This document shows positions 1-64,000 of a stretch of 64,000 bases of DNA, one piece after another. The stretch is from Spirochaetia bacterium (GTDB taxonomy: Bacteria; Spirochaetota; Spirochaetia; CADAEX01). The position numbers and the translations under genes were made by a program. The DNA is taken from assembly GCA_017642445.1 (NCBI GenBank), contig JAGCPA010000077.1, forward strand, positions 13,661 through 77,660, in the 5' to 3' direction. The notes beneath the pieces are model-generated. The model was given only the letters and a program-made list of their open reading frames with translations, ran no database searches and was not told the DNA's origin. Each line of letters begins with the position of its first letter. Position 1 is the first letter of the stretch.

Positions 1-790
1 GGAGGGTACCATACTTGTCACAGGCCCTGCGGATTATCTGCCAATATTCTTTGGAAGGTATATAGGGGGTGCTCCGCATAGGCTCGGAAATGACAGCAGC
101 CACATCACCCTCCTTCTCCATTATGTATTCCACATATTTTGCCCACAGGATCTCCCACTCCTCCGGCTTTCCGATATCCATGAACCGGCGGTGGATGTCT
201 GGTGGCGGCACATGTTCGGTACCGCACATAAGGGGTCCGATTCCCTTGCGGAACACAGTCTCGCCGCTCAGGGAGATAGTATCAAGGGTAGCACCGTGGA
301 AGGAGTCCCACATTGAGATAGTCTTGTACTTGCCTGTGACAACACGGGCCAGCTTTATTGCCATGGAGTTGGCCTCTGCACCGCCGGGAGCAAAGAGCAC
401 TTTGTTGAGGTTTCCGGGGGTAAGGGATGCAATCTTCTTCGCAAAGTCCACAGCCACCTGGTTGGTGTATCTGCGCGGACAGAACGGAAGCTCATCCAGC
501 TGCTTTTTTACCGCAGCTATCACATCGGGATTGCCGTATCCCACCTGATGCACGTTGTTACCGTGGAAATCGATGTATCTGCGCCCCTCTATATCCTCTA
601 TCCAGGCCCCTTTTGCCCCTTTAAGGGCGTTCATGCATGGGGTGGAGAGAGACTGCTTGAGGAAGTATTTCTCATCTTCATCCAGAATAGCCTGAGTCTC
701 GGGGCCGATATGCTCCTTCTGCCACCTGAGCCGCTCCGGGGAGATATTCACATCTCCCTCGTTCTTAAGGGCATTGTCAATCTCTTTCAT
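1..790 (-). CDS. Class-III (PLP-dependent) aminotransferase, 3' end runs off the left edge of the window
   Basis: My own translation of the minus strand from ATG 790 (SD GGAGG 6 nt upstream) gives MKEIDNALKNE...IDFHGNNVHQVGYGNPDVIAAVKKQLDELPF...LFAPGGAEANSMAIKLARVVTGK...SFHGATLD. This is a typical class-III aminotransferase N-terminal half. It is not in the ORF track because it has no stop codon inside the window. Confidence 0.8.
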   Translation of the reverse strand, partial: MKEIDNALKNEGDVNISPERLRWQKEHIGPETQAILDEDEKYFLKQSLSTPCMNALKGAKGAWIEDIEGRRYIDFHGNNVHQVGYGNPDVIAAVKKQLDELPFCPRRYTNQVAVDFAKKIASLTPGNLNKVLFAPGGAEANSMAIKLARVVTGKYKTISMWDSFHGATLDTISLSGETVFRKGIGPLMCGTEHVPPPDIHRRFMDIGKPEEWEILWAKYVEYIMEKEGDVAAVISEPMRSTPYIPSKEYWQIIRRACDKYGTL

Positions 791-801
791 AGTTACCTCC
801 G

Positions 802-1323
802 TCAGAAGCCTGTAGTCTCATCGCCACGTATCATAAGAACTTTTCCGGTGCGGACGCTCTCCCTGATTCCATAGGGGGCAAAGGTGGTCTTAACCGCCTC
901 CATACGCTCGCTTGGGCCCGATACTTCAAAGGTGATGGTCTGGCTTCCGATGTCCACGATCTTTCCCTTGAATACCTCCACCAGAGGGAAGATATCGGCC
1001 CGCTTCTCGGGGGCACAGTCTATCTTGAGGATCGAGAGCTCCCTCTCTATGGTGTCCACATCGGTGTAGTCCTTTGCAGAGATGACATCCACCAGCTTGT
1101 TGAGCTGCTCTATGATAAGGTCCAGGATCGCCTTGTCCCCTGTTGCTGTGATAGTCATACGGGAAAAGCGTGGGTCGGTCTCCTCCGACACAACCAGGCT
1201 GTCGATGTTGTAACCGCGCCGGGCAAACACTAATGATATCCTGATGAGCACACCGGGTTTGTTGCTCACTAAAAGGCTTATGACATGCTTTCTATTACTT
1301 TTCATTCCGCTTCTCCTGCTCAA
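802..1323 (-). CDS. ilvN: Acetolactate synthase small (regulatory) subunit, ACT domain
   Basis: The 173-aa ORF contains [32 protein letters not shown], the ACT motif of IlvN/IlvH. It overlaps the end of ilvB. Confidence 0.85.
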
Positions 1324-2989
1324 GAATCATTCCGCTCAAAGGCTTTCCGGCCGGAACCATAGGATAGACATTGGCCTCCCGGTCCACCTCCACATTCACC
1401 ACAACAGGCCCTTTGTAGGCCATGGCCGACTTCATGATGCGCCGCACATCGGCAGAACGGCGGATGGAATAGCCCTTGATGCCGTAGCTCTTGGCCAGCT
1501 GCACAAAGTTTGGGTTCCCCACCATCTCCACGCAGGAGAGGCGGTTGCCGTAGAATATGTTCTGCCACTGCCGCACCATACCGAGGAAGTGATTGTTCAT
1601 TATGAATATCTTTACCGGCAGCTTGTTAACAGCTATTACAGCCAGCTCCTCCATAGTCATCTGGAAGCCGCCGTCGCCCACAATTGCGGCAACCACACGG
1701 TCGGGACACCCGATCTGGGCCCCTATGGCTGCCGGGAAGCCGAAGCCCATGGTGCCGGCACCGCCCGATGAGAGCCACTGGTTGGGGAAATCGGCCTTGT
1801 AGTACTGGGCGGCCCACATCTGATGCTGCCCTACATCGGTAGCCACAATAGCCTGCCCTTTTGTAATTCTGAAGAGCTCCTCCACAACATGGGGAACCTT
1901 TACTTTTGTACCCTTGCGATATTTGAGGGGAAACTCCTTCTTAAGCTTCTTGATCCGCTTTATCCAGGCTTCGGTATCCCCTCTGGCACAGAGACCGCAG
2001 AGAATCTCCATGACACGCTTTGCCTGGCCTACTATTCCTACATCAACCTTTATAGTCTTGTCTATCTCCGACGGGTCTATATCTATATGAATCTTTACAG
2101 CACCCTGACAGAATGTGGCAGGGGTGCCTGCAATGCGGTCGTCCCACCGTGAGCCGATGGACATAACCAGGTCGCACTCCTCAAGGGCCTTGTTGGCATA
2201 GGCGGTGCCATGCATTCCTGCCATGCCCAGAGACAGCGGATGTGTCTCTGGGAACACACCTTTGCCCAGCAGTGTGTTTGCCACCGGGATCTGCATCTTC
2301 TCGGCAAAGGTGCGCACCGCCTGGCATGCGCCCGATATAAGGGCGCCGTGCCCCACAAGAAGCACCGGCCGTTTTGCATCAACCAGATAGTCGGCTGCAG
2401 CCATAACCTTGCCCAGGTTGGGCTCCCCGTCCAGCTTGTAGCCGGGCAGGTCGCAGGTGTCGGGTGTGTTCACCGGTATAGGGAACTCTGCCACATTCTT
2501 AGGAATGTCGATAAGAACCGGTCCCGGACGGCCGGTGCGGGCTATGATGAAGGCCTCCTTGACAATCCTAGGGATGTCGACAGCTTTCTTTATAAGATAA
2601 GAATGTTTGACTATAGGGAATGTGATACCTGATACATCAACCTCCTGGAAGGCATCGGTACCCAGGTTGGCAACCGACTGCTGGCCGCAGATTATGACCA
2701 GCGGGACAGAGTCCATCTTGGCAGTGAAGATGCCAGATACTGTGTTGGTGGCACCCGGGCCTGATGTTACAAGCACTACTCCTGGTTTTCCGGTGGCACG
2801 GGCATAGCCGTCTGCCATATGCACTGCCCCCTGCTCGTGCCGGGCCAGCATGAATTTGATAGGCGATTCCAGGAGCGCATCGAAGATATCGATGGCACTT
2901 GCCCCAGGATAACCGAAAATGTATTCAACTCCCTCTTTGTGGAGTTTGTCTATGAGTATTTCTGCCCCTTTTTTATAGCCAGCTTCCAT
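1295..2989 (-). CDS. ilvB: Acetolactate synthase large subunit (ThDP-dependent)
   Basis: Full-length similarity pattern to IlvB ([20 protein letters not shown], ThDP-binding GDGGFQM...NN). I prefer ATG 2989 ([10 protein letters not shown]) because a GAGGAA SD lies 5 nt upstream. The ORF-track start at 3061 would read through the promoter. Confidence 0.9.
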
Positions 2990-3031
2990 ATTTTCCTCTG
3001 AAAAAGTTAAAAATTTACCAAAATTTGATTT

Positions 3032-3061
3032 ATTATACGCTTTTTGAGGAATATATGTCAA
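3032..3061 (-). promoter_or_regulatory. Near-consensus sigma70-type promoter for ilvBN
   Basis: The minus strand reads TTGACA, an 18-nt spacer, then TATAAT, about 40 nt upstream of ilvB ATG 2989. The leader is too short for a T-box or attenuator. Confidence 0.6.
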
Positions 3062-3082
3062 GAAAATTTACCGATTTTTGCT

Positions 3083-3436
3083 TTAGACTTGGGTTTTCTC
3101 TTTCAGATTCTCAAGAATTTTCCGTTTTTTCAGGGCATCTGCATAGACGGCGTTGGCCTCTGCCTTCTCTTTTTTTATAATCTCAAGCTGTTTTTCCAGC
3201 TCCAGCGCCTCTTCCTTGAGAGATGTGAGATGAGCCTGCAGAGGGGCAAGGCTCCCAGGAGTCTGGATGGAGCTTACAAAATCGGCATAGAGCTGTGACT
3301 GTTTTTTCTTTATTTTATCAAGGTCGTTCTGAAGCTGGTTGAGCCGGGCATCGATATCGGAAAGCTTTGCGGCGGCATACCGCTCATCCATGATTCGGAT
3401 CTCTAAAAGCTTTTCCAGCCGGAACTCTTTCTTCAT
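3083..3436 (-). CDS. fliJ: Flagellar/T3SS export chaperone-stalk protein FliJ-like (coiled coil)
   Basis: 117 aa and all-helical. The N-terminus FRLEKLLEIRIMDERYAAAKL is typical of FliJ. It sits immediately after fliI with a 4-nt overlap. Confidence 0.65.
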   Translation of the reverse strand: MKKEFRLEKLLEIRIMDERYAAAKLSDIDARLNQLQNDLDKIKKKQSQLYADFVSSIQTPGSLAPLQAHLTSLKEEALELEKQLEIIKKEKAEANAVYADALKKRKILENLKEKTQV

Positions 3437-4749
3437 CGGATGCCTGCTATGGACATAGCGTTATCCATGCTCTCCTGGAAGGAGGCCTTCTCCTTGAGAT
3501 CCTGGATAAGGAACCGGTCTATCATATCATGCTTCTCTATAGCAAGGTCTATGGCTCTGTTTGTGCCACGGTTGTACGCACCCACATTAATAAGATCCTC
3601 TGCATCGCGGTAGACAGCCATGTGATGCTTTATCACCTCGGCAGCCTTGAGCAGGTTGGCAGGAGCAACACGCACAGCGCTTCTGGAGACAGACTGAAGC
3701 ACATCCACAGCCGGATAGTGGCCTGCCTCGGAAAGTTTTCTCGAGAGGATTATATGGCCGTCCAGGAAGCCCTCTGCGCTGTCTGAGATAGGCTCGTCCC
3801 TGTCATCCCCTTCCACCAGCACAGTGAAGAAGCCTGTGAGGGTTCCCTTGTCTGAGTTCGCACACCGCTCAAGAAGCTTGGGCATCTCGGTGAATACCGA
3901 CGGCGGATAGCCTCTGGTCGCAGGAACCTCTCCGATAGAGAGACCTATCTCGCTCTGAGCCCTGGCAAAACGGGAAAGGGAATCGAAGAAAAGCATGACA
4001 TTCTTTCCCTGGTCCCTGAAATGCTCTGCCACAGTTACAGCAGTATAAGCGCCGCGGACACGGCAAACCGGGGATGTGTCAGAGGTTGATACAACCACAA
4101 CTGACTTGGCCAGCTTCTCCTCGCCAAGGTCGTTCCTTATGAACTCCCCCACCTCGCGGCCACGCTCGCCTACAAGCGCTATGACATTTATATCGGCCTG
4201 GGTGTTCCGGGCTATCATTCCTAAAAGTGTGGTCTTACCTGTACCTGCTGGAGAGAATATTCCAAGCCGCTGGCCAAGCCCTACTGTAAGGAGGGAATCT
4301 ATGGAGCGGACTCCCGTCTCCACGCTCTCCTGCACCATCTGGCGGTTAAGGATATCAGGCGGGGTGCCGAATACAGACTTTTTCTTTCCGAAGCCTATCG
4401 GCCCCTTGCCGTCCAACGGATTTCCCATGCTGTCTATTACGCGTCCCAACAGCGAGTTGGTCATAGGTATTCCGAGGCTGCGTCCTGTGGCCACCACCTG
4501 GCATCCCATCTGGATTCCCACAGCGCTGCCATAGGTTATTAGACGCACCTTGGAGCCGTCTATTGCAACAACCTCAGCCGGCACAGGGTTCTCTTTCTCG
4601 GGCAGATATATCTGGCACAGCTCTCCTACCATGGCCTGTGGCCCTATGCTCTCTATCATAAAGCCTGTAACCTTGGTCACCATGCCTGTGTAGCGGCAGG
4701 GCTGTGAATTCTCTATTATCCGGACAAAACGCTCAAGATCACTCTTCAT
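3433..4749 (-). CDS. fliI: Flagellum-specific/T3SS ATPase FliI
   Basis: F1/V1-like ATPase with Walker A SPAGTGKTTLLGMIAR and Walker B VMLFFDSLSRFARAQSEIG. I prefer ATG 4749 (MKSDLERF), which has AGGAG 9 nt upstream. The ORF-track start is 4794. Confidence 0.9.
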   Translation of the reverse strand: MKSDLERFVRIIENSQPCRYTGMVTKVTGFMIESIGPQAMVGELCQIYLPEKENPVPAEVVAIDGSKVRLITYGSAVGIQMGCQVVATGRSLGIPMTNSLLGRVIDSMGNPLDGKGPIGFGKKKSVFGTPPDILNRQMVQESVETGVRSIDSLLTVGLGQRLGIFSPAGTGKTTLLGMIARNTQADINVIALVGERGREVGEFIRNDLGEEKLAKSVVVVSTSDTSPVCRVRGAYTAVTVAEHFRDQGKNVMLFFDSLSRFARAQSEIGLSIGEVPATRGYPPSVFTEMPKLLERCANSDKGTLTGFFTVLVEGDDRDEPISDSAEGFLDGHIILSRKLSEAGHYPAVDVLQSVSRSAVRVAPANLLKAAEVIKHHMAVYRDAEDLINVGAYNRGTNRAIDLAIEKHDMIDRFLIQDLKEKASFQESMDNAMSIAGIR

Positions 4750-5398
4750 GCAGGCTGCTCCTGATAGAAGAAAGCTGGGTGGAAATCCTGGCATCTACGC
4801 CCCCTGTGGTGCTCTCCACCACACAGCCACCCTGCTCCACCGAATGGTCTTCGGCTATTTTTATAGATTCCACCTTGTCGAACATATTAAGAAGAAGGGA
4901 ACGGTATTCCCTTGCCACATCCATATCGGCCAGGTTCACACGGAGCACCACAGGACTCTTCTCCTTGAGGAGCCCAAGGGCATACTCGGCATTGCGCACC
5001 GCAATATCACGCTGCTTTGCACACGACGCCTTCACAACCTTTCCCGCAATCTCAACTGCCAGGTCAACGATATCGTGCTTGGCATTCTCAAGGATATTCC
5101 GCTTGCACTCATCGACATCGCGGGTTATGACCTCGAGCTGGCTTATAAGTCTGTTAACCTGGTCAAGCCCTTTCTCGAAGCCTTCCTTCTCCCCTTTTGC
5201 AAAGCCCTCTTTCTTTGCCTCTTCGTAGGCCTGGGTTCTGATTCTCTCGGCCTCGGACTTTGCCTCCTGACGGATCCGTGCGGCATCGCCGCTGGCTTTC
5301 TCCAGCTGCACCATAAGGTTTCTGCTCTCTGCCTGGACATCTATATGGGAAGCTCTTTCCAGCTCTTCCACATCTATGGCTTTGAATACATCTGTCAT
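4739..5398 (-). CDS. fliH: FliH-like ATPase regulator/peripheral stalk
   Basis: 219 aa with an E/K-rich coiled N-terminal half and a C-terminal FliH/SctL-like domain (VVLRVNLADMD...GGCVVESTTGGVDARI). It lies between fliG and fliI. Confidence 0.7.
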   Translation of the reverse strand: MTDVFKAIDVEELERASHIDVQAESRNLMVQLEKASGDAARIRQEAKSEAERIRTQAYEEAKKEGFAKGEKEGFEKGLDQVNRLISQLEVITRDVDECKRNILENAKHDIVDLAVEIAGKVVKASCAKQRDIAVRNAEYALGLLKEKSPVVLRVNLADMDVAREYRSLLLNMFDKVESIKIAEDHSVEQGGCVVESTTGGVDARISTQLSSIRSSLHEE

Positions 5399-6375
5399 TT
5401 AGGGCCTCCTGCTTTTCTGACGGCAGCCAGTATCTGGCGCTGGGACTCCTCTATCTCCTTGAGTCTTATAGGCTTGGAATCGGGCTGGGATAGAATCTGG
5501 GAACGTTCCGGATCAAGGTTTGCCAATACTTTCTCGCGTGCCTCGTAGCTTGCTGTCCTCAATGCTTTTGCTATGTCATCGGATGAGACACCTGCAAGGA
5601 CAGAGCACAGGATCTCATCATCTATCTTGACTAAATCATCAAACACAAGGATCTGGGATGCCAGTTCCTCTGAGAGTTTTGTGTTGCTCCGGCGGATATC
5701 GGAAAGGATGTCGGCACCTGTCTTCCTGTCCATCCGGTTCAGGATATTCATCATGCTCTCTATACCGCCAGCCTCCTTGTAGCCGGAAAGGTCAAAGAGG
5801 GCAAGCTTCTTCTCAAGCACTTTCTCCACGTTGCGCAGCATCTCGGGAGATGTCCTGTCCATGACTGCAATGCGCCGTGCCACATCGGACTGGATGCTTC
5901 TGGGCAGTGCCGAAAGGATTCTGGATGCGGCCTCGGGCTCAAGATATGCAAGAACCAGGGCAATAGTCTGGGGCTGCTCGAACTTGAGGAACGATACAAG
6001 GCGGTCGCTCTGCACACGCTTGACAAATTCAAACGGCTTCTTGTGGAGGAATACCGATATCTTCTGGATAATCTCGTCGGCCCGCTTCTCTCCGAAGGCC
6101 TTGGAGAGCAGTTTCCTGGCATAGTCCACTCCGCCTGTGGCAATGTAGTTCCGGGCTGTGGCCAGCTCTCTGAACTCGTAGAGCACCTGGGAGAGAGTGT
6201 TGGAATCCACCTTCTCGGTAGAGGCTATCTGATATGAGAGTATCTCCACATCCTGGGCATTAAGATGTCCGAAGACCTGTGCAGACGGCTCGCATCCGAG
6301 CGCCAGGAGGAATATGGCGGCTTTTTCTTTGCCTGAAAGCTTTTTTATGGCTGCAGCTTTCTTCAGTCTTGGCAT
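5395..6375 (-). CDS. fliG: Flagellar rotor/switch protein FliG-like
   Basis: 326 aa. FliG signatures span the N, middle and C domains (SGKEKAAIFLLALG, EQPQTIALVLAYLEPEAASRIL, GGIESMMNILN, LVFDDLVKIDD). The C-terminal torque-helix region is atypical (see findings). Confidence 0.85.
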   Translation of the reverse strand: MPRLKKAAAIKKLSGKEKAAIFLLALGCEPSAQVFGHLNAQDVEILSYQIASTEKVDSNTLSQVLYEFRELATARNYIATGGVDYARKLLSKAFGEKRADEIIQKISVFLHKKPFEFVKRVQSDRLVSFLKFEQPQTIALVLAYLEPEAASRILSALPRSIQSDVARRIAVMDRTSPEMLRNVEKVLEKKLALFDLSGYKEAGGIESMMNILNRMDRKTGADILSDIRRSNTKLSEELASQILVFDDLVKIDDEILCSVLAGVSSDDIAKALRTASYEAREKVLANLDPERSQILSQPDSKPIRLKEIEESQRQILAAVRKAGGPK

Positions 6376-6376
6376 A

Positions 6377-7321
6377 TCAATCCTCCGACAGCCAGGTTTT
6401 TACAAGGCGTGCAACCTCTTCCGGGTTCTGGGATGCCATGTTGCGCGCATCTTCCAGTATGGCCTCTTTCTTCTTCTTTCCGAAAATCAGGATAAGGATT
6501 ACGGCAAGCAGCACCACTGCCAGAGAGACAGCGGCTGCATATGCGATGTTGCGGCCTACAGGAAGCCTGTCAAAGATATCCTGCTCTGCCGGAACCTGTG
6601 TCAAAGGCTTTACTGCAGGGATGGCTGGGGAGGTGCCCATTCCTGCATAGTCCGAGAGAAGATTTCCGGCTGTGTCGCTGATAGTTATATTCTTGTCCTC
6701 AAGCCCTTCCACCGCAAACTTGACCAGCTTGATTATTCCCTGGATCTTCTTTGGGTTTGATACAATGTCAGAGCCTGGATGGGGGGTGATGATAATGGAG
6801 GCAGAGACATCCTTCTGGTCTTCGGTGAAAAGTGATTTTTCCGGCATAACCAGAGTTATTCTGGCCCGGTCTACATCGGCAAGGGCCTCGATATGCTGCT
6901 CAAGGCTCAGGCTGATTGCCCGCCGAAGGTTCACGTTGCGCTCGAAGTCGGTGGTGGTCCACCTGTCCATCTTGAACACATCCCATGGGGAGGCATTCTT
7001 CGGAACCAGGTCCTCTCTGACAAGCAGGGCAATCATCTTCTGGGCATCGCCCTTGCTCTGGAGATAGATCATTCCGTCGGAAATCTTGTGGGAAACTCCC
7101 TCCTGATCAAGACGGAGCGATATGGCGTTGAGCAGTGTGCTGTCTGCAATTTTTGCTGTGAACAGCGGAGTCATGAAAGATGTGGAGCCCGCTGAGCTTA
7201 TGAAGACAATAAGGGCAAAGGCAATTGCCAATATCAAGATAATCGAGACTTTCTGTGCCTGCCTAAGCTTTTTCCAGAATTGTCCTATACTGCTGAAAAA
7301 CTCCTTTATTTGTCCTTTCAT
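6377..7321 (-). CDS. fliF: Short FliF/SctJ-family ring protein (RBM1+RBM2 only, TM2 and FliG-binding tail retained)
   Basis: 314 aa. Layout is TM1 (~25-43), then the YscJ/FliF-type region (LVREDLVPKN..WDVF..DRWTTTDFERNVNLRRA..LE..I..L..V..A.I.LVMPEKSLF), TM2 (~259-280), and the C-terminal NPEEVARLVKTWLSED. Canonical FliF is ~530-570 aa. A strong SD (GGGAGGGG) precedes the start. Confidence 0.75.
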   Translation of the reverse strand: MKGQIKEFFSSIGQFWKKLRQAQKVSIILILAIAFALIVFISSAGSTSFMTPLFTAKIADSTLLNAISLRLDQEGVSHKISDGMIYLQSKGDAQKMIALLVREDLVPKNASPWDVFKMDRWTTTDFERNVNLRRAISLSLEQHIEALADVDRARITLVMPEKSLFTEDQKDVSASIIITPHPGSDIVSNPKKIQGIIKLVKFAVEGLEDKNITISDTAGNLLSDYAGMGTSPAIPAVKPLTQVPAEQDIFDRLPVGRNIAYAAAVSLAVVLLAVILILIFGKKKKEAILEDARNMASQNPEEVARLVKTWLSED

Positions 7322-7354
7322 AACCCCTCCCTGATCTAAAAGAACTTATATAAT

Positions 7355-8662
7355 CTACAAGATATATCTTGCCAGATCCTGATCCCCTAACACGCCGTTC
7401 AGCCTGTCGTCCACATACTGCGGCGTAACTGTTATAGTCTGTCCCTTGAGCTCCGGTGCTGCGAAGGAGACCTCCTCCAGAAGCAGCTCCATTATTGTAT
7501 GCAGCCGTCTTGCCCCGATGTTCTCGGAGCCTGCATTGAGCTCCTGTGCTATATATGCGATCCGTTTCACTGCCTCGTCGGTGAACTCAAGCTTGACATC
7601 TTCGGTCTCCATAAGAGCCTTGTACTGCTTTATAAGCGCGTTCTGAGGCTGTGTCAGAATCTTCTCGAACTCTGCTGCCTGCAGCGGCTCAAGCTCCACC
7701 CGAAGCGGGAACCGTCCCTGAAGCTCAGGGATAAGGTCCGAAGGCTTGCTCATGTGGAACGCACCTGCGGCAATGAAAAGGATGTGGGTTGTGTCCACCA
7801 TTCCGAACTTGGTGTTCACCTTGCACCCTTCAACTATAGGCAGGATATCCCGCTGGACTCCTTCTCTGGAGACATCTGCACCGCTGGTGTTCTGCCTTCC
7901 AGCCACCTTGTCGATCTCGTCTATGAATACGATGCCCATCTCCTGGGTCCGTGTCTTCGCAATCTCTGCAACCTTGTCGCTGTCTATCAGCTTGTCAATC
8001 TCTTCCTCTAGCAGAATCTCGCGGGCATGCTTCACTGTGGTGCGCCGTTTTTTCTTCTTGTTGCCCATTACTCCGGTTATGCTTCCGAAGTTGATGCCCA
8101 TATCCTCAAGGCCTGTGCCGGCAAAGATCTCCATGGGCTGGAAACCTGCTCTGGTCACATCTATCTCTATCTGGTGCTCCTCAAGCTCCCCGTCCCTGAG
8201 CTTATTACGGAACTTCTCGCGGAGCTGTTCCTCTTTGTTTCCCGGGAGCAGAAGATCAAGGAGCTGCTCCTCCACCCTTACCTTCGCATCCTCCATGACA
8301 GTGCTCCGCATCTCGGTCTTGACCATATTCACAGCTACTGCCATAAGATCGCGGATTATGGACTCAACATCGCGGCCCACATAGCCTACTTCGGTATATT
8401 TGGTAGCCTCCACTTTTACAAACGGAGCACCAGAGAGCTTTGAGAGGCGGCGGGCAATCTCGGTCTTTCCTACACCGGTTGAGCCGATCATGATGATATT
8501 CTTAGGAATAACCTCTTCCCGCAATGACTCGGGCAGCATCTTCCGCCGCACCCGGTTCCGCAGTGCCATGGCCACAGTGCGCTTCGCCTTGTCCTGGCCG
8601 ATTATATATTTATCAAGTTCCTCTACTATCTGCTTTGGAGTAAGCTTATCAAAATCAAGCAT
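7355..8662 (-). CDS. hslU: ATP-dependent protease ATPase subunit HslU
   Basis: TPKQIVEELDKYIIGQDKAKR, Walker A GSTGVGKTEIARRLS, and IVFIDEIDKV give a full-length HslU pattern. Confidence 0.95.
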   Translation of the reverse strand: MLDFDKLTPKQIVEELDKYIIGQDKAKRTVAMALRNRVRRKMLPESLREEVIPKNIIMIGSTGVGKTEIARRLSKLSGAPFVKVEATKYTEVGYVGRDVESIIRDLMAVAVNMVKTEMRSTVMEDAKVRVEEQLLDLLLPGNKEEQLREKFRNKLRDGELEEHQIEIDVTRAGFQPMEIFAGTGLEDMGINFGSITGVMGNKKKKRRTTVKHAREILLEEEIDKLIDSDKVAEIAKTRTQEMGIVFIDEIDKVAGRQNTSGADVSREGVQRDILPIVEGCKVNTKFGMVDTTHILFIAAGAFHMSKPSDLIPELQGRFPLRVELEPLQAAEFEKILTQPQNALIKQYKALMETEDVKLEFTDEAVKRIAYIAQELNAGSENIGARRLHTIMELLLEEVSFAAPELKGQTITVTPQYVDDRLNGVLGDQDLARYIL

Positions 8663-9195
8663 CAGAGTTCCTCCACAATAATATTGCTGTTTGTATAGAT
8701 GCAGATCTGTGATGCGATCTCAAGGGATGATTTTGCAATCTCGGCTGCGCTCATGGCAGAGCTTGAGCGCATGAAGGCCAGGGCTGCCGCATAGGCGTAG
8801 TTGCCGCCTGATCCTATGGCCAGGGCCTCCTCGTCGGGCTCCACTACATCTCCTGTGCCCGAGATAAGGAGAATCTTGTTTGCATCGGCAGCCAGAAGCA
8901 TCGCCTCCAGGCGGCGGAGGGCTCTGTCGGTCCTCCACTCCTTGGCCAGCTCCACTGCGGCCCGGGTCATGTCGCCGCCGAACTCCTTGAGCTTGCCCTC
9001 GAACTTCTCGAACAGGGTGAATGCATCGGCTGTGGCACCTGCAAAGCCTACAAGAATCTTGCCGTCATATATTTTCCGCACCTTCCGTGCGTGCCCTTTC
9101 ATCACAGTCTTATCCAGTGTAACCTGGCCGTCGCCGGCCATTGCAACCTTGCCATCCTTTTTTACTGCAAGGATTGTTGTTCCTCTAAATTCCAT
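8662..9195 (-). CDS. hslV: ATP-dependent protease subunit HslV
   Basis: [26 protein letters not shown] is the HslV N-terminal nucleophile region. ATG 9195 has GGAGGAG 3 nt upstream, whereas the ORF-track start is 9225. Confidence 0.95.
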
Positions 9196-10105
9196 TTTCT
9201 CCTCCTTTCTGCCCCAGCCTTCCATGAGGATGTGTAGTTCTGTGGATATCCTTAAGACGCCCTATTCCCACATGGGTGTAGATCTGGGTGGTGGAAAGCC
9301 CTGCATGGCCCAAAAGCTCCTGCACGGCCCGGATGTCGGCACCGCTTTCCAGAATATGGGTGGCAAAGGTGTGCCGGAATGTATGCAATGTCACATTCTT
9401 GTCGATATGTGCATTCATCTTGTACTGTCTTAAAATCCAGGTGGCACCGCGGGCTGTGAGCGGATTCCCCTTGTAATCTATGAAAAGGGTCTCTGTATCA
9501 GTCCCCTCTTTTGTCACCACCTGCTGCCGGAGCGGCAGATATGCCTTGAGTATCTCTGCAGTCTGTCTTCCGAAGAATACAAACCGCTGCTTGTTCCCTT
9601 TTCCAGTTATAAGCACCTGGCCAGACGCAAAATCAAGGTCTCTGATTTTGATTGAGAGAGCCTCTGAGATACGGCAGCCCGATGCGTACAGGAAGCTGAA
9701 GAGAGCCTCGTCCCGTGCACCCAGCATAGGATTGGAGGACTCCTTCTTGACAGCAAGCTCATCAACCCGCTCAAGCTCGCTTTTTGTCATATAGAGAGGG
9801 AGCTTCTTATCCACACGCTGTGACTTTACATAGTCGAACGGGTTGAACTCTGTCTCCTTCTCTCTGATCTTATAGTCATAGAATTTGCGGAGTGCCGAAA
9901 TCTTCCGGTTGATGCTCCGTGCATCAAATCCTTTCTTGGAAAGATGTGCCACATATCTCCTGCCGCTGTTTCTGTCAGGGTTTGAGACAGAATAACCCGA
10001 CTCCTCCATGAAGGAGATGAACTCCGCAATGTCGCCGCTGTATGCTCTTACAGTGGCTGGAGAGAGGTGCCGGATGTTCTCAAGATAGGAGATATACTGT
10101 TTCAA
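9185..10105 (-). CDS. xerC: Tyrosine recombinase XerC/CodV type
   Basis: Carries the phage-integrase catalytic motifs ([58 protein letters not shown]). It sits between topA and hslV, as codV does in Firmicutes. Confidence 0.85.
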
Positions 10106-12187
10106 TCACTCTTCCTTCACATGGTTCTTGCATTCTGTGTTGCTGCAGGAGTAGAAACTGCCCCTGGACTTCTCGTACCGCTCCACCATGAAGTATCCGC
10201 AGTCGGGACACATCTTCTTGGTAGGCTTATATGCACTTATGAAATCGCACTTAGGATAGTTGGTGCATCCGTAGAACTCGCGCCCCTTTCCGCCGTGCTT
10301 CTTCCTTGCAACAATCTGGCCGTCGCAACCTGGGCGCGGACATTTGCAGAACGGAATAGACTGGGTGTTCTTGCACTCCGGGAATCCTGAGCAGGCCAGG
10401 AAGTGGCCGAACCGCCCTAGCTTCTTGACCATAGGACGGCCGCACTTGTCGCACTTGTATTCAGTAAGCTCATCCATGCTTCCGCGCTTTGACTCAAGGG
10501 TTGCCATAACGTTGTCCACCTGCTCCTTGAAAGGCTTGTAGAACTCGCCTATCATCTGGCTCCAGTTGTCCTTGGACTCCTCTACATCATCCAGCTTCTG
10601 CTCCATCTCGGCAGTAAAGTTCACATCCAGGATCTTCGGGAACTTCTCCAGAAGTATCTCGTTTATCATCTTGCCCAGCTGTGTCGGGATAAGCTGCTTG
10701 TTCTTCCGTGCCACATAATAGCGCTCGATAAGGAGTGTGATTATTGGTGCATATGTGGATGGACGTCCTATACCTTTCTCCTCCATAACCTTTACAATGC
10801 TGGCGTCTGTATATCTGGATGGACCCTGGGTAAAGTGCTGTTCTGTCTCGTACTTTGAATACTCAAGCTCATCGCCTGCCGCAATGGCCGGCAGATGCAC
10901 TGCCTTCTCCTTGATTGCCAGCAGTTTTAGCACAGCCTGGAAACCTTTCTCCTTGACAACAGAGGCAACAGTCCTGAAAGGCTTTCCATTGCAGTTTATA
11001 TCCACTGTGGTCACCGCCAGTACACTGTCCTTCATCTGCGAGGAGACAAACCGCTCCCATATTATGCTGTAAAGCTTATGCTGGTCTGATGTCAGATACT
11101 GCTTCACAGAATCTGGTGTGTATTTAACATAAGTAGGCCTGATTGCCTCGTGAGCATCCTGTGCCCGCTTTCCAATGCTGTAGTTGTTGAAGTGGTCAGG
11201 CAGTGCCTGCGGGAAGTTCTTACCTATGTAATCCCGCACATCTGCCAGAGCCTGGTTGGAGATACGGGTGGAGTCTGTTCTCATGTAGGTGATAAGGCCG
11301 ACCCGGTTTGTCCCCAGGCTGATACCTTCGTACAGCTGCTGTGCAAGCTGCATTGTCTTCTTGGATGTGAATCCAAGCCTTATAGCCGCATCCTGCTGAA
11401 GCTTTGATGTGGTATACGGTGCCCGCGGATTGAGGATCTTGTCTACAGTCTTGATATCTGTGACAACATATTTCTTCCCGGCGAGGGCTGCCATAAATGC
11501 ATCAACCTCGGCCTTGGAGCGGAATGATATCTTATCCTCGTTCTGCGGAACAAGCTGGGCCATGAAGCTTCCTTTCCCTTTCTTAAGCTCCACATCCAGG
11601 CTCCAGTACTCCTCTGGAGTAAATGCAAGAACCTCGGCCTCCCGGTCGCATATAAGACGGAGTGCGACAGACTGCACGCGCCCTGCAGAAAGGCCGTTCT
11701 TCACCTTTTTCCACAGGATAGGAGAAAGGTTGTAGCCTACAATGCGGTCAAGCACACGGCGGGCTTTCTGGGCGTTCACCTTGCCCATGTCTATGTCCTG
11801 CGGAGCATTCACCGCAGCCTTGATTGCAGTCGGGGTGATCTCGTTGAAAATAATTCTTTCGATCTTAGCAGGAATCTTCTTGGCCTCGAGCGCACACTTG
11901 AGGTGGTAGGAGATAGCCTCTCCCTCACGGTCATTATCAGAAGCAAGTAGAACCTCGTCTGCCTTTGCCGCTTTCTTCTCAAGCTCCTTGAGGATGGAAG
12001 CCTTGCCCCGTACCGTTATATATTCCGGCTCAAAGTTGTTGTCCACATCTATTGCTATCCTGGATTTAGGCAGGTCAATAAGGTGCCCTACCGATGCCTC
12101 GACAGAATATCCTTTTCCTAAATAATGTTCGATTGTTTTTGCCTTTGCAGGAGACTCTACTATAAGCAATGTTGATTTCTTGGCCAT
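10106..12187 (-). CDS. topA: DNA topoisomerase I
   Basis: TOPRIM N-terminus (LLIVESPAKAKTIEHYLG), the Topo IA core, and C-terminal Cys4 zinc ribbons (CDKCGRPMV..., CPRPGCDG..., CPDCGYFMV). Confidence 0.95.
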   Translation of the reverse strand: MAKKSTLLIVESPAKAKTIEHYLGKGYSVEASVGHLIDLPKSRIAIDVDNNFEPEYITVRGKASILKELEKKAAKADEVLLASDNDREGEAISYHLKCALEAKKIPAKIERIIFNEITPTAIKAAVNAPQDIDMGKVNAQKARRVLDRIVGYNLSPILWKKVKNGLSAGRVQSVALRLICDREAEVLAFTPEEYWSLDVELKKGKGSFMAQLVPQNEDKISFRSKAEVDAFMAALAGKKYVVTDIKTVDKILNPRAPYTTSKLQQDAAIRLGFTSKKTMQLAQQLYEGISLGTNRVGLITYMRTDSTRISNQALADVRDYIGKNFPQALPDHFNNYSIGKRAQDAHEAIRPTYVKYTPDSVKQYLTSDQHKLYSIIWERFVSSQMKDSVLAVTTVDINCNGKPFRTVASVVKEKGFQAVLKLLAIKEKAVHLPAIAAGDELEYSKYETEQHFTQGPSRYTDASIVKVMEEKGIGRPSTYAPIITLLIERYYVARKNKQLIPTQLGKMINEILLEKFPKILDVNFTAEMEQKLDDVEESKDNWSQMIGEFYKPFKEQVDNVMATLESKRGSMDELTEYKCDKCGRPMVKKLGRFGHFLACSGFPECKNTQSIPFCKCPRPGCDGQIVARKKHGGKGREFYGCTNYPKCDFISAYKPTKKMCPDCGYFMVERYEKSRGSFYSCSNTECKNHVKEE

Positions 12188-12199
12188 TTTCTCCTCCTT

Positions 12200-13189
12200 C
12201 TATCTCTTGAAATAATAAATACCACTGTTGTTCACAGCCCTGTCATCCAGTTCCCAGGAGAGAAGCTGATGCTGCTCCGCCTCCTTGAGGCTGTCTGTCT
12301 TATACACTGGGATCTCGACATCCCATCCTAAATCCATCATCACATCCACCGGGCCGGAAATACTCTTGGCCCCCTGCTCCACCAGAGCAAGTCCGCCGGC
12401 TCCCTGAGGGAACGGAAGTCCTGCCTCATGAACATATATCTCCCTTCCCTGCTCAGCCGCAAAGTCGGCGGTTATAAGAGCACCGGAACGCTTGGGTGCC
12501 TGCACCACAACCACTGCCGATGAGAGGCCGCTTATAATCCGGTTCCGCTGCGGGAATGTGAATTTTGCCGGCTTTATTCCAGGGCCGAACTCACTGAATA
12601 TCACTCCTCCGTCTTCAAGCATCTGGTATGCCAGCTTCCGGTTTGCATATGGATAAATCTCGTCTATGCCGTTGCCCAGCACTGCTATGGCAGGCATCTC
12701 GGCAGCCATGTTGCCTATGTGGGAATGGCGGTCTATGCCCAGAGCCAGCCCGGAGACAACACGCACGCCGTTGACACCGAAGCCGAAGCCCATGTCAAAG
12801 GCTGCCGAAAGGGCGGCGCCGCTGGGGTACCTAGTTCCAACAACGCCTACTGTCCTGCTGTAATCTGCAGGAAGAAGACCCCTGTAAAAGAGAATAAACG
12901 GAGGATCATATATCTCTTTCAGCAGGGGCGGATAAAGGGGACTGAATATGGAGATGAATTTTACGCTGCTTTTCTCCACAGTTTTTATCTCACGGTCTGC
13001 TGCCTTGAACGCGACATCAAGAGCCTTGAGATCTTTTGCAAATAGTCCCGAAATACATTTTTTGACTCCAGATATGGATATCTCTTTGCCGACTCTCTCT
13101 TCCAAAAGAGTAAGCAAGGAAATCTTGTCCTTCATATCGAGACCTTTCAGATGTTTGAAAACAAATGCAAGATAATCTTTATTATCCAT
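12200..13189 (-). CDS. dprA: DNA-processing protein DprA (Smf)
   Basis: Rossmann-like DprA core (VGVVGTRYPSGAALSAAFDMG...GLALGIDRHSH...AVLGNGIDEIYPYANRKL...PQRNRIISGLS). Confidence 0.85.
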   Translation of the reverse strand: MDNKDYLAFVFKHLKGLDMKDKISLLTLLEERVGKEISISGVKKCISGLFAKDLKALDVAFKAADREIKTVEKSSVKFISIFSPLYPPLLKEIYDPPFILFYRGLLPADYSRTVGVVGTRYPSGAALSAAFDMGFGFGVNGVRVVSGLALGIDRHSHIGNMAAEMPAIAVLGNGIDEIYPYANRKLAYQMLEDGGVIFSEFGPGIKPAKFTFPQRNRIISGLSSAVVVVQAPKRSGALITADFAAEQGREIYVHEAGLPFPQGAGGLALVEQGAKSISGPVDVMMDLGWDVEIPVYKTDSLKEAEQHQLLSWELDDRAVNNSGIYYFKR

Positions 13190-13198
13190 ATCTTTCCT

Positions 13199-14086
13199 TC
13201 AGACTGCCGGATGACTCCGGTCATAAATTCTACGCAGATCGCTGCGGTCCAGATGGGTATAAATCTGGGTTGTTGAGATATCGGCATGTCCAAGCATCTC
13301 CTGCACTGAGCGGAGGTCTGCCCCGTTCCTGAGCATGTGTGTGGCAAAGGAGTGGCGCAGTGTATGCACTTTTCCCTCGATATCTGCATGCTTTGATATC
13401 TCCTTGAACTTCTTCCAGATTCCCTTGCGGCCTATCTTGCGGCCGAAACAATTGATGAACAGGTATTCTGACTGCTTCTCCTTGAGAAGACTCTTTCTCC
13501 CCTCCTCCATATATTTGTGTATCCAGTAGAGAGAAACCTCTCCCAACGGCACAATACGCTCCTTGCTTCCCTTTCCGAACACACGCACCACCCCTTCCTC
13601 GGGATAGATGTCGGAACATTTGAGGTCTGCCACCTCCGAGATACGCAGGCCGCAGGAATAGATGACCTCGAACAGCGCCCTGTCCCTGATTCCGGCCGGC
13701 TTGCCCAGCGCTATGCTGTCGAAGAAGGAATCCACCTCGGCATTGCTGAAAACCTTTGGAAGCACATGGCCGCTTTTCGGCATATCAAGCACTGCGACAG
13801 GGTTGTCACGGCGCACATCCTCCAGCTGCAGGAACTTGAAGAACGAACGGAGGCTGCTCATGATCCTGGATACTGTGCGCGATGTAAGATGCCCCTCTTT
13901 GGTGCGGCTTGAAATATAATCCTCTATGTCAGATGTGGTTATGGAATCTGGTGTGATCTTCCGGTTTCCCAGATAAGAGATGAACATACCTATCTCCCTG
14001 CTGTAGATCTGCACTGTCGCAGAGGAGAGGTTGAGCTCGCTGATTATATAGTCCACATAGCTGTCGGAAAGCCGCTTTAAATCCAT
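13199..14086 (-). CDS. xerD: Tyrosine recombinase XerD type
   Basis: [57 protein letters not shown]. The likely start is the Met of MDLKRLSDSYV at 14086, which shares one base with the ftsZ stop. The ORF-track start is 14158. Confidence 0.85.
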   Translation of the reverse strand: MDLKRLSDSYVDYIISELNLSSATVQIYSREIGMFISYLGNRKITPDSITTSDIEDYISSRTKEGHLTSRTVSRIMSSLRSFFKFLQLEDVRRDNPVAVLDMPKSGHVLPKVFSNAEVDSFFDSIALGKPAGIRDRALFEVIYSCGLRISEVADLKCSDIYPEEGVVRVFGKGSKERIVPLGEVSLYWIHKYMEEGRKSLLKEKQSEYLFINCFGRKIGRKGIWKKFKEISKHADIEGKVHTLRHSFATHMLRNGADLRSVQEMLGHADISTTQIYTHLDRSDLRRIYDRSHPAV

Positions 14087-15294
14087 TATTCTTCTGTCCT
14101 TATTCCTGGTACTTTGCCTCTGAGCCGGTAGATAGCCGGCTGCTCGATATTGCCCCACTCAGCATTGCCCTCGCTCTGGATCTGGGTGCTTGCTCTTGGT
14201 GCCGCACTGCTGCTTATTCCCACCTTCTGCATCGCATCCCATTCTCTTGAGCTCACTACATTAGGTTTATCAACCTTTGGTCTTGAATAATGGCTGGATG
14301 GGCTTTTCTGACTTGGTGGAAACCCTGTGGCAATGATAGTCACAGAAACTCTCTCTTTCATTGTCTCATCCACACGGTGACCGAATATAAGGTTCACATT
14401 CTCGTCGGCATTGGAGCGGACCAGGTTGAGGATCTTCTGGAGGTCAGGCATTGTGAAGTCCGGACCGCTGGTGATATTGAGGATAATTCCTGTCGCACCG
14501 GTGATATCTGTGTTCTCCTGAACCTTGTTGCAGAGCGCATTGGTTATTGCATCCACAGCCATGTTCTCTCCCTTGCCCTCGCCTATGCCCATGAAGGCCT
14601 CGCCTTTTCCGCGCATGATTGTGTTTATATCTGCAAAGTCAAGGTTTATGTCGCCAGGGCTGGTTATGAGGTTTGCGATTCCCAGGATTCCATCGCGGAG
14701 CACACCGTCGGCAATCTTGAAGCCTTCCTGCATGGTAACAGTCTTCTCGACCTGGGCAAATTCTATGAGCTTCTGGTTGGGGACAACGATGAGGGCATCT
14801 ACATTCTCTTTAAGACGTTCAATTCCTGTAAGGGCATTCTGCATGCGTACCGGACCCTCAAGATCGAATGGGGTGGTCACTACAGCTACAGTAAGTATGC
14901 CCATGTCCTTGGCAATCTTGGCAATTACAGGGGCACCGCCGGTACCGGTTCCACCGCCCATTCCTGCAGTAATGAACACCATGTCGGAGCCTTCGATGAA
15001 CTCCTTGATGTCATCCTTCTGCTCGTTGGCGGCATCCTCGCCTACCTTAGGGTTTCCACCGGCGCCCAGACCATGGGTTGTCTCCCTTCCAAGGGGCAGA
15101 TGGGTTTCGGCCTGGCTCCGCTTAAGAGCCTGAAGATCGGTGTTCGCAGCAATGAATACAACATCCTGCGGGTTATAGTCTTCGATGATGCGGTTCACTG
15201 CATTGCATCCTGCACCACCTACTCCGATAACCTTGATGACCGCACTTTCTACCGGACCTATTTTTTCCTTATCATCAACAATTGTTAATTCCAT
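14086..15294 (-). CDS. ftsZ: Cell division GTPase FtsZ
   Basis: Contains the tubulin signature GGGTGTGGAPVIA. The N-terminus is IKVIGVGGAGCNAVNRI. There is a C-terminal conserved-peptide-like PAIYRLR. Confidence 0.95.
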   Translation of the reverse strand: MELTIVDDKEKIGPVESAVIKVIGVGGAGCNAVNRIIEDYNPQDVVFIAANTDLQALKRSQAETHLPLGRETTHGLGAGGNPKVGEDAANEQKDDIKEFIEGSDMVFITAGMGGGTGTGGAPVIAKIAKDMGILTVAVVTTPFDLEGPVRMQNALTGIERLKENVDALIVVPNQKLIEFAQVEKTVTMQEGFKIADGVLRDGILGIANLITSPGDINLDFADINTIMRGKGEAFMGIGEGKGENMAVDAITNALCNKVQENTDITGATGIILNITSGPDFTMPDLQKILNLVRSNADENVNLIFGHRVDETMKERVSVTIIATGFPPSQKSPSSHYSRPKVDKPNVVSSREWDAMQKVGISSSAAPRASTQIQSEGNAEWGNIEQPAIYRLRGKVPGIRTEE

Positions 15295-15313
15295 TTTCCC
15301 CTCCCCCTATATT

Positions 15314-16633
15314 CTAGAAATCCTTCACAAAGTTCTTTGCTTTAGTCCACAGCCACTTTCCGGCGACCTTGAACATTCCGTCGCCCTCATCCTGCGGCAT
15401 CTCCTCTCTGGAAGACTTGCCAGGATCAGGTCTTCTCTTTGCCAACCGGGCCCTGATCTTCATATCAAGGCCTATCTGTGCAAGGCCGATTGCACCGGCA
15501 TATTTAGGATTCTCGTAATCCTTAGCCGCTCCGGTAAGCCCCAGAGGAACACCTATGCGCACCGGAATCTTGAACACTTCCTCGGCAACCTCGCTCACAC
15601 CTGGAAGCAGGGCGCCGCCGCCGGTAATAACAATGCCGCTGTTCACGTACTGCATAGTCTTTGTATCCTCAACAGCACGCTTTACTTTTGTAAAAATCTC
15701 CCACATCCTGGCCTTTGCAATCTCGCACACCTTAAGGCGCGAAACAGTTCTCTCGCCGAAAGATCCGGATGTGACAGGAATCTCAATCATCTCTTTATCA
15801 TCAACCAGCGATTCGTGGCATGCTCCCTGGTTGACCTTTATTTTTTCTGCTATGTCGCTGGAAAGCCTGAGCACAGCCGCTATGTCGCTGGTAACATATT
15901 TTCCGCCTATAGGAACAACGCCTGTGAAATAGGTGGCGCCGTTCATCTGGATTCCGACCTCGGTTGTGCCTCCGCCGATATCTATCACCATGACACCGGC
16001 CTTCTCCTCCTCGGGAACCAGAATAGCCTTGCAGTCGGCCAGTGTTATCGGAACCATGTTCTGTATTCCGTATTCAGAGCGCTCGATGCAGTTCTTCAGG
16101 TTCTTCATTGCAGAGGTGGAAGCTGTGATTATGTGGGCCTGCACCTCAAGCCGGTTTCCGATCATGTGCAGCGGATTCTTTATGCCGCCCTGGTTGTTCA
16201 CTTTATATTCAATAGGCATCACAAAGAAGGTCTCTCTGTCTGGCACCTCTGGAATTGCACCTGCGGACTTCATGGCCTCCTGCTTGTTCTGCTCTGTTAT
16301 CTCGGGTCTCTCGCCGCGTCTTCTGCTGTCAACTTTGACCACTCCGATAGAATTGAGCCCTTTCACATGCTCGCCGCTGATGCCGCATACAACCTCTTCG
16401 ACATCCCGGCCTGACATGTTCACAGCAGCCTCGACAGCCTGCACTATGCAGGAGCTGGCAGATTCTTTATTGATGATTACGCCGTTACGGATTCCTTCGG
16501 AAGGAGCGTTTCCGACCCCCACCACTTTAAGCACCGGCTCGCCCATCCTGTCCACATCACATTCCCCTATGACGGCAGTGACATTTACAGTACCGATATC
16601 AAGCCCTACAACAATATCATTAGAATCCATCAT
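15314..16633 (-). CDS. ftsA: Cell division protein FtsA
   Basis: Actin-like ATPase (VVGLDIGTVNVTAVIGE, VIDIGGGTTEV, GIVITGGGALLPG) with a C-terminal amphipathic helix. Confidence 0.95.
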   Translation of the reverse strand: MMDSNDIVVGLDIGTVNVTAVIGECDVDRMGEPVLKVVGVGNAPSEGIRNGVIINKESASSCIVQAVEAAVNMSGRDVEEVVCGISGEHVKGLNSIGVVKVDSRRRGERPEITEQNKQEAMKSAGAIPEVPDRETFFVMPIEYKVNNQGGIKNPLHMIGNRLEVQAHIITASTSAMKNLKNCIERSEYGIQNMVPITLADCKAILVPEEEKAGVMVIDIGGGTTEVGIQMNGATYFTGVVPIGGKYVTSDIAAVLRLSSDIAEKIKVNQGACHESLVDDKEMIEIPVTSGSFGERTVSRLKVCEIAKARMWEIFTKVKRAVEDTKTMQYVNSGIVITGGGALLPGVSEVAEEVFKIPVRIGVPLGLTGAAKDYENPKYAGAIGLAQIGLDMKIRARLAKRRPDPGKSSREEMPQDEGDGMFKVAGKWLWTKAKNFVKDF

Positions 16634-17454
16634 CAGCCCTCCTTGACCTTATAAACAATCTTGCCACCTCTGAAATCAAGCTCATCGGTCTGCTTATCTA
16701 TTCCATTCTCCTGCATCACATCCAGGACAGTGAACATCTGCTGGAGCATTCCGTCGGTTATGTCCGAACTGGTGCGTATCCTGATGCTGCTGTTCGCCGG
16801 ATAGATGACTACATCAAAAGTCCCCTCTGACTTCTCTACAAATTTAATTTCGGATATCTGCTCGAAGAGTGTGCCTGAAGACTGCTTCACAGCAGAGAGC
16901 CTGGAGAGATACGGTATGAACATGCTTGGAAGCTGTGTGCCAAGCTTGAGATTCTGGAATGTGAGGCCGGAGATCACAGGAAGCTCATAGTCTGTCACCC
17001 CTTCCCCTATCTCGAAGATAACCCCTTCCCGGTCCAGTGTGACAGGAACAGTGATTCCATCCACCTCTATGAAAGTGATTGCAAAAGGCTCTCTTCCCTC
17101 TACAACTATCTTGATTGCCGATGGGAACGACTTCTCCACCTTGGCAGCCTGAATCAGATTGTTCTCCAGAAGACGCCGCTCAACCTCTGCGGCATCGATC
17201 GCAAAATAGCTCTCTCCACCGGTTATTCCGGCCAGCTGAAGTATCTCGGAAGAAGAAAGCGCCACGGAAGCCGGTGAATACACCTGGACCTTGTCAATCT
17301 TAAGGTTCGGTGAGATCAGAAGCATGAAGACAGCTTCCATGGACGCAAGACCAAGGATGAAGAGAAAAACAAAAAGGAGGATTTTTTTGTTTACCGTTCT
17401 GCTCTTATGTTTAACCTGGAAAGAATAACCAGGATAAATATCAATACTACTCAT
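16633..17454 (-). CDS. ftsQ: Cell division protein FtsQ/DivIB (POTRA)
   Basis: A single N-terminal TM followed by a POTRA-like region (IDKVQVYSPASVALSSSEILQLAGI). It lies between ftsW and ftsA. ATG 17454 has GAGGAG 6 nt upstream. Confidence 0.7.
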   Translation of the reverse strand: MSSIDIYPGYSFQVKHKSRTVNKKILLFVFLFILGLASMEAVFMLLISPNLKIDKVQVYSPASVALSSSEILQLAGITGGESYFAIDAAEVERRLLENNLIQAAKVEKSFPSAIKIVVEGREPFAITFIEVDGITVPVTLDREGVIFEIGEGVTDYELPVISGLTFQNLKLGTQLPSMFIPYLSRLSAVKQSSGTLFEQISEIKFVEKSEGTFDVVIYPANSSIRIRTSSDITDGMLQQMFTVLDVMQENGIDKQTDELDFRGGKIVYKVKEG

Positions 17455-18565
17455 AGTAATCTCCTCTGTCAGTACCCCGTGACACATTCAGCAGAAAACC
17501 GCACATTATCATAGTCACCAGCATGGAAGTTCCACCCTGAGAGAAGAATGGCATGGTAATTCCGGTAGTAGGGATCAGCTCTGCAACAACTGCGGTGTTA
17601 ACCAGCATCTGGAAGAAGATACTGGTTGTAATTCCAAAAGCCACATACGACTTGAATCTGTCGGTGGCTGTCCATGCAATGTAATAACCCTTGAAAGCCA
17701 GGAACGCGAAAAGGAGGATGATTATGATGACACCCACAAATCCCAGCTCCTCGCCCACAATGGCAAAGATAAAGTCTGATTTGGCCTCGGGCAGGCTTCC
17801 CATCTTATAGCTTCCGCTTCCTATTCCACGGCCGAATATACCGCCCGCAAGCAGCGCCTCCTTGGCCTTGAGGATCTGATAGCTGCTTCCTTCGGCGTCT
17901 GTGTTTCCCGACATGTGTGAAAGAAGACGGCTCAGACGGTACGGCTCCATGAGTATGAAAAGGAAGAACAGAAGTCCGATCCCGACACCCAGCAGGAACA
18001 GCATCCTGATGCGGAATTTAGAGACAAAAAGCATAGTGGCGCAGAGGCCCATTATAAATATGGTTGTGGACAGGTCGCTCTGCAGCCATACAATCTGAAT
18101 TATGGCCAATATAACGGTGAATACCGATGTGGAATAATTCTTCTTTCTCCCCTCTTCCACCCTTACAAAGTCGGATGCAAGATAGAGGACCAGGACTATC
18201 TTATAGAACTCTGACGGCTGGAGCGAAAGGGCACCGATACGGATCCAGCGCGAAGCACCGTTCACATCGCCGTACAGCGGAGGAAGAAGATTAAGCACAA
18301 ATACAATAATCAGGAACAGCTTGTTCCACCGGCGGAAGAAATCCATCGGCATATAGGCCACAAATATTGCAAGTATGGATCCCATGCAGAACATAAGGGC
18401 CTGACGTGATATGAAGTAGGTGAAAGGTTTTCCTGTGTTTACTGCGTCCGGATACGATGCAGAGAACAGCATAGCCATACCGCTGCCTGCCAGGAGCAGG
18501 ATCACTGCCAGCAGCATTGTGTCAAAAGAGTTGCCACGCTGTCTTTCCATCAAGAAACCGTCCAT
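17447..18565 (-). CDS. ftsW: SEDS-family peptidoglycan glycosyltransferase FtsW/RodA type
   Basis: Polytopic membrane protein with SEDS motifs (RWIRIGALSLQPSEFYKI, PEAKSDFIFAIVGEELGF, TGITMPFFSQGGTSM). Confidence 0.85.
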   Translation of the reverse strand: MDGFLMERQRGNSFDTMLLAVILLLAGSGMAMLFSASYPDAVNTGKPFTYFISRQALMFCMGSILAIFVAYMPMDFFRRWNKLFLIIVFVLNLLPPLYGDVNGASRWIRIGALSLQPSEFYKIVLVLYLASDFVRVEEGRKKNYSTSVFTVILAIIQIVWLQSDLSTTIFIMGLCATMLFVSKFRIRMLFLLGVGIGLLFFLFILMEPYRLSRLLSHMSGNTDAEGSSYQILKAKEALLAGGIFGRGIGSGSYKMGSLPEAKSDFIFAIVGEELGFVGVIIIILLFAFLAFKGYYIAWTATDRFKSYVAFGITTSIFFQMLVNTAVVAELIPTTGITMPFFSQGGTSMLVTMIMCGFLLNVSRGTDRGDYYE

Positions 18566-18578
18566 AAGTCTCCTTTCC

Positions 18579-19661
18579 TCACTGCAGTTTCAATGTGGAG
18601 AGGGCTACCACCACAAGCAGTCCTCCTAAAATCCAGAACCGGGTCACCACCCGGGTCTCCTTCCATCCCTTCTTCTCAAAATGATGATGGATAGGTGTCA
18701 TAAGGAACACTCTCTTTCCGACATGGTCGGGGCTGTGTTTCTCTGTATATTTGAAATACCCCACCTGAATGATCACCGACAGCGCCTCGATCACAAATAT
18801 GCCGCCGATCAGGATAAGGAGGATCTCCTTCTTGAGGAGAAGTGCCATGAGCCCGATTATTCCGCCTAAAGAAAGGCTTCCTGTGTCGCCCATGAAAACT
18901 TCTGCAGGATGGCAGTTGAACCAGAGGAATCCGATGGATGCCCCTATAAGGGCCAGGCTGAGCACTGCCAGCTCACTGCAGCCTGACATGAATGGAATAT
19001 TAAGATATGCGGCGAAGTCTGCACGGCCTGTGATATAAGCAAGGATTGCAAACCCTATTGCCACCAGGAACACAAGCCCTATCGCAAGGCCGTCCAGGCC
19101 GTCGGTCAGATTCACTGCGTTGGAAGCTCCAACCAGGATGATTATGCCGAACGGAATGTAGAACCAGCCGAGGTCGCATACCGGATATTTGTTGAACGGG
19201 ATATAGAGCATTGTGGTGTTCTCGCCGCGGTTCAGATAAATCATTACAACTATGGCGGCAGAGATTAAGATCTGTCCCATCATCTTGAGCCGTGGAGAGA
19301 GCCCTTCGGAGTTCTTACGGCTTATCTTGAGCCAGTCGTCTGCAAAGCCGACAGAGCCGAAGCCAAGGATTGCGAAGAGCGAGAGCCATGTGTACCAGTT
19401 CCTCAGGTCCTGCCACAGAAGGACAGAGATGACAATCGCAAAGATGATGAGCATACCGCCCATGGTTGGGGTTCCCTCTTTGATCAGATGGGTCTGCGGA
19501 CCGTCGTCCCGGACTTCCTGGCCCAGCTTTTTACGTCTGAGCCACCTGATGAACCAGGGTCCGAAAAGGAGAGAGAGGATCAGTGCAGTTACAGCTGCAT
19601 AGGATGCTCTGAAGGTGATGTATTTAAATATGTTTATCTGGGAAGCTAACTCTTTTAACAC
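18579..19661 (-). CDS. mraY: Phospho-N-acetylmuramoyl-pentapeptide transferase
   Basis: Carries the MraY motifs (KEGTPTMGG, NAVNLTDGLDGLA, FMGDTGSLSLGG, PIHHHFE). Confidence 0.95.
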   Translation of the reverse strand: MLKELASQINIFKYITFRASYAAVTALILSLLFGPWFIRWLRRKKLGQEVRDDGPQTHLIKEGTPTMGGMLIIFAIVISVLLWQDLRNWYTWLSLFAILGFGSVGFADDWLKISRKNSEGLSPRLKMMGQILISAAIVVMIYLNRGENTTMLYIPFNKYPVCDLGWFYIPFGIIILVGASNAVNLTDGLDGLAIGLVFLVAIGFAILAYITGRADFAAYLNIPFMSGCSELAVLSLALIGASIGFLWFNCHPAEVFMGDTGSLSLGGIIGLMALLLKKEILLILIGGIFVIEALSVIIQVGYFKYTEKHSPDHVGKRVFLMTPIHHHFEKKGWKETRVVTRFWILGGLLVVVALSTLKLQ

Positions 19662-19662
19662 T

Positions 19663-21057
19663 TCATTTACCCCTGCTCTTTAGTTTTTCCACAATCCGTT
19701 CCATAGCCATGCCTCTGGAGCCCTTTACCACAACCAGGTCTCCCGGCCTGACAAAATCGGCAACAGCCTTTTCCAGCGCCTCGTACTCAGGGCTCCAGAA
19801 AGGGCTCTTTCCCGCATCTATAAGTGCATCATAGGCAGCTTTCATCTCGTCTCCGAAAAGGAAGATGCCTGCCGCATCCGAATAAGAGAGCTTGCGCCCT
19901 ATCTTTGCATGTATGCTGTCAGACTCAGCTCCCTGCTCAAGGAGAGAGCCCAGCACAAACACCACCCGGCTCACGGAAGCGGCGGCCTCGGATGCGAAGT
20001 CCACCACTGCCATAACTGCCTCCAGGTTTGCGTTGTAGCAGTCGCACAGAATCTCTATGCCGCCGGCCTTATACAGTTCTCCCCGGCCGAACATAGTGCT
20101 GGCCCCTTCCAGAGCCTCTTTTATCTGCGCATCTGTTGCCCCGAAATAGCGCCCTACCGCTGCGGCCGCCATTGCGTTCTGGAAGTTATATTTTCCCATG
20201 AGCGGGAAATGTATCTTCTCTTTCCCAAGTGTGAACTCTGAGCCTTCTGTCCCCTTAAGCTCAAAGCCCTCTGCCATGGAGCAGCCATAGGTAAAGTACT
20301 GCCGCTCCTCTCCTACCTGATGCTGCAGGAAGTCGGCGTAATCGTCGTTCTCGTTCACAAAGCCGGCCTCGAGCGACGGATTCTCGGAGAATATCTTTCC
20401 CTTCTCGAATGCTATGCTGTCCTGGGAGCCCAGAATTCCTATATGGGCAGTGCCGATGTTGGTCACAACACCAACCTGCGGATGGAGAACGCCAACCAGG
20501 GCATCCATCTCTCCCCTGTGGTTTATACCCATCTCGAACACGCCGAACTTGTGATCGCTGCGGATGGAGAACATGGAAAGAGGAAGGCCTATCTCGGAGT
20601 TGAGGTTACCTTTGGAGCATACAGTACTGCCAAGCTTTGCGAGGATGGCTGCTGTCAGCTCCTTGGTGGTGGTCTTGCCGCTCGATCCTGTTATGCCGAC
20701 CATCTTGACCGAAGGGAACTTGTCGCGGTAGAACCGGGCCAGGGCCTGGAGAGCTGCAAGGGAATCCTTGACAAGCAGAATGTGACATCTGCCGGACTCA
20801 ATGGTTTTATTTATGTCAGGAGTAAGGTACTCCACAACACACATAGCAGCACCCTTGTCTGCGGCAGAGGGGACAAAGAGGTGGCCGTCGGTCTGTTCCC
20901 CCTTCAATGCGAAGAAGATGGAACCAGGACCGGCCATCCTTGAGTCTGTGCATGCACCTGTAAAATATGTCCCCTCCCCAGAAGACAGCAACTGTCCGCC
21001 AGTTGCCTTAACTATTTCATCTACGGAAAGAGCTAGTTCATTCTTTCCTCTCTGCAT
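19663..21057 (-). CDS. murF: UDP-MurNAc-tripeptide--D-Ala-D-Ala ligase
   Basis: Mur ligase with VGITGSSGKTTTKE and FEMGINHRGEM. Its position upstream of mraY fits murF. Confidence 0.85.
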   Translation of the reverse strand: MQRGKNELALSVDEIVKATGGQLLSSGEGTYFTGACTDSRMAGPGSIFFALKGEQTDGHLFVPSAADKGAAMCVVEYLTPDINKTIESGRCHILLVKDSLAALQALARFYRDKFPSVKMVGITGSSGKTTTKELTAAILAKLGSTVCSKGNLNSEIGLPLSMFSIRSDHKFGVFEMGINHRGEMDALVGVLHPQVGVVTNIGTAHIGILGSQDSIAFEKGKIFSENPSLEAGFVNENDDYADFLQHQVGEERQYFTYGCSMAEGFELKGTEGSEFTLGKEKIHFPLMGKYNFQNAMAAAAVGRYFGATDAQIKEALEGASTMFGRGELYKAGGIEILCDCYNANLEAVMAVVDFASEAAASVSRVVFVLGSLLEQGAESDSIHAKIGRKLSYSDAAGIFLFGDEMKAAYDALIDAGKSPFWSPEYEALEKAVADFVRPGDLVVVKGSRGMAMERIVEKLKSRGK

Positions 21058-21346
21058 CCGATTCTATCTGACTCCTTGTATCAATAATGATAGTCTGCCC
21101 CACACTGGTGTTGGACAGCTTCATTGTCTCCTTAACCTCTTTGACATGCTGCGGTGAGCTGTAGGCTGAAAGAGAAGTAAGCTCCTGCTTGTTCTTCTCG
21201 AACCACTTCTCCTGGGTGTTCTGGTACTCGTTGACCTCGGCCTGAAGCCGCTCATACTTATAACCCTGGTAGATATTAAGGGCAAACAGCCCCATGATTG
21301 CTATGACAAGAACTATTACAGTAAAACTTCCCAACTTTCCTTTCAT
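21038..21346 (-). CDS. ftsL: FtsL-like bitopic coiled-coil division protein
   Basis: 102 aa with an N-terminal TM (FTVIVLVIAIMGLFALNIY) followed by a coiled coil. It occupies the canonical slot after rsmH. The call rests on position and architecture only. Confidence 0.5.
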   Translation of the reverse strand: MKGKLGSFTVIVLVIAIMGLFALNIYQGYKYERLQAEVNEYQNTQEKWFEKNKQELTSLSAYSSPQHVKEVKETMKLSNTSVGQTIIIDTRSQIESDAERKE

Positions 21347-22284
21347 ACAGCCACCTTTTCTGCCACCCGTAACTTTGAGCTGCGGGATGCAGCATTCTCC
21401 GATATCTCAGCCTCGGAGGGAGCTACCGGTTTCTTGGTGATTATATTCACCACCCGGTGATTTCTGCCGCAGGTGCACCGTGGTGCAGAGTCTGGACAGA
21501 TACAATCTTTCTCTTTATCCCGGAAGAAATTCTTTACAATCCTGTCCTCCAGGGAATGGAATGTTATGACAGCTATCCTGCCGCCAGGAACCAGCACCTC
21601 GAGGGCCTTTTCCAGAGCCTCCGGCAGCCGCTCCAGCTCGCCGTTCACGGCGATACGCAGCGCCTGGAAGGTGCGTGTCGCAGGATGAATCTTGCCGTGC
21701 CGGTACCCTTCAGGCACTGCGTGGTAGACTACGTCTGCCAGCTGGGCGGCGGTGGTTATAGGCTTTTCGGCCCGCGCCTCCACTATTGCCCTGGCGATGC
21801 GCCTGGAATAACGCTCTTCCCCATAGTTGTAGATGATGTCGGCCAGGCGCTCTGCCGGATAGTTGTTGACCATATCGGCGGCAGAGACTACCAGGTCGTC
21901 ACCAAGCTCCATGCTCAGAGGCTCTTCCTTGCGGAAAGAGAACCCCCGGCCCGATTTCTCGTAGTGGTATGTGGAAATTCCCAGGTCGAACAGGATCTTG
22001 TCCGGCCGTGGGGATCTGGCGGAATAGTCTGCAAAGAAACGGTTGAACCATGTGTTGCAGAACTGCACCCTCCCCTTGAAAGGGGCAAGACGCTCCTCTG
22101 CAACCTTGAGTATATGATCATCTGCATCCAGGCAGATAAGCTTTATATCGGGATAAGCGGAAAGAAGAGCCTCGGAATGGCCCCCTTCTCCGGTGGTGCA
22201 GTCTATGAACAGTTCGCCTGGCCTTGAGGGTTTTAAATAGGAGAGAACCTCATTTTTAAGTACTGAATAGTGTACCACTTCCAT
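21343..22284 (-). CDS. rsmH: 16S rRNA (cytosine1402-N4)-methyltransferase
   Basis: HYSVLKNEVLSYL...DCTTGEGGHSE...DLGISTYH...ITFHSLEDRIVK is the full RsmH/MraW pattern. Confidence 0.95.
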   Translation of the reverse strand: MEVVHYSVLKNEVLSYLKPSRPGELFIDCTTGEGGHSEALLSAYPDIKLICLDADDHILKVAEERLAPFKGRVQFCNTWFNRFFADYSARSPRPDKILFDLGISTYHYEKSGRGFSFRKEEPLSMELGDDLVVSAADMVNNYPAERLADIIYNYGEERYSRRIARAIVEARAEKPITTAAQLADVVYHAVPEGYRHGKIHPATRTFQALRIAVNGELERLPEALEKALEVLVPGGRIAVITFHSLEDRIVKNFFRDKEKDCICPDSAPRCTCGRNHRVVNIITKKPVAPSEAEISENAASRSSKLRVAEKVAV

Positions 22285-22286
22285 GC

Positions 22287-22718
22287 TTACTGCAGACTCC
22301 TGCCGATGCTTTCCAATGCAGCCTTAACCTTAGATGCATTTTCCTCAATATATTTGTCATAGAGGCTTCTATTCCAAATATCGATATGCTCTTCCATCCC
22401 TTCGCAGATGGAACATTCCTTGGTAAGTCCGGCATACTGGCGCAATGGCAGGGATATGTTGATGCGTCCTGTCCTGTCTATCTCGGTTTCCTGAACCGGG
22501 ATAAGGAAATGGCTCCGCACCACCCTTCCGTCCTCAGTAAAGCTGGAGGTAGTCTGGAGAATACGCTGCTTGAACTGTTCCCACAGCTCGGGGGTGAACA
22601 TCCACAGACAGGTGTCGGCGCCACGGGTAATGTAGAGCTTAGTGCCCTGCATACCGGTCCTGAGTCCTGCCGGAAGCATCATTCTCCCCTTGTCATCCAG
22701 ATTATTCCAATAAATCAC
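22287..22718 (-). CDS. mraZ: Transcriptional regulator MraZ
   Basis: Has two SpoVT/AbrB-like repeats with DxxGR motifs (LDDKGRMMLPAGLR and IDRTGRINISLPLR). The start codon at 22718 is GTG. Confidence 0.9.
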   Translation of the reverse strand: MIYWNNLDDKGRMMLPAGLRTGMQGTKLYITRGADTCLWMFTPELWEQFKQRILQTTSSFTEDGRVVRSHFLIPVQETEIDRTGRINISLPLRQYAGLTKECSICEGMEEHIDIWNRSLYDKYIEENASKVKAALESIGRSLQ

Positions 22719-22724
22719 AACTTT

Positions 22725-22761
22725 CCACCACTAACAACCAAAATTTACCACAATTTACCAC
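22725..22761 (-). promoter_or_regulatory. Putative MraZ operator: four GTGG/TTGG boxes with exact 10-bp phasing
   Basis: The minus strand reads GTGGTAAATT GTGGTAAATT TTGGTTGTTA GTGGTGG. This includes a perfect tandem 10-mer. It lies between the predicted -10 and the mraZ start. Confidence 0.55.
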
Positions 22762-22769
22762 TTATGGAC

Positions 22770-22799
22770 ATTATGGGGGATAGTTGAGAAAAATGTCAA
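22770..22799 (-). promoter_or_regulatory. Sigma70-type promoter of the mraZ/dcw operon
   Basis: The minus strand reads TTGACA (22799-22794), a ~18-nt spacer, then CATAAT (22775-22770). Confidence 0.55.
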
Positions 22800-22841
22800 C
22801 CTTTTTTTCCACTTTTTATAAAATTTTTTTTGGGAACTTTT

Positions 22842-22870
22842 TTGACATCCCCTTCCGCAGTTGTCATACT
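22842..22870 (+). promoter_or_regulatory. Sigma70-type promoter for hisS
   Basis: TTGACA, a 17-nt spacer, then CATACT. It lies 45 nt upstream of hisS ATG 22915. Confidence 0.5.
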
Positions 22871-22914
22871 CCCCATTTTTTTGTATGCTATATATAGAAA
22901 TAAAGGAAAAAACC

Positions 22915-24228
22915 ATGAGCATCATAGAACCTAAAGTCCTAAAAGGATTCAGAGACTCCCTCCCTGCCGAGGAGACAGAGAAGAAGAGGCTGTTCGCCAT
23001 TCTGGAGAAGACATTCACCAGCTTCGGCTTCGCCCCTATCGACACCCCGGTGCTGGAGTATACCAATGTCCTTCTGGGCAAGGGCGGCGGCGAGACTGAC
23101 AAGCAGATCTACCGCTTCACCGACAATGGCGACCGCGATGTCTCCATGCGTTTTGACCTTACTGTTCCCTTTGCCCGGTTTGTGAGCGCGAACCTGGACA
23201 AGCTTCCACTCCCCTTCAAGCGTTACCACATTGCCAAGGTATGGCGCGGCGAGAACACACAGAAAGGGCGCTACCGGGAGTTCTACCAGTGCGACTTCGA
23301 CATAGTGGGGGTAGATTCTGCCGCCGCCGACCTGGAGATTCTGACCATGATCTGCCAGTCCCTCAAGAACATCGGTGTGGACGGCTTCAAGATCCACCTG
23401 GCAAGCAGACAGGTGTTCAACCGCTTCCTGGCCAAGCTGGGAATTCAGGACAAGCTTACCGATATCCTCCGTCTGGTGGACAAGCTGGCCAAGATCGGAG
23501 AGGAAGAGGTGGCAAAACAGCTGGCCGAGATTGCCGGCTCCGATGCTGCAGAGAAGATTCTTTCTTATATAAAGATGGAGGAGAGCTTCGACCAGACCCT
23601 GGCCAAGATCACAGAGCTTGCCGGCGGCGAGGCCGATGACACAGCACGGCTTAACGCACTCAAGAAGGCTTTGGATGACAACGGCCTTGCAGGCTGCTTT
23701 GTCCTTGACCCATCCATAACCCGGGGCCTCGACTACTACACAGGCATTGTGTACGAGACATTCCTGGACAGCGCACCGGAGTTCGGCTCTGTCTGCTCGG
23801 GCGGCCGGTACAACAATCTGGCTTCGCTCTACACCAAGACACAGCTGCCGGGCGTAGGTGCATCCATCGGCATAGACCGTCTTATCTCGGCCCTCGAGAC
23901 GCTTGGGAAGAAGAGCGACAACCAGGCCCTGTGCGACACCATCATATTCAACACCGATGAGCCGCTTTTAGGTCACTACACAAAGATAGCCCTGATGCTG
24001 CGGAAAGAGGGATTCTCCTGCGACCTCTACCCCGAGGCCAAGAAGCTAAACAAGCAGTTCGGCTATGTGGAGAAAAAGCATATCCCTGTGGGAATCATAA
24101 TCGGAACCGATGAATATGAGTCCGGAACTATTACAGTCAAGGACCTCAGGACCAGGGAGAACTTCGAGAAGCTGCCGCTGGAAAAGGGAATAGAGAAAAT
24201 AAAATCTTTACTTAATCACGAGGCATAA
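22915..24228 (+). CDS. hisS: Histidine--tRNA ligase
   Basis: PKVLKGFRDSLP, motif 2 (WRGENTQKGRYREFYQCDFDIVG), motif 3 (GGRYNNL...GVGASIGIDRL). ATG 22915 is preferred over the TTG at 22861. Confidence 0.95.
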   Translation: MSIIEPKVLKGFRDSLPAEETEKKRLFAILEKTFTSFGFAPIDTPVLEYTNVLLGKGGGETDKQIYRFTDNGDRDVSMRFDLTVPFARFVSANLDKLPLPFKRYHIAKVWRGENTQKGRYREFYQCDFDIVGVDSAAADLEILTMICQSLKNIGVDGFKIHLASRQVFNRFLAKLGIQDKLTDILRLVDKLAKIGEEEVAKQLAEIAGSDAAEKILSYIKMEESFDQTLAKITELAGGEADDTARLNALKKALDDNGLAGCFVLDPSITRGLDYYTGIVYETFLDSAPEFGSVCSGGRYNNLASLYTKTQLPGVGASIGIDRLISALETLGKKSDNQALCDTIIFNTDEPLLGHYTKIALMLRKEGFSCDLYPEAKKLNKQFGYVEKKHIPVGIIIGTDEYESGTITVKDLRTRENFEKLPLEKGIEKIKSLLNHEA

Positions 24229-26705
24229 TGCAACCACATGAACTGCCGGTCTACCGGCACAAAGAGACAATATTAGAGTACATAAAAAATAATAAAGTAA
24301 TAGTAATAGAGAGCCCCACAGGAAGCGGAAAGACAACACAGCTTCCTATGATTTTATACGAGGCAGGGTTCTCCACAAACGGAATAATCGGCGTGACACA
24401 GCCACGGCGCATAGCAACCCTTTCGGTATGCGACTACATAGCGCGCCAGCTGGGCTGCGAGGTTCCAGGCACTGTGGGCTACAAGATGCGGTTCGCAGAC
24501 CAGACCATATCAAGCACCAAGATCAAGATAATGACAGACGGCATACTGCTGCAGGAGATAAAGTTCGACCCATACCTGTCGCAGTACAGCTGCATAATTG
24601 TGGACGAGGCACACGAGCGGAGCCTTAACATAGACTTCATACTCGGCCTTCTGAAGAGGATCTCCAATGTGCGGGACGACTTCAAGATAATCATATCGTC
24701 GGCAACCATAAACACATCGGTCTTCTCCGAATACTTCGGCGGCTGTCCCGTAGTCCACATCGACTCAAAGATGTATCCGGTGGGAGTTGTCTACGACCCA
24801 GTGCCTGAGGATGCAAGACCCGAGGAGCTCCTGCTCAAGGTGGGGGACATCGTGGAGCGGTGCATCAGGGAGGAGCGCGAAGGAGACATCCTTATATTCC
24901 TTTCGGGCGAGAAGATGATAAAGGACTGCATAACTATGCTGGATGCAAGCCCAGTGCGGGACAAGCTTATGCTGCTGCCGCTTTACGGAAGGCTCTCCAA
25001 GGAGGAGCAGGAGCGGATCTTCATAGAGACACCGCCCGACAAGACCAAGGTGATAGTTGCAACCAATATCGCAGAGACCAGCGTCACCATTGATGGAATA
25101 ACCACAGTTATAGACTCAGGCCTTGCCAAGATAAACACCTACAACACACGGACATTCACATCATCGCTTTTAGAGGCACCTATCTCAAAGGCATCGTGCA
25201 ACCAGAGGAAAGGAAGGGCCGGAAGAACACAGTCGGGCACATGCTACAGGCTCTACACCAAGCAGAGCTTCGAGAGCCGTGTCATGTTCACCAAGGAGGA
25301 GATCTACCGCACCGACCTGTCAGAGGTTATCCTGCGTATGGCAGAGCTGGGGATCACAGACTTCGAGTCCTTCGACTTCATCTCTTCCCCTGAGAAGAAC
25401 GGCATAAAGAGCGCTATCGAGACTCTTGTCATGCTGGATGCCCTCAACGACGACAACACACTGACAAAGATAGGCGAGATGATGGCGGCCTACCCTCTTC
25501 TGCCACGGCTGTCCAGAATGCTGGTGGAAGCTATCCTCAAGTATCCCGACGTCATCGAGGAGACTATCATAGCTGTCACATTCCTCTCCACCAACAGCCC
25601 GTTCCTGCTGCCGCAAGGTATGGAGATGGAGGCGCGCAAGGCACACCATTCCTTCCGGAGCAAGTATGGCGACTTCGTATCCTACATCGATATATACGAC
25701 TCCTTTGTGAACGCCGAGCACAAGGAGGAGTTCTGCGACTCAAACTTCCTGGACCTGAAGGTTATGAACGAGATTGTCAGCATCAAGGAGCAGCTTGAGG
25801 ACATTGTGGGGGAGCAGGGAATCCCTGTATCTGGCGGCGGCAGTGTCGAGAACTACCTGAGCGCCGTTGCAAAGGGCCTTATACAGTTTGTATGCGTCCG
25901 CACCGGAAAAGGTGCATACTCAAGCCTTACCGCCGAGCGCATCTTCATCCACCCAGGCTCTGTGATGTTCCACGAGAACCCCGATTTCATCGTAGCCGGC
26001 GAGATAGTGCGCACCAGCCGCATGTATGCCCACTCTGTATCGCCTCTCAACACCGAGATACTCAAGAGGATATCGCCTGAGCTTGCCGCAAAGCTGACCA
26101 CCGCCATCCAGAAGGAGGCCAAGGGCAAGGAGAAGGCAGACAACGCATGGCAGATCAAGATAGGCAACCAGTTCTTCGAGCTCAAGAAAGGCAAGGGAAA
26201 CAAGAACAAGACTGCGATACTCCAGTGGGAGAATCTGGCCAAGGTGATCAAGTCGGGCTCGTTCGTTGTTGACCCGCAGTCCAAGGATCTCAAGTGCAAG
26301 GTTATGTGGCACGACATGGAGTTCCTTACAAATGAGAAGCTGCGGGATGTGAAGCGGATGATCCCATATATCCACCCCGAGCGGAAGTTCAAAGAGGAGC
26401 TGCCTTTTGTGGGAAGCATAAGCGCGAACAAGCACTTCGACCAGCTGGCCGACTGCATGGATATACTCCTCTGGCTGTGCCCAAAGAAGAAGAACGGCAA
26501 GGTGCTGGGCTTCATGACACTGCACACCGACGAGAGGGGCAACTACTGGATCAAGTCGGACCGGAGCTTCGACAACTCGGTGCTCACAACACTGGGAAGC
26601 CTCGAGATGCTTATGGACCAGGTGCCTGAAAAGGCAAACCCCAAGAGCATAAATAAGGTGAACTCAACCTACCGGTTCTTCAGCGAGATACTGAAAAAGT
26701 ACTAA
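24228..26705 (+). CDS. DEAH-box ATP-dependent helicase, HrpA/HrpB family
   Basis: Motif I is ESPTGSGKTTQLP, motif II is IVDEAHERS, then SATIN, TNIAETSVTIDG and QRKGRAGR. Its start overlaps the hisS stop (TAATG). Confidence 0.85.
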   Translation: MQPHELPVYRHKETILEYIKNNKVIVIESPTGSGKTTQLPMILYEAGFSTNGIIGVTQPRRIATLSVCDYIARQLGCEVPGTVGYKMRFADQTISSTKIKIMTDGILLQEIKFDPYLSQYSCIIVDEAHERSLNIDFILGLLKRISNVRDDFKIIISSATINTSVFSEYFGGCPVVHIDSKMYPVGVVYDPVPEDARPEELLLKVGDIVERCIREEREGDILIFLSGEKMIKDCITMLDASPVRDKLMLLPLYGRLSKEEQERIFIETPPDKTKVIVATNIAETSVTIDGITTVIDSGLAKINTYNTRTFTSSLLEAPISKASCNQRKGRAGRTQSGTCYRLYTKQSFESRVMFTKEEIYRTDLSEVILRMAELGITDFESFDFISSPEKNGIKSAIETLVMLDALNDDNTLTKIGEMMAAYPLLPRLSRMLVEAILKYPDVIEETIIAVTFLSTNSPFLLPQGMEMEARKAHHSFRSKYGDFVSYIDIYDSFVNAEHKEEFCDSNFLDLKVMNEIVSIKEQLEDIVGEQGIPVSGGGSVENYLSAVAKGLIQFVCVRTGKGAYSSLTAERIFIHPGSVMFHENPDFIVAGEIVRTSRMYAHSVSPLNTEILKRISPELAAKLTTAIQKEAKGKEKADNAWQIKIGNQFFELKKGKGNKNKTAILQWENLAKVIKSGSFVVDPQSKDLKCKVMWHDMEFLTNEKLRDVKRMIPYIHPERKFKEELPFVGSISANKHFDQLADCMDILLWLCPKKKNGKVLGFMTLHTDERGNYWIKSDRSFDNSVLTTLGSLEMLMDQVPEKANPKSINKVNSTYRFFSEILKKY

Positions 26706-27097
26706 AGGACAGAAACTCCCAGAGATTTTGCCAGAGCCTTGAACTTCTTGTCCGTGGTCAGAAGAGTTGCCCCGTTGTGCCGGGCAAGCACCAAATAGAA
26801 CATATCGTAGATGCTGTGTCCCAGCCGTATTCCCTCGTGCAGGGCTTCTATTGCCAGCTCGCTGGTGTCAGTGTATTCATCCACCATCTGCAGGAGATAA
26901 GCGAGAGTCTTCCTTGCATTCTCCTCATCTACCGCACCATTCCGTGCATATTTCCAAAGCACATTGGTCACCTCAGAGTCAAACAAAGTGGGTGCAATAA
27001 CTTTCTCTGCACCAGCAACCGCATTCATGAAGAGACTATATTTAGGCCCATGAAAAGCAATCTCAAAGGCAGCGCAGGTATCTAAAACATAAATCAT
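26702..27097 (-). CDS. vapC: PIN-domain toxin, VapC family
   Basis: 131 aa. The acidic PIN residues fall in VLDT, DSEV, YDMFY and TTD contexts. A 4-nt overlap links it to the upstream small gene. Confidence 0.85.
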   Translation of the reverse strand: MIYVLDTCAAFEIAFHGPKYSLFMNAVAGAEKVIAPTLFDSEVTNVLWKYARNGAVDEENARKTLAYLLQMVDEYTDTSELAIEALHEGIRLGHSIYDMFYLVLARHNGATLLTTDKKFKALAKSLGVSVL

Positions 27098-27366
27098 CTG
27101 AGCCTGCCTCCCCTACTGAGACCATCCCTGTCCTGCCGCACCAGATCAGCTGGAGAAGGGGAATGGGAAGGCAGATGAAGTTCCAGAGCATCAAGATCAT
27201 TCAGCACCCTGCGGCGCCGTGCGCCGTTCTTGTTATCATCTGCGTTTAATATGGAAGTAAGCAGGAAAATAACCTGCTGGGGAACTGTACGGTTCTGCTC
27301 CTTGGCCACCTGAGCCAGAATCTGATATGTCTCCTGGGGAAAATCCCGGACCTGTAATAATGCCAT
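27094..27366 (-). CDS. VapB/FitA-like antitoxin (RHH-type)
   Basis: MALLQVRDFPQETYQILAQVAKEQNRTVPQQVIFLL is the N-terminus of an RHH antitoxin. ATG 27366 has AAGGAG upstream, whereas the ORF-track start is 27396. Confidence 0.6.
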   Translation of the reverse strand: MALLQVRDFPQETYQILAQVAKEQNRTVPQQVIFLLTSILNADDNKNGARRRRVLNDLDALELHLPSHSPSPADLVRQDRDGLSRGGRLR

Positions 27367-27375
27367 AAATGCTCC

Positions 27376-27407
27376 TTGTATGCAAAATGATATCAACTTG
27401 CATACAA
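27376..27407. promoter_or_regulatory. Perfect 10-bp inverted repeat, candidate VapBC autoregulatory operator
   Basis: TTGTATGCAA, 12 nt, then TTGCATACAA. It lies immediately upstream of the vapB SD and start. Confidence 0.5.
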
Positions 27408-27433
27408 AAATAATATAAGCTATTTTATGGCTG

Positions 27434-28210
27434 TTGTCAAATTTCCAACTTTTTTCTCCAAAGTCAAATCAAAATGAAGATTTCATGTTCCAATTAACCA
27501 AAGATGAAACAGAAATACTATCGAGGTCAAAAATTTTGACCTCGATAATGCAGACAGAAGGCATGAGAGGTGGCCGCGTATATCTCCCACATGCTTTTAC
27601 AGAACAGGGCATCTATATGCTTATGACGGTTCTAAAGGGAGAATTGGCAACTAGGCAAAGCATTGCTTTAGTCCGACTATTCAAGCAGATGCGCCACTAC
27701 TTTGCCGAAAATGCTGGAGTAATCAGCAGATTATCTTCCACAGAAACAAAATTGATTGAGCACGATCAAAAAATTAACACTCTTTTCACCCTCATGAACA
27801 AATATAAGATTGAGGATAAACAGGGTGTATTTGTCCAGGGGCAGATATTCGATGCATACATTGCTTTTCAAAATATAATTCAAAAAGCCCAGAAAGAAAT
27901 TATACTGATTGACAATTATATTGACCTGACTGTGCTGGAAAGGCTCTCCAAGAAGAATCCAAATGTGCAGGTTATCATTTACACTCAGCCCAACACTCAA
28001 ATATCAAATATTGATATAAACAAGTTCAATACCCAATACCCTACTCTAACCATAAAGCATACAAAAAAAATGCATGACCGCTTCCTGATAATTGACAACG
28101 CCGAGATTTATTTCATCGGAGCATCTGTAAAAGATTTAGGGAAGAAATGCTTTGCATTTATGCAACTTGAAGATGCACAGTGGATTAGAACAGTGCTCAA
28201 TGCTTTATAA
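27434..28210 (+). CDS. ORF6N-family protein lacking the N-terminal part of the ORF6N/KilA-N-like domain, with a C-terminal HDRFLIID...GAS (PLD-like) region
   Basis: NEDFMFQLTKDE...GRVYLPHAFTEQGIYMLMTVLKGELATRQSIALVRLF matches the distal half of ORF6N domains. The frame opens only at 27419. The start is uncertain, either TTG 27434 or ATG 27485. Confidence 0.6.
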   Translation: MSNFQLFSPKSNQNEDFMFQLTKDETEILSRSKILTSIMQTEGMRGGRVYLPHAFTEQGIYMLMTVLKGELATRQSIALVRLFKQMRHYFAENAGVISRLSSTETKLIEHDQKINTLFTLMNKYKIEDKQGVFVQGQIFDAYIAFQNIIQKAQKEIILIDNYIDLTVLERLSKKNPNVQVIIYTQPNTQISNIDINKFNTQYPTLTIKHTKKMHDRFLIIDNAEIYFIGASVKDLGKKCFAFMQLEDAQWIRTVLNAL

Positions 28211-28322
28211 TCACCACTCGATATAGGGCACGCCCAGCTGCTCCTCAAGCCACAGCGCTATCTCGCCCGCTATGTTCTCCAGCTTGGTATCCATGGCCAA
28301 AGTATACCACAGAAATAAAACA

Positions 28323-28351
28323 TTGACATCTCAAACCATGACAATTATATT
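28323..28351 (+). promoter_or_regulatory. Sigma70-type promoter for the RiPP precursor gene
   Basis: TTGACA, a 17-nt spacer, then TATATT. An AGGAG SD lies 7 nt before ATG 28372. Confidence 0.55.
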
Positions 28352-28371
28352 TACTATATAAGGAGATAAAT

Positions 28372-28608
28372 ATGCCAATCGATAAGACAAAAATAACAAA
28401 AGAGATGCTTGAGAAAGCAGCAAAGTGCAAGACTGCTGATGAACTGATTGCTCTGGCCAAGTCCGAAGGCGTTGACCTTACAAAAAATGAAGCTGTGGCT
28501 TATCTTGAAGAACTCCAGAATGTGGAACTGGATGAAAAGGCCCTGGATAAGGTAGCTGGCGGTGGCTGTTATCCAGATTGTCCAAAAGATTATTGCTTTG
28601 AAAATTGA
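28372..28608 (+). CDS. Nif11-like-leader RiPP/bacteriocin precursor with a Gly-Gly motif and a 13-aa three-Cys core
   Basis: 78 aa. The leader ITKEMLEKAAKCKTADELIALAKSEGVDLTKNEAVAYLEEL...ELDEKALDKVAGG fits the Nif11-type leader pattern. The core is (G)CYPDCPKDYCFEN. Confidence 0.7.
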   Translation: MPIDKTKITKEMLEKAAKCKTADELIALAKSEGVDLTKNEAVAYLEELQNVELDEKALDKVAGGGCYPDCPKDYCFEN

Positions 28609-28667
28609 TGCTTGACAGATAAGCAATTAAAGTCTCTTTTACTATTTATAACTGATTATGCGTTATA

Positions 28668-28693
28668 AAGCCCCTTAATCGGGGCTTTTTTTA
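28668..28693 (+). terminator. Rho-independent terminator after the RiPP gene
   Basis: AAGCCCC, loop ttaatc, GGGGCTT, followed by a T-run. Confidence 0.7.
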
Positions 28694-28696
28694 TTT

Positions 28697-28723
28697 CCTG
28701 TAGCATTATTTGACACACCCAGG
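28697..28723 (+). repeat. Left copy of an inverted repeat / promoter-like element
   Basis: CCTGTAGCATTATTTGACACACCCAGG. Its reverse complement matches 32421-32447 with a 16-nt perfect core (TCAAATAATGCTACAG) plus flanking matches. Confidence 0.6.
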
Positions 28724-28751
28724 CTGTAAAATGACTGCAGGAGGACAGTAT

Positions 28752-28868
28752 ATGGAGATAAGTTTCACCCTTACCCTGACAGATAACAGCATGGTAGCCT
28801 GTGTCGTCGGCCTTTCAGTCATATTCTTGATCGTATTCGGGTTTAAGGCCTTACGAGAAACGAAATAA
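28752..28868 (+). CDS. 38-aa single-pass membrane peptide (unannotated small ORF)
   Basis: My own translation gives MEISFTLTLTDNSMVACVVGLSVIFLIVFGFKALRETK. A consensus AGGAGG SD lies 7 nt upstream. The ORF is too short for the ORF track. Confidence 0.45.
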   Translation: MEISFTLTLTDNSMVACVVGLSVIFLIVFGFKALRETK

Positions 28869-28904
28869 AGTTTTAGCAGAGAGGAATGCGGAAAGAATTA
28901 TTAA

Positions 28905-29105
28905 TTATAAAAGTCTTTCCATTGCGTCATTTTCATCGACAAACACAGTCTGCTCCTCGCCGCAACATATGGTATGAACTTCATAATTAATATCAGGGAA
29001 CCCAGCGCCTGCAAAATTTACATATTCAACTTTTGCATTATGCACACATTGCTCTTTATCACAATACCAATAGATAGTATCCCCTGCTCTGAACTTTGTC
29101 ATCAT
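28905..29105 (-). CDS. 66-aa Cys-containing protein of unknown function, translationally coupled to the DUF2075 gene
   Basis: An ATGA overlap (29102-29105) joins it to the upstream gene. Its AT-rich composition matches the partner gene. I recognise no family for it. Confidence 0.55.
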   Translation of the reverse strand: MMTKFRAGDTIYWYCDKEQCVHNAKVEYVNFAGAGFPDINYEVHTICCGEEQTVFVDENDAMERLL

Positions 29106-31150
29106 ATTATTTCTAGCCCAATCTGCCTTAAATATTCATAGGTTGGATCATAATACTCTAGTTTTCGTGTTTTATCTTTATTATTTCCTTCTGGAACAAC
29201 TATTATCATACCTTGGCGAGCTCTGGTTAATAAAACCCTATATGCATTCAGCTGATATTTTTTATCATCTTCTGCATTAATATGAAGCCATTTACCGCCT
29301 CTAAAAGCATAGTTTTGCCAACCGTTTCTTGAATACCGAAAATCTCCATCCCAAATCACACATGCCCAATCCAGCTCAAGACCTTGAATATCAAATTCTG
29401 TCGCTGCATCTTCAAGGAAAAGTGATGAACGAATATCCTCTTTGTCAGCTAAAAACCAATGTACTGTATCAGGATTTTGGCGAACATCAATAGCTAATGG
29501 CTTAAGTCTATTAGCTTTTGAAGATACTATCATTCCATAACGTTCGGAACCTCTTGCTTTTTTGACCAACCATTCTTTTGCTTTATCAAGTGAACGCGTT
29601 AGAATAATAGGATAAGTTGTCTTAATTTCATCATGTAAATTTTTAGCTTTTTGAATATTTAAATCAAGTAATTCATGAATAAAGTTTGATACTTTTTCTG
29701 ACCTGAATGAACGCATTGAAACAGCCAAATGTAAAGCTGAGTTTTCGACAACACTTTTATTATTTAATAAAAGTTGTTTTAATTTTCCGTCTGCATATTC
29801 TTTTTCTGTTAATTGATTTGAAATATATATTTTCCAATTAGGAAATCTTTCATCAAGAGAACGAATCCATTCAGAGATGCCAGCTTCTCCTGTATTTATT
29901 TCTTGCCCTCCACCAACTAGGCAAATAATTACTGCCCAATCAGGACGCTGGTCCAAAGACCAGATAAGGAACTCTGGTTCTGAAAATGGAAAACTATTTA
30001 TATGTTTTCTTCTTTTTAGCCAACGAAACAATTGCTCTTGAGTCCAAGCCCTTTGGGCCTCATCAAATATTGCAACATGTTCCACTTCTGCATATCCATC
30101 ACTCTTATTTTTCTTTATTTTTGTTTCATCGATTTCTATAGCTTTATTAACAATTGGAAATTTTATTTTTTCAAGAAATGTATTTCGATAATGATGAACA
30201 ATTTGAATAAAAGCACGTACCTCACGTCTCGCATCAGTAATCGAATATTTTTTCTTATTTTTCTGTTCCTCCTGTCGTTTTTTATCTCGAGCTAAAGCCT
30301 CAGAAAGAACACTTACAAGTGGTTGATTTCCAGAAAGATAAACTGCTAAATCTTTCTTATCATATTGTTCTATAGCAACTTGCAATCCGACTAATGTTTT
30401 TCCAGCACCAGGAACACCTGTCACAAAACAAATAGCTTTTTCTTTGCTTTGTCTTGTCTTTTCAATTATCTCTAATATGTATTTATTAGTTTTTACTAAA
30501 TTTTCTGCAGACGCCTCTGTTTTAATAATATCTTCAACAGTATGATTATTAAATAATACACTTGCTGCTTGAATAATTGTTGGAGTTGGGGAATATCTGC
30601 TGTTTGCCCATTCTAGAATATTATCACAGAAATTGTTTTCAGTTTTTTCTAGTATTTCCTTAATAATTGGATAAAGACTTTCTTCGTTAGAACAAATTGG
30701 TTCATAAACCTTATCATCATAATAACATGATAGATATTTATGTGATCGTTCTTTTGCCTTAGTTGCAACTAAAATTGGAACAATTACTTTATCATGACTT
30801 GCTTCATGGAAATTTTTAAGATCTAAAGCATAGTCCCAAACCTGTTCAATATCACTACGCAAATAATCTTTTTTACCGACTTTAAATTCCAATACAAATA
30901 TTATTCCATGGAAAACTAAAATAACATCAGCTCTTTTTCCTAGTCGAGGAATTGAATATTCAAATAATATTCGACCTTCAGAAAAATGGTTAACAATGTT
31001 TTTCATTATGATTATTTCATCAAGCCATGCTTCCATTTGTAGAGTATTAGAATCAAATGTATTTTCTCTTGCTATTTTCCCTAATATTTCATTTTCTGAT
31101 TGAGAAAGGAATTTAGAAAAAGAATCTTTGTAATAATATCGTTCCAACAT
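29102..31150 (-). CDS. DUF2075-type (Schlafen-helicase-like) P-loop NTPase with an N-terminal PD-(D/E)xK-like nuclease module
   Basis: 682 aa. The N-terminus has E64...D75...E88-F-K90 (GKRADVILVFHGIIFVLEFKVGK). Walker A is VTGVPGAGKT and Walker B is VAIFDEAQRAW. The C-terminal YRVLLTRARQGMIIV resembles the UvrD_C_2 region. Confidence 0.85.
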   Translation of the reverse strand: MLERYYYKDSFSKFLSQSENEILGKIARENTFDSNTLQMEAWLDEIIIMKNIVNHFSEGRILFEYSIPRLGKRADVILVFHGIIFVLEFKVGKKDYLRSDIEQVWDYALDLKNFHEASHDKVIVPILVATKAKERSHKYLSCYYDDKVYEPICSNEESLYPIIKEILEKTENNFCDNILEWANSRYSPTPTIIQAASVLFNNHTVEDIIKTEASAENLVKTNKYILEIIEKTRQSKEKAICFVTGVPGAGKTLVGLQVAIEQYDKKDLAVYLSGNQPLVSVLSEALARDKKRQEEQKNKKKYSITDARREVRAFIQIVHHYRNTFLEKIKFPIVNKAIEIDETKIKKNKSDGYAEVEHVAIFDEAQRAWTQEQLFRWLKRRKHINSFPFSEPEFLIWSLDQRPDWAVIICLVGGGQEINTGEAGISEWIRSLDERFPNWKIYISNQLTEKEYADGKLKQLLLNNKSVVENSALHLAVSMRSFRSEKVSNFIHELLDLNIQKAKNLHDEIKTTYPIILTRSLDKAKEWLVKKARGSERYGMIVSSKANRLKPLAIDVRQNPDTVHWFLADKEDIRSSLFLEDAATEFDIQGLELDWACVIWDGDFRYSRNGWQNYAFRGGKWLHINAEDDKKYQLNAYRVLLTRARQGMIIVVPEGNNKDKTRKLEYYDPTYEYLRQIGLEII

Positions 31151-31208
31151 GTTAATATTTTATTCCATTTATTGAAAAAAAACCACCAAAAAATTATACT
31201 TCTCCCAT

Positions 31209-31595
31209 ATGAAGATCATCCATGTAGTAGCAGCCATCATTATCAAGGACCACAAGCTCTTTGCCACCCAGCGGGGGTACGGCGAGTTCAAGGACGGCTG
31301 GGAGTTTCCCGGTGGCAAGGTGGAGCCTGGTGAGACTCCCCAGGATGCCCTAAAAAGGGAGATCCGGGAAGAACTGGCCACCGAGATAGAGGTGGGCGAC
31401 TACATCAGTACCATCGAATACGACTACCCCACTTTCCACCTCTCCATGGAATGCTATGCCTGCTCAATAATTTCCGGCAGGTTGGAACTTCTGGAGCACG
31501 AGAACGCAGCCTGGCTCTCAAAAGAGACTTTGCGTACAGTCTCTTGGCTCCCCGCCGACTTAAGTATTCTAGATAAAGTGGAAAAATTGCTTTAA
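31209..31595 (+). CDS. NUDIX hydrolase, MutT/NudG-like
   Basis: The Nudix box is GGKVEPGETPQDALKREIREELATEI. The protein is 128 aa. Confidence 0.9.
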   Translation: MKIIHVVAAIIIKDHKLFATQRGYGEFKDGWEFPGGKVEPGETPQDALKREIREELATEIEVGDYISTIEYDYPTFHLSMECYACSIISGRLELLEHENAAWLSKETLRTVSWLPADLSILDKVEKLL

Positions 31596-32393
31596 TTACC
31601 TCCCTATCGCTTTATCGAACCGGTCCAGCACCTCCATCATGTCTGGCATGATATAGTCCCGGCACTCGGCCATCAGCTTCTTGGGCATTCCGTAGAAAGC
31701 CTCGACAATACCGCCGGTGATGCAGGCCTGGGTGTCGGCATCGCCGCCTAAGGATACAGCAAGCCTTATGGCATCCTCGTAGTCCCTGCTGTCCAGGAAG
31801 GCCACTATCGCCTCGGGCACTGTCCCCTGGCAGGTCTCGTCGAACTCGTAGTCAGGCCTTATCTGGTCGCAGGTGCGTTCCAGGTTGTAGTCGAACTCCT
31901 TCTGGATGTAGTCCTTTATCTCATCCTTGCTCTTTCCTGTGCGGGCCAGGAAGATAGCTGCCGCTGTGGCATCTGCCCCGTCAATCCCGAAGGGATGGTT
32001 GTGGGTCACCTCCGCAGTCCACCGGGCCACCTTCCTGGTTGTCTCCAGTGTATCGTAAAGCCAGCCTGCAGCCGACACCCGCATGGCAGAACCGTTGCCA
32101 TAGCTGCCGTAAGGCTCGGTCATATCGGAGAAAAGCCAGTGGTGGAACCGTCCGCCGTACCCTGCGAAGGGATACTTTGCTCCCCACTTCTTGAAGCTCT
32201 TGATCAGGGCCTTCTTCACCTCTTCTTCCCCGGGATTCTTCCCGAACATCATAAGGGCTTCGGCCACCGCTATGGTCATCACCGAGTCGTCGGTGAACAT
32301 GGAATCGTCGGTTAAAAGAGGGAAATCTGTTGTCTCTATGGGGTCAAACTCGTAGGGAGATCCTACGATGTCGCCTAAAATTGCTCCGTACAT
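31596..32393 (-). CDS. ADP-ribosylglycohydrolase family protein
   Basis: MYGAILGDIVGSPYEFD, GNGSAMRVSAAGW and LGGDADTQACITGGIVEAFYG are the ARH/DraG-family motifs. Confidence 0.9.
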   Translation of the reverse strand: MYGAILGDIVGSPYEFDPIETTDFPLLTDDSMFTDDSVMTIAVAEALMMFGKNPGEEEVKKALIKSFKKWGAKYPFAGYGGRFHHWLFSDMTEPYGSYGNGSAMRVSAAGWLYDTLETTRKVARWTAEVTHNHPFGIDGADATAAAIFLARTGKSKDEIKDYIQKEFDYNLERTCDQIRPDYEFDETCQGTVPEAIVAFLDSRDYEDAIRLAVSLGGDADTQACITGGIVEAFYGMPKKLMAECRDYIMPDMMEVLDRFDKAIGR

Positions 32394-32420
32394 ATCTGCT
32401 CCTTTTTAAATAATATAACA

Positions 32421-32447
32421 CCTGGGGTGTCTCAAATAATGCTACAG
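32421..32447 (-). repeat. Right copy of the inverted repeat / promoter-like element
   Basis: On the minus strand it reads CTGTAGCATTATTTGAGACACCCCAGG. It lies 28-54 nt upstream of the ARH start. Confidence 0.6.
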
Positions 32448-32506
32448 ATGAAAAATAACAACATTTTTATAGACAATTTTTATATGCAGGAATAATATGA
32501 GGTTAT

Positions 32507-33802
32507 ATGGAACAGCGGCTCAAAGTTTCTTCCTTTCTAAAGTTCTGGGCACCACTTGCGCTCATGCAGGTCATCATGAACTTCGAGTTCCCTGCCATAA
32601 TCGCCTTCATATCCCGCATAGGAGATGCCAAGGAGAACCTGGCCATATTCACTGTGGTCACCTCTCTTTCCCTGCTCCTTGAGGGTGTCATAATCCAGAT
32701 GCTCTCCGCCGCCACAGCGCTCTGCGACAGCTGGAACAACTACCAGAGGGTAAAGCATTTCCTTCTTATAGTGCTGGGTCTGCTTGTCATCACCCATCTG
32801 TTCTGCATTCTTCCGGGGCCTTTCGACTTCATTGCCACCACGCTGCTCAAGCTGGAGCCTGATTATATAGAAAGCACACGGATAGCGTTCCTCCTTATGC
32901 TGCCCTGGGTACCGACCATAGGGGTGCGCCGTCTGTGGCAGGGTGTCCTGATACGCAACGGGAAGACCGGCCTGGTATCCATGATAACTGTCATAAGGAT
33001 AATTGTCTGCATAGCAGCGCTTGCAGTCATGCTCTCCTTCCGCAATGTGCCGGGCTGCTATGTGGCTTCCATCGCATTGAGCCTTGGTGTGACTTCCGGT
33101 GCCATATCTGCATATATCTTTGTCCGCCCGATCCTCAAGAAGCTGCGCGGTATAACATCGCCAAAGACCATGAGCTGGAAAGACCTCACCCTGTTCTATC
33201 TGCCGCTTGCCATGACATCGTTCGTGACCGAGGCAGACCGCCCTATAATCGCCGCAGGTATCTCGAGGGGACTTCTCCCCACAGAATCGCTTGCCGGATG
33301 GGGCGAGGTGATCTCCATAATCGCAGTCTTCCGCTCCCTCTGCTACTCGACACAGGAGGCATCCATAGCCCTTTTCAGCACCAAAGAAAATAATCAGGTG
33401 ATCCGCAAGGCTGTGTTCAGGATCTGCGCAGTTGTCTGCTCTGTATGCTTCTTCTGCATCTTTGTGCCGCCGGTGCGGGATTATATACTCATCAATATAT
33501 CAGGTCTTACCCAGGAGCTTGCCCAGATCTGCAGGGTGCCCCTCATGGTGATCTCGCTTACCCTATTCACATTCCCGGTGGTCGCATGGCTCCGCTCCTT
33601 GAACATCTACAACAGGACAACCCGCAATATCGGCTGGGCTGTCACTCTGAACCTGATAGCAGTGACCCTGGCAGTTGTTGTCATGGACAACTGCTTCTCC
33701 ATGCTGGGTCTTATGATCGGCGCAATAAGCTACATCTTCGCTATGACAGCTGAGTCCGGCTACTTGACATTCAAGAGAATAAGTAGTAATAATTCTTATT
33801 AA
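32507..33802 (+). CDS. Polytopic membrane protein, MATE/MOP-superfamily-like
   Basis: 431 aa with about 12 hydrophobic segments. The family call rests on the general pattern only. Its stop is 1 nt before the Fur-family gene. Confidence 0.5.
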   Translation: MEQRLKVSSFLKFWAPLALMQVIMNFEFPAIIAFISRIGDAKENLAIFTVVTSLSLLLEGVIIQMLSAATALCDSWNNYQRVKHFLLIVLGLLVITHLFCILPGPFDFIATTLLKLEPDYIESTRIAFLLMLPWVPTIGVRRLWQGVLIRNGKTGLVSMITVIRIIVCIAALAVMLSFRNVPGCYVASIALSLGVTSGAISAYIFVRPILKKLRGITSPKTMSWKDLTLFYLPLAMTSFVTEADRPIIAAGISRGLLPTESLAGWGEVISIIAVFRSLCYSTQEASIALFSTKENNQVIRKAVFRICAVVCSVCFFCIFVPPVRDYILINISGLTQELAQICRVPLMVISLTLFTFPVVAWLRSLNIYNRTTRNIGWAVTLNLIAVTLAVVVMDNCFSMLGLMIGAISYIFAMTAESGYLTFKRISSNNSY

Positions 33803-33803
33803 G

Positions 33804-34193
33804 ATGAAGGCACAGAGATATTCAAAGCAGCGCGAGCTGGTGCTGCGGACAGTCAAAGATCATCTTACTCACCCTACCGCCCTGGAGATTTACGGGCTGA
33901 CCCGGGAGAAAGACCCCACCATAAGCATGGGGACTGTATACCGGAACCTGAACCTTCTGGCCGAGCAGGGAAAGATACTGCAGATCAAGGTGCCAGGAGG
34001 AGCCGACCGCTTCGACGGCATAATAGAGCCCCACAACCACGCTGTGTGCACAAAATGCGGCATGGTCATGGACTACTGCTTCGACTTCGAGGACTTAAGC
34101 AGGTCGCTTGAGAAGAGCGGGTTCAAGTGCGAGGAGCTGAATATCACAGTGCGCGGAACTTGTAAAAACTGCCTGACAAAGGCTGATGAATAA
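33804..34193 (+). CDS. Fur-family regulator (PerR-like)
   Basis: [13 protein letters not shown]...HPTALEIY...[17 protein letters not shown]...[10 protein letters not shown]...CKNC. The genomic context with rubrerythrin supports a PerR-like role. Confidence 0.85.
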
Positions 34194-34210
34194 ATATATG
34201 GAGGAAGGAA

Positions 34211-34777
34211 ATGGCTAAATTTGTATGCCCTGTTTGCGGCTATGTTTTTGAGGGAGACGCTGCACCTGCAGTATGCCCTGTATGTAAATATGCAGGACCA
34301 GACTGGAAGAAGGTGGAAGGCGAGATGAATTGGGCTGCTGAGCATGTTGTAGGCGTCGGAAAGAAGTTCGGACCAGATGTTCCGGCAGATGTTCAGGAGA
34401 AGATCATTGCAGGACTCAGATCAAACTTCGAGGGAGAGTGCTGCGAGGTTGGTATGTACCTGGCTATGGCACGTGTTGCCCACAGAGAAGGATATCCTGA
34501 GATCGGACTCTACTGGGAGAAGGCTGGACTTGAGGAGGCTGAGCATGCAGCCAAGTTCGCAGAGCTTCTGGGCGAGGTTGTGACCGACAGCACAAAGAAG
34601 AACCTGCAGATGAGAGTGGATGCCGAGAACGGCGCTACAGCTGGAAAAACTGATCTGGCTCTGCTGGCTAAGAAATACAACCTGGATGCAATCCATGACA
34701 CAGTTCACGAGATGGCACGGGATGAGGCCCGCCACGGAAAGGCACTGAAGGGTCTTCTTGACAGATACTTCAAATAA
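34211..34777 (+). CDS. Reverse rubrerythrin (N-terminal rubredoxin + ferritin-like di-iron domain)
   Basis: The rubredoxin fold at the N-terminus has CPVCGY...CPVCKY. The ExxH di-iron motifs are EEAEHAAKF and DEARHGKAL. Confidence 0.85.
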
Positions 34778-34796
34778 TCTGCTGCTTTATGCACGC

Positions 34797-34830
34797 AAAA
34801 GGCCAGGGTATACACTCTGGCCTTTTTTTA
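34797..34830 (+). terminator. Rho-independent terminator after the rubrerythrin gene
   Basis: A GGCCAG...CTGGCC stem followed by TTTTTTT. Confidence 0.6.
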
Positions 34831-34845
34831 TGTTATTTTATAAGT

Positions 34846-35304
34846 ATGAAAAAGATTCTAATCGAGTACCTGTACCTTGACCTCAAGACCTGTGAACGCT
34901 GTGTAAGCACAGATGCGGTGTTGGACAAGGTTGTGGAAGCGCTGGCTCCCGCTCTTAATCTTGCGGGATATCAGCTGGAATACCATAAGCAGGAGATTTC
35001 CACCCCTGAGCTTGCAAAGAAGTATCATTTCCTGTCATCCCCCACTGTCCGTGTGAACGGCATTGATATCTTCGGGAAGATCAAGGAGACAGGCTGCAGC
35101 TGCTGCGGAGAGATTGCAGGGACAGATGTGGACTGCAGGGCATATGACAACGCAGGGCAGACTGTCGAGGTCCCCACAGAGGAGATGATGGCAGATGCCA
35201 TTCTGCGGGCTGTTTATAATCCAGCCGGCTGCTCATGCGGGACATATAGGCTTCCTGGAAACTTAAAGCGGTTCTTCATCGGGAAAAAGAGAAAATCATT
35301 ATGA
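34846..35304 (+). CDS. DUF2703-like small Cys-rich (thioredoxin-fold-like) protein
   Basis: MKKILIEYLYLDLKTCERCVSTD fits the DUF2703 N-terminal pattern. ATG 34846 is preferred because the ORF-track start at 34789 lies inside the terminator. Confidence 0.55.
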   Translation: MKKILIEYLYLDLKTCERCVSTDAVLDKVVEALAPALNLAGYQLEYHKQEISTPELAKKYHFLSSPTVRVNGIDIFGKIKETGCSCCGEIAGTDVDCRAYDNAGQTVEVPTEEMMADAILRAVYNPAGCSCGTYRLPGNLKRFFIGKKRKSL

Positions 35305-37049
35305 AAAAAACATCAGAGACACTTCCAAAATGGAATCTGACTAACATCTACAAAAATTTTGATGACCCCTCCTACGAGGGCGATATAAAGGATTATCTTG
35401 CGCTGTGCGCAGAGCTCAAGACTCTCCTTTCCAAAGTGAAGAAAGAGGCTCTGGAGGAGGCGGTACAGCTTCTGGGGCGGGCCATGGATCTTATGGAGAA
35501 CCTCTTCTCCTACGCCTATGCTGTCTTCTCGGTGAATACCGGCGACAACCGTGCTTTGCGTGAGGTATCCCGGCTTGAGGAGGCGCACCAGAAGCTGGCC
35601 GAGTGCTTTGTCCTCTTCAACAGCCTGGTAAAAAAGCATAAGAAAGATATCCCTGCCCTGCTCAGGAAAAGCCCGATCCTTGCTGAGCGGGCCCAGTTCA
35701 TAAAGGATTCCCTGCTGGAGGCTGAGCACCAGATGTCGGATGCCGAGGAGGCCCTGGCTCAGGAGCTCAAGGCAGCAGGAGGCGATGCGTGGGGAAGGCT
35801 TCAGGAGGCTGTCTCTTCTTCCCTTTCGGGCGACGGAAAGAGCATTACAGAGCTCCGCAACCTGGCCTTTGACAGGAGCCGCAGTGTGCGCAAAAAGGCC
35901 TACGAGGCAGAGCTTGCCGCCTGGAAGAGCATGGAGATACCGCTGGCCTACTCCCTGAATGGAGTTAAGAAGACTGCGGCGACACTGGAGAATAGGCGCA
36001 GCTGGAAGAGCGCTCTGGAGAAATCTCTGTTCCAGTCGCGCATGTCGGCCAAGACTCTGGATGCGATGATCTCTGTCATGGAGGAGTCGCTTCCGGAGTT
36101 CCGCAAATACCTTAAGAAGAAGGCAGAGCTCCTGGGTATAAAGCAGCTGGCCTTCTACGACCTTTTTGCCCCTATCTCCGAAAAAGGTTTCAAGCCGAAA
36201 GTATGGAGCTTTGACGAGGCCAGGGATTACATAATCCAGACCTTCGGAAGCTTTGCAGATGACATGGGGCTTTTCGCAAAGAACGCCTTTGCAAATGGCT
36301 GGATAGACTCGCCGCCGCACACCGGCAAGGTTGGCGGAGCCTACTGCACATCGTTCCCTATCGCCAAGGAATCGCGTGTGATGTGCAACTTCAGCCCCAC
36401 ATTCTCTGGGGTATCGACTATTGCCCACGAGCTGGGACATGCCTACCACTTCCACCTCTTGCGTGAGGAGTGCGCATTCTCCCGGGCCTATCCTATGACA
36501 CTGGCCGAGACTGCATCCATCTTCTCCGAGACTATGCTGTACAATTGTACAATAAGCAAGGCAAAAGGATTCGAGAAGAAGTACCTGACCGAGATGTTCC
36601 TGATGGAGGTGACCCAGGTCATTGTTGACATACTGTGCCGCTTCTACTTTGAGAAGGCTGTGTTCGAGAAGCAGAAAGAGGGACCGCTCTCTGCCGGCGA
36701 CTTGTGCAATATGATGCTGGATGCCCAGAAGGCGACCTACGGCGATGCACTTGATCCAAAGCAGCTGCATCCATATATGTGGGCAGTGAAGTGCCACTAC
36801 TACAGCCCGGACCTGGGGTTCTACAACTATCCTTATGCCTTCGGACAGCTTTTCTCCATAGGGCTTTATGCAAAGTATCTTGAGGACAAGAAGAGGTTCC
36901 CTGCCCTCTATAGGAAAGTGCTCATGGCAACAGGGCGCACCGATATAAAAGGTGTGGCAAAGCTTGCCGGCATAGATGTCGAGAAAAAGGATTTCTTCCA
37001 GGAGAGTATGAACTTTATAACCAGGATGATACGGAGCTTTCTGCGCTGA
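35301..37049 (+). CDS. pepF: M3B oligoendopeptidase F
   Basis: 582 aa with the zinc motif HELGHAYHF and the M3B pattern throughout. Confidence 0.9.
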   Translation: MKKTSETLPKWNLTNIYKNFDDPSYEGDIKDYLALCAELKTLLSKVKKEALEEAVQLLGRAMDLMENLFSYAYAVFSVNTGDNRALREVSRLEEAHQKLAECFVLFNSLVKKHKKDIPALLRKSPILAERAQFIKDSLLEAEHQMSDAEEALAQELKAAGGDAWGRLQEAVSSSLSGDGKSITELRNLAFDRSRSVRKKAYEAELAAWKSMEIPLAYSLNGVKKTAATLENRRSWKSALEKSLFQSRMSAKTLDAMISVMEESLPEFRKYLKKKAELLGIKQLAFYDLFAPISEKGFKPKVWSFDEARDYIIQTFGSFADDMGLFAKNAFANGWIDSPPHTGKVGGAYCTSFPIAKESRVMCNFSPTFSGVSTIAHELGHAYHFHLLREECAFSRAYPMTLAETASIFSETMLYNCTISKAKGFEKKYLTEMFLMEVTQVIVDILCRFYFEKAVFEKQKEGPLSAGDLCNMMLDAQKATYGDALDPKQLHPYMWAVKCHYYSPDLGFYNYPYAFGQLFSIGLYAKYLEDKKRFPALYRKVLMATGRTDIKGVAKLAGIDVEKKDFFQESMNFITRMIRSFLR

Positions 37050-39114
37050 AGACCTTGGCTATATCCTCAGCATTCTTGGCCTCTAAGATCTTCTTTCTGT
37101 TCTCTTCCTGACTCAGCACTCCTGATACTGCCGAAAGGACCTGAAGATGCGGCGATGCCTCATCGGTAGGTGATGCGATAAGGACAAAGATTGTAGAGGG
37201 CAGACCGTCCAGAGAGTCGAACTCGATTCCGCTTTTCTTCCTTCCTATTGCGACTGTAAGGTGCTTCACCCCTTCGCTCTTGGCATGCGGGAATGCGATT
37301 CCATGCTCCATGCCAGTGCTCATCTTCTGCTCCCTCTGCATTATGTCGTCCAGGAGAACCTGTCTGTCGGTGATGTTGGGTGATGTGCTGACCAGATCGA
37401 CAAGCTCAAGGATTGCCTCATCCTTGTTGTTTGCCTTGAGGTTGCAGATTATAAGATCCTTGGAGATCCTTCCCTGGAGAACCTCCACATCCACCTTCTT
37501 CTCCTTGGTCTCGGCCGATTCCTTCCTTGCCTCTGCCACAGCCTCCATCTGCTGCTGGGTGCTCTGCTCGGTGTCCATGAAACGGAGGAGGACTTCGTAC
37601 ATAGAGGTCTTGAGGAACTGCTCGTGGCGCTCCTTGGTGGTTATGTCGATTCCCTTGCCATGCTGTGTTATTGTGAAGACCATCCGGTTCATCCGGGCAT
37701 GGTAGATACCTTTATCGCTGTCGATGGTGAGTACGAAGAAGCCGTCCTTGCGGAGGTCTGTGATAAGCATATATGTAACCAGGTCGGCAATCTCCCTGGT
37801 CTTGAAATCCCAGTGGCATGTCTTTGTGGCAGAGCTCTTGAGCTCTTTCCTTGTGCCCCGCTGCTTGCTCTTGAGGATGATGCTGAGGGCCGGAGGAGCT
37901 ATGATTGTGGTGACCAGTGTCATCATGATGACAACGCCGAAAAGCTGCTCATCCAATATTCCTGCAGTTATTCCGATACCTGCTATGATAAGGGCAACCT
38001 CGCCACGCGGAACCATACCGCATCCTATGCGGAGCGCACCATGGATATTGAATCCAAGATAGAGAGCCGGCCATCCGCATCCTATAAGCTTTCCAAGGAT
38101 ACAAGCCACTGTGTAGACCAGGCCGAACAGGAGGACATGGGCATCGAAAAGCTTTGCAACATGGACCATCATACCCATTACACAGAAGAAGAGCGGCACC
38201 AGGAATGCGGTGACACCCTCAAGCCGGTCGAGTATTATAGGGGCTATGTCGGTGCGGGATAGAGCAAGACCTGTTATGTAGGCGCCGATGATCATGGCAA
38301 GACCCTGTTTCTCGAATATTCCTGCAAGGAGCAGGGCAATGCCGAATGCGAAAATTGAGAAATCGTAGGAGCTGCGGAACTTCTTGAGTAGGATCGCAAT
38401 GCTCTTTGAGCAGATAAGTGCCAATGCAGAAAGGCCCAGCCAGATGCCGAAGGCACGGAATGCTATGTTGAGTATGGCAGAAGAGTTCAGATGACTGCTG
38501 CTTCCAGACTGGTTCACTGCGGCGACAAGGCCCATCACTATGGCCAGGAGCACGATACCAAGAACATCGTCGAATACTGCGGCGGCAAGGGTTGTGACAC
38601 CCTCGGGGGAATCCATCTTCTTCCTGTCCGATATGATGCGGGCTGTTATTCCTACCGATGTGGCTGTGGACATGATTCCGAAAAAGAGGCACCGCTCGTC
38701 CCAGAAGTGGGTGTGGAGAACTGCCATGCATGTCGCTGCGCCGAAGATGAAGGAGAATACTACGCCTGAGATACCGATTATTCCTCCCCTCACAGAATAG
38801 CGGAGGAAGAGGCCGAGGTCGGTCTCAAGGCCGGAGTTGAACAGAAGGATGATGGATGCGACCATGGCAAAGCCATAGAGCTCCGGAGTTACGGCCAGCG
38901 ATTCGGAATAGACAGGGAAAAGTCCGTGCGGAAAGCCTGGAAGCGGGATTGCGCCCAGGGCGAAAGGCCCTATGACAACACCGGATAAAAGCTCGCCTAT
39001 TACAGACGGGAAACCGAGCCTCTCGGCAAGGCTTCCGAATATCTTGACTGCGAATATAATGATACTGATCTGAAATATAAGAGTGGTCATAAGACCAGTG
39101 ATCTGTCCTTCCAT
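37015..39114 (-). CDS. Cation:proton antiporter (CPA2/Kef-like) fused to a C-terminal PTS EIIA(Ntr/Fru-type) domain
   Basis: The N-terminal ~400 aa is a polytopic Na_H_exchanger-like domain. The C-terminus (ILELVDLV...GMEHGIAFPHAKSEGV...VFVLIASP) is EIIA-2-like with the His in FPHAK. Confidence 0.8.
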   Translation of the reverse strand: MEGQITGLMTTLIFQISIIIFAVKIFGSLAERLGFPSVIGELLSGVVIGPFALGAIPLPGFPHGLFPVYSESLAVTPELYGFAMVASIILLFNSGLETDLGLFLRYSVRGGIIGISGVVFSFIFGAATCMAVLHTHFWDERCLFFGIMSTATSVGITARIISDRKKMDSPEGVTTLAAAVFDDVLGIVLLAIVMGLVAAVNQSGSSSHLNSSAILNIAFRAFGIWLGLSALALICSKSIAILLKKFRSSYDFSIFAFGIALLLAGIFEKQGLAMIIGAYITGLALSRTDIAPIILDRLEGVTAFLVPLFFCVMGMMVHVAKLFDAHVLLFGLVYTVACILGKLIGCGWPALYLGFNIHGALRIGCGMVPRGEVALIIAGIGITAGILDEQLFGVVIMMTLVTTIIAPPALSIILKSKQRGTRKELKSSATKTCHWDFKTREIADLVTYMLITDLRKDGFFVLTIDSDKGIYHARMNRMVFTITQHGKGIDITTKERHEQFLKTSMYEVLLRFMDTEQSTQQQMEAVAEARKESAETKEKKVDVEVLQGRISKDLIICNLKANNKDEAILELVDLVSTSPNITDRQVLLDDIMQREQKMSTGMEHGIAFPHAKSEGVKHLTVAIGRKKSGIEFDSLDGLPSTIFVLIASPTDEASPHLQVLSAVSGVLSQEENRKKILEAKNAEDIAKVFSAESSVSSWL

Positions 39115-39190
39115 TATCGTGACTCCAAGTAAATGGTATCTCTTTTTGTTAAACTTTACAACTCGCTTTTGCCATGATATAATTCAATAA

Positions 39191-39847
39191 ATGAGGAAAA
39201 TATTTTCCCTCTTATTTATAATCATTATCTCCGCATCCAGCCTGGAAGCCCAAGGGGTAAGCCGGATGACCTATTTCGCCCATCTTTTCGGCATATCTTT
39301 CGACACAACACAGGAGATTCCGGACCGGGAACTGTCGATCATATATTTTATCCTTGACAACACCGAGGAATATCATATCCACTGCATGAGGGGCGAGGAG
39401 CAGAACCAGGTATTTGTCAGACCTGACGGCACAGTTGTTGTATTTGACAAGAATCATCATCAGGTGACCAACTACAACCGGGGAACTATTCGTATAGCCC
39501 GTAAGAACGACCCCATAGGACACTTTATCCTGGATACCCAGCCATGGCTCAACTTCGGTGTGGACTCAAACGATCCAACTTCCATAGAGGAGCGGCTCGA
39601 GGCCTATCTTAAAGATATGCAGAATTCCATATTCGTGTTCCTGTTCCACCGCAAGGGAGATCCGATCAAGCAGATCCACTACAGCGACCTGGATCAGGTG
39701 GATAAAGAGGTATGCCACTTCTTCTACCAGATGCTTTTCAACAAATCATACAAGATTCAGCTGACCGATGAGAATATAGCCAAGATGCACAAAAGCCCAA
39801 ACCTGTGGTCAAAGTACTGTCATCAGATATTCAATCTGTTCTTCTGA
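39191..39847 (+). CDS. Secreted hypothetical protein
   Basis: Has a signal peptide (MRKIFSLLFIIIISASSLEAQG). I recognise no family. Confidence 0.5.
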   Translation: MRKIFSLLFIIIISASSLEAQGVSRMTYFAHLFGISFDTTQEIPDRELSIIYFILDNTEEYHIHCMRGEEQNQVFVRPDGTVVVFDKNHHQVTNYNRGTIRIARKNDPIGHFILDTQPWLNFGVDSNDPTSIEERLEAYLKDMQNSIFVFLFHRKGDPIKQIHYSDLDQVDKEVCHFFYQMLFNKSYKIQLTDENIAKMHKSPNLWSKYCHQIFNLFF

Positions 39848-39857
39848 ACAGGGGAAT

Positions 39858-39886
39858 AAAAAAACCCGCACCGGGAAGTGCGGGCT
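39858..39886. terminator. Bidirectional rho-independent terminator
   Basis: An A-run, CCCGCAC, loop cgggaa, GTGCGGG. On the minus strand a T-run follows, so it terminates the tRNA operon. Confidence 0.65.
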
Positions 39887-39898
39887 GTTGTAAGAAGG

Positions 39899-39970
39899 CA
39901 TCTCCTACAGGAATCGAACCTGTGTTGACGGGATGAAAACCCGTTGTCCTAACCCCTAGACGAAGGAGAC
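39899..39970 (-). tRNA. tRNA-Glu (anticodon UUC)
   Basis: The reverse complement is GTCTCCTTCGTCTAGGGGTTAGGACAACGGGTTTTCATCCCGTCAACACAGGTTCGATTCCTGTAGGAGATG. It folds as a cloverleaf and aligns with canonical tRNA-Glu. The anticodon loop is TTTTCAT. Confidence 0.9.
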
Positions 39971-39976
39971 GCGTCT

Positions 39977-40049
39977 TGAGCTGCAATGGATTCGAACCAT
40001 TGACCCACGCCTTAAAAGGGCGTTGCTCTACCAGCTGAGCTAGCAGCCC
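39977..40049 (-). tRNA. tRNA-Lys (anticodon UUU)
   Basis: The reverse complement is GGGCTGCTAGCTCAGCTGGTAGAGCAACGCCCTTTTAAGGCGTGGGTCAATGGTTCGAATCCATTGCAGCTCA. The anticodon loop is CTTTTAA. Confidence 0.9.
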
Positions 40050-40120
40050 AAAACAATAAATGCAACGACAAAAATCTATCAAGAAAGAGCGATAATGTCA
40101 ACTATTGCATCTGTTTTAAA

Positions 40121-40206
40121 TGCCGGAGGCGGAACTCGAATCCGCAAGGCTTTTAAGGGCCGGGGGATTTTAAGTCCCCTGTGTCTACCAATTTCACCAC
40201 TCCGGC
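40121..40206 (-). tRNA. tRNA-Leu (anticodon UAA), long variable arm
   Basis: The reverse complement is GCCGGAGTGGTGAAATTGGTAGACACAGGGGACTTAAAATCCCC...GGATTCGAGTTCCGCCTCCGGCA. The anticodon loop is CTTAAAA. Confidence 0.9.
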
Positions 40207-40216
40207 GGGTCTATTT

Positions 40217-40245
40217 ATTTTACTTTTCCAGGCCTCGACCGTCAA
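40217..40245 (-). promoter_or_regulatory. Sigma70-type promoter of the tRNA-Leu/Lys/Glu operon
   Basis: The minus strand reads TTGACG, a 17-nt spacer, then TAAAAT. It ends 10 nt upstream of the tRNA-Leu 5' end. Confidence 0.6.
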
Positions 40246-40300
40246 GAGATAATTTGAATAAACCGTTTACAAAACAGGATAAAAGGAATACCCTTTCAGC

Positions 40301-41137
40301 ATGAGCATGACAGAAGAAGTTGCCCAGCATGTGCACCTGTACAGGGGCATTGCAGATACACATACACACCTTATCCTGTGGCAGACCAAGGAGATGGACT
40401 GGAAAGCCCTGTTCCAGACCTGCGTTGACAATGGCCTTGAGTTGGCTCTGGATGTCGGGACCAACACCGACACCTTCGAAGAGAGGCTTACAATGGTGAG
40501 CCAGTTTGACCAGCTGTACATAACAGACGGCCTTTCGGTGAGCAAGTCGGAGCTGCCTGAAGACGACCTCAAGAGGCGGCTTGGGGAGCTTGAGAAGCAG
40601 GTGGCAGAACACCGGGGCAAAGGCAAGCTTGTGGCTGTGGGCGAGATAGGCCTTGACAACCACTTCGAGTACGGCGGTGTGCAGGCTCAGAAGGAGCTGT
40701 TCGCTGCCCAGCTGGATATTGCAAAACAGTTCGACCTGCCTGTTGTAATACACACACGGGAGGCAGACCCCGACACCTTCTCCATGCTGGCAAGCGCAAA
40801 GCTGAGCCGGGCCGGGATAATACACTGCTTCTCAAGTGACTGGGAATGGGCAAGGAAGTACCTGGACCTGGGGTTCTATATCTCATTCTCGGGCAATGTG
40901 ACATACAAAAAGTCAGAAAGCATTCAGGAGGCTGCAGCCAAGGTGCCGACCGACCGGATCCTGGCCGAGACCGACGCTCCGTTCCTGACCCCGCAGAAGG
41001 TGCGGAAGTACCCCAACTGGAGCGGCTTTATAGGCTACACCTACGACTGCATAGCGGCCTTGCGCGGCACCTTGCCGGAGGAACTTGCGGTACAGGTGAC
41101 ACAGAATTTCCGCACTTTAATGGGGCTTACAAAGTGA
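40301..41137 (+). CDS. tatD: TatD-family metal-dependent hydrolase
   Basis: ADTHTHL, GEIGLDNHF, VVIHTREA, IIHCFS and LAETDAPFL are the TatD motifs. Confidence 0.85.
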   Translation: MSMTEEVAQHVHLYRGIADTHTHLILWQTKEMDWKALFQTCVDNGLELALDVGTNTDTFEERLTMVSQFDQLYITDGLSVSKSELPEDDLKRRLGELEKQVAEHRGKGKLVAVGEIGLDNHFEYGGVQAQKELFAAQLDIAKQFDLPVVIHTREADPDTFSMLASAKLSRAGIIHCFSSDWEWARKYLDLGFYISFSGNVTYKKSESIQEAAAKVPTDRILAETDAPFLTPQKVRKYPNWSGFIGYTYDCIAALRGTLPEELAVQVTQNFRTLMGLTK

Positions 41138-41775
41138 TAAAGCATGTTCTGATGGATGTGGACCACACCCTGTACCCGCGCTCCTCCGGGGTCGAGGGTG
41201 CTATGGTGGTGCGCATAAACAAGTTCGTGGGCGAGTACCTTGGAGTCTCCGCCGAGGAGGCGGCCAGGATGAGGGCAGAGCGCCCCGCCGGGGTCTATGC
41301 CAGCACCCTCGACTGGCTGCAGCGCAAGTATGGCTTCACCGATATCTACGCTTACTTCAGGGCTATCCACCCCACCAAGTTCTGGGAGCATTTTCCAAAG
41401 AATTCAGAGCTTATACTCATGCTGGACAAGCTAAAGGTCCCCTGCTCCATATACACAAACTCCTGGGCCAACCACGCCCTCAATGTCATGGACTACCTTG
41501 AGATAACTCCTTTCTTCAGAAAGATCTACGACCTCCCCTTCTGCCATTTTATTGGAAAGCCAGACCCACGGTCGTTCCGCTATGTGCTTGAGGACCTGAA
41601 ACTTGAGCCGTCGGAGGTGCTCCTTGCTGACGATGCTCCCGATACTATAATCGCATACACAAAAATAGGGGGCAAAGGAGTCCTGGTGGATGAGAACCTC
41701 AAACCACGGCAGAACTTCCCTGCCCCCATCATCAAAGAAATAACTCAGCTCACTCAGTTCACCGAGCTTTTCTGA
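41134..41775 (+). CDS. HAD-superfamily hydrolase (pyrimidine 5'-nucleotidase-like)
   Basis: The DxDxT motif appears in VIKHVLMDVDHTLY. GTG 41134 overlaps the tatD stop. The long N-terminal extension in the ORF track (40846) overlaps tatD and is rejected. Confidence 0.75.
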   Translation: MIKHVLMDVDHTLYPRSSGVEGAMVVRINKFVGEYLGVSAEEAARMRAERPAGVYASTLDWLQRKYGFTDIYAYFRAIHPTKFWEHFPKNSELILMLDKLKVPCSIYTNSWANHALNVMDYLEITPFFRKIYDLPFCHFIGKPDPRSFRYVLEDLKLEPSEVLLADDAPDTIIAYTKIGGKGVLVDENLKPRQNFPAPIIKEITQLTQFTELF

Positions 41776-41778
41776 AGA

Positions 41779-42141
41779 TCACATATTCCGTGTGACCACA
41801 ATATTGACATCTGTATCCAGAATATTGGCAGCAACCACGTCGCCAGCCACTACAGGAGACTTAAGATCCAGGCTGTTGATCACATCCATGCACTTGAACT
41901 TGAGCTTCTCCGGGATAGGCTTGTCTGTCTTTACAGGAACCACAGGATGCACACCGCCTTTGATCCGTGCTGTGGAGCAGATCATGCGCCGCGGGTCTGT
42001 CACCTCGTTCTTGCCATAAACTTCACCACGCTTGCAGGTGTTGCCTGAAACATTGATATTGTCCCCGCATACTGTGACTGTAAGTCTGCAGCCCATAGGA
42101 CAGGAGACACATACTAATTTCTTCTCATAACAGCATTCCAT
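41779..42141 (-). CDS. DUF1667 domain protein
   Basis: 120 aa with CVSCPMGCRLTV...GNTCKRG. It is the usual third member of the GlpA-like oxidoreductase trio. Confidence 0.8.
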   Translation of the reverse strand: MECCYEKKLVCVSCPMGCRLTVTVCGDNINVSGNTCKRGEVYGKNEVTDPRRMICSTARIKGGVHPVVPVKTDKPIPEKLKFKCMDVINSLDLKSPVVAGDVVAANILDTDVNIVVTRNM

Positions 42142-42142
42142 T

Positions 42143-43411
42143 TTATTTCTCCTCCTCTGGCTCTACAGTGATTCCAATCTCTTTTCCAGCCATTCCCTTG
42201 AAGATAGAGGATGGAACTGTAAGCTTTATCATCTCGCCCGGGGTCAGGAACGGCTTCTTGTACCGGCCCAGCTCCTTGCCGCCTTCGGTCACTACCAGAT
42301 AGCACTTGCCGAACACACGGTCAACTCTCATGAGGATGTCGAACTTGTCGCCAAGGTTCTCTGGTCTGAACATGTGTGGAACTGCATAGGAAAGGCCGCC
42401 TGCAACCTTGAATGTGTTGGGCTGTGAGTTCTTTGTGATCTCTCCCTTGATGTAGAGTGCCGCATTCTTTCCTGCCTTGCGGCTCTCTTCGGTCACGAAG
42501 TCCACCAGGTCGTGCACATGCACTACGTTTCCGCAGGCAAACACACCTTCCATCGATGTCTCCATGGATTCGGTGACAACAGGGCCCGATGTCTTCCGGT
42601 CGATCTTTATTCCGACCTGCCGTGACAGCTCGTTCTCCGGTATAAGTCCTACAGAGAGGAGCACTGTGTCGCATGCATACTCTTTCTCGGTGCCAGGGAT
42701 CACTGCCTTGGTCTTCTTGTCGCATTCTGCGACTACAACCTTCTCCACCCTCTCCTTGCCGTAGATTCCTACGATGTTGTGGCTGTACCACATTGGGATA
42801 TTGTAGTGGTCAAGGCACTGAACTACGTTTCTGGTAAGGCCTTTCGGGAAGGAGCTTCTTGCAACTACGGCGATAACCTCGCCCCCCTCGAGCACGATAC
42901 GGCGTGCCATGATCATTCCGATGTCTCCGGAGCCCAGGATGATGACCTTCTTGCCCACCATCTGACCTTCGATGTTTATATACCGCTGTGCAGCACCTGC
43001 AGTGAATACGCCCGACGGTCTGTCGCCTGCGATTCCGATGCCGCTTCTTGTCCTCTCGCGGCAGCCCATTGCCAGTACTATAGCCTTGGCCTTGAGCTCG
43101 AAGATTCCCTGCTTGCTGTTCATCACAGTCAGTGTCTTATCCTGTGCAATGTCCAGTACAATTGTATCAAGGAAGTACTTGATCTCTGTATCCTTGGTCA
43201 TGTTTATAAAGCGCTGTGCATACTCAGGACCGGTGAGCTCCTCTTTGAACACATGGAGTCCGAATCCGTTGTGGATGCACTGCTGCAGGATTCCACCCGG
43301 CTCAACATCGCGCTCTACAATAGCGATACTCTTGATTCCGTTGTTATATGCCTCAAGGGCAGCTGCCATTCCAGCAGGACCGCCGCCTACTACTACTAAA
43401 TCAAAATTCAC
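42143..43411 (-). CDS. FAD/NAD(P)-dependent pyridine nucleotide-disulfide-type oxidoreductase
   Basis: Has two Rossmann GxGxxG motifs (VVVGGGPAGMAAA, ILGSGDIGM). Confidence 0.8.
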   Translation of the reverse strand: MNFDLVVVGGGPAGMAAALEAYNNGIKSIAIVERDVEPGGILQQCIHNGFGLHVFKEELTGPEYAQRFINMTKDTEIKYFLDTIVLDIAQDKTLTVMNSKQGIFELKAKAIVLAMGCRERTRSGIGIAGDRPSGVFTAGAAQRYINIEGQMVGKKVIILGSGDIGMIMARRIVLEGGEVIAVVARSSFPKGLTRNVVQCLDHYNIPMWYSHNIVGIYGKERVEKVVVAECDKKTKAVIPGTEKEYACDTVLLSVGLIPENELSRQVGIKIDRKTSGPVVTESMETSMEGVFACGNVVHVHDLVDFVTEESRKAGKNAALYIKGEITKNSQPNTFKVAGGLSYAVPHMFRPENLGDKFDILMRVDRVFGKCYLVVTEGGKELGRYKKPFLTPGEMIKLTVPSSIFKGMAGKEIGITVEPEEEK

Positions 43412-43420
43412 GGTGCCCTC

Positions 43421-44848
43421 CTACTTTGTCTTCCCAGTAAGGATGTATGATCCTTTCTTATCCAGCACAATATCCTTCCATTCGCATCCAAGCTCCCGTG
43501 CAAGGATCTCGTGCACCTTAGGTCCGCAGAAACCACCCTGGCACCGGCCCATTCCCGGACGGCAACGCCGCTTTATGGCATCCAGTGTGACAGCTGGAAT
43601 CGGGCGGTGGATCTCATCCACAATCTCGCCCTCGGTAATACGCTCGCAGCGGCAGATGATACGGCCGTAGCGCGGGTCTTTCTTTACCAGCGCAGCCTGC
43701 TCTACTGGAGAGAGCTCCATGAATACAGTCCGCTTCACAATCGGGTTGAACTCTTTCTTAGGATTCAGTGCAATGCCGCAGTTCTTTACAATGTCCACTA
43801 CATAGAGGGCAATCGCTGGGGCTGCGGAAAGTCCAGGGGACTTGATTCCTGCAACGTCGATGAACTTAGGTGCATCCTTAACCTCGCGGATGACAAAGTC
43901 GCCTGTGGAAGGTTCGGCACGCATACCTGCGAAGTTTCTTATGCAGTTTCTGGTGGTGATGGTTGGAACCAGCTTGGAGCAGCCCTGACGCACTCTGTTA
44001 AGAGCCTCGTCTGTTGTTCCGGTGTCGTCCCTGTCCTGGTCCACATCGCTTGTAGGTCCAAGGATTACGTTGCCATGCACAGAGCGGGCAACCAGGATAC
44101 CCTTTCCGTTCTTGTCAGGACATGGGAAAAGGACAGACTGGATCTTGTCGTTCTCGCTCTTGTCCAGGAGGAAGTACTGTCCGATCTTAGGTGTTATGCT
44201 GAAGTCCGGCTTTGCGACCATGTTGTGGATGATGTCGGAGTAGACACCAGCCGCGTTGATGACGCACTTTGCCTCAACATCGCCTGCATCGCTGTGGATT
44301 ATATAGCCGCCGGCTGTCTTCTCGATGGAGTCAACCTTATAGTTCAGCTTATAGTCTGCGCCGTTCATCACAGCGTTCTCCATAAGAGCTGTGGTAAGGA
44401 GCATCGGATCTACAACTCCGGCTGTAGGGGCATAGAGGGCAGCCTTTGCATCTGGGCTTGCCGCAGGCTCCTTCTCGAGGAGTTTCTTTACATCTACAAT
44501 CTCAAGGCCTGGAATGCCGTTCTTCTTTCCTCTCTCCAGGAGAACCTTCAGGGTCTCCACCTGCTCATCAGTAAAAGCAACTACAAAAGAGCCGCACCGG
44601 TTGAACGGAACAGAGAGCTCCTTGCAGAGTTTATCAAACATCGGGTTGCCTTCGCTGTTAAGCTTAGCCATAAGTGTACCCGGCTCTGGATCGTATCCAG
44701 CATGTACTATAGAAGAGTTGGCTTTGGATGTTCCTGCGCATACGTCGTTTCCTTTATCAACCACGATAAGCTTGAGCTGATATCTGGAAAGCTCCCTGGC
44801 AATGGCAGCACCTACTACGCCAGCACCTATGATTGCTATGTCGTACAT
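43421..44848 (-). CDS. FAD-dependent oxidoreductase, glycerol-3-phosphate dehydrogenase-like, with BFD-like [2Fe-2S] domain
   Basis: YDIAIIGAGVVGAAIARELS, and the C-terminal CRCERITEGEIVD...RCRPGMGRCQGGFC. Confidence 0.8.
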   Translation of the reverse strand: MYDIAIIGAGVVGAAIARELSRYQLKLIVVDKGNDVCAGTSKANSSIVHAGYDPEPGTLMAKLNSEGNPMFDKLCKELSVPFNRCGSFVVAFTDEQVETLKVLLERGKKNGIPGLEIVDVKKLLEKEPAASPDAKAALYAPTAGVVDPMLLTTALMENAVMNGADYKLNYKVDSIEKTAGGYIIHSDAGDVEAKCVINAAGVYSDIIHNMVAKPDFSITPKIGQYFLLDKSENDKIQSVLFPCPDKNGKGILVARSVHGNVILGPTSDVDQDRDDTGTTDEALNRVRQGCSKLVPTITTRNCIRNFAGMRAEPSTGDFVIREVKDAPKFIDVAGIKSPGLSAAPAIALYVVDIVKNCGIALNPKKEFNPIVKRTVFMELSPVEQAALVKKDPRYGRIICRCERITEGEIVDEIHRPIPAVTLDAIKRRCRPGMGRCQGGFCGPKVHEILARELGCEWKDIVLDKKGSYILTGKTK

Positions 44849-44928
44849 AGTTCCCCCATCAAAAATCTAGTATAGTTTGATTATATGCCCTTTGCAAAAA
44901 ATATTCTACTGGTATACTATCAATATAG

Positions 44929-45804
44929 ATGAATCTGACCATCTTTGTACTGACACTCATATCCGGCATTCTGAATGCGACCTGGAACTTCTTCTCCAAG
45001 AAGAAAGCTGGAGATTATTCTGTCATGGTTACAGGATTAGCATTATCACATCTGACAATACTGCCCGTCACCCTTGTACTGATCTCCATCGAAGGTCTGG
45101 ATATACATGCCGTTCCGGTCATACTGCTGTCAGGGTTCTTCGCCGGGCTGAACACGCTGCTGCTGGTCTTTATGTATGAAAGCTCTGATATCTCCATGGC
45201 CTACCCTGTGACCAGAGGAACAGGGGTCATGTTCATTGCCATACTGAGTTCCATCTTTCTGGGCGAGCAGATATCACGCCTGGCAATAGTGGGCATTTCC
45301 CTTGTACTTCTGGGAGTTTTTCTGTTTGCACTTACCAGGGGGAGAAAGCTTTCTGACATATGGGAGAGCATAAAGAGGCAGAAGATAGCCTTTTTCACGG
45401 GCCTTTCCATGGTGGGTTACAACCTTGTGGACCGGGTCGCAGTACAGAATGTCAATCCCCTGTTCCTCTACAATTTACGGGGAATTGTCGCCATGAGCTT
45501 TGCCATCGGCTTTCTTATGCTGAAGAGGGGTTATACCTTAAGCCATATGAGGGACACCTTCAGGCACGAATGGAAATATTCCTGCATTATCGGCTACGGC
45601 GGCTTCATCGGCTATGCCATAATACTGATGATCTACTACCTGTTTGCCGAGGCGAAGGCCAGCTACATAACCCCTATCCGCGAGACCTCCATAGTGATCG
45701 GGGCAATCCTGGGATTCCTGTTCTTAAAGGAGAAGGCCACCCTGAACAAACTTGCCGGAATCCTTGCCATTGTGCTTGGAGTAATCCTTATCAAAGTTGG
45801 CTAA
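44929..45804 (+). CDS. EamA/DMT-family transporter
   Basis: 291 aa with ten hydrophobic segments arranged as two EamA-like halves. Confidence 0.8.
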   Translation: MNLTIFVLTLISGILNATWNFFSKKKAGDYSVMVTGLALSHLTILPVTLVLISIEGLDIHAVPVILLSGFFAGLNTLLLVFMYESSDISMAYPVTRGTGVMFIAILSSIFLGEQISRLAIVGISLVLLGVFLFALTRGRKLSDIWESIKRQKIAFFTGLSMVGYNLVDRVAVQNVNPLFLYNLRGIVAMSFAIGFLMLKRGYTLSHMRDTFRHEWKYSCIIGYGGFIGYAIILMIYYLFAEAKASYITPIRETSIVIGAILGFLFLKEKATLNKLAGILAIVLGVILIKVG

Positions 45805-46450
45805 CCTTCAAATCTATTATATCTATCATCGGCTCGCCAGTGTCTGGGTCGATTACTTTTGACACCTCATCGGGGTTGACAGATAAAACATCATCGAGTA
45901 TCTTTAAATAAAGGGCAATGCCTCCGTGTGGCTTACTATCTTCGGGTAGATGGGCAGCGGTTTGAAGGGTATTGCTCTTATTTTTTATTTCGTCTTCAAC
46001 AAAAACTTCATGAACATAAAGCCTGTTTTTGTTGACATCTTGTATCGCCCTGCAAAAGACCAGATTGCGTTTTCCATCATATTCGATAGGATATGCAAAA
46101 TAATGATTGATTTGTTCTTTCCCACTAAAATCTTTTTCGCTTGATAGATAAACAGCATTCTCAAAATCATCTTGTAAAGATGGCAAAATATCTAATTTCT
46201 TTTGCCCGTAACCATGAGCAAGTGTATCTTTAACGCTTCTTAAATCAATTATTATATTGCCGACAGTTGTTTTATAAGTTTTAGGTTTTGGGAATAATCT
46301 TTCGGCGGACTTCTGTACCGTTAACCCATCTACCTTCTTAAAAGCCCCTTTAGATATAATTTTAACCTTTGTCTGTTCAAGTTTCTGCTTCTGCCATGCT
46401 CTTACCCAGTCTCCAAACCAACGCATGAAGTTAGGTGTCCGCACCTGCAC
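45791..46450 (-). CDS. Fragment resembling a module of large 'polyvalent' mobile-element proteins (possibly a 5'-truncated remnant)
   Basis: TPNFMRWFGDW is a motif I associate with conjugative-element and phage polyvalent proteins. The same frame stays open and looks homologous (QWLKAPNGKPTKLTERQWVQV) for 36 codons upstream (to 46558) without an ATG. The region is AT-richer than its flanks. Confidence 0.45.
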   Translation of the reverse strand: MQVRTPNFMRWFGDWVRAWQKQKLEQTKVKIISKGAFKKVDGLTVQKSAERLFPKPKTYKTTVGNIIIDLRSVKDTLAHGYGQKKLDILPSLQDDFENAVYLSSEKDFSGKEQINHYFAYPIEYDGKRNLVFCRAIQDVNKNRLYVHEVFVEDEIKNKSNTLQTAAHLPEDSKPHGGIALYLKILDDVLSVNPDEVSKVIDPDTGEPMIDIIDLKVSQL

Positions 46451-46726
46451 CCACTGTCTCTCGGTGAGTTTGGTCGGCTTTCCGTTGGGGGCTTTCAGCC
46501 ATTGGTCTGTGCATCTGTACTTTGACTCTATTTCCTTATATTGGCGTTCCGTAAAATTTCATTTTGCTTCATTTCCTGGAAATAATTCTTTTTATCAAAG
46601 CCGGCTGATTGATAACCTCCTGATCAAGTTTCATAACATAGTCCGAATAAAATAGTAATTTTCTCCTAACAGTGCTTTTTCCCCAGGTTTTATACTTTAG
46701 CCAAACGAGGATAAAAAGGAGAAATT

Positions 46727-48775
46727 ATGAAAAAACTACTTTTAACATGTTTAATGTTGTTCGTAGCACTTGGCCTTTTTGCCGGCGGTAAAAGTGAGAA
46801 AGCATCTGGCAGCACAGCAGCTTCCGGCCCAAAGAGCGATGCACCTACCATTGCGGACATGAAAGGAATCAAAGAGGGTAAATACCCTGGCCAGTATGAC
46901 CTGGAGGAGTATGAGAAACTGAGCGGAAAGAAGCTTGAGTTCAAGCAGAACCCGATGTTTGACAACGCAGGGCTTCCACCAGTTGCAGAAAGACTGCCTA
47001 AGGATGTCCTTGTTGTTCCACCTTACAATGAGATCGGAAAATACGGCGGAACATTCCGGGGCATGTCAAAGGGTCCTGAGTCAAGTACATCAGAGCTTCT
47101 TTCAATCCACCATGTAAACTTTGTAAGAATGACAGCCGATCTTAAGACTATTGTTCCAGATATCGCAAAAGATTATGAATGGAACAAGGATTACACAGAG
47201 CTGACATTCTACCTGAGAGAAGGACACAAATGGTCCGACGGTGCACCTTTCACATCAGAAGACGTTATGTTCTGGTGGGAAGATATCCAGCTCAACAAAG
47301 AGATGAACGCAAAAGTGAAGTCACTTTTTGTTTATGGAGGAGAACCTATCCAGATTACTGCTCCAGACAAATATACTGTAAAATTCAAATTTGCTGTTCC
47401 TGCTCCAGGCTTCCTGCTGGTGCTCGCAAACTGCTACTGCCAGCCATTCCAGCCTAAGCATGTTCTCAAGGAATTCCACAAGACATACAACCCGGATGCA
47501 GACAAACTGGCTGTTTCTTTAGGTTATAAGGACTGGACAATGATGTTCAGCTCATACTACTATGATGACTGGAGAGACTGTATCCATCCTCTGTCTGGAA
47601 AGAAACCTATCGATCTTCCATGTCTGGAATCCCATGTCCTGGTTGAGGAGACAACCGAGCACAGACTGTTCAAGGCTAACCCTTACTACCATATTGTAGA
47701 TACAGCTGGAAATCAGATGCCATACATCAACGAGCTCAATGAGGTATTCATCGAGGACAAGGAAATCTTCCTCTTCAAGATTACAAACGGCGAGCTGGAT
47801 CATAAGAACCAGGGTCTTGATATTACAGTATTCCCTACCCTCAAGGAATCCGAGGCAAAAGGAAATTACAAGGTTAAGCTGATTGACAACGGTCTTTCTT
47901 CTGCATATGCAGTTGCCCTGAACCCGACCCACAAGGATCCTGTTCTGAGAGATCTGTTCAACAACATCAAATTCAAGCAGGCACTCTCTCTGGCTCTTAA
48001 CAGAAAAGAGATCAACGAGATTGTATACCTTGGCATAGCAGAACCATCACAGTATGTCACCGGAAACCCATCAACCTGCGGTTTCGTGACAGACAAGATG
48101 AAGAATTACATGGCAGATTACAACCCAGACAAGGCAAAGGCACTTCTGGATGAGATCGGCCTTAAGAAAGACAAGGACGGTTTCCGTCTCCGCCCAGACG
48201 GCAAGCCGCTGATTATCTACTTCAACTTCTGTACACGTATCTCCTCTGAGTTCGTAGAGCTTGTAAAAGAGTACTGGGATGCTATCGGTGTAAAGGTTGA
48301 GCTTAAGGAAGTCAACACAGACCTTTATATCAAGACTATGGCTGACAACGACAACGACATCAGCGTATGGGGAATCAACGGCGGAGAGCCACCATCCTTC
48401 TACAATGCAGATATCGCTCCTTTCAAGCCGCTGTTCTCCGGCGGAAGACTTGAGTTCAGCTGCGGTGTTGAATGGGATAAGTGGTACAAGTCCGGCGGCA
48501 AGGAAGGCATGGAGCCTCCAAAGGATATCAAGGATCTGTACAAGATGTATGAGCAGTTCCAGAAGACAGAGTTCAACAGCAAGGAATACAACAAACTGGC
48601 TGGCCAGATGTCAGAGATCATCAGCAAGAACCTGTATCTTATCGGAACAGCATATAATCTGAAGGGACCAGTTGTATTCGGCTCAAGACTTAGGAATGCA
48701 GTTGATCCTACCATCAAGGGTTACACATACTACTACGAGTATTCAACAAAGCCATTCCAGTGGTATCTGGAGTAA
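46727..48775 (+). CDS. ABC transporter substrate-binding protein, family 5 (Opp/Dpp type), unusually long
   Basis: 682 aa. It has a signal peptide without a clear lipobox and an SBP_bac_5 pattern. It is the first gene of a five-gene ABC operon. Confidence 0.85.
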   Translation: MKKLLLTCLMLFVALGLFAGGKSEKASGSTAASGPKSDAPTIADMKGIKEGKYPGQYDLEEYEKLSGKKLEFKQNPMFDNAGLPPVAERLPKDVLVVPPYNEIGKYGGTFRGMSKGPESSTSELLSIHHVNFVRMTADLKTIVPDIAKDYEWNKDYTELTFYLREGHKWSDGAPFTSEDVMFWWEDIQLNKEMNAKVKSLFVYGGEPIQITAPDKYTVKFKFAVPAPGFLLVLANCYCQPFQPKHVLKEFHKTYNPDADKLAVSLGYKDWTMMFSSYYYDDWRDCIHPLSGKKPIDLPCLESHVLVEETTEHRLFKANPYYHIVDTAGNQMPYINELNEVFIEDKEIFLFKITNGELDHKNQGLDITVFPTLKESEAKGNYKVKLIDNGLSSAYAVALNPTHKDPVLRDLFNNIKFKQALSLALNRKEINEIVYLGIAEPSQYVTGNPSTCGFVTDKMKNYMADYNPDKAKALLDEIGLKKDKDGFRLRPDGKPLIIYFNFCTRISSEFVELVKEYWDAIGVKVELKEVNTDLYIKTMADNDNDISVWGINGGEPPSFYNADIAPFKPLFSGGRLEFSCGVEWDKWYKSGGKEGMEPPKDIKDLYKMYEQFQKTEFNSKEYNKLAGQMSEIISKNLYLIGTAYNLKGPVVFGSRLRNAVDPTIKGYTYYYEYSTKPFQWYLE

Positions 48776-48783
48776 TTATTTCC

Positions 48784-48820
48784 GCTGTACTGCCTTAACC
48801 GGCAGTACAGCATTATTTAT
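48784..48820 (+). terminator. Intra-operon hairpin / partial terminator after the SBP gene
   Basis: An 11-bp perfect stem, GCTGTACTGCC (loop ttaacc) GGCAGTACAGC, followed by an A/T-rich tract. Confidence 0.5.
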
Positions 48821-48839
48821 CAGTAATTAGGAAAGAACT

Positions 48840-49835
48840 ATGATAAAATATATTCTGACGAAACTAGCAACTATGTTGGTGACAATATTCTTTGTTTCTA
48901 TAGTTGTGTTTATCATAATTGAGCTTCCCCCTGGAGATTTTGCCGACAACATGGCAGCAGAAAGAGCCTCTGCCGGAGAGACAATGACACAGGATGACGT
49001 ATTCAACATAAGGGAACGGTATGGTCTGAATCAGTCCGTGTATGAGCGGTATTTTAAGTGGATCTGGGGAATAGTGAGCAGAGGTGATTTCGGAACCTCA
49101 TTTAGATATAACAGACCAGTTATGATGGTAATCGGCGAGCGTATAACATTTACCACATGTCTTGCTCTGCTCACTATTCTCTTCACTTATTTAATCGCCA
49201 TACCTATAGGTATTTATTCTGCCATGAGGCAGTATACCCTAGGGGATTATGCCTTCACCTTCGTAGGATACTTAGGGCTTTCAATTCCTTCTTTCCTTCT
49301 GGCATTGCTGCTGTTATATTTCAGCACTAAATATACAAATACTACTATAGGCGGTCTTTTCTCGCCGGAATTCCAGAATGCCCCTTGGAGCCTAGCCCGG
49401 TTTGTGGACATGCTCAAGCATATCTGGGTTGCAGCTGTTGTTCTGGCAGTTGCAGGCACAGCAAAGATCATAAGAACATTGCGTGCCACCCTGCTGGACG
49501 AGAAGAGCAAACTGTATGTGACTGCGGCAAAAGCCCGCGGCGTATCTGGAAAAGCCCTTCTGCTGAAGTACCCGGTTCGGGTTGCAATGAACCCTATAGC
49601 AAGCACCTTGGGATGGGAGCTTTCTGCAGTTATCTCAGGATCTCCTATTGTTGCAGTCGTACTCTCCATTCCTGACATGGGACCTCTTTACCTTACATCC
49701 CTCTTAAGCCAGGACATGTATCTTGCAGGAACACTGCTTATCTTCATGAGCTTGATGACAATCATTGGAACATTCCTTTCGGATATCCTTCTTGCCATCA
49801 TGGATCCAAGAATACGGTTGGGGATTAAGATATGA
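48840..49835 (+). CDS. ABC transporter permease (OppB/DppB type)
   Basis: 331 aa. The N-terminus IKYILTKLATMLVTIFFVSIVVFIIIELPPGD is typical of OppB/DppB permeases. Confidence 0.9.
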   Translation: MIKYILTKLATMLVTIFFVSIVVFIIIELPPGDFADNMAAERASAGETMTQDDVFNIRERYGLNQSVYERYFKWIWGIVSRGDFGTSFRYNRPVMMVIGERITFTTCLALLTILFTYLIAIPIGIYSAMRQYTLGDYAFTFVGYLGLSIPSFLLALLLLYFSTKYTNTTIGGLFSPEFQNAPWSLARFVDMLKHIWVAAVVLAVAGTAKIIRTLRATLLDEKSKLYVTAAKARGVSGKALLLKYPVRVAMNPIASTLGWELSAVISGSPIVAVVLSIPDMGPLYLTSLLSQDMYLAGTLLIFMSLMTIIGTFLSDILLAIMDPRIRLGIKI

Positions 49836-50947
49836 AGAAACAAGATGAAAATGCAAAACTTAAGTATTATACCGCATCCCAATGGCAGCTGATCTGGTGG
49901 AGATTCCGCAAGCATCGTCTTTCCATTGTAGGAATGACCATTCTTGGCATATTCATTATATTTGCTCTGTTCCCTGAATTCTTTGCCCCCTACAGTGCAA
50001 CCGACCGCAACGGTGAATCAATTCTGTGCCCACCGTCAAAAATAGTATTCAAGAATGCAGAAGGAGGCTTCTCCCTTGCGCCTCAGGTTTATGGTTTCAA
50101 GAGAGAAAGAAACAGAGAGACCCTTAAGATGGAATATGTGGTGGATGAGTCCAATATCCAGCCTCTTAAGTTCTTCGTAAAAGGAGAGAAATACAAGCTC
50201 TTCGGCTTCCTGCCCGGATCTATCCATCTGTATGGTGTGGATAACGGCTTTGTCCATCTGTGGGGAACCGACACCATGGCCCGTGATATCTTCTCCCGCA
50301 CTATATTTGCCACACGGAGCTCCCTCTCCATCGGTATATTGGGCCTTATGATAGCATTCATCATAGGACTTCTCATTGGAGGTGTATCAGGTTATTTCGG
50401 AGGCTGGGTGGACAACTTCTTCCAGCGTCTAACTGAATTTATCAGGTCTATTCCTACCTATCCTCTGTGGATGGGTGTTGCGGCCGCCATGCCAAGGGAA
50501 TGGGGCCCTAAGACAGTCTACTTCATGATGACCATAATCCTGGGCTTTATCGGATGGACCACACTGGCGCGGCGTATCAGGAGCCAGATCATATCTATCC
50601 GGGAGGCAGACTTCATAGTTGCTGCAAAGCTGTGCGGAGCCAGCGATATGCGAATCATATTCAAGCACATGATTCCTACATTTATAAGCTATGTCATTGT
50701 AGACCTTACCATCTCGTTCCCTAACATGATCCTGAGCGAGACCTCCTTAAGCTTCCTGGGCCTTGGCCTCCGGCCACCGGTAACCAGCTGGGGCGTACTG
50801 CTGCGGTCTGCCCAGAACCTGAACTCCATAGTGAACAGCCCATGGATGTTTATCCCGGCTATATTTGTAATCCTTGCTGTACTCTCCTTCAGTTTTGTGG
50901 GCGACGGACTGCGGGATGCGGCCGACCCTTATTCTGAGAAATCTTGA
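49832..50947 (+). CDS. ABC transporter permease (OppC/DppC type)
   Basis: 371 aa with a BPD_transp_1 core (GTDTMARDIFSR...) and a 4-nt overlap with the previous gene. Confidence 0.9.
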   Translation: MKKQDENAKLKYYTASQWQLIWWRFRKHRLSIVGMTILGIFIIFALFPEFFAPYSATDRNGESILCPPSKIVFKNAEGGFSLAPQVYGFKRERNRETLKMEYVVDESNIQPLKFFVKGEKYKLFGFLPGSIHLYGVDNGFVHLWGTDTMARDIFSRTIFATRSSLSIGILGLMIAFIIGLLIGGVSGYFGGWVDNFFQRLTEFIRSIPTYPLWMGVAAAMPREWGPKTVYFMMTIILGFIGWTTLARRIRSQIISIREADFIVAAKLCGASDMRIIFKHMIPTFISYVIVDLTISFPNMILSETSLSFLGLGLRPPVTSWGVLLRSAQNLNSIVNSPWMFIPAIFVILAVLSFSFVGDGLRDAADPYSEKS

Positions 50948-50955
50948 GGTGAATT

Positions 50956-51963
50956 ATGGATGAGAAAACACTGCTTGAAGTAAAAGATTTATCAATATAT
51001 TTCAACCTAAGGGAAGGCGTTCTGAAGGCAATTGACGGAATTAGTTTCAATGTGGACAAGAACTCGACTGTGGGTATTGTAGGTGAAAGCGGTTCCGGAA
51101 AAAGTGTCACAGCCCAGGCTATAATGCGCATTCTGCCTGAAACTGCAGAGATAAAGACTGGAGAAATCAATTACTATAAAGATCCTGCCAATCCTATAAA
51201 GATTCATGAGCTTCCCGATAAGAGCCCAATTCTGGGCAATATCCGGGGCAAGGAAATAAGCATGATTTTCCAGGAGCCAATGAGCGCCTTCTCTCCTCTC
51301 CACACCATAGGACATCAGATGATTGAATGCCTCAGGCTCCACACCCCTATGACAAAACAGGAGGCAAGGGAACGGGCTATAGAGATGCTGGCAAAAGTGG
51401 GAATATCCAATCCCGAGAAGCGTGTGGATCAGTACTCCTTTGAGCTTTCAGGCGGAATGAGGCAGAGAGCCATGATTGCAATAGCCCTGTCCACCAACCC
51501 TTCTATAGTCATAGCCGATGAGCCGACAACATCGCTGGATGTGACAATTCAGGCCCAGATACTTAAGCTTATGAAGGATATGCAGGCAGAATTCAACATG
51601 AGCATCATCTTCATAACCCACAACCTGGGAGTAATCGCACAGATGGCCGATATGATTCAGGTAATGTACCTGGGCAAGATAATGGAAAGCGGAACTGCGG
51701 AGGAGATCTTCTACGAGCCCCGGCATCCGTATACCATCAACCTCCTCAAGGCGATTCCAAAGATAGGAAGCAATGCCAATGGAAAGCTTGAGGCCATACC
51801 TGGCCAGATACCTGGACCTTTCGATGTCCAGAAAGGTTGTAAGTTCTGTACCCGCTGTCCATCGGCGATAAAAGGGCTGTGCGACCTGCGGACACCAGAA
51901 CTCAAGAAGTATTCAGAAACCCACAGCGTATCCTGCTGGAAGTGTCTTGAACAGGAGAAATAA
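50956..51963 (+). CDS. ABC transporter ATP-binding protein (OppD type)
   Basis: GESGSGKS, LSGGMRQR, IADEPTTSLD and the oligopeptide C-terminal Cys motif. Confidence 0.9.
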   Translation: MDEKTLLEVKDLSIYFNLREGVLKAIDGISFNVDKNSTVGIVGESGSGKSVTAQAIMRILPETAEIKTGEINYYKDPANPIKIHELPDKSPILGNIRGKEISMIFQEPMSAFSPLHTIGHQMIECLRLHTPMTKQEARERAIEMLAKVGISNPEKRVDQYSFELSGGMRQRAMIAIALSTNPSIVIADEPTTSLDVTIQAQILKLMKDMQAEFNMSIIFITHNLGVIAQMADMIQVMYLGKIMESGTAEEIFYEPRHPYTINLLKAIPKIGSNANGKLEAIPGQIPGPFDVQKGCKFCTRCPSAIKGLCDLRTPELKKYSETHSVSCWKCLEQEK

Positions 51964-51965
51964 GT

Positions 51966-52976
51966 ATGGAAGATAACATTCTTGTTGTAAAAAACTTAAG
52001 CAAAGAGTTCCCTATTTATAAAGGTCTTCTGAGAAAAAAGAGCGCCACTGTTAAAGCTGTGAATGATGTCTCCTTCGAGATAAAACGGGGCGAGACATTA
52101 GGTCTGGTGGGCGAGAGCGGCTCAGGCAAGACTACTCTTGGACGCCTTATACTGCGGGCTATTGAACCTACTGCAGGAGAAGTCATCTACAACTTTGCCG
52201 ACGAGACAAATGTCGATTTCCTCAAGCTTAACAAGAAGCAGCTCAAGAAGACAAGAACCAAGATACAGATGGTGTTCCAGGACCCCTACTCCTCGCTGAA
52301 CCCCCGTATGACAGTCCGGGACATAATAGCAGAAACGCTTGTGGCAAACAAGACCATGAGCAGAAGTGAGATAGACAACCGGGTACGGGAGATTGCAGAC
52401 CTGTGCAAGCTCAACCTGGAGCACTTAAGGCGTTTCCCCCACGCCTTCTCCGGCGGCCAGCGCCAAAGAATCGGAATAGCCCGAGCACTGGCCGTCAATC
52501 CGGAGTTTGTTGTATGTGATGAATCGGTATCAGCTCTGGACGTATCGGTTCAGGCCGAGATCATCAACCTGTTCAAGGAGATGCAGGCGATCAAGGATAT
52601 CACATACCTTTTTATTGCCCACGACCTGAGCATTGTGGAACACATAAGCGACCGGATCATTGTAATGTACCTTGGACAGATTGTGGAGGAAGCAGACAAG
52701 AGAACCCTTTTCGAGAACCCTATGCATCCTTATACCGAGGCTCTTATGTCGGCAATCCCTGAGCCGGATCCGCTGCGGAAGATGGCGCCAATATTCCTGG
52801 AAGGAGAGATTCCTAACCCGATGAACCTTCCTACAGGCTGCTATTTCCATCCACGGTGCCATTATGCCACTGAAAAGTGCAAGAAGGAGATGCCATGCTT
52901 GCGCTGTTTCGGCAACCACAAGGTTGCATGTCACCGTGCAGAAGAGTTACACTTAAAGCAGTACATAAAATATTGA
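51966..52976 (+). CDS. ABC transporter ATP-binding protein (OppF type)
   Basis: [26 protein letters not shown] and a C-terminal CxFxxRC motif. Confidence 0.9.
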
Positions 52977-52994
52977 ACAACTATGGAGTGAGAA

Positions 52995-53891
52995 ATGGAA
53001 AACAATCTTAAGAATCTACGTTTTGTTCCGTGCTACGATGGTTTTCTTTCTGGCAATAAATCTGCCTCTGAGATTATCGACATCTGCAAGGCTTCGGGCT
53101 TTTTTGGAATCGAGGGGCATGCTGAGTATGGCATATTCAACGCCTCCATCGAAGAGCTTACTAAAACAGGAGAGGCCTTCAAGGCGGCGGGCCTTTCCAT
53201 AGACACCTACCACCTGCCCTGGGAGGACAAGGTGCTGGATGACATCTCGACCCTTTATGAATGCGACCGCACCAGGGTTGTGGAAAAAGCCAAACGGTGG
53301 ATAGAAAAAGCTGTAGCTGTGGGCAGCACCATTGGGGTAATGCACCCCTGCAACCGCCGCCGCCACAACGGTCTTCTCTGCTACGATGTCGCAGTAGAGG
53401 GCGAGGACCGCATTTTCGGCCAGGTACATAAGTCGCTGCAGGAACTTCTGAAGTTCTGCGAGCAGTTCAAATTCCGGTTGGCAATAGAAAACTTTGTCCC
53501 CTATTCAGGCGGCATGTTGGGAAGCACCAACGAGCACATGCTCAGAATATATGAGGAGAACAAGCACCCGCTCCTGGGCTTCTGTCTTGATACAGGCCAT
53601 GCACTGATGGCATTCGGCAAGAATGTGATGGACGCCTACTATGCCATGGAGGAGCACATCATCGCATTCCACCTGAACGATAACGCCGGCGACCGGGATT
53701 CACACATACTGCCTGGCAAGGGCAACTTCCCGTGGAGAGATTTCTTCAGGGCACTCAATAAGCGTGGCTTTAAGGGCAATGTATGTGTGGAGACACCGCC
53801 CTTTGACATAGGACCTAACTACTCTGTGGAAGCCTGGTGCAAGATGTTCCGGGAGCTGAATGAGCTGGTGGCAAAATCTCTGGAGGATTGA
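52995..53891 (+). CDS. Sugar-phosphate isomerase/epimerase-type (xylose isomerase-like TIM barrel) protein, copy 1
   Basis: 298 aa with an AP_endonuc_2-like pattern (LAIENF..., FCLDTGHA, AFHLNDNAGDRDSH, VCVE). Confidence 0.8.
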   Translation: MENNLKNLRFVPCYDGFLSGNKSASEIIDICKASGFFGIEGHAEYGIFNASIEELTKTGEAFKAAGLSIDTYHLPWEDKVLDDISTLYECDRTRVVEKAKRWIEKAVAVGSTIGVMHPCNRRRHNGLLCYDVAVEGEDRIFGQVHKSLQELLKFCEQFKFRLAIENFVPYSGGMLGSTNEHMLRIYEENKHPLLGFCLDTGHALMAFGKNVMDAYYAMEEHIIAFHLNDNAGDRDSHILPGKGNFPWRDFFRALNKRGFKGNVCVETPPFDIGPNYSVEAWCKMFRELNELVAKSLED

Positions 53892-54791
53892 GTGGAGAAC
53901 AACCTTAAGAATTTACATTTTGTTCCATCCTATGACACAGGGGTCATGCAGTGCAAGAAGACTGCCGAAGAAATCATTGCTATGTGCAAAGTCTCCGGCT
54001 TCTATGGTATTGAAGGCACAGCAGAAGAAGGAATATTCAACGGCTCTCTTGAGGAACTCACCAGAATCGGTGAGGCTTTTAAGGCAGCGGGGCTTTCCAT
54101 AAACACCTTCCACCTCCCCTTCGATAAGCCTGTTCTGGATGATATAGCCGCTCTGTATGAGTGCGACAGAACCCGCGTGGTGGAAAGAATGAAGTACTGG
54201 ATTGAGCGTGCCGTGGCATGTGGAGCGCACATAGGTATTCTCCATCCTACTTCCAGAAGAAAGGTTAACGGAATCCAATGCTATGATGCAGATTTTGAGG
54301 GAATTGACCGGATCTGTGGACAGGCAAGCAAAACTATACAGGCACTCCTTAAATTCGGCGAGCAGTTTGACTTTAAGATTGCCCTTGAGAACATGACACC
54401 GTATACCAGTGGAAGGCTGGGAAGCAGAAACGAGCATCTGAAAAAACTGTATGAGGAGAATGCACACCCGAACCTGGGGTTCTGCCTTGATACAGGCCAC
54501 GCCCTTATGGCATACGGCAAGGATGTGATGAGCGTATATTACACTGTGGAAGAACATCTTATTGCATTCCATCTGGCCGACAACGCAGGCGATCGGGACT
54601 CGCATCTGCAGCCAGGAAAAGGCAATTTCCCCTGGGGCGAATTCTTCAAGGCGCTGAACAAACGGGGCTTTACCGGCAATGTATGTGTGGAGACCCCGCC
54701 CTTTGACATCGGACCCAATTATTCCGACGCTTCGTGGTGCCGTATGTTCAAGGAAATGAATGAATTAGTGGAGAATTCTCTAGAAAGCTGA
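53892..54791 (+). CDS. Sugar-phosphate isomerase/epimerase-type TIM barrel protein, copy 2 (tandem paralogue)
   Basis: 299 aa with a GTG start. It is collinear with copy 1 and roughly two-thirds identical by eye (MENNLKNL..., YECDRTRVVE, GFCLDTGHALMA, GNVCVETPPFDIGPNYS). Confidence 0.8.
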   Translation: MENNLKNLHFVPSYDTGVMQCKKTAEEIIAMCKVSGFYGIEGTAEEGIFNGSLEELTRIGEAFKAAGLSINTFHLPFDKPVLDDIAALYECDRTRVVERMKYWIERAVACGAHIGILHPTSRRKVNGIQCYDADFEGIDRICGQASKTIQALLKFGEQFDFKIALENMTPYTSGRLGSRNEHLKKLYEENAHPNLGFCLDTGHALMAYGKDVMSVYYTVEEHLIAFHLADNAGDRDSHLQPGKGNFPWGEFFKALNKRGFTGNVCVETPPFDIGPNYSDASWCRMFKEMNELVENSLES

Positions 54792-54816
54792 TTTCATTTA
54801 TTCTCCTAGATTTGTT

Positions 54817-54848
54817 GCCAGTCCGTGAAAAACGGGCTGGCCTTTTTT
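54817..54848. terminator. Bidirectional rho-independent terminator
   Basis: GCCAGTCCG, loop tgaaaaa, CGGGCTGGC, followed by TTTTTT. It lies between convergent genes. Confidence 0.65.
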
Positions 54849-55572
54849 ATTTGTTGCTGTCCCTGTATTCTATGGGTGTGAAGCCTGTATACTTCTTGAA
54901 AAGCCGGCCGAAGTAGGATGGATCATCATACCCTACCTTCTCCGATATCTCGTAGGTTTTCTGAGCAGTCTCCAGAAGCATTTTTCTGGCCTCCTCCATC
55001 CTTATCCTGATAAGATAATCCCAGATAGTGATGCCAGTCTCCTTCTTGAAGATATTGCAGAAATAATTCTTGCTCAGTGACACATAATTTGCAATCTTAT
55101 CCAGATTGATGTTCTCCTGATAATTCTTCTCGATATACTCACAGGCCTGCCGGACCGGAAGTGAATAACCCGATGAATCGGCATGGTCTGTCTGACCCGC
55201 GTTCTGATTGATGTTGTAAATCGCCTTGTTCAGAAGCTCTTTAAGCTCAGTCTCGTTTATAGGTTTGAGAAGAAAGCCGGTAACGCCGAAATCCAGGGCT
55301 TTGCGGGCATACTCAAAGGTACCGTAGGCAGTCAGGATAAGAATCTCGCAGTTGTAGCTGTTTGCCTTGATCCACTCAATCAGTTCAAAGCCGTCCATGC
55401 CTGGCATCATTATATCGGTCATGATAATATCGGGCAGATCCTGTTTAATCTTCTCCATCGCCTCCGCCGCACTTTCGGCATATTCTGGGACAATGTCAAA
55501 GGATTTCCAGTCCACAGTGGCCTTGACTATCTCAAAGCTGGTCCGTTCATCATCAATCATCAGTAATCGCAT
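54847..55572 (-). CDS. Response regulator with AraC-type HTH output (YesN-like)
   Basis: The receiver domain has LLMIDDE and DIIMTDIMMPGMDG. The C-terminus is an AraC HTH. Confidence 0.9.
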   Translation of the reverse strand: MRLLMIDDERTSFEIVKATVDWKSFDIVPEYAESAAEAMEKIKQDLPDIIMTDIMMPGMDGFELIEWIKANSYNCEILILTAYGTFEYARKALDFGVTGFLLKPINETELKELLNKAIYNINQNAGQTDHADSSGYSLPVRQACEYIEKNYQENINLDKIANYVSLSKNYFCNIFKKETGITIWDYLIRIRMEEARKMLLETAQKTYEISEKVGYDDPSYFGRLFKKYTGFTPIEYRDSNK

Positions 55573-57161
55573 AATATATCCGGTATCCTTATTGTCACTT
55601 CTGTTCCCTTGCCCAATGTCGAACTGATACTGAGCCCATACCTGAATCCAAATTTCATCTTTATACGGCTGTTCACATTCATAAGTCCAAGATTATGGGG
55701 GAACTCAATCATTCCCTCGGCATCAAGACAACCCTGAATATACTTAAGCCTTCCCTCTTCTATACCGTTCCCATTATCAGCAATTTTAAATATATTCTCC
55801 CTTCTGACACTGGAAACCGAGACCTTAATCTCAAGAGCCCTGTCGGATCTGAATCCATATTTTATGGAATTTTCCACCACCGGCTGCAGCAGCAGCTTAA
55901 GCATCTGATGGTCCAGAAGCTGCTCAGGACACGCTATGGTCAGTATAATACTTTTTTTGAACCGTGTCTGATTGATTGCCACATAATTCTTTATGCTGTT
56001 CAGCTCCTCTTTTATGGAGACATTTTTATCCTGGTCATAAAGGCCATAATGCATAAGGTTTCCAAGCATATCGATAGTTTTTATGATATCTGTATTCTGA
56101 CTGTTGACAGCCATAAGCTTCATTGAATTCAGAGTGTTCAGCAGAAAATGCGGATTTATCTGGTCCTGCAGCGTCTTAATATTTGCCTGTGTGGCGAATA
56201 TTTCCTTCTCGTAGACCTGCTTGGTCAGCTCTGCAATCTTCTCTATCATCATATCCAGCTTGTCGCTTAAGTCCGATATCTCCTGATAGCTGTCGTCGTG
56301 CAACTTTATATCAAAACGGCCGTGTGAGATGAATGATATAAGCTCCTTCATCCTGTTGATGGGATGGAACACCCTCTTCTCCAGCATAATGTTCTGGATA
56401 AAAAGCCAGATGATGAAGATGATGAATACAACCAGAATCGATATTTTGAGTTTGAAGATATCATCCTCTATCTTGGTGAAATCCACATGGAGTTCAAGAT
56501 AGAGATTATTCTTCATAGCATATCTGTAGACCCTATCATATTCGCTTGAATAGAAATGGTTCTCCAGTGTTATATAATTCTTGGCAGAATCGTAGAGCAT
56601 CGATTTTTCCAGTACTGCCCCTGCGTTCTTCAGTGTTGCCAGAAGGCCGTTTATATATGCCCTGTCAAGAAGGACAACGATAAAAACCCCGTCATCCACC
56701 GGATAAGTGATTGATATTTCCTCATTCACCATGGAATCATATAAATCTTTCAAAGGAGAGGTGGAGAAAAAGTATGGGTCGTTATTGTTATGGAAATTGC
56801 CTGACGGGAAAAAAGCATCGGGGTTCACCGGAAAATAGCGCGTTGGCACAGGGTATTCAGCATCGCTCATTTTAATGAAGCCTGTCCGCAGCACTGCCCT
56901 ATCTTTTGCTATATCGGCAGGCTTTCTGTCCAGCGGTGTGTCAGATCTTATTATGCTCAGGAAAGAGCCGGCCTTCTCATCAAAGAACAGATCCAGATAC
57001 TTTGCAGTCATCTGAACTTCGTTCTCGTACTTTGAGTTGTTCAGGTCATAGATGATGGTAATCGCCACGTTATAGAGGATGATGAATATGGAGAAAGCAA
57101 GCAGGATAAGAGAGATAATGGCATGCCTGAAAATAATGTTCTTAAGGCTTCTGCCCTTCAC
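55560..57161 (-). CDS. Sensor histidine kinase, LytS/YesM family
   Basis: Has two TM segments flanking an extracytoplasmic domain, the H-box QINPHFLLNTLNSM, and an HATPase_c domain. Confidence 0.85.
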   Translation of the reverse strand: MKGRSLKNIIFRHAIISLILLAFSIFIILYNVAITIIYDLNNSKYENEVQMTAKYLDLFFDEKAGSFLSIIRSDTPLDRKPADIAKDRAVLRTGFIKMSDAEYPVPTRYFPVNPDAFFPSGNFHNNNDPYFFSTSPLKDLYDSMVNEEISITYPVDDGVFIVVLLDRAYINGLLATLKNAGAVLEKSMLYDSAKNYITLENHFYSSEYDRVYRYAMKNNLYLELHVDFTKIEDDIFKLKISILVVFIIFIIWLFIQNIMLEKRVFHPINRMKELISFISHGRFDIKLHDDSYQEISDLSDKLDMMIEKIAELTKQVYEKEIFATQANIKTLQDQINPHFLLNTLNSMKLMAVNSQNTDIIKTIDMLGNLMHYGLYDQDKNVSIKEELNSIKNYVAINQTRFKKSIILTIACPEQLLDHQMLKLLLQPVVENSIKYGFRSDRALEIKVSVSSVRRENIFKIADNGNGIEEGRLKYIQGCLDAEGMIEFPHNLGLMNVNSRIKMKFGFRYGLSISSTLGKGTEVTIRIPDILCDY

Positions 57162-57170
57162 GATTCCCCC

Positions 57171-58289
57171 TTATTCTACATAAATCCGCGGTACCCTTGG
57201 GTTTATGTTGCAAAGAAGCTCGTAGGAGATAGTGCCGCAGATATCGGCTGCCTCAAAGGCATCCATAGCACCTTCCTCTTCTCCGAACAGAATGACCTCG
57301 TCATCAGGCTTCACCCCATAGGGGTTGCTGCCCAGATCCACCATGAACTGGTCCATGCAGACTCTTCCTGCCAGCGGGTAGCACCTGCCGTTTATGAACA
57401 CCCTGCCCTTGTTGGAGAGGAGCCGGTTGTAGCCGTCCGCATACCCTGCCCCTATAACTGCGATTGTGGTATCCTCAGGCGCCTGCCATGTAAAGCCGTA
57501 GGAGACTTTCTCTCCTTTCCGTATATCCTTTACCTGGAGCACATGGGAGACAAGGTCCATAACCGGTTTAAGATCCAGCTTTCCCTCGCACTCCCTGCTT
57601 GGAGCATAGCCGTATACCAGGATGCCGGGCCGCACCATGTCGAACCAGGTCTCCGGGTACATAAGAATTGCGCCTGATGCAGCACAGTGGATTACAGGGA
57701 TAGTTATTCCAGCCCCCTTGATGCTGTCTATCGCTCTGTTGAAGTTATCTATCTGCTTTCTGGTATCTGTCACATCCACATCATCCAAGGTGTCTGACAC
57801 TGCGAAGTGGGTGCAGGCCCCGGCCAGCTCCAGATATGGGCTTGCATCTATATAGCGGGCCAATGGAAGGGCATCCTCCCAGCGGCAGCCGGCACGGCTC
57901 ATGCCAGAATCCACCTTAAGGTGAACCTTGACCTTCTTATCTGCTTTCTCGGCCGCTTTCTCAACAGCCTTTGCATATTCAATGCAGGAGACAAAAGGCT
58001 GGATATCGTATTCAACCACAGCATCAAGCCCTTCGGTTATGCAGCCCCGGTATATGAGAAGCGGCAGCTTTACCCCCACCTGACGGAGCCTTATCCCCTC
58101 GTTGACATCGGCGATTCCTGCGGCATCCACCAACCCGCTCTTCTCGGCAGCTTTAACCAGCACCTTGGCGCCATGGCCATAGCAGTCGGCTTTTGCGGCC
58201 ATACAGATCTTGCGGCCAGTGATTTTTTTTATCTCTTTAAGATTATGAAGAAAATTTGAAATATTGATACGTGCGTATGTTACAGGCAT
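57171..58289 (-). CDS. alr: Alanine racemase
   Basis: The PLP-lysine motif is AAKADCYGHGA. The C-terminal domain has GYADGY...G.VCMD. Confidence 0.9.
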   Translation of the reverse strand: MPVTYARINISNFLHNLKEIKKITGRKICMAAKADCYGHGAKVLVKAAEKSGLVDAAGIADVNEGIRLRQVGVKLPLLIYRGCITEGLDAVVEYDIQPFVSCIEYAKAVEKAAEKADKKVKVHLKVDSGMSRAGCRWEDALPLARYIDASPYLELAGACTHFAVSDTLDDVDVTDTRKQIDNFNRAIDSIKGAGITIPVIHCAASGAILMYPETWFDMVRPGILVYGYAPSRECEGKLDLKPVMDLVSHVLQVKDIRKGEKVSYGFTWQAPEDTTIAVIGAGYADGYNRLLSNKGRVFINGRCYPLAGRVCMDQFMVDLGSNPYGVKPDDEVILFGEEEGAMDAFEAADICGTISYELLCNINPRVPRIYVE

Positions 58290-58301
58290 GGTTTTATTGT
58301 A

Positions 58302-59636
58302 TCAATCTGGGACTGATTTGTAAATCTTAAGGAAGTAAAAAATTGCGGCCGCCCCGGTTATGAGCCATGAGAAAATATAGAGCAGGTAAAGGGATTCAAT
58401 AGTCTTGAAGAATGCGAAAATAGTGAATATCCAGATGAGCCTGAACACGCAGGATCCCATGATTATGATGAATGACGGCACCAGAGTCTTCCCCAGCCCC
58501 CTTGCAGCCGCCACAGAGCCGTCCATAAGAGCCGAGATGCAGAATGAGAACGACATGATGAAAAGCTTTTTCATGCCGGCATCAACAACTGCGCTGTCAT
58601 TGGTGAATATGCCTATAAGAGCCCTGCCGTTGGTGTAGAACAGGCCGCCGAGGAACGCCCCTGCGAAAAAGGCAATGCCGGTGCTTATGAGGTAGGATTG
58701 GAATATCCGCTTCTTGTTCCCGGCACCGTAGTTCTGCCCCACAAATGTGGCTCCGGCTATATAGAATGCAGCCATGGTCTGGTACACCAGGATATCGAGC
58801 CGGTCCTCGGCAGCGACCCCCGCAACTGTGATTGCGCTGAAAGAGTTGACACCCATCTGCACAAAGCTGTTGGCAAGAGCAAAGACAGAGTGCTGCAGGC
58901 CGGCAGGAACACCGACTTTAAGTATATGTATGGCACTCTTGCCGTTGAAGTACATCTGCGAGAACTTCACATCCAGTTGCGGGGTGCGCCTGAACACAGC
59001 ATTCAGAACCAGCACCGCAGAGACCCCCTGGCTGAGCGAGGTGGCCAGGGCCACGCCCGAGACACCCATTCCGAATGCCACTATGAATATGATATCAAGC
59101 GTCACGTTTATGATCCCGGCCACCAGAAGATAGATAAGGGGTCTGCGGGTGTCGCCGATGGCATTGAGCACCGCATTGCCGAAGTTGTACAGAGCCAGTG
59201 CCGGCAGTCCCATCATGCAGATGCAGAAGTAGAGGATGGCGCTCTCCATGAGCTCCGGCTTGGTGTTCATGGCCGAAAGCACAGGCCGGCACAGGATTAT
59301 GCCCAATGTCATCAGGACAATGCCGGAGGCGAGGCATACGAAGAATGCGGTGTAGATAGTGGAATTCCTCAGGTTGTCGCGCTTGGCGCCGACATAGTAG
59401 GCGACTATGGCGTTCACACCGCTGGCTATTCCTATGAGCATTCCTATGTAGAAGAAGATCGGAGTTGTGGTGCTTCCCACGGCTCCAAGCGCAGCTGCTC
59501 CTGCAAAGCGCCCTGCCACCGCCACATCGGCGATGTTGAAAAGCACCTGCAGCATATTGGTGAATATTAGAGGCAGACTGAATATTAAAATACCTTTATA
59601 CAGAGACCCCTGGCAGGGATCCAGAGCTTTGCCCAT
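58302..59636 (-). CDS. MATE-family efflux transporter
   Basis: 444 aa with 12 TM segments. The N-terminus ILIFSLPLIFTNMLQVLFNIADVAVAGRF is typical of MATE transporters. Confidence 0.9.
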   Translation of the reverse strand: MGKALDPCQGSLYKGILIFSLPLIFTNMLQVLFNIADVAVAGRFAGAAALGAVGSTTTPIFFYIGMLIGIASGVNAIVAYYVGAKRDNLRNSTIYTAFFVCLASGIVLMTLGIILCRPVLSAMNTKPELMESAILYFCICMMGLPALALYNFGNAVLNAIGDTRRPLIYLLVAGIINVTLDIIFIVAFGMGVSGVALATSLSQGVSAVLVLNAVFRRTPQLDVKFSQMYFNGKSAIHILKVGVPAGLQHSVFALANSFVQMGVNSFSAITVAGVAAEDRLDILVYQTMAAFYIAGATFVGQNYGAGNKKRIFQSYLISTGIAFFAGAFLGGLFYTNGRALIGIFTNDSAVVDAGMKKLFIMSFSFCISALMDGSVAAARGLGKTLVPSFIIIMGSCVFRLIWIFTIFAFFKTIESLYLLYIFSWLITGAAAIFYFLKIYKSVPD

Positions 59637-60194
59637 TTACTCTTCGGCTTCTCGCTTCTTCTTTGCAGCCTTCTTTGCCGCTTTGCGCTGCTCTTTCTCA
59701 AGCTTAGCCTTGGCCTTGGCCTCTCTGCGTCTTTCCTTGAACTCTTCCTCGGCCGCCTTTTCCTTAGCAGTCTTCTTGTTGAAGAGCCGCTTGAAGAAAC
59801 CGCCCTTCTCCCGTTCCTCGGCTATGTTCTCTATTCCTTTCTGAGACATAAGGGCAGGCCATGATGGATAGTAGACAGCCTCGTCTGTATTGTATTTATC
59901 AAGGATCTGGTTGAACCGCTCCTCGGCATCATCAAGTTTCCTCTGCTTGAATTTTATGAATGCGATCTCGTACTCTGCCTCGATGATCTTGTTCTTCATG
60001 TCAGGATACCGGCGCATGAACTCCTCGTAGAACTGTATGGCCAGCTTGTACCGGTTCCAGTCTATCACCGCCTCCTGGGCTTTCTGAAAGAACTCCTCAG
60101 GAGTAAGGTCCGGATTATCCAAGTCTTTCTTAAGTGAATGACAGGAGGTGAGCAAAAGCACTATCAACATCATAAAAAGCAAAATTCTTTTCAT
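59637..60194 (-). CDS. TPR-like lipoprotein with a highly charged K/E-rich C-terminal tail
   Basis: The lipobox is in MKRILLFMMLIVLLLTSC. The TPR-like helices include AIQFYEEFMRRYPD. The tail is KKTAKEKAAEEEFKERRREAKAKAKLEKEQRKAAKKAAKKKREAEE. ATG 60194 is preferred over 60251, which would overlap the upstream gene. Confidence 0.55.
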   Translation of the reverse strand: MKRILLFMMLIVLLLTSCHSLKKDLDNPDLTPEEFFQKAQEAVIDWNRYKLAIQFYEEFMRRYPDMKNKIIEAEYEIAFIKFKQRKLDDAEERFNQILDKYNTDEAVYYPSWPALMSQKGIENIAEEREKGGFFKRLFNKKTAKEKAAEEEFKERRREAKAKAKLEKEQRKAAKKAAKKKREAEE

Positions 60195-60222
60195 ATTCTT
60201 ACCATCTTTCATATAATCACAT

Positions 60223-60897
60223 TTAGAAGAAGTAGTAAACCTCCGGCTCAAACTCTTCTCTCTTCTCGGCCGGGGCTGTCATCTCCTCCAGGTTTCCAGA
60301 GAAGCTCTTGACCTTCCATTTCCCGCCGTCCTTGGCCATGACAAACTCGCATATGCAGTCGCCATTACCCATGAAACACCGGGCTGTGACCTTGGCCTCG
60401 CCCCCGGACTCAAGCCCGTTACCGACCCTGACTGCAGTGGGGAAGAACCTGGAGTTCTGCCATTCCTCGAAAAGCATGGTCAGCAGAGTCCTGTTCTCTC
60501 CCAGGAAATAGTTGGAAGGATTCTTAGATATCTTCCCTGCCCTGTAGTCATCGAAGAACTGCACCACAGCAGCCTCGGCTGAATCAGGCTTGAGACCTGA
60601 GTCCACAATCTTTCCGATTATAAAGTCATCGGGCACAACAGGATCTGACTTTCCTGCCATGAGGAACCGCTTCTCGCTGTAGTTCTCTATAGTGACAACA
60701 TTCTGGTGGCTTTTCTTCTTGATCCGGGATGCAGTTATGCTCTGTTCTATGCTGTTCACCCGGTCCTGACTCCTGTGCACACCCTCTCCCTCTGCCGACG
60801 TGGCAGTATCGGAGACACCGTTGGTGCTTACCGCCCTGTTGCTGTCGCAGGATATCATGAGGAGCATTATTATAAGAAAAGACAACAGTTTTCTCAT
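60223..60897 (-). CDS. Lipoprotein of unknown function
   Basis: The lipobox is in MRKLLSFLIIMLLMISC. I recognise no family. Confidence 0.55.
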   Translation of the reverse strand: MRKLLSFLIIMLLMISCDSNRAVSTNGVSDTATSAEGEGVHRSQDRVNSIEQSITASRIKKKSHQNVVTIENYSEKRFLMAGKSDPVVPDDFIIGKIVDSGLKPDSAEAAVVQFFDDYRAGKISKNPSNYFLGENRTLLTMLFEEWQNSRFFPTAVRVGNGLESGGEAKVTARCFMGNGDCICEFVMAKDGGKWKVKSFSGNLEEMTAPAEKREEFEPEVYYFF

Positions 60898-60959
60898 TAT
60901 ATTAAATATATCACATTAATAAAACAATGTCACCCTGAACTAGTTTCATGGTCTGTGAG

Positions 60960-60988
60960 TTGACATTGCTCTTTTTGCGTGGGATAAT
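60960..60988 (+). promoter_or_regulatory. Sigma70-type promoter for fba
   Basis: TTGACA, a 17-nt spacer, then GATAAT. An AGGAG SD lies upstream of ATG 61021. Confidence 0.55.
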
Positions 60989-61020
60989 AATAGAAACAAA
61001 CAAAATAGGAGCGTGCTATT

Positions 61021-62013
61021 ATGACAAGTTACAAAGAGCTTGGCTTGGTGAACACCAGAGAGATGTTCAAGAAAGCAGTAAAGGAAGCTTATGCAGTTCC
61101 TGCATACAACTTCAACAACCTTGAGCAGCTGCAGGCAATCATTCAGGCTTGTGTCGAGACAAAATCACCTGTAATCATCCAGGTTTCCTCCGGCGCAAGA
61201 AAATATGCCAATGCAAACCTTCTCAAGAATATGGCAAAGGGTGCTGTAGAGTATGCACACGAGCTGGGATATGACATTCCGATCTGTCTGCACCTGGACC
61301 ACGGCGACACATTCGAGCTCTGCAAGGACTGTATCGAGAAAGGTTTCTCCTCTGTAATGATCGACGGTTCAAGCAAATCCTTCGAGGACAACATCGCAAT
61401 CACAAAGCAGGTTGTAGACTACGCACATCAGTTTGATGTCACTGTAGAGGGAGAGCTGGGAGTTCTGGCCGGTGTAGAGGACGATGTCGCAGCAGAGAAA
61501 TCCCACTATACAAGACCTGAGGATGTAGAGGAGTTTGTAAAGCGGACAGGAGTTGATTCCCTGGCTATCTCCATCGGAACATCCCACGGTGCAAACAAGT
61601 TCCGCCCGGAGCAGTGCACCCGGAATGCAGAAGGGATCCTTATTCCTCCTCCACTCCGCCACGACATTCTGGCCGAGATTGAGAAGAGAATCCCTGGATT
61701 CCCAATCGTTCTCCACGGTTCATCCTCTGTTCCACAGGAATATGTGAAGATCATCAACACCTACGGCGGAAAGCTCAAGGACTCTGTAGGTATTCCTGAG
61801 TCTGAGCTCCAGAAGGCTGTAAAGTCTGCTGTATGCAAGGTAAACATCGACTCCGACGGAAGACTGGCTATGACAGCTGCCATCAGAAAATATCTGGTGG
61901 ATGATCCTGCTGCATTCGACCCAAGAAAGTATCTGAGCCCTGCACGTGAAGAGCTTAAGAAGCTGTATATGCACAAGAATATCAATGTTCTGTTCTCAGC
62001 TGGCAAAGCTTGA
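61021..62013 (+). CDS. fba: Class II fructose-bisphosphate aldolase
   Basis: AVPAYNFNNLEQ, PVIIQVSSG, LHLDHG, EGELG and LHGSSSVP are the class II FBA motifs. Confidence 0.95.
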   Translation: MTSYKELGLVNTREMFKKAVKEAYAVPAYNFNNLEQLQAIIQACVETKSPVIIQVSSGARKYANANLLKNMAKGAVEYAHELGYDIPICLHLDHGDTFELCKDCIEKGFSSVMIDGSSKSFEDNIAITKQVVDYAHQFDVTVEGELGVLAGVEDDVAAEKSHYTRPEDVEEFVKRTGVDSLAISIGTSHGANKFRPEQCTRNAEGILIPPPLRHDILAEIEKRIPGFPIVLHGSSSVPQEYVKIINTYGGKLKDSVGIPESELQKAVKSAVCKVNIDSDGRLAMTAAIRKYLVDDPAAFDPRKYLSPAREELKKLYMHKNINVLFSAGKA

Positions 62014-62039
62014 TTCAGACAGTACGCAAAATGGGAATA

Positions 62040-62075
62040 AAAAAGCCATCCTCTCGGGGATGGCTTTTCTTTTTA
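62040..62075. terminator. Bidirectional rho-independent terminator
   Basis: AAAAAGCCATCC, loop tctcgg, GGATGGCTTTTCTTTTT. Confidence 0.7.
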
Positions 62076-62089
62076 TGCAGAGCTTTCAG

Positions 62090-62830
62090 TTAAAGCACTG
62101 CTTTAAGGAACTGCTGGAGCCGCTCGCACTTAGGGTGCTCGAAGATCTCCTGCGGGGTCCCCTCCTCGGCTATGACGCCTCCATCTATAAAGAGGACACG
62201 GTCTGCCACTTCACGGGCAAAGCCCATCTCGTGGGTAACCACAGCCATGGTCATTCCTGCCTTGGCCAGATCCTTCATTACATTCAGAACCTCTCCTACC
62301 ATCTCGGGATCCAGTGCCGATGTAGGCTCGTCGAAGAGCATTACATCAGGATTCATTGCCAGTGACCGTACAATAGCTATACGCTGCTTCTGACCGCCCG
62401 AACAGGTTGAGGGATATTTATCCGCCTTGTCCTCCAGACCGACTCTCTTAAGAAGATCGATGGCAATTTTTTTTGCCTCCTCCTCGCTCTTAAGATTCAG
62501 GGTCACAGGGGCAAGCATAAGATTCTGCAGGATTGTAAGGTGCGGGAACAGGTTGAAGTGCTGGAACACCATTCCCATCTTCTGACGTGCCTTGTCCAGG
62601 TCGGTCTTTGGATCGGTCAGGTTGATTCCCTCGAAAGTTATGCTTCCTCCGGTAGGAGTCTCCAGCATGTTAAGACACCGCAGGAATGTCGATTTACCGC
62701 ATCCTGAGGGACCGATTATTACAATCTTTTCTCCGCGGCGGATATCCAGGCAGATATCCTCAAGGACATTGCGCCCGCCGTTGAAAGATTTCTTGAGATG
62801 GCTGACTTTAATTAAAACTTCATCTGTCAC
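62090..62830 (-). CDS. Amino-acid ABC transporter ATP-binding protein (GlnQ/HisP type)
   Basis: [22 protein letters not shown] and [14 protein letters not shown] 62830 is preferred because the ORF-track start at 62860 overlaps the permease gene by 41 nt. Confidence 0.9.
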
Positions 62831-63485
62831 TTCTGGCCATCCTTTTCTCGAACACATCAAATACCTTGGTAAGTCCCAGTGTCAGGATAAGGTAGATGAT
62901 TGCACAGGTGAGAAGCGGGATCCACGCATTGTAGGTTGCGTTACGGATCATGTCTCCAGCCTTGGTCATATCCATTACTGCGATAAAGCTGGCTACTGAT
63001 GTCTCCTTGATAAGCACTATGAACTCGCTGGTATAGGTAGGAAGCACAGCCTTGACAGCCTGGGGCAGGATAATCTTGAACAGGGTCTGCCGCTTGGAAA
63101 GTCCCAGCGAGCGGCCTGCCTCGGTCTGCCCGATGTCCACCCCCTGGATACCGGCACGGAAAATCTCGGTGCAGTAGGCGCCGGAGTTGAGGCCGTACGC
63201 CAGAATTGCAACCACAAGCTTAGGCAGATGCAGCGGGGCAAACACAACAAAGTAGAAGATCATGAGCTGTGTAGCCAGCGGCAGGCCGCGGAGTACTGTG
63301 GTGTACAGGGTTCCTATTCCTTTAAGGATCCTGTTGTCTGAGATTTTCATCAGGGCCAGGATACAGCCCAGGATTGTTCCTATGATAATAGCACAGACAG
63401 CAATAATCAGGGTAACGCCTAAGCCCTGGAGAATCAGGACATAGCGTTGCCCCGCTATCATTGTGTCATATATGGAATGAAACAT
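62820..63485 (-). CDS. Amino-acid ABC transporter permease (His/Glu/Gln/Arg/opine family)
   Basis: 221 aa with a BPD_transp_1 domain and the motif [23 protein letters not shown]. Confidence 0.9.
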
Positions 63486-64000
63486 TACTTTCTGATGATG
63501 ATGACCTGCTCAGAAGCATAGTATGGAACTGAGAAGTCAACATTCTTCTTTCTCTCTTCGGTGATAGACATACCAGCTGCGATAAAGTCGATGGTGCCTG
63601 CCTGAAGTGCAGGGATAAGGCTGTCGAATGCCATATCAACCACTTCCAGCTTAACACCGGCTTTTGCTGCGATATACTCACCCATGGAGATATCGAAACC
63701 TGCGATATTCTTGCCCTCTACATACTCGAATGGAGGGAATGCTGCGTTTGTTCCCAGCTTGATTGTGCCGGACTTTGCATCGTTGGCAATTGCTGGAATG
63801 ACAATCTTTCCATCCACTGGCATGAAAGCTGCAACCAGCTTCTCGTAACCGCCGTTGGCCTGGAGCTCTTTGATTGTTGCATCAACAATGTCCAGAACTG
63901 CCTTGTTGCCTTTCTTTACTGCGATAACATACTCTTCCTTGTTAGCGGAGAACTCTGCATCTCTTACAATTGCAAGCTCAGGGTTCTTGTCTACAATAGC
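63485..64000 (-). CDS. Amino-acid ABC substrate-binding protein (SBP_bac_3 type), 5' end off the right edge, with an unusual domain order at the C-terminus
   Basis: The frame is open from 64000 down to the stop at 63485. My translation reads ...EEYVIAVKKGNKAVLDIVDATIKELQANGGYEKLVAAF (an SBP C-terminal segment), followed in the same frame by IKLGTNAAFPPFEY...DFIAAGMSITEERKKNVDFSVPYY (an SBP N-terminal segment). Confidence 0.75.
   Translation of the reverse strand, partial: AIVDKNPELAIVRDAEFSANKEEYVIAVKKGNKAVLDIVDATIKELQANGGYEKLVAAFMPVDGKIVIPAIANDAKSGTIKLGTNAAFPPFEYVEGKNIAGFDISMGEYIAAKAGVKLEVVDMAFDSLIPALQAGTIDFIAAGMSITEERKKNVDFSVPYYASEQVIIIRK

Follow-up and report, generated by a model that had tools for sequence, protein, structure and literature searches.

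A PDC-S41 candidate nuclease-helicase gene and an overlapping, apparently portable small gene in an AT-rich defence islet of a rumen Spirochaetia genome

Introduction

Proteins that join an N-terminal PD-(D/E)xK-type nuclease to an SF1 helicase of the DUF2075 type are antiviral by experiment in two single-gene defence systems, Nhi, which is SERP2475 of S. epidermidis (Bari et al., 2022), and Nhi-like, and the two share no sequence identity (Millman et al., 2022). Within the portions of these two reports available for comparison, Dda and Upf1 are named as predicted structural homologues of Nhi, and a small partner gene is not reported for either system. PDC-S41 is a PADLOC candidate from a guilt-by-embedding set of 145 candidate PDC systems (Payne et al.; bioRxiv 10.1101/2024.01.29.577857). 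It is defined as a single-gene candidate and comprises at least 7998 clusters, and a literature search on PDC-S41 found no paper. The helicase model concerned, Pfam PF09848 (SLFN-g3_helicase, DUF2075), also covers the group 3 Schlafen proteins SLFN11, SLFN5 and SLFN13.

Here a PDC-S41 gene is described whose stop codon overlaps the start of a 66-aa gene outside the PDC-S41 definition. A sequence-only reading of this DNA had proposed that the two genes form a dedicated defence or abortive-infection unit of a composition not previously described.

The AT-rich islet and its genes

The window, meaning the whole 64,000-nucleotide stretch that was analysed, comes from a rumen Spirochaetia genome of ~52 % GC, and the gene pair lies in an islet of 31-38 % GC, in agreement with the AT-rich setting that had been claimed. 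The GC fraction is 0.317 in the DUF2075 gene and 0.378 in the small gene, versus 0.52-0.53 in HisS, HrpA and NUDIX. The features are as follows.

26702..27396, minus strand: PIN-domain (VapC-type) toxin (26702-27097; Pfam PIN, E=5e-13) with an overlapping 100-aa putative antitoxin upstream (27094-27396)
27434..28210, plus strand: ORF6N-domain candidate defence gene, PADLOC PDC-S05 (domain and PADLOC match)
28214..28297, minus strand: 28-aa Vsr remnant (tblastn, 85.7 % identity to the Vsr of locus L005)
28905..29105, minus strand: small gene (ORF, 66 aa)
29102..29105, minus strand: ATGA stop/start overlap, a putative translational coupling site (sequence)
29102..31150, minus strand: nuclease-helicase gene (ORF, 682 aa)
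31209..31595, plus strand: MutT/NudG-like NUDIX hydrolase, PADLOC candidate PDC-S07 (Pfam NUDIX and NUDIX_4; PADLOC E=3.7e-50)

The junction between the 682-aa and 66-aa genes reads ...ATA ATA TGA / ATG ATG ACA, with the 4-nt ATGA shared, so that the coordinates, lengths and junction sequence given for the two ORFs all agree with the earlier account. When the window was compared with loci L010, L116, L097, L111 and L123, the same ATATGA junction was found to be used also by other genes lying 3' of PDC-S41 homologues. No internal promoter or terminator stood out between the two genes, the count of promoter-like sequences being that expected from shuffling, and a search of the islet for structured RNA with Rfam gave sub-threshold noise only.

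The neighbouring toxin-antitoxin module and the wider defence-gene context that had been noted were also confirmed, the large gene being adjoined by PDC-S05, PDC-S07 and the PIN module with its 100-aa upstream ORF. On its left the islet is bordered by the conserved PIN/antitoxin pair, which recurs in L005. The ORF6N gene is variable cargo that is missing in related strains, its place in L005 being taken by Vsr and RelB. Vsr, the very-short-patch repair endonuclease, is intact at the position of the remnant in L005, L010, L077 and L114-116, and in 40 of the 132 loci a copy lies no more than a few kb away. On the other side of the pair, the NUDIX gene is divergent from the DUF2075 gene and host-like in composition (GC 0.519), and its product matches the NCBIfam MutT and NudG models just below their curated equivalog cutoffs.

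Such neighbours might be taken to indicate a set of genes for DNA repair or mutation avoidance instead of immunity, made up of a MutT-like NUDIX, Vsr, an HNH nickase, the helicase-nuclease and the small accessory, as the near-equivalog NUDIX scores and the recurrence of Vsr would suggest. This reading is extremely improbable, however, given the foreign composition of the islet, the exchange of its cargo between strains, and neighbours that include R-M, McrB, GmrSD and TA genes. Furthermore, PDC-S41, PDC-S07, PDC-S05 and PDC-S14 are all PADLOC defence candidates (embedded in BREX, DISARM and type I R-M), and the Nhi and Nhi-like architectures are known to be antiviral.

The large protein

The 682-aa protein matches the PDC-S41 profile end to end (E=1.1e-269, 894 bits, residues 3-680 against profile positions 2-651 of 657), which is its sole PADLOC match at E<=0.1, and it matches PF09848 at residues 238-653 (E=2.7e-77, 260.9 bits, cutoff 24). 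By these sequence matches the large protein is a member of PDC-S41, an already catalogued candidate type of anti-phage nuclease-helicase. As the definition of that type implies, PDC-S41 homologues adjoin type I R-M (M+S), McrB, NUDIX-GmrSD and PDC-S14 genes. A PADLOC check proposed for both proteins thus succeeded for the large one, and the small one had no match.

The motifs that had been quoted for this protein stand at every position given, and all are kept in 21 homologues of 42-80 % identity: Walker A, GVPGAGKT, at 245-252; FDEAQ at 362-366 (DEAQ 363-366); the candidate nuclease residues E64, D75 and E88-x-K90; and the UvrD_C-like end, YRVLLTRARQGMIIV, at 637-651. GVPGAGKT, DEAQ, D75 and E88-x-K90 show no variation in the alignments. 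These motifs, together with PF09848 and PDC-S41, uphold the description of the protein as a nuclease-like module followed by a DUF2075 P-loop helicase. The PD-(D/E)xK-like module is placed at about residues 55-130, where the AF2 model, of pLDDT 67, has an alpha-beta-beta-beta-alpha-beta topology (residues 36-129); no Pfam, NCBIfam or PDB sequence match covers residues 1-237. Sequence and profile searches of the PDB with the large protein gave no meaningful relatives. The best Foldseek matches were SLFN11, T4 Dda, RecD and Upf1, and because the AF2 model is mediocre (pLDDT 67, pTM 0.48), this fold search is weak corroboration.

Comparison with Nhi and Nhi-like is one of architecture. No sequence-level match to an Nhi model was seen, PDC-S41 being the only PADLOC match at E<=0.1. 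Both systems share their two-module order with the large protein, in which the nuclease part is predicted; Dda and Upf1, named for Nhi in the part of that report compared here, are both among its fold matches. Among the Schlafen proteins, SLFN11 was the best PDB fold match (7zep, E=1e-4), with low TM-scores (0.26) that are attributed to the poor model. The bacterial protein carries its PD-(D/E)xK-like N-terminus where the SLFN proteins have the Schlafen core. In L117, which encodes a 71 % homologue, an SLFN_AlbA_2 gene follows, so that the two Schlafen modules occur there as separate genes.

By analogy with Nhi, the Dda/Upf1/SLFN11-like SF1 helicase would load in an ATP-driven manner on invader DNA or on replication intermediates, and the PD-(D/E)xK-like module would cleave the DNA so engaged. 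On this view the large gene would encode a PDC-S41 protein that works alone as an Nhi-type effector.

The small protein

Conservation and selection show the 66-aa ORF to be a real gene: its narrow family, drawn from gut and rumen metagenomes, has 231 clusters at 90 % identity, and codon alignments gave dN/dS of 0.03-0.25 in every context, including behind an R-M operon. The family is uncatalogued, without a Pfam, NCBIfam, PHROG or PADLOC model; no match was found in Pfam, PADLOC, NCBIfam or PHROGs, or in the PDB by sequence or profile, and tblastn searches of viral contigs, phage records and plasmid records likewise gave no matches.

The protein had been described as beta-rich, and the AF2 model, at pLDDT 91.3, is all-beta with four strands. 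Foldseek matched this model to Tudor, chromo-barrel and KOW-like/ribosomal SH3-like barrels (TM 0.6-0.74, probability >=0.95, best E 0.067); in searches of the PDB and BFVD no match reached E<=0.001 and only generic SH3-like barrels were returned. The small protein is predicted, from the model, to be an SH3/Tudor-like beta-barrel.

The four cysteines that had drawn attention are present in the 66-aa protein, and C15 alone is constant across the aligned close relatives. At the position of C20, close relatives already have H, R or E, and distant members lack the C47-C48 pair, so the four residues are not a conserved metal site. A zinc finger, Cys4 zinc ribbon or zinc knuckle was ruled out on this breakdown of the cysteine pattern and on the predicted SH3-like fold.

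The family is acidic, with a median pI of ~4.4 (4.45), and the 66-aa protein has a net charge of -7. It is considered too acidic for DNA binding and would thus probably be a protein-binding accessory, an assignment made with low confidence. In that role it might modulate or target the enzymes to which it is linked or fused, namely HNH, DUF2075 and NUDIX proteins, a suggestion offered with similarly low confidence.

Distribution of the small gene and its partners

The co-occurrence of the small family with DUF2075 across genomes had been proposed as a check on the pairing, and the comparison instead identified a different main partner. In 42 of 70 metagenome loci a full-length, solitary HNH_2 gene (~257 aa) ends -1 to +10 nt upstream of the small gene. 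Most of the loci are of rumen or gut origin, and they lack phylogenetic independence. Other upstream partners among the 70 were an HNH 3' remnant (6 loci), NUDIX (4) and DUF2075 (4), and a type II R-M operon and HepT were found as well. In a tree of the small family, the DUF2075-linked copies form two clades nested among HNH-linked ones. The combination of DUF2075 and small gene was found in rumen Spirochaetia (the window, L005, L007, L008, L010, L017, L077 and L114-116) and, outside that group, in a few Bacteroidales loci (L041, L046, L111 and L038).

When approached from the large gene, 27 of 28 species-level PDC-S41 genome loci lacked the small gene. It was also absent from L117-L125, which include the 71 %, 63 % and 62 % homologues sampled; the place 3' of these homologues was taken by SLFN_AlbA_2, by NUDIX-GmrSD_N or by a gene for a TPR protein, or else no co-directional gene followed. 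Since nearly all PDC-S41 members do without the small gene, the large protein would not need the small protein.

The proposal that DUF2075 and the 66-aa protein are a dedicated unit for defence or abortive infection, in which the latter would be the sensor, regulator or inhibitor, draws on several features of the pair. The small gene is conserved and putatively translationally coupled, as had been claimed, with the ATGA overlap kept across DUF2075 genes of 73-100 % identity. In Spirochaetia the two genes have overlapped through ~27 % protein divergence, with similar purifying selection and equal dN in both, a pattern that a true functional pair would also fit, and the adjacency in Bacteroidales appears to be a second, independent one. 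On the other hand, PADLOC treats PDC-S41 as a single-gene candidate, and the small gene is missing from nearly all PDC-S41 homologues and has HNH_2 as its main partner. Furthermore, in L009, which belongs to a related spirochaete strain, the same slot, whose flanks match window positions 31192-31268 and the small gene, holds an MTase / BpuJI-NOV_C REase / MTase cassette in place of DUF2075, and the small gene persists there under selection behind this R-M operon. A dedicated unit is therefore very unlikely: the small gene usually follows a different nuclease, and it is tentatively concluded that its product is not a DUF2075-specific sensor or antitoxin. By the refuting condition set in the earlier account, a small ORF not conserved beside DUF2075 homologues, the proposal fails. 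The claim that no described system has this composition holds for the pair and fails for the large gene alone, which is a PDC-S41 candidate whose architectural analogues, Nhi and Nhi-like, are validated.

Relation to immunity genes and to cassette exchange

Small acidic proteins encoded 3' of nucleases resemble immunity genes, of which orphan copies are common. Colicin E9-Im9, barnase-barstar and toxin-first type II TA pairs likewise place a small acidic protein directly 3' of a nuclease, in a coupled arrangement, and orphan small copies outlast nuclease decay in those pairs as in the small family. Unlike in those pairs, both nuclease families have members without the small gene, which itself occurs behind nucleases whose folds are unrelated and in fusion with NUDIX, and the SH3/Tudor-like barrel predicted for its product differs from the Im and barstar folds. 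An obligate inhibitor or immunity model was ruled out, because HNH and DUF2075 relatives both occur without the small gene; full-length HNH homologues lacking it are found in Hymenobacter and Neisseria.

The small gene could nevertheless be functionally unrelated to DUF2075, either left over from a previous HNH-small or NUDIX-small cassette or present as an orphan immunity- or antitoxin-like gene. A deletion would then have produced the ATGA register, and the gene would be kept for reasons of its own or because it offers an anchor of homology when cassettes are exchanged. The breakpoints are in keeping with such an origin: homology ends 3-15 nt before the small-gene start codon (L009 versus the window, L043 versus L044), HNH remnants lie upstream of intact small genes in L041, L046, L059-61 and L068 (in L041 and L046, as a 27-aa remnant between DUF2075 and the small gene), and a 10-nt microhomology, ATGAAAACAA, is shared by the NUDIX start in L097 and the small-gene start in L010 and L116, both copies lying at the ATATGA end of DUF2075. 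The general resemblance to immunity genes points the same way. Against it, the small gene is under strong purifying selection everywhere, and so is not decaying; there are stable NUDIX-small fusions (P0130, P0132 and L056); and L044, L048 and L049 are the only examined loci without a restriction- or defence-type gene beside it. A complete lack of functional relationship is accordingly rated as fairly unlikely.

The HNH_2 enzyme and a possible modular system

The HNH_2 domain of the main partner is homologous to PDB 6yex (E=1.7e-13), which is taken here to be VcaM4I, and partly to the NCBIfam model PT-DNA_restrict. The partner is thus similar by domain homology to the VcaM4I/TspA15I group and to ScoMcrA-type PT-dependent enzymes, and like them has no adjacent methyltransferase, none being present beside HNH_2 among the genes tabulated for L001-4, L105-110 and L128-131. 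The solitary HNH_2 endonuclease is probably modification-dependent. It differs from solitary HNH type IV enzymes in that its N-terminal ~120 aa have no match to a known reader domain (PUA, SRA, DUF3427). A small accessory gene is not mentioned for modification-dependent REases in the sections of PMC6765204 that were available.

Could the pair be a cut-down version of a bigger modular system directed against modified (cytosine-methylated or similar) DNA? Its parts, with Vsr as a frequent neighbour, would be HNH_2, the small Tudor-like protein, the MutT/NudG-like NUDIX and the DUF2075 nuclease-helicase, acting together, for example, as modification-dependent nuclease, small reader or adaptor, modified-dNTP sanitiser and helicase-nuclease processor. 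The pairwise adjacencies were all seen: HNH-small, DUF2075-small, DUF2075-NUDIX with an ATGA overlap (L097 and L111) and NUDIX-small, either side by side or as a fusion. A single co-directional cluster in L111-113 of Bacteroidales holds the four genes in the order small - DUF2075 - NUDIX - HNH_2; NUDIX is fused to GmrSD_N in L118 and adjoins McrB in L123-125; and the kinship of the HNH to 6yex and to a phosphorothioate-dependent REase model, and the frequency of Vsr within a few kb, would also suit it. However, the components are usually apart, with none of the others at most PDC-S41 loci, HNH homologues do without the small gene in Hymenobacter and Neisseria, and the window NUDIX is host-like in GC and divergently transcribed. 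Such adjacencies could also arise, without joint function, from shared residence in the defence islands of related gut bacteria. The modular system is regarded as decidedly unlikely. A related suggestion, that the 66-aa protein is a portable accessory subunit common to three nucleic-acid immune enzymes of unrelated mechanism, the solitary HNH type-IV-like endonuclease, PDC-S41 and the MutT/NudG-like NUDIX, perhaps serving all of them as a reader or adaptor whose target might be a modified-base ligand, a phage protein or a host hub protein, is tentative and on balance unlikely.

The explanation favoured here, and thought reasonably probable, is a defence-island slot that holds an autonomous Nhi-type effector together with a portable accessory or legacy small gene. 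The region would be one cargo slot of a small defence island, between the MutT-like NUDIX gene and the VapBC module. The ancestral and dominant context of the small gene would be the 3' end of the solitary HNH_2 restriction-type endonuclease; the gene would stay at the 3' edge of the slot while the nuclease cassette upstream is swapped, among HNH, DUF2075 and a type II R-M operon, and would be co-transcribed and translationally coupled with whatever lies upstream. Against this explanation, DUF2075 and the small gene stand near each other in four different arrangements (window, L041, L038 and L111), which is more than would be predicted from accidental legacy.

Conclusions

For the large gene little changes, as it adds one more catalogued PDC-S41 candidate with the Nhi architecture. 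The main gain is the small gene, an uncatalogued family that appears to act as a mobile 3' accessory of restriction-type nucleases. Four families, HNH_2, PDC-S41, the NUDIX PDC-S07 and the small protein, are tied together by adjacency, cassette swapping and, for NUDIX, fusion. If this link is only legacy, the locus still illustrates cleanly how cassettes are exchanged in nature at a defence slot, the breakpoints being known to a precision of a few nucleotides. If it is functional, it would give a way of finding out what is sensed by PDC-S41, PDC-S07 and the solitary HNH enzymes, and would exemplify type-IV-like restriction in which an accessory subunit can be exchanged. A shared accessory, if that suggestion is true, would define an undescribed modular restriction-like system of gut and rumen anaerobes, in which HNH, the small protein, NUDIX and DUF2075 are combined and Vsr is optional.

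The putative nuclease-helicase gene and its islet

Both open reading frames called in the sequence-only reading are borne out, as is the 4-nt ATGA overlap that joins them (GAA ATA ATA TGA, with ATG ATG ACA in the +1 frame).

29102..31150 (-): large gene, DUF2075 helicase with a putative nuclease module, 682 aa
28905..29105 (-): small gene, 66 aa
31209-31595, divergent from the large gene: NUDIX gene, PADLOC candidate PDC-S07 (E=3.7e-50)

The AT-rich islet that was described is real, because GC is 0.317 in the large gene and 0.378 in the small gene versus 0.52-0.53 in HisS, HrpA and NUDIX genes on both sides. A 98 % identical locus (L077) is present in a Spirochaetia MAG from goat reticulum.

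All motif positions assigned to the large protein were correct, and 21 homologues sharing 42-80 % identity conserve every one of them: E64, D75, E88-x-K90, Walker A (residues 245-252), DEAQ (363-366) and NAYRVLLTRARQGM. The protein matches Pfam SLFN-g3_helicase/DUF2075 over residues 238-653 (E=2.7e-77) and PADLOC candidate PDC-S41 over its full length (E=1.1e-269), and its family comprises at least 7998 clusters at E<1e-100. The N-terminal 237 aa had no database match; homologue alignments revealed that D75 and E88-x-K90 are invariant there, and a mediocre AF2 model (pLDDT 67) gave this region the order alpha-beta-beta-beta-alpha-beta, which is typical of PD-(D/E)xK nucleases. Human SLFN11, T4 Dda, RecD and Upf1 were the closest fold neighbors of the same model.

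PADLOC's PDC set consists of 145 candidate systems whose genes came from within BREX, DISARM and type I R-M systems (bioRxiv 10.1101/2024.01.29.577857), and a literature search found no paper naming PDC-S41. The architecture predicted for the large protein, a nuclease plus DUF2075, is that of Nhi (Bari et al.) and of 'Nhi-like' (Millman et al.), both single-gene defenses validated by experiment. The large gene is best read as a putative autonomous Nhi-type nuclease-helicase effector, a PDC-S41 candidate, occupying an exchangeable defense slot.

Genomic partners of the small gene

Metagenome contigs were scanned by pattern, which yielded 70 small-gene loci, and the gene 5' of the small ORF was mapped in each.

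Gene immediately upstream of the small gene
42/70: full-length ~257-aa HNH_2 gene, ending -1 to +10 nt before the small start
6/70: 3' remnant only of the HNH gene
4/70: NUDIX (one a fusion)
4/70: DUF2075, directly upstream
10/70: other gene or nothing
4/70: contig edge

The ~257-aa protein, a solitary restriction-type nuclease, matches Pfam HNH_2 and the PADLOC 'HNH' model PDLC04132 along its full length. When 48 distinct small proteins were placed in a neighbor-joining tree, copies linked to DUF2075 fell into two separate clades, both embedded among HNH-linked ones. Short ORFs of 44-76 aa without family matches recur just 5' of HNH_2 genes (L001-L004, 2518-2688; L108, 3708-4141), and L114-116 have a 64-aa ORF 5' of DUF2075 (2492-2686 in L116); these could be regulators.

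The proposal that the small protein is a dedicated partner of DUF2075 was not borne out. Among 28 species-level genome loci with a PDC-S41 homologue, the small gene was found only in the near-identical L077 (1/28), so that the dedicated two-component unit is largely refuted by the measure on which it had itself been staked, conservation of the small gene beside DUF2075 homologues. Downstream of two 63 % relatives of the large protein lie a NUDIX-GmrSD_N fusion in one case and a TPR protein, then NUDIX and McrB, in the other, a 71 % relative has an SLFN_AlbA_2 protein in place of the small gene, and a 62 % relative has no co-directional gene downstream. The small gene is also absent beside full-length HNH homologues (36-41 % identity) in Hymenobacter and Neisseria and is, therefore, an obligate partner of neither nuclease family.

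At the locus of the 71 % homologue (L117:3001-6215), the SLFN_AlbA_2 protein (376 aa, with HATPase_c_4 and wHTH) is encoded 42 nt 3'; here, neighboring bacterial genes specify the two modules that characterize eukaryotic group-3 Schlafens.

The small protein

No match to the small protein was found in Pfam, PADLOC, NCBIfam, PHROGs or PDB. Despite this absence from domain databases, it represents a real family, with 14 close clusters, 231 clusters by profile search and 43 representatives at 50 % identity among 1.84 billion proteins. Members are 66-82 aa long, uniformly acidic (median pI 4.45, net charge -4 to -15) and under purifying selection (dN/dS 0.03-0.25). A confident AF2 model (pLDDT 91.3) is a four-stranded barrel, for which Foldseek returned only SH3-like barrels (Tudor, chromo-barrel and ribosomal KOW-type; TM 0.6-0.74, E-values non-significant). 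Homologue comparison ruled out a conserved Cys metal site.

The acidity of the protein argues against DNA binding. Fusion of the small domain to NUDIX and its position beside two unrelated nucleases favor a role as adaptor or modulator at the protein level over one as a cognate immunity protein. Natural fusions of a MutT-like NUDIX to the small SH3-like domain occur in P0130 (206 aa), P0132 and L056:4590-5210; in P0155 (172 aa), the domain is joined to an N-terminal region of no known kind. The small gene is best read as a portable acidic accessory, predicted to be SH3/Tudor-like and either borrowed from an HNH restriction module or a leftover of one, which is co-translated with the large gene yet not specific to it.

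Cassette exchange and a possible origin of the overlap

In L009, the small gene follows a type II R-M operon composed of two small ORFs, a C5-MTase, a BpuJI_N/NOV_C endonuclease and a second C5-MTase. The left end of L009 matches window 31192-31268 (NUDIX start and intergenic region) and homology restarts 3 nt 5' of the small gene's ATG; this is therefore the same chromosomal slot, with the R-M system in place of DUF2075 and the small gene retained, still under selection (dN/dS 0.03-0.10). The small gene is identical in L043 and L044, which also have its downstream flank in common, and the two loci lose homology from 15 nt 5' of its start; L041 and L046 have the order DUF2075, 27-aa HNH remnant, small gene.

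Within Spirochaetia, the DUF2075-small pair and its ATGA overlap are kept down to 73 % identity, with equal dN in the two genes (0.113 versus 0.113; 0.181 versus 0.190), and the pair is vertically co-inherited at one locus. PDC-S41 genes of the window's clade end ...ATA TGA, and the next gene, be it the small gene, NUDIX or a TPR gene, starts at that ATG. Because the small gene (L010, L116) and NUDIX (L097) have ATGAAAACAA in common at their starts, where these adjoin PDC-S41 ends, the clean junction could stem from a microhomology deletion within an ancestral DUF2075-NUDIX-(HNH)-small array.

Other elements of the islet

27434-28210 (+): ORF6N-domain protein, 258 aa, PADLOC PDC-S05 (E=8e-92)
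28214-28297 (-): Vsr remnant, 28 aa, 86 % identity; gene intact in L005, L010, L077 and L114-116
28372-28608 (+): Nif11-like RiPP leader peptide (TIGR03798, E=2.7e-5, below cutoff)
28710..28868 (+), or 38 aa from ATG 28755: small hydrophobic peptide MEISFTLTLTDNSMVACVVGLSVIFLIVFGFKALRETK, convergent with the small gene

The PDC-S05 gene is another single-gene defense candidate, and the Vsr gene was probably truncated on arrival of the PDC-S05 and Nif11 cargo. The Nif11-like peptide combines a GG motif with a Cys-rich core (CYPDCPKDYCFEN), with a strong terminator 3' of its ORF (28667-28688); it has no adjacent maturation enzyme and is absent from the related strain L005. A 183-nt block (28687-28869) is 90 % identical to L010 versus ~78 % for the flanking protein genes, has no Rfam match and includes a region called as a 38-aa gene in L005. 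The block encodes peptide MEISFTLTLTDNSMVACVVGLSVIFLIVFGFKALRETK, which resembles a membrane peptide of the type I toxin class.

Possible links to modified-DNA restriction

The window's NUDIX scores slightly under the MutT and NudG equivalog cutoffs. Members of its family make up the NUDIX part of the small-domain fusions P0130, P0132 and L056 and lie immediately 5' of the small gene in L038, L043 and L045, and NUDIX overlaps the DUF2075 end in L097 and L111 or follows it by 21 nt in L103. In L111-113, four genes are co-directional in the order small, DUF2075, NUDIX, HNH_2. Small acidic ORFs without family matches flank this cluster in a Bacteroidales MAG (L111:4659-4985, 108 aa; L111:8690-8956, 88 aa) and may be additional accessory or immunity-like genes. 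Elsewhere, a PDC-S41 gene is followed directly by one for a type IV restriction protein (GmrSD_N/GmrSD_C) that carries a fused NUDIX domain (L118:5033-7330), and the 5' end of a McrB-like AAA_5 gene is overlapped by a PDC-S07-like NUDIX (L123:7448-8049); NUDIX therefore looks recurrent in type IV restriction loci.

The catalytic domain of the HNH protein shows homology to PDB 6yex (E=1.7e-13), the 5hmC/5mC-dependent VcaM4I, and has partial homology to a phosphorothioate-dependent REase model. Linked NUDIX genes have already been noted in the literature for SauUSI-like type IV enzymes, as have adjoining DUF2075 genes for McaZI-group MDREs (PMC6765204). In 40 of 132 loci, a Vsr gene, a recurrent neighbor of HNH-small loci, lies no more than a few kb away. 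The links among HNH, NUDIX, DUF2075 and Vsr suggest, but do not prove, modified-DNA surveillance as a shared theme, and a broader modular system of HNH, small, NUDIX and DUF2075 genes is possible and is the most interesting reading left.
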